From Eledone cirrhosa (Eukaryota), in assembly GCA_964016885.1 (NCBI GenBank), contig OZ024741.1, forward strand, positions 215,016,001 through 215,080,000: a DNA stretch of 64,000 nucleotides, in the 5' to 3' direction. Shown here piece after piece: positions 1-64,000 of the stretch. The stretch's first letter is position 1. Each line of letters starts with the position of its first letter. The position numbers and the translations under genes are program-made. The notes under the pieces were generated by a model. It was given only the letters and a program-made list of their open reading frames with translations. It ran no database searches and was not told the DNA's origin.

Positions 1-40
1 AACACAAACGCAAAGACACACACAGACATATATACATATA

Positions 41-160
41 TACGACGGGCTTCTTTTAGTTTCGATCCATCAAATCCACTCACAGGGCTTTAGTCGGCCC
101 AGGCAGTGGGACTGAACCCGGAAACATGTGGTTGGGAAACAAGCTTCTTGTCACACTGCA
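41..160 (-). mobile_element. tRNA-derived SINE (octopus-type), internally deleted copy
   Basis: The reverse complement reads ...AAGAAGCTTGTTTCCCAACCACATGTTTCCGGGTTCAGTCCCACTG-CCTGGGCCGACTAAAGCCCTGTGAGTGGATTTG...AAGAAGCCCGTCGTATATA. It has a B-box-like GGTTCAGTCC and resembles an octopus SINE recalled from memory, with the central segment missing. Confidence 0.65.
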
Positions 161-180
161 TATATATATATCTTAAACCA

Positions 181-330
181 TTTTGTTTGTTTACCCTAGC
201 GTCCCCTTTATTTACGTGTCCCAACGACTTTTTTTAGCCGTTGCTCGCACCAACCTGAGGTATATGGCCTTTAAAGCGATGAAATGCCTACGACGGTTGG
301 AAGGCCACTGATGAAGGACAAACTTTTTCA
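181..330 (+). repeat. Dispersed repeat; inverted second copy at ~59441-59595
   Basis: GTCCCCTTTATTTACGTGTCCCAACGACTTTTT..AGCCGTTGCTCGCACCAAC...TTTAAAGCGATGAAAT matches the reverse complement of 59441-59595. It ends in a CTGATGAAGGAC half-HHR-like motif. Confidence 0.85.
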
Positions 331-375
331 TATGTAACCCATTTGCAACGCCGCAGCTCCATTATTATCAATATT

Positions 376-468
<93 letters not shown>

Positions 469-682
469 GTGTATGTGTGTGTGTGTGTGTCTTATATACA
501 CACACACATACAGACACATTTATATATATAACCTTACACACTTAAATATAAATGCATGTATATATACAAATGTATAAATGCATAGCTATATACATACGTA
601 AATGTATGTATGTATATATGTATGTATGTATGTAGATTTATATATATATAAGTATGTATGACTTATAAAACTTACCAAACTA

Positions 683-812
683 AAGGGGCTTCTAGCGCCC
701 TCAAAGTTTCAAACGCCCCCTTACTGCATAACGCCCCCCTAACGCACCCCTGGAGCTACGAAACGCCCCCCGGGGGGAGGGCATATTCCCCCCGTTGAGA
801 ACCTTTAGTCTA
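683..812. mobile_element. Probable hAT-type DNA transposon/MITE end fragment
   Basis: Repeated subterminal AACGCCCCC motifs are followed by GTTGAGAACCTTTAG, similar to the reverse complement of CAGTGGTTCTCAAC-type hAT TIRs. The partner end is not seen. Confidence 0.45.
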
Positions 813-836
813 GTGCTTTTTCACCATCAGCAAATG

Positions 837-975
837 ATTTTTGCTACTTTAGGCACAAGGCCAGCAATTACCCAGTACATTACTGGTACTTTATTTTATC
901 GACCCCGTAAGGATGAAAGGCAATGTTAACCTCGGCGAGATTTGAACTCAGATCGTAAACGGCCGTAACTCTATG
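837..975 (-). mobile_element. SINE family S1 (5'-truncated)
   Basis: TACTGGTACTTTATTTTATCGACCCCGTAAGGATGAAAGGCAA..AACCTCGGC..GATTTGAACTCAGA core shared with more than 10 copies in the window. Confidence 0.85.
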
Positions 976-1228
976 CACCAACAGCAAATAATAAACTACA
1001 AACTAATAAACAAAGGAAGGAAGAGAAGACAAGCCATCAAAAGTGAAGCCCAAAAAGTGTTAACACCTTTATAATTAAGGTAGAATAATGGCGGGAAAAC
1101 TTGTCATTTCCACTTTGACTAAATTTCCGGAAAATGTGTAAAATAAAACAACTAATAATAAAATAAAGTGAATTATCTTGAAATTCTCTTTGTTTTCGTT
1201 TCATCTGTAAATGAAAGGAAAACAAAAG

Positions 1229-1450
1229 CATCATCATAATCATCATCATTATCGTCATCATCATCAACATCATCATCATCATCCTCATAATCACTATCAT
1301 CATCACCAACATCATCATCATTACTACCATGATCATTATCATCATCATCCTCGTCATTATCATCGGCATCATCATCATCATCAGCGCCATCATCATCAAC
1401 ACCATCATCATCATCGTCAACATCATCATCATTATCATCATAACCACCAT
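1229..1450. repeat. (CAT)n microsatellite
   Basis: Imperfect CAT repeats; they explain the poly-His/poly-Met ORFs. Confidence 0.95.
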
Positions 1451-1451
1451 G

Positions 1452-1645
1452 GGCGGTGTATAGGCAGTATCGGTAGAGAGTCGGACGCCATGCTTTGCAG
1501 CATAGAGTTACGCCCCTTTACGGTTTTAGTTCAAATCCCGCCGAGGTTAACTTTGCCTTTCATCATTACGGGGTCGATAACATAAAGTACCAGTAATACA
1601 CAGGGATAATTGTGGCCTTGTGCCAAAAGTAGAAACAATTATCAT
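1452..1645 (+). mobile_element. SINE family S1, full length (~190 bp, tRNA-derived)
   Basis: GGCGGTG start, A-box-like GGCAGTATCGGTAGAG, B-box-like GTTCAAATCC, 3' end TGGCCTTGTGCCAAAAGTAGAAACAATTAT. Confidence 0.9.
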
Positions 1646-1859
1646 TATAACCACCATCATCATCGTCATCAATAACACAAATACCATACAAGCAGTATTT
1701 CCACCATCAACAAAACACCACCACCAACACCACTACCATCAACAACAACAGCAACACCACGACCAACAATAGCATGATCTTTATTGCTGCCAATAAAATC
1801 AATAAAGATTTCTAGTTTTAGCGCAAGATCAATAATTTGAGGCTGGACTTGAAAAGTCT

Positions 1860-2660
1860 ATTAAATGAACCCCAATACTGAACTGGTGCAATATTATATC
1901 GAACCTGGGATGATAAAATGCAAAGATGACCTCGATCAGTTTTAAACTCAGATCGTCAACAGCTGAAGGAAATGCTGCAAAGTATTTTGTCCGACGCTCT
2001 AACGACTTTGCCAGTCCACTGTCAATCACAACAGCAACAATGATAATGATTCCTACAGGGCCAGCAAATCGGGAGGAGAGAAGTCGATTAAATCGACCTC
2101 AGTGCATTACTGCTACTTTATTCTATCGACCCCGTAATGATGAATGGCAAAGTTAACCTCAACAAGATTTGAATTCAGAACGTAAAGGCGCGTAACAATA
2201 TGCTACAAAGCATGTTGTCCGACACGCTACCGATATTTTAGGGATAATGACAATAATTTGGAAGTTAGGGTGGGGGTGATAATATTGATCCGAATATTTG
2301 ACCGATACTTTATTTTGTCGACCTCGGAATGATGAAAGACAAAGTAGATTTCGGTGAGATTAAAACTCAGAACGTAAAGGGCCATAACTATATGCCACAA
2401 AGCATTTATTCCCGAAGCACTTCCAATTACTCAATTACTCAGCCCACCAATAATAATAATGGTTTCTGATTTAGGCACAAGGCCAGCAATTTGGGGAGTG
2501 GAGAAAATCGAGTAAATGGACCCCAGTGAGTTACTGGTACTTTGTTTTATCGGCCCCATAAGGATGAAAAGCAAAGCTATCCTCGTCGGGATTTGAATTC
2601 AGAATGTAACTGGCCATAACTATATGGCACAAAGCATTTTGTCCAGAGCTCTAACGATTA
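1860..2660 (-). mobile_element. Cluster of four diverged S1-related SINE copies in tandem
   Basis: The ATCGACC...GATGAAAGGCAAAG...GATTTGAA.TCAGAACGT core recurs at ~1900, ~2125, ~2320 and ~2550. Confidence 0.8.
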
Positions 2661-2866
2661 ATGATAATAATTAAATAAATAAATAAACAAAAAATATTTA
2701 AATTCTATTTTTTAAATCATATATACCCTGATATGACAAACTACGATTTAAATTTTATTTTATAAATCATATATACCCTGATATATATATATATATAAAT
2801 GAGCGCAGCAAGCAATTATGAAACATTTCTTTAAATGAGGTTTTGTACCCTTATGGTATGGAAATA

Positions 2867-2946
2867 GCTGTCTGAAGATCTAATTCTTTCCATTAGAAAT
2901 TCTCTGGATTTCCAATCTTTTGATTAGTGAAACCATCGGTAAGAGC
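2867..2946 (+). ncRNA. Type I hammerhead ribozyme, long stem II (stem I mismatch)
   Basis: GCTGT-CTGAAGA-TCTAAT...ATTAGT-GAAA-CCATCGG-TA-AGAGC. Confidence 0.7.
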
Positions 2947-3331
2947 ATTAGAACAGGTGAATATTTAAATCGTTTTTAATTTATTTAAAGAATTGTTTGA
3001 TAATTGCTTGCTCGGCTCATTTTTATAGTTCTGGTATCTCAAATTAGTATCATCGAACCACAACTATTATAAATACCATGCATATTTCTGTAAGTACCTA
3101 GTGCCTGTTGGAATATCCATACCCTTTTATAATTTTTCTCCTTATGTAGAGAACAAAACGTTGTATCGCGCTGCTATTTTTAGCGGCATAATCAGCAAGT
3201 TTATAATAACCCGCTTTTACTTGTGGCCTAATTTTGCGTGTGCGTCACTTCAACGGCTTGACCGCATGCATCCGGCAGTAAGCGAAATATTGACTTACTA
3301 TGAGGTTTTGCACCCTTATGGTATGGAAATA

Positions 3332-3411
3332 GCTGTCTGAAGATATAATTCTTTTCATTGGAGATTCTCTGGATTTCCAATCTTTTGATTAGTGAACTCG
3401 TCGGTAACAGC
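3332..3411 (+). ncRNA. Type I hammerhead ribozyme, degenerate core (GAAC)
   Basis: Perfect stem I GCTGT/ACAGC, CTGAAGA core, but GAAA is changed to GAAC. Confidence 0.6.
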
Positions 3412-3589
3412 ATTAGAACAGGTGAATATTTAAATCGTGTTTTAATTTATTTAAAGAATTGTTTGATAATTGCTTGCTCCGCTCATTTTTATAGTTCTGG
3501 TATCTCAAATTAGTATCATCGAACCACAACTATTATAAACACCATGCATATTTCTGTAGGTACCTAGTGCCTGTTGGAATATCCATATC

Positions 3590-3680
<91 letters not shown>

Positions 3681-3688
3681 ATATATAT

Positions 3689-4468
3689 ACAAATTTTAGT
3701 ACAGCATCAACGAAGCTTTAAGTTGCAGCCAAACTAACGAATGCAGTTTCGGTGTGAGGCTAACCACTCAATGGAGAATTTTACCCCAGAGTTATAACAT
3801 TACGTTTAGACAGCTTTGCAAATCAAACACAGCGACCCATAGGCTGGCCTCTAAGACCATAGCGACGAAAACAACTGAACTCAGGAAAAATGTTTGACTG
3901 GCTTGGACCGTCGTGTAGACATTACATGCAACACATAATGTGTACCATATAATACACATCACATGCAACATACAAGATTTCCGCTACGTTTCTGTAAATC
4001 CGAAATCGACAAATTCCACTTGCAGGGGTCTGTAAGTTAATGGCTTTTGACGACAGAACAAAGGAATTACTTCGTCAACAAGTTTTTCGTTCTGTTCCCC
4101 AACAGGTGTGCGTTCTAGTAGTAAACACCGTAGAGGCACATGGTTCTCCCAAAGGGAGGTAACCCCGTGTTGGCGGTCAATTCGAAATTTGGAACAAAGG
4201 AATAGAATTCCCTTACACAAAGCGAATTAAGCATTCAACTAGAAGTTATCAAACAAACATAAACAATTAATCAATCAATAGAATTGTCTAATTAAATTAA
4301 TCAATTAATAGTTAATTCTAGGAGTTAATAATACAAATTTTACTACAGCATCAACGAAGCTTTAGGTTGCAGCCAAGCTAACAAATGCAGTTTCGGTGTA
4401 CAGCTAAGCACTCAATGGAGAATTTTACCCCAGAGTTATAACATTACGTTTAGACAGCTTTGCAAATC
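3689..4468. repeat. ~140-bp direct repeats (3689-3827, 4333-4469) flanking ~500 bp of unique sequence
   Basis: ACAAATTTTA.TACAGCATCAACGAAGCTTTA.GTTGCAGCC...GACAGCTTTGCAAATCA occurs twice. The unit is bounded by (TA)n. Confidence 0.8.
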
Positions 4469-4567
4469 ATATATATATATATACAAATAAAATACAGAGT
4501 TATTAACTCATATTGATACCCTCGTAATTTTAGACACGGAATTTACTGTGTTTATTTATACATATAT

Positions 4568-4622
<55 letters not shown>

Positions 4623-4632
<10 letters not shown>

Positions 4633-5310
4633 TATGTACACGTACATACATATATGTATACAGACGTACAGTAGTATGTATATATATATAAACACATATA
4701 TATACATGCACACATATACATATGTACGTATGGATTCACCAAACATTTATTATAATGCTCGGTGTGTTTGTAAAGAAACATCCCGTATTAAACCGTAGTG
4801 TCTAGCAACCACCGTTGCTCGTTTGTTCAACACTGACAAAGGAACGCTGTACTAGTTTCAAGCTTATTAGCTATCGTCAGCAACGTATACCTTCCTGCCA
4901 GATTGTTGAACGTCCGAAAGTATATACTTTCCTTATGCATATTAACGGCTGAGTAGCCCAATTTGCATATCGAGTGGGTTAATCGGCCGGGTGCACCGAA
5001 AACGATAAACGGAAAAAATGAAACGAAATTTCATTTCCCACTCTTAGTACGGCTGTTACTTAAATATAAGTATGTACACGTACATACATATATGTATACA
5101 GACGTACAGTAGTATGTATATATATATATACACATATATATACATGCACGCATATATATATGTACGTATGGATTCACCAAACATTTATTATAATGCTCGG
5201 TGAGTTTGTAAACAAACATCCCGTATATGTGTGAATGTATATATATATGTGTATATATATATACATACTACTGTACGCCTGTATACATATATGTATGTAC
5301 ATTTTTTCCG
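4623..5310 (-). mobile_element. ~430-bp HHR-bearing tandem repeat family R430 (retrozyme-like), locus 1 (~1.4 monomers)
   Basis: The unit restarts at ~5060. The same unit recurs at 37130-37420, 38560-40800 and 59710-60865. HHR at 4844-4886. Confidence 0.85.
4844..4886 (-). ncRNA. Minimal type I hammerhead ribozyme (R430)
   Basis: The reverse complement is ACGTTG-CTGACGA-TAGCT AATA AGCTT-GAA-ACTAGT-A-CAGCGT: 6-bp stem I, intact core, palindromic stem III, GUA cleavage triplet. Confidence 0.88.
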
Positions 5311-5328
5311 TTTATATATATATATATA

Positions 5329-5975
5329 TCATAGGTTGAGTTAGAAACTCAAAATAGTCTTTTACAATTAAATAGCTCAAAGAAGGGAAACATTTCCGAG
5401 CCGTGTAATCTAATTGGATATATGAGAGGGATGAACACAGATATAAGTGCACATGTGTTCCAATTGCAAATGACCAAGTTAGCTAGGTTGATAAAATACT
5501 AATTTAAAACAATATGGTTTACCTGACTCGATTTAAAGTAATAAATCAATAAGAATAACAAATCTATATCGGGCAATAGCATTTGATACGCGGACAGACC
5601 CAAAATCTGTGTTGCAAGAATTATTAAGTGAAAGCCAGAATTCCTGTGCTCACCTGCGCGTATCTAGGACAATTCGTACCTTTCACTTCAAAACATCTAA
5701 GGAGACTGAGAGATATACTGTTATTATAAACGCAGCGACTAGCGCGTCTCATACTCATGCCGCTAAAAATAGCAGTTGGGTTTATGAGACTAAGATTAGC
5801 TCCATATACGGAACCGAAAATATCATAGATTGAGTTATAAACTCAAAATAGTCTTTTACAATTAAATAGCTCAAAGAAGGGAAACTTTCCGAGCCGTGTA
5901 ATATAATTGGATATACGAGAGGGGTGAACACAGAGATAAGTATACATGTGTTCAAATTGCAAAAGACAAAGTTTT
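5329..5975. repeat. Dispersed repeat family F2, two direct copies (5329-5600, 5823-5975)
   Basis: TTGAGTTA.AAACTCAAAATAGTCTTTTACAATTAAATAGCTCAAAGAAGGGAAAC..TTCCGAGCCGTGTAAT. Related copies lie at 20770-21275, 24570-25420 and 25695-26365. Confidence 0.8.
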
Positions 5976-5999
5976 AAATATATAAATATATATTTTCGA

Positions 6000-7115
6000 G
6001 TTGAATTGTTGCCAGCGAACATGAGGGATGCGGCGTAAATAATTGTTTCTACTTTAGGCACAAGTCCAGCAATTACCCAGTGCATTACTGGTACTTTATT
6101 TTATCGACCCCGTAAGGATGAAAGGCAAAGTCAACCTCGGCAGGATTTGAACTCAGATCGTAAAGGGACGTAACTATGCTGGAAAGCATGGCGTCCGACC
6201 CTCTACCGATACTGCCAATCCACCGCCTGGATGCGGCGTAAATAATGATGTTCGAACACTTCCAGTTTGCGCATGTCCTCAGCTCTCAGTGGCCAGGTTT
6301 CACAGCCGTATAGCAGGATTGTTCGGACGAGGGCTTGGTAGATCCGAATTTTGATGGTCAGATTAATTTCATTTCTCCTCCACAGCCGAGCGCGTAAACG
6401 ACAGAAGGCGAGACGAGCGTTACCGATGCGACCATTTATATCCTCAACTCCTTGGCCTGTTGCAGTGACATCTCAAGGGAGAGACATCCTTGTTTGCCGT
6501 AGATCTTCCACAGACACAGAGACAAAAACGACCAGAAGCCACCGGATTCCGATGCAGACGCCTCTTGGGTTTTCACCAGAGCCTTGTTTGCCGGGCTGCG
6601 GCCCTAATACCGCTGGGTGCCAGAACTGTCCGCCTTGGGAGGCCCTACCAGGAACTTGAGTTCTAGACGACATAACTCTGACACTACCCGTTGCCACCGC
6701 CCCTAACGCGATGAGGAAGGGTTGAACTTTCGGGGCAATTCATCTCGAATTCTGCAATCCGTGCAAGCTGCAAAATCTCCTCCCTCCAGCAAGCTCTTCT
6801 CACGAGGCGTCTTCGCTGGCTTGGTCATGCTCTCCGTCGACAACGGGGCCACTTCATCCGCAAAGCCATTGATCCATCTCCTCCGTTGGGATGGAGGAAA
6901 CGTCGTGGAGGCCAACTGAAAATGTGGTTTAGGACAGTGAGGCAAGACGCTGAGTTGATCTTAGGCCCACGCCTGTATGGAGTTCGGTGATGTAACCGCG
7001 AATGGCTGACACTCATATATTCGATAGCGTCGGACCGTCGTGCTTGGTCGGCCTACATTCGGGATACGGTAAATTCGTTGGATGGAGCCGGCTACCGACC
7101 CAGGGTGAAAGCCGT
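6000..7115 (-). mobile_element. RTE-clade LINE remnant (post-RT region joined to GC-richer putative 5' sequence), interrupted by a SINE
   Basis: Manual translation of the minus strand of ~6480-6230 gives DINGRIGNARLAFCRLRARLWRRNEINLTIKIRIYQALVRTILLYGCETWPLRAEDMRKLEVFEHHYLRRI. It continues past the SINE as PHVRWQQ. LLYGCETW is typical of RTE C-terminal regions. Confidence 0.8.
6044..6228 (-). mobile_element. SINE S1, full length with 18-bp target-site duplication
   Basis: GGATGCGGCGTAAATAAT is present at 6026-6043 and 6229-6246 on either side of the SINE. Confidence 0.92.
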
Positions 7116-7172
7116 CACACACACACACATATACCCTGATATGACAAACAAAGATTAACATTTTATTTTATA

Positions 7173-7816
7173 CTAGCAGCAGTACCCGGCGTTGCACGGG
7201 ATAAGGTATTTTGGTACGCGAGCCGCCAACAGACCTAATCGTGGGAAAACTGCATGCCTGGACAATATGTAAAGAAAATAAACCGAATACGCTGATGGCT
7301 GGATAATCTTTAAGATTTCCCTCGATGAAGCAGGAAAAATGCAGATTTTCACCTAATGCGGGTCCTAGGAGATCAAGAGAATGAATTGTTTTTATGTTGC
7401 ATAATATGCCTTGAAATTTCGCGAAAATCGGCTAGACGTAACGTCTCTAAAAAGCCAAAATAGCTGAAAAAATGAAGTTTTTCACCTAATGCCAAAAAAA
7501 AGTTGGTTTTTCTTTGCTCATGGTATGAAGAAGAGACTGACTAATACATAGTTACAATTTCAAAGAAATCGGTCTGACGTAACACCTCAAAAAAAACCCC
7601 TAAAAAGCTGAAGAAACGCAGTTTTTCACCTAATGCATTTTTCACCTAGGGGATCAAAAAAGTTGAATTTATTTATATGCATAACACTCCCTGAAACATA
7701 AGTAATACACATCTAAAGCTTGAAAAAGATCGGTTGGGTACTTCACGAGTTTTAGGGATTCAAACTCCCCCCCCCACACACACACACACAGACATCCCCA
7801 GTTATATATATATAGA
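7173..7816 (-). mobile_element. Non-autonomous Helitron (family H1)
   Basis: The minus strand begins TC(TATATATATAA) and ends with hairpin CCCGTGCAACGCCGGG then CTAG. It is inserted between A and T with no TSD, and removing it restores the local ~50-bp tandem repeat. Confidence 0.8.
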
Positions 7817-8177
7817 TATCGTATATACCCTGATATGACAAACAAAGATTTAAATTTTATTTTGTATATCATATATACCCTGATATGACAAACTAAGATT
7901 TAAATTCTATTTTATAAATCATATACACCCTAATTAAAATGCATTTTTAGGTCTGTAAAGATATATTTATCTAAGTCATTGTTAAGGGGAGCTAATCCAT
8001 ATATAAATCATATATACCCTGATTAAAATGCATTTTTAGGTCTGTAAAGATATATTTATCTAAGTCATTGGTAAGGGGAGTTAATCCATATATATGTATT
8101 TTTTCACTTGTTTTGTTTATATTTCAAGTTCTTACAGAAAAGGATGTTCTTTTTTATATTTATGTCTTTTATTAGTA

Positions 8178-8663
8178 CTAGCAGAAAACCACCCTTAGGG
8201 TGGTTTTCTGCTAGCATGTGTAGTGTGTATATTGATATTATACGCAAGTATATATGCATGTAGATATGATACATCAAATAAAATCGTAATTAACAATATA
8301 CCAGAAATTGAACGAAGACTGTGTTACACTGTCTTATGTAATCACTAACATAATCCGTGATACATTAAAAAAAGACGATATTATATATAAACTGCATTAG
8401 GAGAAAATTAGTGACGGAAATATATGAATGTTTATTTAAGCGAAGCGATCGCTAAACGGAAGTGTTGACATTTGAAAATTTTAAAGAAGTGAATCTTTAA
8501 AAAAACAATAACATATAGTTAATCAACAGCCACGAAATTTAGTAGATAAATTATGTAATATTCATTCATTATTTATTCAAATTAATCCAACTTATTTTAC
8601 TAATGGGATAAAAATGTATAAACCGTACGCAGTCCCGCGCTCCTTACTTTATGAAAGTTTAGA
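8178..8663 (-). mobile_element. Non-autonomous Helitron-like element (family H2)
   Basis: 5' TC and 3' CTAG on the minus strand, with terminal palindrome CTAGCAGAAAACCACCCT-T-AGGGTGGTTTTCTGCTAG. Further copies at 53021-53515 and 54087-54205. Confidence 0.7.
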
Positions 8664-8799
8664 TTATCAAATAATATATTAAAAAAACTCATATCAACAG
8701 AAGCGATAATAACAATAACAACAATAATAAGAACAATAACAGTTTTTTTAATATGTCAACATCTAATAAAGGGAAATTCCTTTTTTTCTCATCCTCCAC

Positions 8800-9056
8800 A
8801 TTCTTCTTCTTCTTCTTCTTTCTTTTTTTTTTTCTTACTTCTTCAACGTCCTTTTCTTCTTTTTCTAAGTCTTCTTTCTTTCTTTTCTCCTCTTTTCTTC
8901 TTCTTGTTCTTCTTGTTCTTGTTGTTGTTCTTCTTCTTCTTCTTCTTCTTTCTTTCTTTCTTTCTTTTTTCTTACTTCTTCAACGTCTTCTTCTTCTTCT
9001 TCTTCTTCTTCTCCTCTTCCTCCTCCCCCTCCTCCTCCTCCTCCTCCTCCTCCTCC

Positions 9057-9093
<37 letters not shown>

Positions 9094-9100
9094 CCTCCTT
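8800..9100. repeat. Compound (CTT)n/(CCT)n/(CAT)n microsatellite
   Basis: Direct inspection. Confidence 0.9.
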
Positions 9101-9449
9101 CTCCCACCCCTGTCTCCACGCCATTACAACATGCCACACAACTTCCCCTCCTTCACGCCGCCATTGCTGTTGTAGTGGAAGCCGTTAATTTCCTCCTCAT
9201 ATATTCTTCAACTAGTCGAGATAAAATCTGCGTTTTTTGGGAGGGTTTCTGGTGGTGCGTTGGGCTCTTGTGGATTTGGCGGAGGCGAGCGGTGATTGGT
9301 AGGGAGTGGGGCAGTACAGGTAAGGGTGGTGGTAGAATTAGGTGTATGGGGTGGAGAAGATGGTCATTAACATCTCTGAACGATAATTCGAATTAAATTA
9401 TGATTAATTAACGCTGTCCAACGTTGAAAACTCATCAAAAACAAAAGTT

Positions 9450-10010
9450 TGTATGTTTGTTGTTGTCATTGTTGCTGTTTGTTGTTGTTGTTGTCATTGC
9501 TGCTGTGTATGTCAGAGTCATTGTTCCTGTGTGTGTTGTTGTTTCTGCGTTTGTTGTTGTTGTTGTCATTGGTGTTGTCATTATTGCTGTGCTTGTTGTT
9601 GTTGTCATTGTTGTTGTTGTTGTTGTTGCTGCTGTGTATGTCAGAGTCATTGTTCCTGTGTGTTGTTGTTGTTGTTGCTGTGTTTGTTGTTGTTGTTGTT
9701 GTCGTTGCTGCTGTTGTTATTGTTATTTTTGTTGTTGTTGATGCTGTTGTTATTGCTATTGCTGTCGTCATTGTTGTTACTTTTATTCTTGTTGTTGTTG
9801 ATATTGTTGGCATTGTTGTTGTGATTATTTTTGTTGTTGTTGTTGCTGTTGATGTTATTATTGTTATTGTTGTGATTGTTGTTGTCGTTGCTGTTGTTAT
9901 TGTTATTGCTGTCGTTGTTGTTGTTAATGATATGTTTGTGACTGTTGTTGTTGCTGTTGTTGTTATTGTCATTGCTGCCGATATCAATATTGTTGGCGTT
10001 GTTGTTGGAG
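9450..10010. repeat. (GTT)n-rich low-complexity tract
   Basis: Direct inspection; explains the poly-V/C/L/T ORFs. Confidence 0.9.
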
Positions 10011-10073
10011 GTGTCGGGGGCTGGTGTAGAATGATATCGGATGACAATTCCTTAATATTATATTGCTGCGAAA

Positions 10074-10340
10074 TAATTGTTTCTACTTTTGGCACAAGGC
10101 CAGCAATTAACCAGTGTATTACTGGTACTTTATTTTATCGACCCCGTAAGGATGAAAGGCAAAGTTAACCTCGGCAGGATTTGAACTCAGAATGGCAAGG
10201 ACCGTAACTCTATGCGTCAAAGCATGGCGTCCGACCCTCTACCGATACTGCCAATCCACAGCGAAATAATTGTTTCTACTTTAGGCACAAGGCCAGCAAA
10301 TACCCAGTGCATTACTGGTACTTTATTTTATCGACCCCGT
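10074..10340 (-). mobile_element. SINE S1 near-full copy plus adjacent partial copy
   Basis: S1 consensus match; GCGAAATAAT is repeated at 10068 and 10261. Confidence 0.85.
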
Positions 10341-10379
10341 GTTTGTTGTCTAGTGCAATATGAAGATTAAATAGTAATA

Positions 10380-10742
10380 GCTGAGAGAGGGGAGAGAAAG
10401 GGGGGAGAGAGGGGGAGATGTTGAAAGAGAGGGGTGATGGGAGAGAGATGGGAGGGGAGAGAGAGGGGGGAGATGAAAGAGCGGGGAGGTGAGAGAGGGG
10501 CGGGTTAGGGAGATTGAGGGAGATAGAGAGGTGGGGGGAGGGGGGAGATAGAAGGAGGGGGAGATAGTGCAAGGAGAGGGGGAGAGAGAAGGGGAGAGGG
10601 AGGAGAGGGAGGGATAGAGAGAGCATCACATCGGGTGTGGGAAAGAAAGATTGAATGAGAGAGGAGGGGCGTAGTGGAGGAGGAGGAGGAGGAGGAGGAG
10701 GAGGAGGAGGAGGAGAAGAAGAAGAAGAAGAAGAAGAAGAAG
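10380..10742. repeat. Polypurine GA-rich tract with (GGA)n(GAA)n
   Basis: Direct inspection. Confidence 0.9.
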
Positions 10743-11053
10743 TTATTGGAGATTGTATGAAAACTGTTTATCCACCATTTTGGCGATAAAATATGATAAA
10801 AAGCAAAAAAGTAGAAGCAGTCACCTGACGATAAGATGGCGTGAAACTCGTAGCAACTATCGCTGAGAAACATTGAATTTGCTGTATACTAAATATGTAA
10901 GGAAAATGGTCGTCTGGTAGAAATTGGAAAACCGGTTGGCTGTTTCAGTTTTTAACACTGTTACACATTAATGTGTATAGACACATTTACAAATACTCCC
11001 CGCATATATATATGTATATATAAATATATATGTATATATATATAATATATATG

Positions 11054-11123
<70 letters not shown>

Positions 11124-11205
11124 TATATATATAAATAATCTTTTATACACACACACACATATATATATATGTGTGTGTGTATATATATGTATATATGTAT
11201 ATATG

Positions 11206-11236
<31 letters not shown>

Positions 11237-11363
11237 GTATATATATGTTCTCACATTCTTACACACAGATTATATTCATATCTATATCTTTCTTTATATA
11301 TATCTATCTATGTATCCCCCCCCCATCTCTCTCTGTACATATATATGTGTGTGTATATATATC

Positions 11364-11442
<79 letters not shown>

Positions 11443-11733
11443 CTGTGTGTGTGAACACACCTATACATGTGTGAAGATTTTAAAAATATGTTTAACATCA
11501 TTTACTCCTATAATTCATGATGGGAATCACTCAAGCAGAAACGCACTCAGACGTGGAACCAGTCGAGCATGATTTCCCTCAGATATAAGAAATCGTACAA
11601 CCAGTCAAGCATAGCTGCATGTAAGAAGACACACTTGGAAAGATGCATAGTTTGCAGTGTGTATATATATATGTGTGTGTGTGTGTGTTTGTGTATGTGC
11701 ACTCGTGTATTTCACTCATTCTCACCAAATCTT

Positions 11734-11790
<57 letters not shown>

Positions 11791-11869
11791 TATATATATA
11801 TATATAAACTGTATATATATATATATATTTACGTATATATATATAAATATACACGCACACCTGCAAGGT

Positions 11870-11900
<31 letters not shown>

Positions 11901-12089
11901 CTTGCAGGTGTGTGTACGTGTTTGTTTGTGAGTGTGTGTGGACGTGTGTAGACGTGTGTAGACGTGTGTAGACGTGTGTAGAGAGACAACTTGATAAAGT
12001 ACGGCAAAAATTTAGATTATATTCTAAAATAGATTTCAATATAGACTGAGAATTAGACAAGGCATCTCCAAGTGCACATTCATTCCTGT

Positions 12090-15000
12090 AAACAGACACA
12101 CACACACACGCACGCACACATACATACGCACACATACATACGCACACACACAATACACACACACTCACACACATAGATACCCCCCACACACACACACATA
12201 TACACACTCACACACACACGATACATACACACACACAATACACACACTTACACACATACATACACACACACTCACACACACAATACACACACACACACAT
12301 ACACTCACACTCACACACAAACATACATACACACACACTCACACACGTAGATTCCCACACAAACACGCACGCTCACACACACACATACGCAAACACACAC
12401 ACAGTACACACACACACACATACACACATATACACACTCACACACACACGATACATACACACACACAATACACACACTTACACACATACATACACACACA
12501 CTCACACACACAATACACACACACACACATACACTCACACTCACACACAAACATACATACACACACACTCACACACGTAGATTCCCACACAAACACGCAC
12601 GCTCACACACACACATACGCAAACACACACACAGTACACACACACACACATACACACATATATACACACACACACACACACATACACACACATATATATA
12701 CACACACACGCACACATACACTTACTTACAAGCATAAACGAACACAGCCACTCACAGAGACACACACATTGACACACTCACAGTTACACACATATAGAAA
12801 CACTCAATCGCAGACACACACATACACAGACACACACTAATACAGACACAGACGTACACATACACACAAGTACACAGACACACAATAACACAGACACACA
12901 CTAATACAGACACACATGTACACAGACACACACTAATACAGACACACACGTACACAGACACACACTAACACTGACACACACTAACACAGACACACACTAA
13001 TACAGACACACATGTACACAGACACACAGGTACACAGACACACACTAACACAGATAAAGACTAATACAGACATACACGTACACAGACACACAGATGCACA
13101 GACACTCACTAACACAGACACACACTAACACAGACACACACTAATACTGACACACACGTACACAGACACACAGTAACACAGACACACATATACACAGACA
13201 CACACGAACACAGGCAGACAGGTACACAGACATACACGTAGACAGACACACACGTACACAGACACACACTAACACAGACACACATGTACACAGATACACA
13301 CTAATAAGGACACACACGTACACAGACACACACATACACAGACACACACGTACACAGACACACACGTACACAGACACACACGTACACAGACACACACTAA
13401 CACAGACACACACTAACACAGATACACACTAATACTGACACACACGTACACAGACACACAGTAACACAGACACACATATACACAGACACACACTAACACA
13501 GACAGACAGGTACACAGACATACATGTAGACAGACACACAGGTACACAGACACACACTAACACAGACACACATGTACACACACACACACTAATACAGACA
13601 CACACGTACACAGACACACAGATACACAGACACACACGTACACAGACACACACGTACACAGACACACACTAACACAGACACATACGTACACAGACACACA
13701 CGTACACAGAAAAAACACTAACACAAACATACACGTACACAAACACACATGTACACAGACACACACGTACACAGACACACACTAACACAGACACACACGT
13801 ACAGAGACACACACGTACACAGACACACACTAACACACACTAACACAGACACACATGTACACAGACACACACTAACACAGACACACACGTACACAGACAC
13901 ACACTAACACAGACACACACTAACACAGACACACATATACACAGACACACACTAACACAGACACACACGTACACAGACACACACTAACACAGACACACAC
14001 TAACACAGACACACATAAACACAGACACACACTAACACAGGCAGACACTAACACAGACACACACTAATACAGACACAGACGTACACATACACACACCTAC
14101 ACAGACACACACTAACACAGACACACACTAACACAGACACACACGTACACAGACATACACCTACACAGACACACGTACACAGACACACACCAACACAGAC
14201 ACACACTAACACAGACACACACGTGCACAGACTCACACTAACACAGACACACACTAACACAGACACACAAGTACACAGACATACACCTACACAGACACAC
14301 GCGTACACAGACACACACTAACACAGACACACAGTAACACATCACACACTAACACATACACACACATACACAGACACACACGTACACAGACACACTCTAA
14401 TACAGACACACACTAACACAAACACACACGTACACAGACACACACGTACACAGACACACACTAACACAGACACACACTAACACAGCCTCACACGTACACA
14501 AACACACACGTACACAGACACACACTAACACAGACACACACGTACACAGACATACACCTACACAGACACACACTAACACAGACACACACTAACACAGACA
14601 CACATGTACACAGACACACACGAACACAGACACACACTAAAACAGACCCACACATACATAGACACACACGCACTCAACCACCAAACATAAGCGCACACAT
14701 CCACTAACAGACATACACTCACACGTATAAATGCACACACAGTCATGCACAGAGGCCCACACACTCACAGACACACTGACATAGGCACACAGCCACAGGC
14801 ACATACACACACACTGACACAAGCACACACACACACACACACACGCACACACTGACACAGGCACACACACACACGCACACACTGACACAGGCACACACAC
14901 ACACAGACTGACACAGGCACACACACGCACACACTGACACAGGCACACACACACACACACACTGACACAGGCACCCGAACAGACATTGTACTACAGAATA

Positions 15001-15110
15001 ATTCTGGCATCCACATACATCCGAGTATATTTGACACACACACATACACATACAAAACTCTATCATACACACAACCTCACACGCGCATGCAGACACACAG
15101 GTGTACATAC
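12090..15110. repeat. CA-rich compound micro/minisatellite (ACACAGACACAC with TA/GT variants)
   Basis: About 3 kb of ~16-bp degenerate units, including a ~230-bp tandem duplication at ~12190-12650. Confidence 0.92.
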
Positions 15111-15298
15111 ATACAACGAATTACACACACTGAATGGGATATACACGTGTGTAAGATATACATGTGTGTAAGATATACATGTGTGTAAGGTATACATGTG
15201 TGTAAGGTATACATGTGTGTTAGATATATACGGGTGTAAAGAAAATGATTATTTTCTTTCTTCCTCTCACTCTCTGTTTCATTTTCAAAATCATTCTT

Positions 15299-15371
<73 letters not shown>

Positions 15372-15372
<1 letters not shown>

Positions 15373-16073
15373 AAATTCAGCGAGAATCGTATTTCGGCGG
15401 GTAGAAAAAGCGAAACGAAACGCAAAATCGTAGTTATGGTGGCAAGCGCTCCAATAGTTAAAAAATTAGAGCTAAACAATATGTTAAAACGCCATACAAA
15501 CTGAAAAAGTGGTCAAGAAGGCATTAACCACCTAAGCCAAAAAACAAATCAAGTTAAACAGGTCAAACAAAATAAATGATAAAAACAGACCTGGACCCAA
15601 ATGGAATTGATGGTAAAATCCAAATGCAGGGTTTCTATGACACCTAAATCAATAATACTGTCTGCTTAAGCTTTTAGCATAATGATCGAACAAGGAATAT
15701 TACGTTATCAACAGGTATTTTGCTCTGCACCAACTTTGTGAATGACGTAGAACTTTGTAAAAGCACATGTGTAATTCACAAGGGGAAAAACCCCAGATTT
15801 TGGCAAATGAATTCAGTATGTGTATATCATGGAAAAAATTGCATAGATAGCACAAATCGAATAAGCACTCAACCGGGTAGTTTTTAAAATAAACTTATGC
15901 AATTAATCTGTCAATAGAATTATTAACGGGTTAATTGTAAGACTCGGGAGATTAATACAAATATAAATTCAGCGAGAATCGGATTTCGGCGAGTAGAAAA
16001 AGCGAAACGAAACGCAAAATCGTAGTTATGCTGGCAAGCGCTCCAATAGTTAAAAAACTAGAGCTAAACAATA
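15372..16073. repeat. ~110-bp direct repeats (15372-15482, 15965-16073) flanking ~480 bp
   Basis: AAATTCAGCGAGAATCG.ATTTCGGCG.GTAGAAAAAGCGAAACGAAACGCAAAATCGTAG...GAGCTAAACAATAT occurs twice. Confidence 0.85.
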
Positions 16074-16086
16074 TATATATCCATTC

Positions 16087-18450
16087 GTGAAAATATATAT
16101 AAAGGAGAACAAACCGTTAAAACATGTTTATTTAAATCAGCACCTACGTACGTTTCGCCCGAAAAGGACTTCTCAAGAGCGTAAAAAAACTAAAGAGTGT
16201 TCCTTACGTGACCCAGAAGTGGTTTTAAAGATAAATTCACATCACAGTTCATTCTTCGAAAAGCACATGTATTGTTTTTGCAGTAGATCAGGGGAAATAA
16301 CTCTAGCCGGTGTTAGAACAGTGTTCCCCAAGCTATTTGTTACCCGTTACTACTTTGTGGGTGCTGCTTTACCTTTGTCGATTCACGCCGGGTCTGGGAT
16401 GCACGGTTGGTTTCTAGATGTGTATTTGCAGCGCCTGCACACCTGGGTGTTAAGGTTTAGTGCAGGGGGAGCCGGTTTCTGGTTTTCATACCTCATTCTT
16501 ATTCCATCTGGAGTAAGACATCTTTATACGGTGCCTGCAGTTTATCACCGATTCTGTTCTGCTGTTGATGAGCTCAGGGGGTGCCGTTATGATATGGTAA
16601 AGCTCCATGAGGCAAAGCTCGCACTTCCTCTTGAAATTTTACGGTGCTGCTCTACCGACAATTTCCCAGTGTGTGGAGAAGCTGATGTTTGAGTCTTTTA
16701 ATGCTGTGATGTAATTGGCGAGCGAAGTGGAGTGTCTTAGTTTTTTGTTTGTGAAAGAGTGGAGATGTGTTCGAAATCTATTTTTGAACGGGCCAGAGGT
16801 GGCCCCTATATAATGTTTAACGCTATTATGGCTAGTTATGGTGCACCTATAAATAACCTTATCTGTCAGGCAATTTCCCCTAAGGGTACAGCTTCCCCTG
16901 TCACGACAGTTGCATTTTCGGTCGCAGTCACTTCTAGTTCCCGAGGTAAGGCTATTATTATTGCTATCTATGTTGTTACCTACGGCTCTATCCCTGTCGT
17001 TAGTACTATTATATCCCACAGCGTGCGGAGTAGTACTATTATCACTCCGCACGCCGCAGTGCCTTCTGTTGTCGTCAGATGACCCGTACGGGTCACCAGC
17101 ATATTCCCCAGTCATGTCGCGGTTATGTTGGTTGCGTCTGTTGTGGCTGTTGCCAGCACTATTGGGTGCTGCTAGGGAGACGTTAAGGCCGTTATGGTTA
17201 TTGTCAGGTATAGAGGTATCGGTGTTAAGGTGCTGTGTTTTGGTGATCTTACTGTGATTAGTTGTTCCTATCATGTCTGCTAGGTTAGGAGTAGTAGAGA
17301 AGGATATTTTAATATATTCCTATTCAGGATTTTCCTATATTTATGGTTGGGTGAGAAGTTCTTCTCTAAGGCTTCGAAGAATATCCGGGGTACGATGGAG
17401 GCCACACTCCAAGAGTAGGGAGGATGGAACCATAGGACGTTACGGTGGCGGTTCCGTGTATTAGTAGGTTTGCTATACGTTGTGCTTTCTAGGTAACCGT
17501 TCTTATGCATATTATTGTGCTGTAGCCAGTTATGTGACCCTTTCGCTTTATGCTCGGGTGCACTCGGCTTCCTTCTGCTGCGTTTATGTGTAGCAAGACG
17601 CTGGTTGGAAGACGTTGGTAGTAGGCTATCGCCATTGCTGATCTTATAGTAGGGGAATAATTCTAGTAGGCTACAGCGGTCACTGTCACCAGTGTCGTGA
17701 TCTTTATTGTGCGGTAGGTTTTCTACACCATCGCTCGTGTAATTAACGTCGCGGCCGTGTTTCTTAGTGCGATTGTCTATACTATAGTTCCTGACTCTGT
17801 CTAAGCCGCTGCGTACTCGGTTATAGGTATGGCTTACTATAACATTAGTCATATGGGGGGGTGGTTTCTAGAGCTAACGTTAGGGTTGTAACAGGTTCTT
17901 CGGTTAAATCCGGCACTTAGCAAGGCCTTATTGTAGTATTCTGCCGCTTGGTTGAAGATATCCTCGTTGGCGGAGAGCCTCGCGATCCTATGTGAAATGC
18001 TATAAACTATGGAGTTGAGAGTAGGCTTAGGGTGGTTTGAGGCATAATTAATATGAGATAAAATCTCTCTGGGCTTATGGTATGGCCCGTACTCAACTCC
18101 AGGGTCACGTCCAGGAAGTTGACTACCTGGTGGTTGAGGTCCATAGTCACGGATAGGCCGTATGACTTGAAGAATCTGTGTATGTGCTTGTTAAGGTTCT
18201 CTATCCTGCGGGGGCTATGGTTTCTAACGGTAAACAGGGCGTCGTCTCTATACACATCTCCTTGTAGGACAGGTATCTCGTCGCTAAGTCTATGGAAGAG
18301 GTATATTCCGACAAGGTCAGTTGATTGGGCCGAGTCACTGGACCCCATCGTTATATCGAAGTTATCAGGACGGTTGGTTCTGGTCCAGTGGGAGCCTTCG
18401 AACTGGATAATGGTTCTACGCGCCGTTAGTACTATATCTATCTCTTTTTA
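16087..18450 (-). pseudogene. Penelope-like retroelement, 5'-truncated and frameshifted (RT + GIY-YIG; probably Naiad-type)
   Basis: RT: MGSSDSAQSTDLVG, VYRDDALF, VNFLDVTL. Thumb/linker: SNHP..., RNVLWFHPPYS. Endonuclease: CNC..CTLRGNCL..VIYRC..HYIGATSGPFKNRF..H, then CELCLMEL...INSRTE...CRH. Split over several frames. Confidence 0.9.
16141..16182 (-). ncRNA. HHR variant with U3-A8 core in the PLE 3' region
   Basis: The reverse complement is TTGAGAA-GTCC TTTTC GGGC-GAA-ACGTACGT-A. Stem I is weak. Confidence 0.6.
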
Positions 18451-18475
18451 GTGAGGTTAGTGTTAGACTTAGCTA

Positions 18476-18600
<125 letters not shown>

Positions 18601-18894
18601 ATGTTTTGGTTGACTTTCGTCTCCGAACATTCGGTATGTGTGTGCGCTTGTTATTTACGATTTTTATTTATATACGTTTATATATTATTTATTTATTTAT
18701 TTGTATACACGCATACACACACACACATATTTATATGCGTGTGGTTTTGTATACCTATGGTAAGTGTTTTGCATATGCTTGTGTATGTACGTATTTGTTT
18801 GCGTGTATGTATTTATATATTTATATTACTTATGTATTTATTTACTTTGTTCTTAACTCTGTAGCGGAGATTCATTCGGTCTCCTAGTTAGAAT

Positions 18895-19167
18895 TTTAGT
18901 CTACGACTTCTGCTATACCATTTACGTGGTTTTGTCTTTGCGTGCTATTGTTCTCCACGCTCCACATATGACGTATGATCTTCGTTTTTTTCGTTCATTG
19001 CCAGAGAACGTCTCTATGAACCACATAAGAGAACATTAGTCTACGACCTCTTTTATACCATAAACTTGGTTCTGTCTTTGCGTGTAATTGTTTTTCACCG
19101 CTCCTATTAATGACGTATCTTATTCGTTTTTTCCCGTTCTTTACCAGCGAACGTTTCCACGAACCAA
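18895..19167. repeat. Two diverged ~140-bp tandem units
   Basis: TTAGTCTACGAC...TGTCTTTGCGTG...ATGACGTAT...CCAG.GAACGT....GAACCA occurs twice. Confidence 0.75.
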
Positions 19168-19654
19168 AGTATCGTCTTCCTCCGGTTGCAAAGTTTTTTG
19201 AAATATCCAGTTCTGCGTTTACAGATTGACTTTGTTAGTTTCAGAAGATCCCGTTAAGGGTGAAAGCAGCGATTCTTTGCTTAAACTTTAATCTGTTATT
19301 TTAATAAATATTTGCTCTACGGTTCTTATATATTTGATATATATTTATCCTTATCGAGCCCTCTTTAGATTTTAGTCTTGAAATGTATTATTATTAATTA
19401 TTATATATATATATATATATATCTTAGCTAAGTCTAACATATATTTCAACGATACCAAAGTTTTGGTACCCTTGAAATATATATAATAGAATAAATATGG
19501 TTTTATAAATATAGTTTCCATTTATTAATATCATTGATATTATACTCCAGAAAAACTGTCGAGTGCTTCGAATCCGTTATAAATATATTTGTGGAATTAC
19601 CAACAAATTAAATATCTCTTTGCTCATATATATATATATATATATATATATGAA

Positions 19655-19958
19655 AAAAGTATGACCCCGACGGCAGAGCTCAAGCCGTTTCGACGGTAGA
19701 AGTACTCTGGTGCGTCTGGTTCCTTACCACATTTCCTTTGTTATATATATATAGGAATAAGTATGACCCCGACGGCAGCGCTCAAGCCGTTTCGACGGCT
19801 ATTTCTGGACAGAAATAGCCGTCGAAACGGCTTGAGCTCTGCCGTCGTGGTCATAACTTTTCCTATTTCCCACTCTACTACCCTAAGTATTGAGTACTCT
19901 GGTGCGTTATGGTCCATCTGGTTCCTTACCACAATTCCTTTGTTTATATATATATATT

Positions 19959-20023
<65 letters not shown>

Positions 20024-20191
20024 ATATTTGGGGAGGGTCATATTTGCGTAATATTGCCAGAATTAATAACAGAACACACTCACTGTTTGGTTGGTTTTCG
20101 CTTCTCGCTGTCTTTTATATCTGCGATCTAACTTACTCGGTCCTCAATGTTGCCATTGACTGACCGACGGTCAAAAATAATTCATCGCCGC

Positions 20192-20222
<31 letters not shown>

Positions 20223-20415
20223 GAAAATGTTCAAGAACCCGACAGCAGTGCTCAAGCCGTTCTGACGACTATTTTTGGAGTCCAGAAATAGCCGTCAAAA
20301 CGGTTTGAGCTCTGCCGTCGGCATCTTGAACATTTTCATATTTCCCATTCTACTACCTTAAGTATTGAGTACTCTGGTGCGTTATGGTCCATCTGGTTCC
20401 TTACCACACTTCCTA
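19655..20415. repeat. Fold-back repeat family F3 (long hairpins at 19762-19855 and 20222-20340); another copy at 62900-63005
   Basis: GACGGCAG.GCTCAAGCCGTTTCGACGGCTATTTCTG/CAGAAATAGCCGTCGAAACGGCTTGAGCTCTGCCGTCG palindrome with a shared tail TACTCTGGTGCG.TATGGTCCATCTGGTTCCTTACCAC. Confidence 0.85.
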
Positions 20416-20529
20416 CGTTAAATTGAATCGACACGGGAACGGATGAAGTGTGTGCTTTTGGGTTCTTCATCCGTTCCCGTGTCGATTCAATTTGTATTGC
20501 CTTGGAAACATAACCTTATTATGTAACAA

Positions 20530-20603
20530 GCTGTCTGATGATGTCATGACACTCGCACACAGAACAGTGTGGCCAGTGTCGTCATTCAAATATATATCAC
20601 AGC
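20530..20603 (+). ncRNA. Type I HHR with a single core lesion (G12C)
   Basis: GCTGT-CTGATGA-long stem II (TGACACT..AGTGTCG)-CAA-ATATATAT-C-ACAGC: perfect stem I and palindromic stem III. Confidence 0.6.
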
Positions 20604-21889
20604 ATTATTATTAAAGGACTTGAACATCTGAAACTACTTCGCTTTTCCTTATTCGATATTTACTCCGTCACTCCTATGTGGAAAAAGTACGTTGAGTGCT
20701 TGAATTGAATTGCATCAATATTTACCCTAATAATATATATATATATATATAGATATATATCAAAGGTATATATTGAGTTAGAAACTCAAAATAGTCTCTT
20801 ACAATAAAATAGCTCTAGGAAAGAGATTTTTCCGAGCCGTGTATTATAATTGAATATAAAAGAAAAACAAACACAGACATATACACATATGTGTTCAAAT
20901 CGTAAGGGACCAGATTCACTAAGGTGAAAAGAATACTAACTATAGGCAATAAGGTTTGCCAGACTCAATTTAAGAATAAATAAAGAAAATATATACAAAC
21001 CGGAATTGTGGTAACTACCAATCACCCTGACAGCTCTGGCTATGCTGTTTCGCCAAATTAATTGTGAAGAGGAATACCAATTCTTGTTCATCAGTGGGCG
21101 AAAAATTAGTATCCTGGTCACTTCTAAGTATATTAAAAAACTGAATAGTGTGCGTATATATAATAACGTATATATAATATATATATAATATACGGCTCGG
21201 AAAAATCGCTTTCCTAAAGCTATTTTATTGTAAGAGACTATTTTGAGTTTGTAACTCAATATATACCTTTGATATATTCGGCTCCGTTAATTTGTTGAGC
21301 TAATTCAAATGTCGAGTAAACCTGGCTGCTATGTTTAGTGGTGTGAGTTTGTGAGACACGCTCAGTTCAGATACCATGTACGTTATTATATATAAGCACA
21401 ATATTCAGTTTTTTAATATACTTAGAGGTATATTAAAAAGCATGGTGTCCGACTCTCTACCGATATTGCCAACCCACCACCCTTGAATATTCTATATATT
21501 AATACTTCACTCCTTACCCTTCTTTCACCTTCCTTCACCTTCTTCCTCTTATCACTCCAGTCACCACCGAGATTTATTTTACATTCATTTAAATCAATTA
21601 CAACACTTTCCTTCTTTCTTTTCATTAATCATTATCAAACATTAACCCTCCAAATTATGAAGAATTTCTTCGTAATATATTCATGGGTGACAGATGAATA
21701 TATTACGGTACTGGTCTCCACTGTATTTGATGAGGAAATCGATAATAGTGTCGAAGCTAATTGTAATCGATTAAGGCTACAAGGTGGTCATTTGCCATAC
21801 TTGTTCGAGAAAAAATACACCACCCGGTCAAAGAATGGAAACCTCCACCTTATGATGTTGAATCTATCAACCTAACTAATAGGGGTCGT

Positions 21890-22830
21890 GTCATCACACA
21901 CACACACACACACGTACGTTCATACACAACACACACACATACACTCACATACACACACAGACACACGTACGTTCATACACAACACACCCACACAAACTCA
22001 CACACACGCACATACACACACATACACTCACATACACACACAGACACACGTACGTTCATACACAACACACACCCACACAAACTCACACACACGCACATAC
22101 ACACACATACACTCACATACACACACAGACACACGTACGTTCATACACAACACACACCCACACAAACTCACACACACGCACATACACACACATACACTCA
22201 CATACACACACAGACACACGTACGTTCATACACAACACACACCCACACAAACTCACACACACGCACATACACACACACATACACTCACATACACACACAG
22301 ACACACGTACGTTCATACACAACACACACCCACACAAACTCACACATACACATACACACACACACACTCACATACACACACAGACACACGTACGCTCATA
22401 CACAACACACACCCACACTAACTCACACACACACACACACACTCACATACACACACAGACACACGTACGCTCATACACAACACACACCCACACTAACTCA
22501 CACACACACACACATACACACACAGACACACGTACGCTCATACACAACACACACCCACACAAACTCACACACAGACACACGTACGTTCATACACAACACA
22601 CACAGACACACGTACGTTCATACACAACACACACTCACACAAACTCACACATACACATACACACACACACACACACTCACATACACACACAGACACACGT
22701 ACGCTCATACACAACAAACACCCACACAAACTCACACACACACACATACACACACACACACTCAGATACACACATACACACGTACGCTCATACACAATAC
22801 ATACACCAACACATTCACATACACACACCA
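21890..22830. repeat. CA-rich minisatellite, ~85-bp unit
   Basis: ACAGACACACGTACGTTCATACACAACACACACCCACACAAACTC repeats about 10 times. Confidence 0.9.
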
Positions 22831-22870
22831 TATACGGTGTTTAAGACTGTCAGTAAAGATAGGTCAACAT

Positions 22871-23325
22871 TGGGTAATTTCTGGCCTTGTGTCAATAGTA
22901 GAAACAATTATTACACTGGAAATAGGCGGTGGGTTGGCAGTATCGGTAGAGAGTCGGACGCCATGCTTTCCAGCATAATTACGTCCCTTTACGATCTGAG
23001 TTCAAATCCCGCCGAGGTTGACTTTGCCTTTCATCCTTCCGGGGACGATAAAATAAAGTACCAGTAATGTACTGGGTAATTGCTGGCCTTGTGCCTAATG
23101 TAGAGACAGTTATTACACTGGAAATAGGCGGTGGATTGGCAGTATCAGTAGAGGGTCGGACGCCATGCTTTGACGGAAAGAGTTATGTCCCTTTACGATC
23201 TGAGTTCAAATCCCGCCAAGGTTAACTTTGCCTTTCATCCTTACGGGGTCGATAAAATAAAGTACCAGTAATGTACTGGGTATTTGCTGGTCTTGTGCGA
23301 AAAGTAGAAACAATTATTACACTAG
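22871..23325 (+). mobile_element. Head-to-tail SINE S1 array (tail + 2 full copies, period ~201 bp)
   Basis: Copies start at ~22925 and ~23126, and each junction has the same spacer TATTACACTGGAAATA. Confidence 0.88.
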
Positions 23326-23419
23326 AAATGACATGGTTCGCTCTTGTTGAGTGGCTTTTGCCTTTCCAATCAATTATTTCACTTAAATATCAAGCTTACT
23401 AAAGTACAACTGCTGCGGT

Positions 23420-24095
23420 GGTGACGGTGGTGGCATCAGTGTTGGGGCTGGTGACATTGGTTGTTTTACTGATGATGTTTGTGGTGGTGATGTTTGTGGT
23501 TGGTGATGTTTGTGGTTGGTGATGTTTGTGGTTGGTGATGTTTGTGGTTGGTGATGGTGATATTTGTGGTCGCGGTTGCGGTTTTTGCGGTGGTGATAGT
23601 GGTGGTGATAGTGGTGGTGATATTTGTGGTTGCGGTTGTGGTTGTTGTGGTGTTGATAGTGGTGGTGATATTTGTGGTTGCGGTTGTGGTTGTTGTTGTA
23701 GTGATAGGGGTGGTGATAGTGGTGGTGATATTTGTGGTGATATTTGTGGTTGCGGTTGTGGTTGTTGTGGTGGTGATAGTGGTGGTGATGTTTGTGGTGA
23801 TATTTGTAGTTGCAGTTGTGGTTGTTGTGGTGGTGATAGCGGTGGTGATGTTTGTGGTGATATTTGTAGTTGCAGTTGTTGTGGTTGTGGTGGTGATAGT
23901 GGTGGTGATATTTGTGGTGATATTTGTAGTTGCAGTTGTTGTGGTTGTGGTGGTGATAGTGGTGGTGATATTTGTAGTTGCAGTTGTTGTGGTTGTGGTG
24001 GTGATAGTGGTGGTGATGTTTGTGGTGATATTTGTGGTTACAGTTGTGGTGGTAGTGGTGGTTGTTGTTGTAGTTGTGGTGATAGTGGTGGTGAT
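23420..24095. repeat. GGT/GTT-rich minisatellite (39-51-bp units)
   Basis: GTGATATTTGTGGTTGCGGTTGTGGTTGTTGTGGTGGTGATAGTGGTG repeats. Confidence 0.9.
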
Positions 24096-24524
24096 GAAAA
24101 GAAAGCGCGTATGTACGTGTAGGTGTGGGTGTGTGTTGAAACGTAGATTATACCTTTCGTTAAATAAACATACAGTATTAAAAAGTCTATGCAATGTAGT
24201 AAATATATAGTTACCACAAACTTTATTTCTTTCTCTGTGCGGACAGATTGGTATGGCTTTGAAGAGCTTCTCATCTTGTTAAAACTTAATCGAAGAGAAT
24301 ACCAGTCTTCCTTAAAGTTTAGTTGCTTAAACATGTTTACAGTTGTTTCTAGTATATACGGATTAAAACTCAGTTAAGTTGGTTTGTCTAAACGGCAGAA
24401 GAGTTCATGGGCTGAGAACGCGGATTAACTAATATACAGTATATTTCCTTTACATTTTTAAGTATTACAAACAAATCCAGGTACTAGCCCCATCTCCCTA
24501 CCACTCATTCTCGCTTTCTCTTTG

Positions 24525-24560
<36 letters not shown>

Positions 24561-24562
<2 letters not shown>

Positions 24563-25417
24563 CTATATAATATTTTGAGAATAAGCTCTCAATCCTTTAC
24601 AATAATTAAGCTCCAGGAAAGGGGCATTTCCGAGCAGTTAAATACATTAAAATATATGATAAACACAAAACGTGTTTGCATTGCAACAGACAGTCAGCTA
24701 TTAATGAACTAATTAAAGTGAATATTATTTGTCTGTCTCGATATAAGTCAATAAAGACAAACTTATATTGGCAACTGCCATGATTCCTGGACAGATTTAA
24801 ATTTCAAAATCCAAACCTGTTCTGTAGACGAATTTGAACCTCGAAACCTAAATCCGTTTCGCAATGGTGGTATGCTCGGAAATGCCCCTTTCCTGGAGCT
24901 TAATTATTGTAAAGGACTGAGAGCTTATTCTCAAAATATTATATAGTATATTGCTCCTTAAATGTTAGAGCTGATCTTTAATCCCGCATATATGGCTGTT
25001 ATTTCTAGCACCGTTAATGCGGGACGGCTAGTTTGGTCTGGCTATACACGTGTAGTCAGACTTGCAAAATTTTTTGATGTGAGATGTACTAATTTCTACT
25101 GGATTCCTGTTAATATGCACAGAAGATTTGGATATTTCACTTTTTATTTCAATTCCATTTCGATTCTCTTTATTTTTTAAATTCACATACCACCATTGCG
25201 AAACGGTTTTAGGGTTCGAGGTTCAAATTCGTCTACAGAACAGGTTTGGATTTTGAAATTTAAATCTGTCCAGGAATCATGGCAGTTGCCAATATAAGTT
25301 TGTCTTTATTGACTTATATCGAGACAGACAAATTATATTCACTTTAATTAGTTTATTTCATTAATAGCTGACTGTCTGTTGCAATGCAAACACGTTTTGT
25401 GTTTATCATATATTTTA

Positions 25418-25420
<3 letters not shown>
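24561..25420. repeat. Nested inverted repeats (F2-related fold-back)
   Basis: 24561-24635 is inverted at 24873-24950, and ~24640-24875 is inverted at ~25186-25420. Confidence 0.85.
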
Positions 25421-25467
<47 letters not shown>

Positions 25468-25574
25468 ATGTGTATATATATATATATATATAGTGAAAAA
25501 TTGAACGGGAACAAAACAGAGAGGCAGTACGAACAAAGGTTTATTAATTTCACGCTCTTGAGAGTGGGGTGGTG

Positions 25575-25622
<48 letters not shown>

Positions 25623-25694
25623 GAATCTTTAAATACCACCAAATGTGCTTTATTTATCTATTAACCTATATATACATATATATATATAATTAGT

Positions 25695-25771
25695 ATATAA
25701 TTGGTACTTTTCAATCTAGCTAACTTGGTCATTTGCAATACGAACACTTGTATACTTGTATCAGTGTTTAT

Positions 25772-25839
<68 letters not shown>

Positions 25840-25895
25840 ATAAACACTGATACAAGTATACATGATTCGTATTGCAAATTCGTATCAGTGTTTAT

Positions 25896-25938
<43 letters not shown>

Positions 25939-26358
25939 AATATAGGGATAAACACAAGTATACATGTGTTCGTATTGCAAATGACCAAGTTAGCTAGATT
26001 GAAAAATACTAATTAAAATAATACAGTTTGCCTGTCTCGATTTAAAATAATAAATCAATAAAAACAAATTTGAAGTGTGAAATTTAAATTTGTCCAGGTA
26101 TCATGTGTATTGCCAATATAGATTTGTTTTTATTGATTTATTATTTTAAATCGATTTATTATTTTAAATCGAGACAGGCAAACTGTATTATTTTAATTAG
26201 TATTTTTCAATCTAGCTAACTTGGTCATTTGCAATACGAACACATGTATACTTGTATGAGTGTTTATCCCTATCATATAATCATTTGTATTACACGGCTC
26301 AGAAATATTCCTTTCTTTGAGCTAATTAATTGTAAAAGACTATTTGACTTTATAACTC

Positions 26359-26365
<7 letters not shown>
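25695..26365. repeat. F2 inverted/rearranged copies interleaved with (TA)n
   Basis: GCAAATGACCAAGTTAGCTAGATTGAAAA occurs in both orientations (25710, 25977, 26205). Confidence 0.8.
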
Positions 26366-26401
<36 letters not shown>

Positions 26402-26470
26402 GAAGGTTTAGCAAATAAGAAAAAGTTTTAAAATAAATTTTAAAAAGTTTACTGTACCTGCTGTAATTAC

Positions 26471-26553
26471 CCTTACCGTACGGTTTCAAGTCTCAAAATA
26501 AATGGATAATCCATGCGGCAAATCCATTGAAAAAAAAGACTCTCGTCAGAGGC
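26471..26553 (-). ncRNA. Type I HHR with extended stem II
   Basis: The reverse complement is CCT-CTGACGA-GAGTCT...AATGGA...TCCATT...AGACTT-GAA-ACCGTACGGT-A-AGG. Confidence 0.75.
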
Positions 26554-26640
26554 TTATTTTCACTCGGAGAATATAAAATTCCCGAGTTCAAATCACGAAC
26601 TGGCGCTATTCATATATATATATATATATATGCATATATA

Positions 26641-26679
<39 letters not shown>

Positions 26680-26704
26680 AGTGTAATTTTCTACACAAAA
26701 CGAA

Positions 26705-30213
<3,509 letters not shown>

Positions 30214-30369
30214 TATATATATATATATGCATGTATGTTTGTATCTATATTTATGTATGTATTTATGCTTGTATGTATAAACATGTCAATATAGAATGCT
30301 ACTGGCATAATTACTACTACTACCGCTACTACTACTACTACTATTAATACTTCTACTACTACTACCACT

Positions 30370-30415
<46 letters not shown>

Positions 30416-30599
30416 GTTTTACTGCTTCTACTGGAACAACAGGAACTAAGGAAACAAAGTACAACAGATTTATGTGCTGGGATCTCTTCAGACGTCAAAC
30501 TTGTCCAGTTTATGATTCTATAGATCAATGTGTCCCGGTGTCATTTTAGCAGCCAGATTCCTCTTACAGACATCGTGGAAAGGTCAGAGGGGCACCGAA

Positions 30600-31362
30600 A
30601 TATTTTCCACCTCACTACACTTCACACCACTCCCTTCCAGTCACACCTCCCACTTCACTTCACACCACCCCATTCCACTCACACCTCTGACTTCACTTAA
30701 CTCCACTCTTCTCACACTTCCCACTTCAGTTCACACCACCCCATTCCACTCACACTTCCAACTTCACTTCACACCACCCCATTCCACCCACACCTCTTAC
30801 TTCACTTCACACCACCCCATTCCACTCACACCTCTGACTTCACTTCACTCCACCCCACTCACACTTCCCACTTCAGTTCACACCACCCCATTTCACTCAC
30901 ACTTCCAACTTCACTTCACACCACTCCCTTCCACTCCCACCTCCCACTTCACTTCACACCTCTCCATTCCACTCACATCTCTGACTTCACTCACAACTCC
31001 CACTCACAACTCCCACACCTCTCACTCCACTCACCTCTCTCAGTTCAATTAGATCTCTCACTTCTTTTCACACTATTTCACTCCCACCTTTCACTCCATT
31101 CACGATTCTCACTCCTCTCACCCCTCTCAATTCACACTCTCCCCCCACTTCACTCCCACCACTCCATTCCACTCACACCTCTCACTTCAATCACACCTCT
31201 CCACCCACGCCTCTCAATTCACTCACACCTCACACTTCCCTCACACCTCTCACTTCAGTCACACTTCTCACTCCACTCACATCTCCCACTTCACTCACAC
31301 CACTCTACTCACATCTCTCACTCGACTCACACCTCTCACTCCACTCACACCTCACACTCCAT
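30600..31362. repeat. CACTT/CCAC-rich degenerate minisatellite
   Basis: Direct inspection; G-poor plus strand. Confidence 0.85.
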
Positions 31363-31399
31363 TCACTTACTACCCTCCAGCTTTCTCAACCTCATCTCA

Positions 31400-31517
31400 T
31401 TACCACTATCATCATCATCACCATCATAATCATTATCTTCATTATCCTCACCATCATCCTCATCATCATCATCATCATCACCATCATCACCATCACCACC
31501 ATCATCATCACCACCAC

Positions 31518-31558
<41 letters not shown>

Positions 31559-31575
31559 CCATCACCACCACCATC

Positions 31576-31624
<49 letters not shown>

Positions 31625-31652
31625 CCACCATCATCATCATCATCATCACCAC

Positions 31653-31684
<32 letters not shown>

Positions 31685-31746
31685 CCACCATCATCATCAT
31701 CATCACCACCACCATCATCATCATCATCACCACCACCATCATCATC

Positions 31747-31778
<32 letters not shown>

Positions 31779-32555
31779 CTTCATCATCATCATCATCAAC
31801 ATCATCATCATCAACATCATCATCGTCACCATAATTATAACCATCATTATCATCAACACCACCTTCGTGAGGGCCACCACCGCCGCCGCCACCAACACCA
31901 ACAACAACATCAGTATAACCATTATGATCAACACCCCACAACCATCTTCACAACAACCAAAATTATCGCCAAATACAACATCATCGCCACATTGGTGGTG
32001 GTGGTGGTGGTGGTGGTGGAAGTCGTGGTGGTGGAGGTGGTGGTGGTGGAGGTTGTGGTGGCGGTCTGGTGTTGGTGGTAGTGGTGGTGTTGATGGTGGT
32101 TGTGGTCGTGGTGGCATTGGTAGTGGTGGTGTTGGTATTGGTGGTGGTCGTGGTGTTGGTGGTGGTGGTATTGGTGGAATTGGTGGTGGTGGTAGTGGTG
32201 GTGTTGGTGGTATTGGTCGTGGTGGTGGTGGTGATGGTATTGGTGGTGGTGGTGGTGGTGGTGGTGGTGGTGTTGGTGGAATTGGTGGTGGTGGTGGTGG
32301 TGGTGGTGGTGGTGGAATTGGTGGTGGTGGTGGTGGTCGTCGTCGTTTTGTGATGGTATTGGAGGTGGTGGTGGTGGTGTTGGTGGTATTGGTGGTGGTT
32401 GTGGTGGTGGTGGTGGTGGTGGTGGTGGTGGTGGTGGTGGTGGTGGTGGTGGTGGTGGTGGTGGTGGTGGTTTTGTGATGGTATTGGAGGTGGTGGTGGT
32501 GGTGTTGGTATTGATGGTGGTGGTGGTGTTGGTGGTATTTGTGGTGGTGGTCATC
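31400..32555. repeat. (CAT/CAC)n followed by opposite-strand (GGT)n tract
   Basis: Strand polarity flips at ~31990 and again at ~32555. Confidence 0.9.
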
Positions 32556-32624
32556 CCCACTCCCAATACAACAAACAACAACATCATCATTACCACCATC
32601 AGCCACCGCCCACCAACAGCACCG

Positions 32625-35600
32625 ACATTACCACCACCAACACAGCCACAATCACCACCATTAACATAACCACCACCAACACAGCCACAATCACCACCAT
32701 CAACATAACCACTAGTATGACCACAGCCACAATCACCACCATCAAAATAACCACCACCAACACAGCCACAATCACCACCATCAACATAACCACTAGTATG
32801 ACCACAGCCACATTCACCACCATCAACATAACCACTAGTATGACCACAGCCACATTCACCACCATCAACATAACCACTAGTATGACCACAGTCACAATCA
32901 CCACCATCAACATAACCACTAGTATGACCACAGCCACAATCACCACCATCAACATAACCACTAGTATGACCACAGCCACAATCACCACCATCAACATAAC
33001 CACTAGTATAACCACAGCCACAATCACCACCATCAACATAACCACTAGTATGACCACAGTCACAATCACCACCATCAACATAACCACTAGTATGACCACA
33101 GTCACAATCACCACCATCAACATAACCACTAGTATGACCACAGTCACAATCAACACCATCAACATAACCACTAGTATGACCACAGCCACAATCACCACCA
33201 TCAACATAACCACTAGTATGACCACAGTCACAATCACCACCATCAACATAACCACTAGTATGACCACAGTCACAATCACCACCATCAACATAACCACTAG
33301 TATGACCACAGCCACAATCACCACCATCAACATAACCACTAGTATGACCACAGTCACAATCACCACCATCAACATAACCACTAGTATGACCACAGCCACA
33401 ATCACCACCATCAACATAATAACCACTAGTATGACCACAGTCACAATCACCACCATCAACATAACCACTAGTATGACCACAGCCACAATCACCACCATCA
33501 ACATAACCACTAGTATGACCACAGCCACAATCACCACCATCAACATAACCACTAGTATGACCACAGCCACAATCACCACCATCAACATAACCACTAGTAT
33601 GACCACAGCCACATTCACCACCATCAACATAACCACTAGTATGACCACAGCCACATTCACCACCATCAACATAACCACTAGTTTGACCACAGTCACAATC
33701 ACCAGCATCAACATAACCACTAGTATGACCACAGCCACAATCACCACCATCAACATAACCACTAGTATGACCACAGCCACAATCACCACCATCAACTTAA
33801 CCACTAGTATGACCACAGCCACATTCACCACCATCAACATAACCACTAGTATGACCACAGTCACAATCACCACCATCAACATAACCACTAGTATGACCAC
33901 AGTCACAATCACCACCATCAACATAACCACTAGTATGACCACAGCCACATTCACCACCATCAACATAACCACTAGTATGACCACAGCCACAATCACCACC
34001 ATCAACATAACCACTAGTATGACCACAGCCACAATCACCACCATCAACATAACCACTAGTATGACCACAGCCACATTCACCACCATCAACATAACCACTA
34101 GTATGACCACAGTCACAATCATCACCATCAACATAACCACTAGTATGACCACAGTCACAATCACCACCATCAACATAACCACTAGTATGACCACAGTCAC
34201 AATCACCAGCATCAACATAACCACTAGTATGACCACAGCCACAATCACCACCATCAACATAACCACTAGTATGACCACAGCCACAATCACCACCATCAAC
34301 ATAACCACTAGTATGACCACAGCCACATTCACCACCATCAACATAACCACTAGTATGACCACAGCCACAATCACCACCATCAACATAACCACTAGTATGA
34401 CCACAGCCACATTCACCACCATCAACATAACCACTAGTATGACCACAGCCACAATCACCACCATCAACATAACCACCACCAACACAGCCACAATCACCAC
34501 CATCAACATAACCACTAGTATGACCACAGCCACAATCACCACCATCAACATAACCACTAGTATGACCACAGCCACAATCACCACCATCAACATAACCACT
34601 AGTATGACCACAGTCACAATCACCACCATCAACATAACCACTAGTATGACCACAGTCACAATCACCACCATCAACATAACCACTAGTATGACCACAGCCA
34701 CAATCACCACCATCAACATAACCACTAGTATGACCACAGCCACAATCACCACCATCAACATAACCACTAGTATGACCACAGCCACAATCACCACCATCAA
34801 CATAACCACTAGTATGACCACAGTCACAATCACCACCATCAACATAACCACTAGTATGACCACAGCCACAATCACCACCATCAACATAACCACTAGTATG
34901 ACCACAGCCACAATCACCACCATCAACATAACCACTAGTATGACCACAGCCACATTCACCACCATCAACATAACCACTAGTATGACCACAGCCACAATCA
35001 CCACCATCAACATAACCACTAGTATGACCACAGTCACAATCACCAGCATCAACATAACCACTAGTATGACCACAGCCACAATCACCACCATCAACATAAC
35101 CACTAGTATGACCACAGCCACATTCACCACCATCAACATAACCACTAGTATGACCACAGCCACAATCACCACCATCAACATAACCACTAGTATGACCACA
35201 GCCACAATCACCACCATCAACATAACCACTAGTATGACCACAGCCACAATCACCACCATCAACATAACCACTAGTATGACCACAGCCACAATCACCACCA
35301 TCAACATAACCACTAGTATGACCACAGCCACATTCACCACCATCAACATAACCACTAGTATGACCACAGCCACATTCACCACCATCAACATAACCACTAG
35401 TTTGACCACAGTCACAATCACCAGCATCAACATAACCACTAGTATGACCACAGCCACAATCACCACCATCAACATAACCACTAGTATGACCACAGCCACA
35501 ATCACCACCATCAACTTAACCACTAGTATGACCACAGCCACATTCACCACCATCAACATAACCACTAGTATGACCACAGTCACAATCACCACCATCAACA

Positions 35601-36310
35601 TAACCACTAGTATGACCACAGTCACAATCACCACCATCAACATAACCACTAGTATGACCACAGCCACATTCACCACCATCAACATAACCACTAGTATGAC
35701 CACAGCCACAATCACCACCATCAACATAACCACTAGTATGACCACAGCCACAATCACCACCATCAACATAACCACTAGTATGACCACAGCCACATTCACC
35801 ACCATCAACATAACCACTAGTATGACCACAGTCACAATCACCACCATCAACATAACCACTAGTATGACCACAGTCACAATCACCACCATCAACATAACCA
35901 CTAGTATGACCACAGCCACATTCACCACCATCAACATAACCACTAGTATGACCACAGCCACAATCACCACCATCAACATAACCACTAGTATGACCACAGC
36001 CACATTCACCACCATCAACATAACCACTAGTATGACCACAGCCACAATCACCACCATCAACATAACCACTAGTATGACCACAGCCACATTCACCACCATC
36101 AACATAACCACTAGTATGACCACAGCCACAATCACCACCATCAACATAACCACCACCAACACAGCCACAATCACCACCATCAACATAACCACTAGTATGA
36201 CCACAGCCACAATCACCACCATCAACATAACCACTAGTATGACCACAGCCACAATCACCACCATCAACATAACCACTAGTATGACCACAGCCACAATCAC
36301 CACCATCAAA
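32625..36310. repeat. Homogeneous 42-bp minisatellite (~87 units) with higher-order duplication
   Basis: Unit ATAACCACTAGTATGACCACAGCCACAATCACCACCATCAAC, with rare 39- and 45-bp variants. Confidence 0.97.
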
Positions 36311-37129
36311 ATCATCACCACCACCATCATCACCACATTCACTTCCATCAACACAAGCATGACCACCACGCACCCATCACAACCATCAACACCACCATCA
36401 TCATCATCACCACCATCAACATCATTAACATCACCTCCACCACCAATACCAGCACAGATACAACCACCAGCAGAGCCACGATCACAATCACCACTCCACC
36501 ACCATCACAACCACCACCACCAATACCACCATCGCCACCACCACCACCAGCTCCACCACCACCACCAATACCAACACCACCACGAATACCACCACCACCA
36601 ATACCACCAATACCACACCCATCACCACCACAACGACCACCATCACCACCACTCCACCACCATGACAACCAATACCACCACCACCATAATCACCATCAAT
36701 ACCACCACCACTAATACCAGCACCACCAATACCACCACCACCACCACCATCACAACCACCAAAACCACTACCACCACCACTACCACCATCACCAATACCA
36801 CCACCACTACCATCACCACCAATACCACCATCACCACCACCACCCCACCTCCACCAATACCACCAATACCACCACCACCAACACCAATACCACCACAACC
36901 ACCTCCACCACCACCACCATCATAGACCATTATCCACCATAAATATCAGGAATATGTGACACGGTACTGTGAGGTGATCTGATGTAAACAGTAAAACGTT
37001 CATAACACCATCATCAAATACTGCCACCTCTCTGACATTAAATACCATATACCACCACCACCAGACCATCAACACCACCACCACAACACCCAGACCATCA
37101 CCATTTATATGTATATATATATATATATA

Positions 37130-37420
37130 TATAACAGCCGTACTAAGAGTGGGAAATGAAATTCCGTATGAAATTTCATATATATATATATAAACGGAAA
37201 AATGAAACGAAATTTCATTTCCCACTCTTAGTACGGCTGTTACTAAAATATAAGTATGTACACGTACATACATATATGTATACAGATGTACAGTAGCATG
37301 TATATATATATACACACATGAACACATATATATATGCACGTATGGATTCACCGAATATTTATTATAATGCTCGGTGTTCTAAGAGTGGGAAATGAAACTT
37401 CGTTTCATTTTTTCCGTTTA
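37130..37420. repeat. R430 fragments in mixed orientation (HHR segment absent)
   Basis: AATTTCATTTCCCACTCTTAGTACGGCTGTTA occurs in both orientations. Confidence 0.85.
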
Positions 37421-37444
37421 TATATATATATAAAACTATAATAT

Positions 37445-37623
<179 letters not shown>

Positions 37624-37647
37624 GGTGTGACAGACGAGTTGTGATGT

Positions 37648-38030
37648 ATTAGTAAAAAGGAAAAGAAAAATGCTGACAAATTTTTTCCAGCGAAAAATAC
37701 TTTAATTAGGAATAAGTATAAATTAGTAATAAATATTAGTTAGTATTCAGTTTTAGTTTTAAGTTTTTACCAGTTGCTCATTTCTTATCATTTTCAAAAA
37801 TAATTTTGAGATAGAGTGCTCGTGATTCTTGCTCTAATCTGATTCGAGCAAGAATCACGAGCACTCTATCTAAAAATTATTTTTGAAAATGATAAGAAAT
37901 GAGCAACCGGTAAAAACTTAAAACTAAAACTGAATACTAACTAATATTTATTACTAATTTATACTTATTCGTAATTAAACTATTTTTCACTGGGAAAAAT
38001 TTGTCAATATTTTCTTTTCCTTTTTACTAA
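37648..38030. repeat. Near-perfect ~380-bp palindrome
   Basis: The arms meet at TCGTGATTCTTGCTC-taatctgattc-GAGCAAGAATCACGA (~37820-37860). Confidence 0.9.
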
Positions 38031-38044
38031 TATATATATATATA

Positions 38045-38292
38045 TAAGGAAAAAAGATGAAATCGAAAATGCAACTGAAGTCTTTTTTTTTAAATATATA
38101 TATTTATTTGGTTCCTTTACCGGTTTCGCCGTTCTTCTGCTTTTCAAAAGTAGAGTTGAGATGGAGGGTCTGTGGTTTCTACTTTTGAAAAGCAGAAGAA
38201 CTGCGAAACCGGTAAACGAACCAAATAAATATATATATTTAAAAAAAAAAAAGACGCCAGTTACATTTTCGATTTCATTTTTTTTCCTTATA
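38045..38292. repeat. ~245-bp palindrome whose arms each carry a U3-A8 HHR motif
   Basis: Plus strand 38181-38217: CTT-TTGAAAA-GCAG AAGAA CTGC-GAA-ACCGGT-A-AAC. Inverse copy at ~38115-38150 has stem I CTT/AAG. Confidence 0.8.
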
Positions 38293-38452
38293 CATTCACT
38301 CGTGTAGGACACCTCAGTTATTTTTCCTTTTGTAAAAAAACCCTCACTTTTTAATATATATACATATATATATATAGTGGTGGAACACTGGAAGGTAATA
38401 TCCGTAGTGGTAGAGCACTCAGTCCAAGGGACGAGTCATTACCATGCACATC

Positions 38453-38491
38453 CCGAGCTGAAGATCCGTAAGGTGAAATAATTGTTCTCGG
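38453..38491 (+). ncRNA. Minimal type I HHR in a ~150-bp dispersed repeat (other copies ~41120-41235 plus, ~44485-44640 minus)
   Basis: CCGAG-CTGAAGA-TCC GTAA GGT-GAA-ATAATTGT-T-CTCGG. The other copies have CTGAGGA and palindromic ACAATTGT but poor stem I. Confidence 0.72.
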
Positions 38492-38559
38492 TATGGTGAA
38501 CTAACTGTTGTGTAACCACTTCTATATATATATATATAAAATTATAATATATATATCAT

Positions 38560-40232
38560 ATGTACGTATGGATTCACCGAACATTTATTATAATGCTTGG
38601 TGTGTTTGTAAACAAACATCCCGTATTAAGCCTTAGTATCTAGCAACCATCGTTGCTCATTTGTTCAACACTGACAAAGGAACGCTGTACTAGTTTCAAG
38701 CCTTTTTGTCAATGTTCGGTGAATCCATACGTATATATATATATGTGTGTGCATGTATATATATATATATATACATACATGCACACACATATATATATAT
38801 ACGTATGGATTCACCGAACATTTATTATAATGCTTGGTGTGTTTGTAAACAAACATCCCGTATTAAGCCGTAGTGTCTAGCAACCATCGTTGCTCGTTTG
38901 TTCAACACTGACAAAGGGACGCTGTGCTAGTTTCAAGTTTATTAGCCATCGTCAGCAACGTATACTTTCCTGCCAGATGATTGAACGTCTGAAAGTATAT
39001 ACTTTCCTTATACATATTAACTGCTGAGTAGCCCAATTTGCATATCGAGTGGGTTAATCGGCCGGGTGCACCGAAAACGATAAACGGAAAAAATGAAACG
39101 AAATTTCATTTCCCACTCTTAGTACGGCTGTTATTTAAATATAAGTATTATACGTACATACATATATGTATACAGACATACAGTAGTATGTATATATATA
39201 TACATACATGCACACATATATATATAATAAATAACAAAGAACGCCTATAGCATATGCATATCTTTACTTGCTAACATTGTTTCATCCGCACTATAAGTGG
39301 GACTCATCAGAGCATAAAGGTTAATTACATGCCATACAAGCAATAACAAATCCAAGACTCTCCTGATCCTCTCCCCAGTATACACATATATATATGTACG
39401 TATGGATTCACTAAACATTTATTATAATGCTCGGTGCGTTTGTAAACAAACATCCCGTATTAAGCCGTAGTGTCTAGTAACCATCGTTGCTCGTTTGTTC
39501 AACACTGACAAAAGAACGCTGTACTAGTTTCAAGATTATTAGCCATCCTCAGCAACGTATACCTTCCTGCCAGATGATTGAACGTCTGAAAGTATATACT
39601 TTTCCTATGCGTATTAACGGCTGAGTAGCCCAATTTGCATATCGAGCGGGTTAATCGGCCGGGTGCACCGAAAACGATAAACGGAAAAAATGAAACGAAA
39701 TTTCATTTCCCACTCTTAGTACGGCTGTTATTTAAATATAAGTATTATACGTACATACATATATGTATACAGACATACAGTAGTATGTATATATATATAC
39801 ATACATGCACACATATATATATATGTACGTATGGATTCACTAAACATTTATTATAATGCTCGGTGCGTTTGTAAACAAACATCCCGTATTAAGCCGTAGT
39901 GTCTAGTAACCATCGTTGCTCGTTTGTTCAACACTGACAAAGGAACGCTGTACTAGTTTCAAGCTTATTAGCCATCCTCAGCAACGTATACCTTCCTGCC
40001 AGATGATTGAACGTCTGAAAGTATATACTTTTCCTATGCATATTAACGGCTGAGTAGCCCAATTTGCATATCGAGCGGGTTAATCGGCCGGGTGCACCGA
40101 AAACGATAAACGGAAAAAATGAAACGAAATTTCATTTCCCACTCTTAGTACGGCTGTTACTTAAATATAAGTAACAGCCGAGCATTATAATTAATGTTCG
40201 GTGAATCCATACGTACATATATATATGTGTGC

Positions 40233-40305
<73 letters not shown>

Positions 40306-40800
40306 TATATATAGATATATATACTACTGTACGTCTGTATACATATATGTATGTACGTATATACTTATATTTAAGTAACAGCCGTACTAAGAGTGAGAAA
40401 TGAAATTTTGTTTCATTTTTTCGGTTTATTTATTTCGGTGCACCCGGCCGATTAACCTACTCGATATGAAAATTGGGCTACTCAGCCGTTAATATGCATA
40501 AGGAAAGTATATACTTTCAGACGTTCAATCATCTGGCAGGAAATTATACGTTGCTGACGATGGCTAATAAACTTGAAACTAGCACAGCGTCCCTTTGTCA
40601 GTGTTGAACAAACGAGCAACGATGGTTGCTAGACACTACGGCTTAATACGGGATGTTTGTTTACAAACACACCAAGCATTATAATAAATGTTCGGTGAAT
40701 CCATACGTATATATATATATGTGTGTGCATGTATGTATATATATATATATATACATACTACTGTACGTCTGTATACATATATGTATGTACGTATACATAC
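38560..40800. mobile_element. R430 array: three-plus minus-sense monomers followed by an inverted plus-sense monomer
   Basis: HHRs at 38919-38961(-), 39516-39558(-), 39945-39987(-) and 40548-40590(+). Period is 429 bp between the second and third. Confidence 0.9.
39269..39314 (-). ncRNA. Type I HHR of a different family, nested between R430 monomers
   Basis: The reverse complement is TGCT-CTGATGA-GTCC CAC TTATA GTG C GGAT-GAA-AC AAT GT-T-AGCA. Confidence 0.72.
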
Positions 40801-40817
40801 TTATATATATATATATA

Positions 40818-40927
<110 letters not shown>

Positions 40928-40965
40928 TATAAATATATATATATATATTATAGTCTTATATATTT

Positions 40966-41003
<38 letters not shown>

Positions 41004-41009
41004 TTTATA

Positions 41010-41085
<76 letters not shown>

Positions 41086-41419
41086 GTTTATATATTTGTA
41101 TATATATATATATATATATAGTGGTAGAAGACTGGAAGGTAATATCCGTAGTGGTAGAGAACATTACTAGCTGAGGATCCGTAAGGTGAAACAATTGTTC
41201 CTGATATGGTGAACTAACTGTTATGTAACCACTTATATATATTTATATATTGTTATATTTGGGGAGGGTCAAATTGTTATAATATTGCCAGAAATAATGA
41301 CAGAAGACACTCACTGTTTTGTTTGGATTGGTTTTCGCTTCTGATTCTTTTATATCACCATAGTTAATTTATCTGGCAATCAATGTTTATCATTGATTGA
41401 CCAACGGTTAAAAATACAG

Positions 41420-41460
<41 letters not shown>

Positions 41461-41464
41461 ATCA

Positions 41465-41522
<58 letters not shown>

Positions 41523-41527
<5 letters not shown>

Positions 41528-43172
41528 ATTATCCCGGGTTCAATAGGTGATATCCACAATAAGTAAGGTACTCAATACAAAGCAGATTATAAATATTTAA
41601 TATAGAAACGTTTCTATAGGACTAGAACTGTTTCATTCGGGAGAAATCATCGGTATAACTACTGTTGAAACATTTGTAAGCACTCGGAATAAATTACCTT
41701 TTTATGATGTCTACCTGTTATTAATCATATATATAATTATATATATATATATATAAATTAATAAAAACAATGAATTAAAAACAAAGAACAAGTTCCTTAT
41801 ATTAAAAAATTCATCGTTTTACGATCGTTTCTAGGATGTTTATGTGTGTTGGTATGTATATCATGTTTAAGATCTATGTAAAAATATCACAAATTATCAG
41901 AGGAAATATATATTTCTTCACATATACATGCTGTCTTAAGAAATGATGAGATTTGTTTATTGAAAAAAAACAACAAAGATTTAATATAAAAGGTCTGTTT
42001 GGGAACAGGGTTTGAATTGACCAATAGAAAATTATTGAGAAGTCAAGTTGGTAGAATAGTGGTAGTAGAATTTTAATTTAATGCAGACCTATGTTTTGAA
42101 TGAAAATAATACTTTGAATGAAAAGAGTAGTTTGGGGATGAAAAGAGGTCAAGCCAGTGAAGGGTACACGAAAATTTGATGTTATTAAAGAATAATGTTA
42201 AAAACGAAGGAGAATAAAATTTTAGGGTAAGGGTATTAATGAGAAATACCAAACTTATTTAAACCACAAGGAATCTAGATCTATAACAAGAAATTAAATT
42301 AATTAATAGGTATACTTATAAGGATAAATTTATATTAATTTATATGAATGTGATAAATAAGAATTAAATGTTATTAAAGAGTGTTGTTAAAAACGAAGGA
42401 AAGTAAAATGTTGGGATAAGGGTAGTAGTGAGAAATACCAATCTTATATAAACTACAAGGAATCTAGATTCATAACAGAAAATTAAATTAATTTATAGGT
42501 ATACTTTTAGGTATTAATTTTAGGAAAAGAGAGCTGTAAGAGGGAAATAAAATTATGAAGTTCTCTGCAGTAAAGTACTAATTATAGGTTAACTAAATTA
42601 AAAAAACTAATTATAATAATATGTAGAATATAAGTGTAAGGTGTATATTCATTAGGTATATATTATTTGAAGGTTCTTCTAATTCTATGATTGCAAGATA
42701 TAATTAATTCCTGTCGCTTATTTAATCCTTAGATTTCATGATTTCAAAAAGTTCCTGGGAGCATAACCTACACTCGTATCTGTTATTTTGATAAGGGGTG
42801 ACCCTTTTGAGCACACTCCAGGTCAGGTTGTAATCGATATTCTTCTTTCTATAATTATTAATTGTTTCAGCCAAGGATGTTGTATTAGCTAATGCGGCAT
42901 ATTTAAAACTATGTTTGTGAGTATTAAATATTCCTTTCAATTGGTTAGACGTAGCTCCTATATAAGAATAAGTGGAGTCCTTAGTGCTAATTTTACATTT
43001 ATAGACTATGTTATTAATAAGACAATTTCCCTTCAATGGGCAATTTCTTTTGATTCTACAGTTACAACCATTCGTGAATAATAAACAAACCTCATCATTT
43101 CTGAAGACAGCATGTATATGTGAAGGTATGTATATTTCCTCTGATAATTTGTGATATTTTTACATAGATCTA
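41523..43172 (-). mobile_element. PLE 3' fragment (GIY-YIG at ~42660-43075) with long 3' UTR and 5' inverted segment
   Basis: GCNCRIKRNCPLKGNCLINNIVYKC...YIGATS...CRLCSQEL...SCNH. 43080-43172 is the reverse complement of ~41870-41962. Internal ~190-bp tandem duplication at 42179-42520. Confidence 0.85.
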
Positions 43173-44099
43173 TAGTCTTGATTCTCATTGGTCAGTTTGT
43201 AGATGTGTAGTAGGGTTAGTATTTGACCTCAAAGAGGTAGGTGGTGTTGTAAAGTTCAAACCGTCCGGCAAGATGACAATATTTCCATATGACTGATTTT
43301 TACAAAAAGCTATCCTGGTCAGATATATATTCAATTAAGGTTAATAGTATGAAATAGATACTACAGGTCATTCTTAAATTGAGGAATTTATGTGGAAGTG
43401 GTGCTACTGAAATTATATGGTTAGAGTAAAAATTTACAAATAAAATACTTATGTAGGTTGGCTTGCACGTACACTCACACCACCTCCACAGACACACACA
43501 CACATCCACACATAAAAAATGTGGGGTGGTATTACTTAGATAGTTTAGAAAATTTAGAAATAAAAGGTTTATGCTGGTTGACTTGTACATACACTCACAC
43601 CTACCCCCTCAGACACTCACACATCTACACACACAAATTCATACAGGTGTGTATATATATATATATGTATGCATGTATGTACGCACAAGTATCTATATAT
43701 ATAAAATATATATATATACACAGAACATACATATATATAAAATATATATATATACATAAAATACACACATACATGAAATATATACACACATAAAACATAC
43801 ATACATACATATATATAAGATACACATACATATACATATATATATAAAATATATACATATATATATACATATATATATATAAAATATACATATATACACA
43901 TAAAATATATATATACACATGATATACACATACATATATATATAAAATCAGGTTCAATAAAACGTGGTTTTGATGACTCCTAACCAGTAGACCATCCACC
44001 ATAGGGACCACAACCTATGGGTGGTTGTTGTTGTCCATTGGTCATTGGTACGGGGTGTAGGGGACCTACAGGGGGCGTTGTGGGAAGCCGTAACTGGGT

Positions 44100-44455
44100 T
44101 TATCCATATAGCTTGAGGAAAGTTCCCGTCCTTAGGTGTCTGCAGGCATCGAATAAGTCGGCCCTTCTGTTTAATAATTTGGTTCCGCCATGAAGAATCT
44201 CGAGTGTCTCACTAAGACAGAGGTTGCAAATACCAGACCCGCCTCTGTCTGGGGGAACCTTTCTAACCACGGACCAGACCAGAGAGTGAGGGGTCTTTTC
44301 AAGTTTGAGCTTCCAGATCAATTCAGAAAGGGCCGTACATTTCCTCTTATCTATTCTGTTAAAGGAATGGCGATGGTTATACCACCGATCTTTGAAACTC
44401 GTCGCTGTGGATCCTATGTAGTGGTGCTCCGAGTTAGGGGTTGTAACCTTGCACC
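44100..44455 (-). pseudogene. PLE GIY-YIG C-terminal fragment (probably Naiad-type)
   Basis: Manual extension of the ORF: CKVTTPNSEHHYIGSTATSFKDRWYNHRHSF...TALSELIWKLK...CNLCLSETLEI...LLNRRADLFDACRH. Confidence 0.88.
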
Positions 44456-44872
44456 ATTCTGTATATATATATATACATATATACAGAAGTGGTTACACAA
44501 CAGTTAGTTCACCATACAGAGAACAATTGTTTCACCTTAGCGGATCCTCAGCTAGTAATACTGTCTCTACCTTCTGGGCTACTCGTCCCATGGACTGAGT
44601 GCTCTACAACTACGGATATAATCTGCCAGTGTACTACCTCTCTCTATATCTATCTATCTATCTATCTATCTTGATAGAGTAAGACACGCTTCACATCGGC
44701 TCCGCTATTCCATCGGGATTTACCCTTACTATAGTAAGTACCAGATAAATTTTTCAGTGCAACACATTTGGAACACTAACCCCTGTTATTTAGGGAAACA
44801 TTTTTACATTTACCCCCTTTTTAGGGGGTAAAATAAATATCTATTTTGCTGTAAAATTTCTTTCTTGGCAGC

Positions 44873-46495
44873 ATGGCGGAAAAGATGGCAGACATGTCTG
44901 CCATTAGCTCTGCCACGCCCCCCAAGTCTGAAGAACAAAAAATAAATACAACAAAATTAGACAACGAAACAAACAAGGAAAATGAAAAAACAAATGTTAC
45001 GGAAAATGAGCAAACAGAAAACAAACAAACAGAAAATAATAATACAAATATCAACAAGGCAACTTTCGCCCAGAAAACAAAACAGTCCATAACATATACA
45101 CCAATAGACCTAACTGCCGCCAGAGAAAAACTGGCCGAAGCAAAGAAACACATTGTTTTGGGGGAGAACGGAATGTTTTCCATTAACTCCCCCCCCCCAG
45201 AATTCAAGAAAGCGAGAACAGAGAACACAGTTCTCTTCAGAACAATCCTAAACCAAACAAGAAAGCCGGCACAGCCCAGCCAAATGGAGATAGAGTTGGT
45301 CCTAAAAGACTATATGAAGAATATTCTCTTCATACGAAAGGACCGACTCTATGGCAGCATTTCGGTCTGAACAAAAGACAAGGAAACGGCGCAGAAGCTT
45401 TCCCTAAGCCGACTCTCATCGACAACATACAGCTTCTATCCCTCCTACATGGGTAGAAGAACACAGAGAGTAAAAATACAAACAATGCTGCCCACAATGG
45501 ACTTCTGGTGGGCTATTGCTGGCTTCATAGACATGGGCGAGGACACAGTGCTGTCAATGGGGAAGGCATCCGGAGATGCGTTCCTGGGAATGGGCCTCGA
45601 CCTACTAGTCCAAATGAGGCCCGAAAGAATAGCACAAATCCCGGATCGCATCTGGCTGGATGAGCTCACCCCAATAGATATAATTGTAGAGGGGAGAAGA
45701 CCAGCATGCTATTTATGCACGGAAAGGGGACACATTAAGGCTAACTGCCCGAAACGTATCCCCCAAAAAGGACTATTGCCCACACCCACCACAAACAGTA
45801 CACCAACACCACCCACCTCCAAAAATACACTAATACCACACACAGCAAACAAAATACAAACACCGCCAAGCACAACACAAACATCACCACCACCAGCACC
45901 AAACACAAGCACGACACAAAAATCACCACCACCAACACAAACACCACCACCACCATTACCAACCACAAGCACGACACAAACAGCACCACCACCACCACAA
46001 AACGCATTCCAAACAAATAATTAAAAAAACAGCAACAAATCTACCCCTCCCGCAAAAAAACAACAACCAGACACGACGTCCCTCCCACCTAGCGCTGAAG
46101 AGTTTCCCCCAACTTCTGAAGAAGAAGGAGGAGAAGCCTTCAGACAAGTTAAAAGAAAAAAAAGAAAGCACACACCCAGCACACCACAAATAACCCACAC
46201 ACAAACACCAACTCCAATAAAAAACACCCCACCCTCATCAAACAAAAATAAATCTGCACCTCCCCTCTCCGAAACATTGACAGCATCACAAAAAAAGACA
46301 TTGCAATACACATATATAAATAAAGAAAACAAAAAACTGTTTAAATTAATAAACAATAGCCCTTTGGTGCAGACCGAAGGGCCAAACTTTATCTCAACAA
46401 AGAACTTCACCCATTTAAAAATGATAAAGGTCCCTCTGGACCTTTATCGTTCCTTAAAAGAACAATTTAGACAGGACGTGAGCCCCCCTGTTTAA
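44873..46495 (+). pseudogene. LINE ORF1 (gag-like zinc knuckle, Pro/Thr-rich tail), interrupted
   Basis: VEGRRPACYLCTERGHIKANCP (CX2CX4HX4C). In-frame TGA at 45368-45370 and a break near 46020. Confidence 0.8.
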
Positions 46496-46703
46496 AACCG
46501 TTAAATCGCGTCCTCTTGAAAGATTTCCCCATAACCTCCCCTCTCCCTGACACAACTCCAAACACCCCAACCCCACCACACTCGGGCACCCCCACACCAC
46601 CACAAAACATCCCTCCACCTAACACACCTGACGCCATGGAAATTACACAACCCGGAGAGGTAGGTGCTTTTCTTTCTTCACTTTCAACACCAAAATAGAT
46701 CAA

Positions 46704-49700
46704 TTGAGAGTTGGCTGTTTGAACGCGCGTGGCCTGGGCTCAGCTTGGAAGCAAGCAAAGCTACTAAGTGACCTCAGGTCACGAAGTATAGATGTGATGG
46801 TTGTTTGCGAGAGTCGGATCAGCAGCGTGCGACAGCTGGCTCCCGCCTTCGATGACTTTGAGATGCACGCATCTCTCTGTCAACCCGGAGGCGGGGGGGG
46901 GGGGTGCCGTACTGTTGGATAAACGTCTGGCTCTCGACGTACAGATTGTTCACTCGGACCCGGGGGGTTGATTACTGGTGCTGGACGTCGGAGGCGGTGA
47001 AGGCGGGGCTTTCAGACTGGTCGGTCTTTATGCCCCCTTCGGGGCTGAAAGAGCCGACTTCTTCCAGCGTCTGGAGACTTTTCTAGGAACGTCGCGTTCC
47101 CTGCTTTTAGTGGGGGACTGGAATGGAATCCTAGATGCGCGTTGGGACTATGCAGGGGCATGTCCCGATAGAGGGGGGTGTAGCAGCCTCAAGGGGTTAC
47201 TCGATCGATTCGACCTGGTCGATAGATTTCGACTAGATTGTCCAACTGCGCCAACCTGGACCTGGGCAAACCGCAGTGGACAATCTAGATCGTACCTAGA
47301 TAGATTTTTGGTTAGGAGTAAGGATAGGGACTATTTAGTTGTCCAGAATTGATCATGGTTGGCTATTCAGATCACAAATTAGTGACCTGCGTGGTCAACC
47401 TTGATAGAACGCATAGACAGGGTCGCGGTTACTGGAAGATGAACTTGTCCTTGCCGGCAAAGAAAGATTACAGGAACCGGATTAGTAGCTTAGTTAAGAT
47501 GCGGTTGACGGGAGCGATCGTCAACAGTAGGTGGTGGGTATCTCTAAAGAGAGAGATTAGAGTAAGTTCGATAGGTTACAGTAAGGAACTAGCGGCGAAT
47601 AGAAATAGGAAGGAAAGGGAGTTAACAGATAAACTAGAAGAGGCGATTAGGAGCGGAGACGTAGCCAGAGTGTTAGCGGCGAGAACGGCGTTGAGCCAGT
47701 TCTTTGACGCGAAGCACGAAGGCTGCGTTGTCCGAAGTAAAATACGTGCTTTAGGAAACGAGGGGACCAAAGCTGTTAGCTAGGCCCGCGTGACAGAAGC
47801 CAAGAGTGGGATTAAATCCACCATTCGGTCTTTGCGAGACCAGGATGGACGGGTGATCCTTGAACCTGAGCGGATGTGCGAGGCCTTTCAAAGGCACTTT
47901 GCTCGACTGTTTGGAGGGGGCGGGGGGCCGGACGGGGATGTGGACTTCGGTCCATACCTCGACGGTCTACCGCGTCTTTCGAGCGGCGAAGCGGAGTGCT
48001 GCGAAAGGCCAATCACAGCCACTGAAATCGGGGAAGCGCTCAGCCAATGCAGCAGACGCAAATCTCCGGGTCTCGATGGTCTACCATACGAACTTTATTT
48101 AGCTATGCCGGTCTTGTTCTCCGAACTCCTCGAGGCTGTCTATTGCAACTGGCAACAGAACGGGAGAATTCCCTGTTCTGTGACCAAGGGCGTGGTCACG
48201 CTAGTGAGGAAGGACGAGAGCAAGGGGGACGACTTAAGTAACTTTAGGCCCATAACTCTGCTGAATGCAGAGTTACAGATTTTGGCAAGGTGTTGGCGAA
48301 GAGGTTGGCGCTTGTGGTGGGTGGTTTGGTGGGAGACGCGCAGACATGCGCTATCCCGTCCAGGTCCATTCACGACAACCTCCACCTCATGCGATACATC
48401 ATAGAGAGGGTTGGCAACGAACCCGGCTTTGGTGGGGCCCTGATCAACTTGGATCAATCTAAGGCGTTCGATAGGGTCGACCATGGTTACCTGGATGCGG
48501 TGCTAGCGGCGGCGGGCTTCGGACCCGTTTTCAGGGGCTGGATTTCTGCCATGCACAGTGGCAACATCTACTCTAGGATTAAAGTAAACGGCTACCTCTC
48601 GGAGCCGTTTCAAATCACCCGGTCCATCAGACAGGGGTGCCCCCTCTCCTCCCTTCTGTACGTATTGACTCTCGAGCCACTGCTGCGGAAGTTGGAGTTG
48701 CTGCGGGGCATACCCCTGGAACCGGGATTGCACAAAGCGGTCTCGGCCTATGCCGACGACGTAACAGTAATGGTGGCGGACGCCTCGGAAATCGGGGCGA
48801 TCGCCACCCTACTGGAGAAATACGAAAGGCTGACGGGGGCTAGGCTGAACCGGGACAAGTCAGTCGGTTTGCAACTCGGAACGTGGAGGGGCAAACCGAT
48901 GCCGTTAGACGATATCGTCGGGCGGTGGACGGAGGGCCCGGTGAAGCTGCTCGGGGTCTGGTTCGGACCGGACCTCCAGGTGGAGAAGAATTGGGGCGAG
49001 GTGACGAGCAGGGTGTTTGCGCTGACCCAGAAGTGGGCCAAGTGAAAACTATCACTGAAAGGTCGGGCGGAGGTGACGAACGCTTACATAGCGTCCGTCA
49101 TCTGCTACCGCCTGACCGTCGTGCCTTGCCCCAAGGAAAAGATCACCATCATGGAACGCATGCTCTTCCAGTTCCTCTGGAAGAAGCGGCCTCCCATGGT
49201 GAGGAGATCCATCTGCTGCCAGCACCCTTCGAAAGGAGGGCTGGGTATGCCGTGGCTGTTGATGCGTAGGCACGCATTGAGGCTACGGCATCTACAGGTA
49301 TTCCTCACCGGTCAGCCGGTGTGGGCCCCGTTTGTGAGGCGAGCCTTCCCACAGCTCGTCTCGCTCACCGAGCTGCAATCCTGGGTGAAGCAAAGACCGA
49401 GAAAACTGGGCAACTGGCACACCGAGTGTGCCCAGGCGCTCACGGCTATCTGGCAAGCGGACCCGACTGTCAGTGGAGAATCCACCTCGACATTCTATAG
49501 AGGGCTGGTGGCTAGCAGGGGCGACGACACCCTTGGAGAGTCGCTAGGCATGGAGGAGGACGAACTGGCCAGCCTGTTCGGTAGAACTTTCGGCCCGGGA
49601 CCCATGGACAACTTCCAGAGGTCCCTAGCCTGGCAGTGTTACCGGGGGGCTCTGCCCGTTCGAGAAAAGCTCTACAGACACGGGCGCCCGGGCAGGGATC

Positions 49701-50131
49701 CAGCGAAAAAGATCTGTCCCAGATGCGTGCGCGACGAGGAAACCGTTGCGCATGCACTGGTACACTGCCCTGGCGTTGCCGATCTGTGGGGCTACGTCGA
49801 ACGACTGCTGTCGCGTGTGGCGCCGATTCGATTAACCGCCGAGTCTGTGGTGAAAATCAAGCCGCCGCCTCCCTTCAGAAACGAAGCAGAGGCGGTCTTT
49901 CTGTGCGTAATAGCTATGATGAAAGAGGTTGTGTGGTGGACGCGCCTGAAAGGTCTGGGGTCGGGTGACTTTCTCTCCGGCCATCACCTGGTTTACTTCT
50001 TCCGATACCACTTCGGAAGAAGGATCAGGATGGAGAAAGAAGTGCTTGGCCCCAGACAGTTTTATGAAAGGTGGGTGAAAGAAGCGAGAATGGCTCGTGT
50101 AAATGGGCCTTCTCTCTACATTGTTCTGTAG
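46704..50131 (+). pseudogene. LINE ORF2: AP endonuclease + reverse transcriptase + C-terminal zinc finger, with about five frameshifts/stops
   Basis: GCLNARGL, VCES, LYAP, VGDWN, SYLDRF, SDH, KSPGLDGLPYE, FRPITLLN, LDQSKAFDRV, RQGCPLS, AYADDV, GGLG, CPRC...ETVAHALVHC. Confidence 0.95.
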
Positions 50132-50489
50132 GTGAAGAAGTAAAGAGGAAAGGGGGAGCGCCTCCTCTCTGGGCTTCCCCCGCGAAAAGGGTTGCACACT
50201 TTTCGGGGGTATGTGCAATCCCGAACACGCCCCCTCCCTTTTGAGGACTTTTTATTATTATATTATTATTGTTATTCCTTTTTTCTTTACTCGATTTATG
50301 TAAACTCCCCCACTGTGTATTTGTTCCCTTCTTTTGTGCCCTCGTGGCAAATAAATAGAAATTTATCTATATATATATATATATATATATATATAAGTTT
50401 ATCCCGGGTTCACAGTAAGTAAGGTACTCAATACAAAGCAGAGTATAAATATTTAATATAGAAAAGACTTCTACAGGACTAGAACTGTA

Positions 50490-51075
50490 AGATTACTAAT
50501 GTAGGCGGGAAGCCGCTAGAATTGGTTGAGGACTTCCCGTATTTGGAAGCAAAGATTGGGAATACGGAAGATGATGTGGTCGAGAGGAAGAGCAAAGCCT
50601 GGGCGGCGTGCCACAGCTTGAGATCGGTGTGGAAGTCGGACCTTCATAAAGACCTGAAGATCCGTCTCTTCGTTACTGTAGTGGAGTCTGTGCTGCTGTA
50701 CGGGTCTGAGACTTGGACACTGACCAAGAAACTTACTCAGAGAATGCTGAGGATGGTTCTGAACATTAATCAGTATACACTGAGGATGAAGAACTCAGAG
50801 CTGTACGGGAGCCTCCCAAAATTCAGCTCAAAAGGGACACAGAGGAGACTGAGTTTAGCTGGACATGCTCACTGACATCTAGAGTTAACACTGCACTCAG
50901 TGCTCCTGTGGGAGCCCCTGCTCGGACACACTGGAAGAGGAAGACCGAGGATAACATATGTTGATGCTCTAAGGATAGACACTGGTCTCTTGGAGACGCA
51001 GGACATGGCAGTGATAATGAGGGACAGAGACCGCTGGAGAGAACTCGTCCATGGATCTCGGGAATTTTACCCGCC
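50490..51075 (+). mobile_element. RTE-clade LINE 3' fragment
   Basis: LELVEDFPYL...LKIRLFVTVVESVLLYGSETWTLTK...RRLSLAGH...LLWEP..GRGRPRITYVD...MRDRDRWR. Ends at (TA)n. Confidence 0.88.
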
Positions 51076-51092
51076 ATATATATATATATATA

Positions 51093-51403
51093 TATTAGAA
51101 ATTGAACAGCACAAAATATAACTACTCCATTACCAAAGATTTCTGGATCCCAGGCAATAATAATTGTTTCTACTTTAGGCACAAGGCTAGCAATTACCCA
51201 GTACATTACTGGTACTTTATTTTATCGACCCCGTAAGGATGAAAGGCAAAGTTAACCTCGGTGGAATTTGAACTCAGAATAATAATATACGTCTGGCAGA
51301 GATGTTATGGATAAAAGATATGAAAAACGTATGTTATTATTGTCTGGGATCCAGAAACCTTTGGTAATGGAGTAGTTATATTTTGTGTTGTTCACTTTCT
51401 AAT
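51093..51403. repeat. ~70-bp inverted repeats enclosing a truncated SINE S1 (51160-51280, minus)
   Basis: ATATAACTACTCCATTACCAAAG.TTTCTGGATCCCAG and its reverse complement at 51343-51383. Confidence 0.8.
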
Positions 51404-51477
51404 TAAATAGCTCTGTTCTATACATAGAGCACTCTTTTTTTCTTTGCTTTTCCTTCGGAATTACCTAACACACACAC

Positions 51478-51635
<158 letters not shown>

Positions 51636-51716
51636 GGTAAACAGAAATAACAACACAATCGGTACAGTATATGGAAGGAATATATTAGGTTAACGCTTGA
51701 TATAGCAGGAAGAGTG

Positions 51717-51752
51717 CCTTAACGTTTCGGGCGCTAGTCCTTCATCAGAAGA
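51717..51752 (-). ncRNA. Minimal type I HHR (GAAACGUU type)
   Basis: The reverse complement is CTT-CTGATGA-AGGACTAGCGCCC-GAA-ACGT-T-AAG. Stem II is imperfect. Confidence 0.6.
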
Positions 51753-52353
51753 AAGAATGCGAAATAAGATAGATTGAGCGGGTTGGAATTGGATAAAATG
51801 TCTTTAGATAAAAATAAAAGGTCACGCGTGTGTGTGTGAATATATGTGCGTGTGTATATATTTATGTATGTATACATATAGGCGATAAGTAAACGGATAA
51901 ACAATACAGGAAAACAATAGAGTACACTTAAGATATATTAGTTTAAAGCTTGATAAAATCGGAAAATATATACATATTTACATATATGTAAAATTACAAT
52001 GAAACTAAAAATTGAACTTGTTTGCACTGACTATCTAAAATGACCTACTTGGGGAAAATGTAGCTTTGTTTACAGGTAATACAATTCTAAAGGCCTGTGT
52101 TTGTCTTTTAATTTGAACGATAGTTGACCGGGGAACATCACCTAGTGGTGCTTTTGTCCTTACTTTCTCACTTTCATTGCGTTGACCTTGAAAAATGGTT
52201 GAATTCTTAGGAACGATCCAGATAAGTCATGATTTCGTTAATATTGCAAATATCAGATTACGTGGTTGATCATTTTTATACGTGTAGATTTGTATATATA
52301 TTATTTAATCTTAATTATATTTTGCATTCGTGTGTATATTATATTCATTTGAA

Positions 52354-52546
52354 GGGCGGTGGATGGGTAATATCGATAAAGGCTCGGACGCTATACTTTG
52401 CAGCATAGAATTACGCCCCTTTAAGGTCTGAGTTCAAATCCCACCGAGATTAATATTGCCTTTCATTCTTATGGGGTCAATAAAATAAAGTACCAGTAAT
52501 GCACTGGGATAATTGCTGGCCTTGTTCCAAAAGTAGAAACAATTAT
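52354..52546 (+). mobile_element. SINE S1 full length (diverged)
   Basis: Matches the S1 consensus, including GAGTTCAAATCC. Confidence 0.85.
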
Positions 52547-52767
52547 ATTTATTTTATGTAAATAACGACATTGAGGTTTATACCTTTTGTGTCGCCTTTC
52601 GTTATCGTATTTTCTGATCTCATATATATATATATTTTTTTTTTATCATGGATTAATTTCGCTTATTTCTTAAATAGATTGGGTATATTCTTCATTATTA
52701 TTATTTTGGTTTTAGGTTTTGTTGTAAAAACCAGAGCTGTTGTGCTTTTCATCTTGTATTATTTCAC

Positions 52768-52886
52768 TCTGAGTTCAAATCCCGCCGAGGTTGACTTTGC
52801 CTTTCATCCTTACGGGGTCGATAAAATAAAGTACCAGTAATGCACTGGGTAATTGCTGGCCTTGTGCCTAAAGTAGAAACAATTAT
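52768..52886 (+). mobile_element. SINE S1, 5'-truncated
   Basis: TCTGAGTTCAAATCCCGCCGAGGTTGACTTTGCC...AGTAGAAACAATTATT. Confidence 0.88.
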
Positions 52887-53020
52887 TTCACTTATTTCTT
52901 TAATGGATAATTTGAGGGTCAAAGGTCACGGGTATACAAGAGAGTATGGAACACGGCCTATTACGTAATATGGTCGTAGTGGCTGCAGATAATAATAGCT
53001 TTGGCTTTATTCTGTAGAAA

Positions 53021-53515
53021 CTAGCAGAAAAACCACCCTTCGTCTGGTTTTCTGCTAGCATGTGTAGTGTGCATATTGATATTATACGCAAGTATATACG
53101 CATATAGATATGATATGGCAAATAAAATCGTAATTGATAATATACACAGAAATTGAACGAAGACTGTGTTACACTGTCTTATGTAATCAGTGACGTAATC
53201 CATGATACATTACAAAAAATACGATATTATATATAATTACGATAACTGCATTAGGAGAAAACTAGCGACGGAAATATATGCGATGTTTTTATAAGTGTTA
53301 TAATATAACCGGAAGTGTTGACATTTGTAAATTTTAAAGAAGTGAATCTTTAAATAAGCAATAAATTATATTTAATCAGGAGTTACGAAAAATAGTACAT
53401 AAATTATGTAATATTCATTCATTATTAATTCAAAGTAGTCCAACTTATTTACAGGTGGGGTAAAGAAATATATTCTGGATGCAGTCTCGCACACCTTTCT
53501 TTATTATAGTTAATA
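53021..53515 (-). mobile_element. Helitron-like H2 copy (partial third copy 54087-54205)
   Basis: Colinear with 8178-8663. Confidence 0.75.
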
Positions 53516-53747
53516 TTACGTAATATGACAGCTGCAGCTTGATAACGTCTGTCTTCCACATTCGGTGGCTATTAAGGTCTGGTAGTGTAAGATGACTGTG
53601 GGAGAATAGGTGGACACGTATGATTTGACAAATTTGGTGGGCGTGTATGGTCTGTTTGACAGGAGTCATTGGTACAGGTCGGCGTTCGGCTTAGGGACTT
53701 TGCTGAGCAGCTGTAGACTTATTGTAGAAATAACAGTCTTATTTACG

Positions 53748-53818
<71 letters not shown>

Positions 53819-54319
53819 TATTTTGCAGTGCACTGTATGCTTAATTAAAAGCATTTTGAAGACCATACACTATTGTTTTAAAATAGTGGCAGGGGAGATA
53901 AACTGACAGAACTCTGTTTCGTACTGATTGGTACTTATCAAAGCTCACTACTCCTTCTGTTTGCTGATAATGATGTGTGTTGGATTCTTATAGAATTCCA
54001 ATATTAATCTGCTGGACCGGCGACCGCTCTGTATAATCAGTTCCTGATTATTACTGGAATTCTATAAGAATCCAACACACATAATTACGAAAATTATGTA
54101 ATATTCATTCATTATTTATTCAAAGTAATCCAACTTATTTTATAAACGGGGTAAAAAAATATATTCTGGACGCAGTCCCGCATTCCTTTCTTATTATAGT
54201 TAAGATTGATTGGTGACGCGTGTTTCGCCATTGATCAGCTCAAGATTCGATATGTATCGATCTGATCCGACTCTGGAATTAAAATGTACGTATGTGTGTA
54301 GCTATATCTATATCTATAG

Positions 54320-54394
<75 letters not shown>

Positions 54395-54531
54395 TGTGTG
54401 TGTGTGTTGGTATTTATATATTTTCTGGTGGTAGGAGAGGGTGGGGATTCGGATGGATTGAGGTCATTGATTGATTGATGGATTTAAAGAAAAGGGAATT
54501 CATTAAACGCTAATTCTTTAAAGCTATAAAT

Positions 54532-54602
<71 letters not shown>

Positions 54603-55074
54603 GAGAGAGAGAGAGAGAGAGATATGTTACCATAGATAGATAGAAGTATGCAAGTTTTTCCATACTCATAAATAAATGTATATATCTATAACTATCTTTC
54701 TATCTCTGTCTTTCCTTTTCTCTATCTCGTCTACATATAAACATATGTGTGTGTGTGTGAGTTTGTGTGTGTGTGTCTGAGAGAGTTTGTGGATGTGTGC
54801 GTCTGTCTGTGTGTGTCTATGTCTGTGTCTGCGTCTGTGTCTGTGTCTGTGTGTGTATGCATGTATGTATGTGTGTATGTGCGTGTGTGTGTGTATGTGT
54901 GTGTGTGTGTGTATGTGTGTGTGTGTCTATACACGTGACACTCTTCAATGAATATGTATGTATGTCCTCTACTGCTGTGCTGTTTCCTGAGATGTGCTTC
55001 CTGCTTTCAGCCTCCCAGTGTTTAAATAATGTTCCTACTACATTTAATAGGTTCACTAGCACACCGAGCCACTG

Positions 55075-55122
<48 letters not shown>

Positions 55123-56447
55123 GTTGTTGTTGTTGCTGTTGTTGTTAATGTTGTTATCATTATCATTATTAATGCTATTGTAGTGGTCACCGTCGCCGAT
55201 ATCGTTGTTATTGTTATTGTTATTAGTTTTGTTTAAATTGATTCTGTCTACAGAATCTGTTAAATCTTGCTTGCCTTTAGTGTCTTTGATGTTTTTGTCG
55301 GTGTTGGTGTTGTTGTGGACGATGATGGTGATGTTGATATTATTGTTGTTGCCGTTGTTGTAGCTGCTGTTAGTAGTAGATGTTGTGGCTATGATTTTGT
55401 TGTTGTAGCCGTTGGCCTTGTTGTTTGGTTGTTGTGAAGTTTTGTAGAGGAGAGTTTCAAGTTGTTGTTCTTGTTCACGATGGAGCTGGTCATGTCCTTC
55501 TTATTGTTTGTGGTCGTCTTGTGGTTCTTGTTTGTCTTATTGTTATTGTTGTTTTTTTAGTGGAGTTGTTGTAGTTGCTGGTACTGCTGCTACTGATGCT
55601 GCTGATGCTGCTGCTGCTATTAAAGGTACTTATTACAAAGGACCTACATATCCATATTGTTAAGCATCCCCTTACAACCGACACCAACTCCATCACATCC
55701 GTCGTCCCATAAAACCCCCACCAAGTGTATGTCATACTTCATCTTTCTACAACCACCACAAACTCCACGTTATACTCCCCCATACAACCACTTCCAATAC
55801 CACATCTTCCTTCTTCCCATACAAGTACCATCAACTCCACATTTCCCATCATCCCCTCAAAACTACCACCAACTCAATATCGTTCCTCATTCAGCTACAA
55901 CAACCACACAACCAACAACGCCATGCCTTCCCTCATCTCGCTACAGCCCACCCACCAACTCCATACTTTCATTGTTTCCCCCCACAACCACTACAGAAAC
56001 TCCATGCTATTCCTAATTACCCCTGCAACTATACCACCACCGCAGTATCTTCCTTCATTCCTCCACGAGAACCCCACCATCTCCATGTCAGCCTTCATTA
56101 CCTCTACAACCACATCATCAAATCCATGTCTTCTTTTATACTACACAATAGTAGGCGACATGAATAATATTTAGCTATGACCGTCCTATACTAATTATTC
56201 CGTCGCAGTTATTTTTTTATATGGTAATGGACATTCTCTGCTGGAGCATAATTGCTGCCATTGTTTACTTTAGTCTAACATTGTCCCACTATATTGATAT
56301 CATACACACATACATATAAATATATATATATAAATGTATGTGTGTATGTATATATACACACATATATACACAGAAATGTATATAGATTTTAGTATATATA
56401 TATATACATTTCTGTGTGTGTCTGTCTGTAGATAGATAGATAGATAG

Positions 56448-56538
<91 letters not shown>

Positions 56539-56772
56539 TGTTTATTTATCTATTTATGCATTCATCCTATGCTGTATCACTCTTTTACTCTGCTGCTAAA
56601 ATCCCCATGTTATTAATTACACAGAAAACAGAAATAAGAGGCTTGGACATACATTCTCTTCTCCTCCCGTAACACCTTCTTGTCTGATATTACCGTGAAA
56701 GATTAATTATCATACTTGATAATATCTACATAGTATGTCTTATTACATCTAATAAATATACTTCTACTAAGG

Positions 56773-56818
<46 letters not shown>

Positions 56819-57143
56819 ATACAATAACAGAGAAAGCTTTAAGCTAAGCTCTGACTGGTAACCATCTCACTCAACAAACATTAGGGTATACGTTAGTATA
56901 ATCCCAATGTTGTGTTTGGGGTGCTAACTATATGTATTTTGTAGAAAGCCAGTTGTATTATTTTATATGAGATATAATTAAAATTAAAATATATCTCTCT
57001 TTCCAAACAATTGTTTCATTATAAGTTTTCTACAAGTTGGGAGAATGTTTCCAGTTTATGTAGAAGCCTAACATATTTTTCTGTAAGAATATATATATAT
57101 ATATATAATCATTAGTAGAGGTACATGTAAGTATTAGATGTAA

Positions 57144-57215
<72 letters not shown>

Positions 57216-57849
57216 ACACACACAGATATATATATATATAGTGGCAGACTGGGTCTAAAAATAATTGGCGGCCAGGACAATTACGAAAATCTTATGAAAA
57301 TTCAAACTTATAAACCGGCAACCCCACCGAGTTTACATGGTGAGGAGGGTGATTTTGGACACCCTGTAGAACAAAAAAACAAAATCTGACAAAGGGCGGA
57401 AGAAATCATAAGTGACAATGGTCATCCAAAATTGTGTAAATATGTATAGAAATATGTACATATGTATGTATATGTATATATTTATATTCATGTGTGCATG
57501 TGTGTGAAGGTCCCCTAGCCTTTGTCAGGGCATTCTGCCAGGAGAAGGCAACTTAGGGAACTGGGATAACACCGACATAAAACCTGCGACTCAGTAGATA
57601 CCGATGACGTTGATCTTTTCTTCTTTTGGGGTTATAGCTACTGTCGCTCAGAGAGTGTGATTGGCGCAGTGCAGTCTTTCCTCACTTTAAAAATATCTTC
57701 ACGCACAGGCATTGCACGATAGAAAATTATTAATAATGCTATCGTGCAATGGCCATACTCGATAACGAGGGGGCACCGATCATATATATATATAATATAT
57801 TATAAAATAACAGGAGGCTGGACTGGTGTAAATCTTTAAACGGTTTATT

Positions 57850-57907
57850 ATACTATGATCATTTCAATGGCCGGGTTCAGTATGAATCCGGTGACATCAT
57901 CAGGTAT
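57850..57907 (-). ncRNA. Type I HHR
   Basis: The reverse complement is ATAC-CTGATGA-TGTCA CCGG ATTCATACTGAAC CCGG CCATT-GAA-ATGATCAT-A-GTAT. The base of stem II is imperfect. Confidence 0.68.
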
Positions 57908-59263
57908 TCGAAATATAACAAAGGAATATAATGGACAAAATCCATGGGGGCTGAAAATCAGAGACATGAGGGCGGCCGACCATTTAGAAATTCTACCCCG
58001 GTTGGCCGCCCTCGAGTGTTGATTATTAAGCCTACGTATTTCCATCTGGTGAAGGGGTATAGTGTACTACTACCACCCCGTTACAGACAGAGGCCAGCGT
58101 TGAGATCAGGTTAGAATCAAGCTGGTCATGAGTGCTAGAAAGTGCCGCGAAAAATATTTTTTTGAAGAACATATATCTTTAACAAAGCTATATACAGTAA
58201 TATATAGTGGGCGTCTGTATGGTATAATGTATGGACAGAAATTGCGATTAACAATTAGAAACGTTAAATTTATGTTTAGAGTTAGAAGATGCCATTTAAG
58301 ATGAAATTAGAAAAATAAGATTTAGGATTAGAGTTGGGAGATTTACTTAAGGAATTTACAGAAGGAGGCTTTTATGAAAAAGTTTAAGTGTATTATAGAT
58401 AGTCACGATAAAGTTTCAGGGTAGAATGTAGTGTAAAGATTAAGCCCATGCTTAGCGGTCAATAACCAGCGACGACTACGGACCCCGTCCAGCCCTGGGG
58501 CCAACGGTGTGTCAGCCGTTCTGAGTATTATCGTCTAGCGAAAGAAATGGAAATTTATTTTTCCGAGCACTCCAGGAATGTTAACTGTCTTAGGCGTCGG
58601 GTGTGCTAGCGGGAAGTCCGCCACCGTCGGCTGGCTATTGTATATACCAAACGATTACTAGTTATTCACAGTGGTGGGGGATTAGTTAAGTGCTAGTAGA
58701 AGGAGGCATGATAATGTTCTAGTAAGGCTGATCGACCCGAGCGCCTGGCGTGCAGTCTGGAAAGCTGCCACATCCGTCGGATCATCACGTGTACCAAACG
58801 ATTATTAGTTATTCACACCCGTGATGTGAAGTTGAAAGTGGCAAAATCTGATGAAATGTGCAAATAGACTATATTTAAGCCCCAGTTAGTCCGGGTTATA
58901 TCTAATCTGATTCTTGGTTGGGTAGGGGGAGTGAATAAAGATAAACAGATATAAGGGTGCAGAAAGTAATATTCTAGGGTCGTGTGCTATTGATTAAAAG
59001 GATACGTATATGATGAGAGTAAAGCGAGTAAATAAATACATACATAAATATATAAATAAAACTATGAGTAAGATTCATAAATAAAATACAGTCGTACCTA
59101 GGGTGGTGATGTAGGGAGTAAAAAGAAAGTATATAAGAACATATCGAAGAACACAAACAAGACGGGTGAGTTGCGTTACATCGAATGCTCTCCATAATAT
59201 TACATCGAGGTTGACCACACGCAATGACCAGTTCTATCCAGTGGTTAACCAACAAACCTAAAG

Positions 59264-59444
<181 letters not shown>

Positions 59445-59709
59445 TAAAGTTAGTCCTTCATCAATGATCTTCCAACCATCATTGGTATTTCATCGCTTTA
59501 AAGACCATATACCTCCTGTTGGTGCGAGCAACGGCTAGAAAAAGTCGTTGGGACACGTAAATAAAGGGGACACGAGAGTGTAAACAAACAAAGATGGCGA
59601 AGCAACGAAAAGTGAGGAAGAAGGAGTCAAGTCCCAAATTTCCATGAATATAAGTTCGGTGAAATCGTGAACGGGAGAGAATCAAGACCATCAAACCTGG
59701 TTGGAATGT

Positions 59710-60860
59710 GAGCAGTACATAAATATATGTATACAGACATACAGTAGTATGTATATATATATACATACATGCACACATATATATATATGTACGTATGGAT
59801 TCACCAAACATTTATTATAATGCTCGGTGTGTTTGTAAACAAACATCCCGAATTAAGCCGTACAGTGTCTAGCAACCATCGTTGCTCATTTGTTGAACAC
59901 TGATAAAGGAACGCTGTACTAGTTTCAAGCTTATTAACTATCGTCAGCAACGTATACCTTCCTGCCAGATGATTGAACGTCTCAAAGTATATACTTTCCT
60001 TATGCATATTAACGGCTGAGCAGCCTAATTTGAATATCGAGTGAGTTAATCAGCCGGGGTGCCGTTAATATGCATAAGGAAAGAATATACTTTCAGACGT
60101 TCAATCATCTGGCAGGAAGGTATACGTTGCTGACGATGGCTAATAAGCTTGAAACAAGTACACCGTTCCTTTGTCAGTGTTGAACAAATGAGCAACGATG
60201 GTTGCTAGACACTGTACGGCTTAATTCGGGATGTTTGTTTACAAACACACCGAACATTATAATAAATGTTCGGTGAATGCATACGTACATATATATATAT
60301 GTGTGCATGTATGTATATATATATAAATACTACTGTACGTCTGTATACATATATGTATGTACGTATACATACTTATATTTAAGTAACAGCTGTACTAAGA
60401 GTGAGAAATGAAATTTCGTTTCATTTTTTCCGTTTCTCGTTTTCGGTACCCCGGCCGATTAACTCACTCGATATGCAAATTAGGCTGCTCAGTCGTTAAT
60501 ATACATAAGGAAAGTATATACTTTGAGACGTTCAATTATCTAGCAGGAAGGTATACGTTGCTGACGATAGCTAATAAGCTTGAAACTAGTACAGCCTTCC
60601 TTTGTCAGAGTTGAACAAATGAGCCACGATGGTTGCTAGACACAGTACGGCTTAATTCGGGGTGTTTGTTTACAAACACACCGAGCATTATAATAAATGT
60701 TCGGTGAATCCATACGTACATATATATATATGTGTGCATATATGTATATATATACATACTACTGTATGACTGTATACATATATGTCTGTACGTATACATA
60801 CTTATATTTAAGTAACAGCCGTACTAAGAGTGAGAAATGAAATTTCGTTTCATTTTTTCC

Positions 60861-60865
<5 letters not shown>
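59710..60865. mobile_element. R430 locus: one minus-sense monomer back-to-back with about two plus-sense monomers
   Basis: HHRs at 59911-59953(-), 60124-60166(+) and 60555-60597(+). Period 431 bp; inversion junction ~60060. Confidence 0.9.
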
Positions 60866-60897
<32 letters not shown>

Positions 60898-61663
60898 CAT
60901 ATATTTGTTTTTTAAAATAATCAAATTAATTAAAATAATTCAACAGTTAAACACATATAGGAATAATAAGGTTGTTACCAAAGAGCCACAAGATTGACAA
61001 GATTACCCTAAATATGACTAATAGCTCTCGGAAAGCCATGAACGACACCACATCTTTTTAACTTTGATTTTGAAAGTAGGTTTATAATTATTAATTTTCA
61101 TTGTAGCTTTGTAACTGTCTCGGCGGCATAATGGGAGGAATCATAGACGGTGGTGATCCTGAACTAAACTGGTCGGTAATATGGTTCCTGGTAACCCTTT
61201 TCATTTTTTCCTATGGAATGTAAAATAAAAATTGAAAATGTCTACACGTAGCTCCCGATCAGGATTGAACCCAAGACCAGGATCTCCACAGTCTGCTAGT
61301 TTCACTGAGAGAGCTACGTATATCTACTGAAAATTCATACTTATAAACCTACTTTCAAAATTTTCGAAAGAAAATGATGTGGTGTCGTTCATATATTTCT
61401 TAATGTTACTGCTCTTACTTAAGGTCGACTTCATTTGGGTGTTTCATAAACTACATCCTCGTTTTGTTTCTCATCTATCTAGACTAAATTTTAACCTGTA
61501 ATCCATGTTTCATTTCTGTTACACTTCATTTCTTTCCTGTCTCTCTCTTTCTCTCTGTGATATTTGAATCTACTATGAATTGGGATTACCTTATTCATAT
61601 ATCGTTTCTGAATATGTTTAGCAAGATCCTTTATCTGAAAACGTGTGTTGAAACCGATATTGT

Positions 61664-62522
61664 TATGCTTTGGGAGGGTCATGTTGCCAATAAGAAACAC
61701 ACGCACCAGTTTCTTTCACTCCAATTTATTGTAAATTAAATTTATAAATTTAAGAATTTATAAATTTCCGGTTGGTTAGTTGGTTCCACAACCGGACGGT
61801 TGTTCATATATTGTCAAAGTTCTTTCGTCGTCACAAATTCTGACCTCTTCAGTGACTGGGGATTCTTTTCTTTGTTTTTGTTCTTGAAGCTCTCGCCAGT
61901 GTTCATTAAATGAACACTGGCGAGAGCTTCAAGATAGAAAAGAATCATCTGTACTCCACCAACATGCTAAAATAGAACATAAGGATAAATTAGAGAACAT
62001 AGAAATAAAAATAGAATCTACACAGAGAAAAGACGCAATGTTTAGACAAATCACAGAGGCAATAAACATAAATGAACTCCAACCAAAATTAAATAGAAAA
62101 CATGAATGAAATAGCAACATCTCAACTTATAATTAAGGACAAAATGAAAACACACACACATAGAACAAACAACCAACCAGTAACATGTAAATAAACAAAT
62201 AAATAAACAAATATAAACACACACAGACACACGGATGTAACACATACGCAAACTATGCACACAACACACACACAAACAGGATGGCGTAGGACAGAACAAA
62301 GTAGAGGCACAAAAACAAAGAAAAGTATACCGTCACTGAAGAGATCACAGAATGTGTGACGAAAGAAATTTGACAATATATGAATAACCGTCCGGTTGTG
62401 GAACCAACCAACCAACCGGAAATTTATAAATTCTTAAATTTATAAATTTAATTTATAATAAATTGGACTGAATGCAATTGGTGCGTGTGTTTCTTATTGG
62501 CAAAATGACCCTCCCAAAGCAT
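61664..62522 (+). mobile_element. Short PLE 3' remnant with HHR-bearing pLTR and inverted 5' pLTR copy
   Basis: 61906-62109 translates LNEHWRELQDRKESSVLHQHAKIEH...KDAMFRQITEAININELQPKLNRKHE*, a GIY-YIG-like C-terminus not in the ORF track. 61664-61885 is inverted at 62305-62522. HHRs at 61813-61856(-) and 62332-62374(+), with stem I GTCA/TGAC and a CTGAAGA core. Confidence 0.8.
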
Positions 62523-62652
62523 AAGTTATTCATAAATATATATATATATGTTTTTACATGTCAGTTGCATTCAAACTTACAATGATATGCATTATATATA
62601 TATATATACATATACAGTTGAAAATTGCAAACTCGACTGTCACCACATATCA

Positions 62653-62691
62653 TGAACCTGAAGATTGCGAAAGCATGAAAGTACTTGTTCA
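62653..62691 (+). ncRNA. Minimal type I HHR
   Basis: TGAAC-CTGAAGA-TTGC GAAA GCAT-GAA-AGTACT-T-GTTCA: 5-bp stem I, GNRA-capped stem II, palindromic stem III. Confidence 0.78.
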
Positions 62692-62805
62692 ATTAACACT
62701 TAGAATTTAATATTCTATCATACTATTTCATTATAATACCATTATATATATTTTAAAGGATTGTAAATAAAACGAGTAAATCAGACAAAGTTGGAATTCC
62801 TCTTA

Positions 62806-62900
<95 letters not shown>

Positions 62901-63240
62901 CAATGGAATTGTGGTAAGGAACCAGATGGACCATAGCGCACCAGAGTACTCAATACTTAGGGTAGTAGAGTGGGAAATAGGAAAAAGTATGACCCCGACG
63001 GCAGATTTATCCAACAGAATTTAGTGAAATCCAGGGAAAAATCAATAAAGCCTTAACTCATGATAAAATAAAGTTTAAAATACTCATCCTTCAATTTGGA
63101 AAAACTACAAATGGTCTGTATAGTCTTGAAAAGACTATTTCACGAAAACTTTCAGTGGAGATGGTCACGGTTGGAATTCGATCAAGAGCAGAGCTCAATA
63201 CGATAACCAAATTCTCACTGATTAATATGCCAAAAAGGGA

Positions 63241-63320
<80 letters not shown>

Positions 63321-63368
63321 TATGAAAGTAAAACAAAGAAGCCTTCAATACATCAAAAGTCTTTATTA

Positions 63369-63406
63369 GCCAACAATGTTTCGTCTTATTAAGGACTCAT
63401 CAGGGC
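63369..63406 (-). ncRNA. Minimal type I HHR (related to 39269-39314)
   Basis: The reverse complement is GCC-CTGATGA-GTC CTTAATAA GAC-GAA-AC ATT GT-T-GGC. Confidence 0.72.
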
Positions 63407-64000
63407 AATTAAAACAACAAGAAGTATTATCGGCCTATACAAGCCGAAAACTCCGAAGAATATGGAGTGTACATACACTAAAGTATTGCAAGATTATGGG
63501 TAAAAATATATAATAAAAATCACTAAGGAGGTGTATAACATTTAGAACCATATTACAAATATAGTCCAAAGCAAAAAAAAATAGAGCTAAACAAAGGTGG
63601 TTATATAGAGCGGGAATTATATATAATACTATATAATATAATATAATATACTTGTAACAATATTAAAATTACAATAAAAATTAAAAGGTACAACATATAT
63701 ATGTATATGTGTACGCACACGTACGCACACATACACATACATCAATACACATATCCATCTTTAACAGCACAAATTAAACCTTATTAATAGTTTAAATATA
63801 AATAAGCATGATAGGAATAAAAATAATAATAATAGTAATAATACATATATCTAATATACATGAGGTAATAATATGATATGATTATAAGTATATAATATAT
63901 AATAAAATATACAATTATATACCATATAATATAATATAATAATAGATAATCTCCGGTTAATTTACACAAACAATATAGAAGTCACAATAATACTATAATA

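What the first reader, a model, noticed from the sequence alone, without database searches (positions are those of the whole stretch)
38560..40800. A ~430-nt hammerhead-punctuated tandem repeat family (R430): candidate cephalopod non-LTR retrozyme / circular RNA system
Seen: a non-coding unit repeats head-to-tail at three HHR-bearing loci (4623-5310, 38560-40800, 59710-60865), with HHR-less fragments at 37130-37420. Each complete monomer has exactly one type I HHR (ACGUUG-CUGA(C/G)GA-stem II-GAAACUAGUA-CAGCGU), eight full motifs in total. Consecutive predicted cleavage sites would release 429 nt (39522-39950, minus) and 431 nt (60161-60591, plus). The core varies only at the free N7 position. 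Established: tandem monomers separated by type I HHRs define metazoan non-LTR retrozymes, which self-process to monomers and circularise. Minimal HHRs with palindromic stem III are typical of PLEs and are proposed to cleave as dimers. Inference: R430 is a non-autonomous retroelement mobilised by PLE RT. I do not know of this family being described, but cannot search to confirm.
Basis: partly seen in the sequence, partly recalled or inferred. Interest (0 to 1): 0.88.

Follow-up and report, generated by a model that had tools for sequence, protein, structure and literature searches.

The report
Hammerhead retrozyme with Penelope insertion scars
A 430-base non-coding repeat with a predicted self-cutting RNA motif has over 12,000 copies in this genome, and the two fixed end points of its copies show it is likely pasted in by enzymes borrowed from Penelope-type jumping genes, so it is likely a new member of a known class (animal retrozymes) whose cutting and circular RNA are still untested.

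Summary
The repeat and its eight hammerhead motifs are real, and the 429- and 431-nt monomers map as stated. Corrections: two of eight motifs have a broken core (U16.1C), only three are fully intact, the fold is a canonical type I hammerhead rather than the minimal Penelope type, and the loci are two-armed inverted insertions rather than plain tandems. The genome holds 12,914 exact hits of the ribozyme pattern. Of 138 ribozyme-spanning runs, 117 end at one of two fixed points 52 nt apart, mostly in (TA)n; in 28 of 31 scorable two-armed insertions one arm uses each point. This is the 'tail' signature of Penelope-like element (PLE) reverse transcription. A stem I pair is kept through compensatory change. 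No copy examined runs into an ORF, and five local PLE-type families tested show no homology, so the helper is unknown. No RNA data were available: cleavage, expression and circles are untested. Verdict: new member of metazoan non-LTR retrozymes, with good genomic evidence for PLE mobilisation. This scan reported the same kind of element before, including a 466-nt sister subfamily in this genome.

The parts
4619..5226 (-). Long arm, unit positions 62-429 then 1-222; ends at the short fixed 3' end in (TA)n. Position 1 = first base after the predicted cut.
   Evidence: BLAST tiling
4844..4886 (-). Intact hammerhead motif, predicted cut after 4850
5224..5316 (+). Short inverted arm with internal deletion, ending at the long fixed end (position 274) in (TA)n
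37108..37421 (.). Ribozyme-less inverted fragments of unit positions about 86-274
38523..38706 (-). Fragment: 3' half of a hammerhead plus unit positions 1-163
38727..39226 (-). Outer left arm, positions 128-429 then 1-204; its ribozyme (38961-38919) has U16.1C; 99% identical to the outer right arm around the ribozyme
39225..39381 (-). Foreign insert: two-armed 3' end of a young Penelope-clade family with its own hammerhead (39310-39273), sitting in the unit's internal TA tract
39382..40173 (-). Inner run, positions 207-429, 1-429, 1-140; contains the 429-nt monomer 39522-39950
39945..39987 (-). Intact hammerhead motif, predicted cut after 39951
39516..39558 (-). Hammerhead motif with one stem II mismatch, predicted cut after 39522
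39677..39728 (-). The 52-nt 'tail' (unit positions 223-274) between the two fixed 3' ends used genome-wide
   Evidence: loose ends into (TA)n at 39677 and 40106
40178..40307 (+). Short inverted piece (from position 88) running into (TA)n
40280..40813 (+). Outer right arm, positions 124-429 then 1-222, short fixed end; ribozyme 40548-40590 has U16.1C
59715..60058 (-). Left arm, positions 288-429 then 1-200; intact ribozyme 59953-59911
60061..60866 (+). Right arm, positions 330-429, 1-429, 1-274, long fixed end into (TA)n; 431-nt monomer 60161-60591; both ribozymes (60124-60166, 60555-60597) have a stem I mismatch

Best explanation
R430 is a protein-free repeat of about 430 nt with one canonical hammerhead motif per unit, and it is likely a non-LTR retrozyme whose RNA is predicted to self-cleave, probably circularise, and be copied into (TA)n microsatellites by the reverse transcriptase-endonuclease of a Penelope-like element. 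Shown: no ORF; over 12,000 ribozyme copies; two fixed 3' ends at unit positions about 222 and 274; variable 5' ends; back-to-back arms that use one end each; (TA)n flanks. Inferred steps: (1) a locus with two or more ribozymes is transcribed; (2) the ribozymes cut, likely as dimers through the ACUAGU palindrome; (3) a host ligase would close the monomer; (4) a PLE protein, likely a dimer, would nick both strands of a TA tract and prime at the two internal sites, one per strand; (5) each reverse transcriptase would run past the ribozyme junction and drop off at random, giving mostly 1 to 2 units; (6) the two cDNAs would join 5' to 5'. Some long arrays later grew by DNA-level duplication. I put PLE-driven retroposition at about 0.9 and a circular template at about 0.55.
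For: Copy number: 12,914, 2,950, 32,427 and 14,913 exact hits of four patterns, reversed controls 0, 0, 1, 0. Ends: 117 of 138 ribozyme-spanning runs from 106 loci end at 268-276 (59, of which 42 TA-flanked) or 212-224 (58, 40 TA-flanked). Of 57 head-to-head pairs, 31 have both ends at fixed sites and 28 of those have one of each (p 2e-6); 21 of 28 are TA-rich on both sides against 6-8% background. PMC11167929 shows a PLE RT starting at two internal RNA sites, nicking and extending both strands, and calls the tail unique to PLEs. No 5' wall at the cut site: 2 of 175 starts in that 10-nt bin; 29 of 30 consecutive copies that hold positions 12-28 cross the junction, which a linear cut monomer could not template. 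Arms and tandem units of one locus share haplotype at 19 polymorphic sites (0.82 in 26 pairs, 0.87 in 35, against 0.56 in 2,611 random pairs). A young locus has 2+7 junctions at 0-3 mismatches in 310 nt with both fixed ends in (TA)n. Selection on the fold: stem I positions 396/3 pair in 133 of 140 copies against 72.6 expected (U.G, A-U, G.U); two subfamilies differ at 76 of 429 positions but at none of the 11 core bases; U16.1C is rare, 92 hits against 14,913. A U.U stem II base with 2-bp stem III occurs in axolotl HHR_Amex2, which cleaves, better as a dimer (PMC7229834). Intact PLE ORFs exist in the genome.
Against: No cleavage, transcript or circle is shown. The core is not clearly more conserved than the rest within the sample: 3.2% against 6.7% mismatch, but P = 0.056 against non-CpG columns. 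The covariation is one pair and about two historical changes; most other pairs never co-vary. The isolated motif folds no better than shuffles (z -0.35 to -1.65) and Rfam does not detect it. No helper was identified: five PLE-type families tested have the same two-end TA pattern or similar flanks but no significant likeness to R430. PMC11167929 found ribozyme cleavage unnecessary for PLE insertion in vitro, and the 2026 preprint saw cleavage in only 1 of 9 Xenopus retrozyme dimers. The two outer arms at 38925 and 40584 share a core-breaking change and are 99% alike, so either a dead-core RNA was copied or the arms were homogenised. Long arrays show DNA-level duplication, so array length is not proof of rolling synthesis.
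Confidence: 0.8

Rival explanations
1. Same PLE-driven mobility, but the template is an uncleaved linear multimer read from tandem source loci; the ribozyme only frees the RNA now and then and no circle is needed (a 'mini-PLE').
For: Ribozyme mutants did not affect insertion by the Anolis PLE in vitro (PMC11167929). Long arrays that could serve as sources exist (37 and 34 junctions). Two arms in the window share U16.1C. Junction crossing and the lack of a 5' wall fit this too.
Against: Stem I and the core were kept across subfamilies 18% apart; no dead-core subfamily spread; no shared 5' flank other than R430 itself or common dispersed repeats among the flanks compared, as 5' carry-over from source loci might give. 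Circles are shown for coral, mussel and axolotl retrozymes.
Confidence: 0.35
2. R430 is only the terminal repeat (pLTR) of an autonomous PLE, seen as 5'-truncated copies.
For: The end pattern is that of PLEs; 24 of 57 Xenopus retrozyme families match known elements, nearly all PLE termini (preprint); many PLE families are present and few were examined.
Against: Of 30 copies (out of 2,817) that read through the long end, 29 reach the next ribozyme 108-121 nt later and one stops inside the unit; none enters an ORF, whereas a Penelope family tested the same way does (L266). PLE protein fragments lie in 23 of 167 loci, none abutting an R430 5' end in sense (by inspection). 71 complete monomers are 396-538 nt.
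Confidence: 0.07
3. R430 is a satellite spread by DNA-level mechanisms, with a chance or relic ribozyme motif.
For: Some arrays show recent DNA-level duplication, including an 842-nt higher-order repeat.
Against: 116 of 138 runs hold one ribozyme and are dispersed; fixed 3' ends, 5' truncation and one-end-per-arm are retroposition marks; old arrays decayed without homogenising (88-96% within locus); compensatory change in stem I.
Confidence: 0.03

Closest known systems
Metazoan non-LTR retrozymes (Cervera and de la Pena 2020, PMC7229834; coral, mussel, axolotl)
   Same: Non-coding, low-GC (33-37%) unit of a few hundred nt, one canonical type I hammerhead per unit, thousands of copies from single units to long tandems, self-paired predicted circle, PLEs in the same genome. 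The ribozyme resembles axolotl HHR_Amex2 (U.U at the base of stem II, 2-bp stem III).
   Different: Slightly longer (420-540 nt) than the 170-400 nt described; has an internal TA-rich tract; inserts in (TA)n as two-armed inversions with two fixed ends, which the parts read do not describe; no target duplication could be scored; RNA and circles not shown here.
Vertebrate retrozymes as PLE derivatives (Li, Clavereau, Pollet 2026, 10.64898/2026.07.22.740005)
   Same: Tandem type I hammerhead units, mostly short arrays, co-occurring with PLEs and proposed to use PLE machinery.
   Different: Their link rests on co-occurrence and pLTR homology in Xenopus; R430 shows no homology to the five local PLE-type families tested, and the link rests on insertion anatomy. 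Their survey had no mollusc (31 vertebrates, 3 insects, 1 anthozoan).
Endonuclease-bearing Penelope-like elements (Penelope/Poseidon, Neptune; PMC8557442, PMC11167929, PMC4209133)
   Same: Partial tandems, inverted 5'-truncated arm, a tail at one end only, AT/(TA)n targets, a type I hammerhead upstream of two RT start sites.
   Different: No ORF; tail is 52 nt rather than 30-40; ribozyme is canonical, not the minimal form with an extra base before G10.1-C11.1.

Membership tests
Non-LTR retrozyme | Short non-coding repeat unit (about 150-450 nt, up to 970 in the vertebrate survey), low GC | tested here: met
   No ORF in six frames; 71 monomers of 396-538 nt, GC 33-37% in 8 representatives
Non-LTR retrozyme | One type I hammerhead with complete core per unit | tested here: met
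   106 of 140 sampled copies and 6 of 8 window copies have an intact core; stem I covariation; no Rfam hit
Non-LTR retrozyme | At least two consecutive ribozyme-bearing units at some loci; many genomic copies | tested here: met
   22 of 138 runs hold 2-7 ribozymes; arrays with 37 and 34 junctions; 12,914 pattern hits
Non-LTR retrozyme | No LTR, PBS or PPT | tested here: met
   Copies have variable 5' ends and internal fixed 3' ends, no terminal direct repeats; PBS/PPT were not searched separately
Non-LTR retrozyme | Predicted highly self-paired circular monomer | tested here: met
   Circular MFE z -3.1 to -9.2 in 8 of 8 cluster representatives, 25 shuffles each; part of this comes from the TA-rich palindromic tract
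Non-LTR retrozyme | Self-cleavage in vitro | not testable with these tools
   Needs transcription assay
Non-LTR retrozyme | Expression as linear and circular monomer RNA | not testable with these tools
   No run on record as RNA was offered
Non-LTR retrozyme | Target-site duplication, when present, longer than 4 bp | tested here: inconclusive
   Flanks are (TA)n, so duplications cannot be read
Autonomous PLE or its pLTR | RT plus GIY-YIG ORF between the repeats | tested here: not met
   0 of 30 read-through copies enter an ORF; none in register in 167 loci
PLE-mobilised element | Two internal RT start sites giving a tail at one end, inverted 5'-truncated arm, AT-rich target | tested here: met
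   definition from PMC11167929 and PMC8557442
PLE-mobilised element | Identified helper sharing terminal sequence | tested here: inconclusive
   No significant likeness to five families tested; other PLE families not examined
Minimal PLE-type hammerhead (PMC4209133) | Extra base between 9 and 10.1, G10.1-C11.1, long helix II, short helix I, little or no helix III | tested here: not met
   6-bp helix I, 4-pair helix II with U.U base, 2-bp helix III (definition)

The most novel reading that the evidence does not exclude
R430 is a viroid-like satellite RNA, unrelated in sequence to its helper, that mimics a PLE's binding site: a PLE dimer primes one circle (or two sister molecules) at two fixed sites, one per nicked strand of a TA tract, and rolls round it. 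The genome then records thousands of rolling-circle reverse transcription events and gives a ready system (circle plus intact PLE proteins from the same genome) to test how animal retrozymes move and why PLEs carry ribozymes.
Probability: 0.4. Interest if true: 0.7.

Novelty: new member of a known kind. Interest (0 to 1): 0.47.

Why it matters
That PLEs mobilise animal retrozymes has been proposed from co-occurrence and terminal homology (PMC7229834; 2026 preprint). Here the insertion scars carry the mark that PMC11167929 calls unique to PLE reverse transcription, and add that the two arms of one event almost always use different start sites. With intact PLE ORFs in the same genome, the helper, the start sites and the need for a circle can be tested directly. 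It also extends retrozymes to a probable cephalopod, for which seven literature searches found no report; repeat libraries (Dfam, Repbase, the Octopus vulgaris library) could not be searched.

Tried and rejected
Rfam: no hammerhead match. Sequencing runs: no RNA holder listed, 6 contig runs of unknown kind; contig laying showed many variants and loose ends into (TA)n at the long end but cannot address expression; no loose-end listing for the 5' part of the unit was obtained. Apparent pile-up of 5' ends at the cut site (12 of 138 in the first bin) was a BLAST edge effect and vanished with a rotated query. The 2:1 excess of the 17-mer just 3' of the cut over the one just 5' is due to subfamily variants, not to a wall: 29 of 30 cross, only 13 match exactly. 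Helper search: Neptune-type family A (30 loci), family B (30 loci), the Penelope family inserted at 39225 (11 loci), the 62658 family (25 loci) and the 38180 family (a 16-of-17 match near the 3' end scored 27, below the best shuffle 28) all gave no significant homology apart from neighbouring R430 copies. An 842-nt alternating array was considered as a dimer circle; its terminal units and opposite arm differ from both types, which favours later DNA duplication. A dead-core subfamily was sought and not found (92 hits; the change was shared by a neighbour at only 1 locus among the 15 hits examined). A Pfam family search was not possible as that accession is not held. RNAalifold on 36 copies recovered stem I and its extension but not stems II-III. 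Earlier-findings look-ups by sequence and by place returned nothing.

Full report
Observation. The unit is real. Taking 39950 to 39522 (minus) as reference, with position 1 just after the predicted cut, BLAST tiles three ribozyme-bearing loci and one ribozyme-less locus in the window. Eight full motifs exist and the 429- and 431-nt monomers map as stated. A relaxed descriptor found nothing in 20 of 20 simulated windows. But two motifs carry U16.1C, three more have a stem mismatch, and only three are fully intact. The fold is canonical type I (6-bp stem I with a bulge and further pairing, four-pair stem II with a U.U base and 6-nt loop, 2-bp palindromic stem III), close to axolotl HHR_Amex2, which cleaved 22% as a monomer and better as a dimer (PMC7229834), and unlike the minimal PLE form (PMC4209133). 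Rfam does not detect it. The focal locus is composite: two outer arms 99% alike around the ribozyme, an inner run whose two units are 98% alike to each other and 93-94% to the outer arms, and a 157-nt insert from a young Penelope-clade family.

Genome-wide picture. The window lies in a 3.0-Gb genome. Exact pattern hits: 12,914 for the ribozyme, 2,950 for a 27-mer upstream, 32,427 and 14,913 for 17-mers either side of the cut, with reversed controls 0, 0, 1, 0; these count units, not loci, and are lower bounds. 71 distinct complete monomers are 396-538 nt, with a main group near 430 and a sister group of 456-538 nt about 80% alike. Copies average 93.8% identity to the majority sequence (165 fragments from 80 loci); some lineages are young, 99% or more between loci.

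Insertion anatomy. I tiled 106 loci (28 best matches and 89 anchor-picked or extended stretches, less 11 overlapping ones). Of 138 ribozyme-spanning runs away from locus edges, 59 end at 268-276 and 58 at 212-224, with TA-rich flanks in 42 and 40; 21 end elsewhere; 116 hold one ribozyme, 16 two, 4 three, 1 six, 1 seven. The short end is blurred by a few bases of TA microhomology. 5' ends are scattered, with 2 of 175 in the bin at the cut site. Among 57 head-to-head pairs, 28 have one long and one short end, 2 long-long, 1 short-short, and 26 have at least one non-fixed end; 21 of the 28 are TA-rich on both sides, background 6-8%. PMC11167929 reports that a PLE protein nicks and extends both strands of AT-rich DNA, starts at two internal RNA sites that bound the genomic tail, is predicted to be a dimer, and does not need ribozyme cleavage in vitro. 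PMC8557442 describes the inverted truncated copy and a tail at one end only. R430 matches this anatomy, as do other families in the window.

Is the ribozyme under selection? Stem I positions 396 and 3 pair in 133 of 140 copies against 72.6 expected, as U.G, A-U or G.U; on 36 chosen copies 95.4% of cells pair against 31-43% for slid controls, but only that one pair changes on both sides, and it reflects about two events. The two subfamilies differ at 76 of 429 positions and at none of the 11 core bases. U16.1C has 92 hits against 14,913. Against this, core mismatch within the sample (3.2% versus 6.7%) is not significant against non-CpG columns (P = 0.056), as expected if most copies decay neutrally, and the isolated motif does not fold better than shuffles.

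Not a pLTR. Of 30 copies (of 2,817) that read through the long end, 29 reach the next ribozyme within 108-121 nt and none enters an ORF. PLE protein fragments occur in 23 of 167 loci, none abutting a 5' end in sense (by inspection). The genome has intact RT plus GIY-YIG ORFs: 144 of 144 scored matches at 98-100% for the window's element and 150 of 150 at 95-100% for a second family. I label both Neptune-type from the cysteine linker before the nuclease, an inference, not a tree. Neither, nor three other families, resembles R430, so the helper is unknown.

Circle or linear template. 29 of 30 consecutive copies holding positions 12-28 cross the junction and there is no 5' wall, so a linear cut monomer was not the usual template. 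Arms and units within a locus share haplotype (0.82 and 0.87 against 0.56), and one young locus has nine near-identical junctions between fixed ends. Circular folding is strong in 8 of 8 representatives. All this fits a circle, but also an uncleaved uniform multimer. Two arms in the window share a dead core, and long arrays show DNA-level duplication. No RNA evidence was available. I put the circle at about 0.55.

Host. The only named eukaryote among 7 matches to a LINE fragment in the window is the octopod Argonauta hians (62%), and named eukaryote relatives of the PLE protein are from bivalves. A cephalopod host is likely but not shown by my calls.

Literature. Read: PMC7229834 parts 2-4 of 6 and passages; 10.64898/2026.07.22.740005 parts 1-3 of 5; PMC4209133 parts 1-2 of 4; PMC11167929 parts 1-3 of 4; PMC13282606 part 1 of 3; passages of PMC8557442 and PMC6962438, the latter noting 235 Rfam hammerhead hits in giant squid. 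No supplements were opened; species lists and repeat libraries there could hold a cephalopod example. Seven searches showed no cephalopod retrozyme. Earlier notes of this scan describe the same kind of element, with two-armed ends, in this and other genomes; I reached my reading before seeing them and treat them as unverified.

Verdict. New member of a known kind, interest 0.47. The class and the PLE hypothesis are published; what this adds is a large, clean genomic record of PLE-type twin priming on a retrozyme and a testable system.

Noticed in passing
window 28063-29853 (-), with 3' region to about 26675 and inverted arm 29848-30115: 5'-truncated copy of a very young PLE (RT plus GIY-YIG, 777-aa full ORF, 144 of 144 scored copies at 98-100%); its terminal repeat has a U3-A8 hammerhead-like motif and two fixed ends into (TA)n.
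   Followed up: partly
window 37690-38030: Two-armed terminal repeat of a second PLE family (784-aa ORF, 150 scored copies at 95-100%); its hammerhead-like motif reads GCAA in place of GAAA.
   Followed up: partly
window 38050-38345: Two-armed end of another repeat family with a U3-A8 hammerhead-like motif (2,368 first-look candidates); its short end resembles R430's long end, but not above shuffles.
   Followed up: partly
window 39225-39381: Young Penelope-clade family end (40 of 40 scored at 99% or more) with a canonical hammerhead and a tail of about 90 nt, inserted in R430's TA tract; L266 runs into its ORF.
   Followed up: yes
window 62612-62805 (+): Very young family (97-100%) with a hammerhead that also has a U.U stem II base and a palindromic stem III, and two fixed ends about 50 nt apart; L294 and L310 lie next to PLE ORF pieces.
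   Followed up: partly
window 53905-53941 (-) and 16145-16176 (-): Two further U3-A8 hammerhead candidates from the relaxed scan; the second lies 3' of a decayed Penelope-type element at 16642-18447.
   Followed up: no
L342 (G000:C1:49584000-49588800), L343-L346: R430 arrays that became satellite-like: a strict 420/422-nt alternating higher-order repeat, and arrays with at least 37 and 34 junctions showing block duplications.
   Followed up: yes
window 44855-50128 (+): Decayed L1/Tx1-type LINE with ORF1 and endonuclease-RT pieces.
   Followed up: partly
window 32641-36309: 42-bp minisatellite, about 88 copies at 96% match.
   Followed up: no
window 42725-43159 (-) and 44103-44492 (-): GIY-YIG-like remnants of Penelope-type elements.
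   Followed up: no
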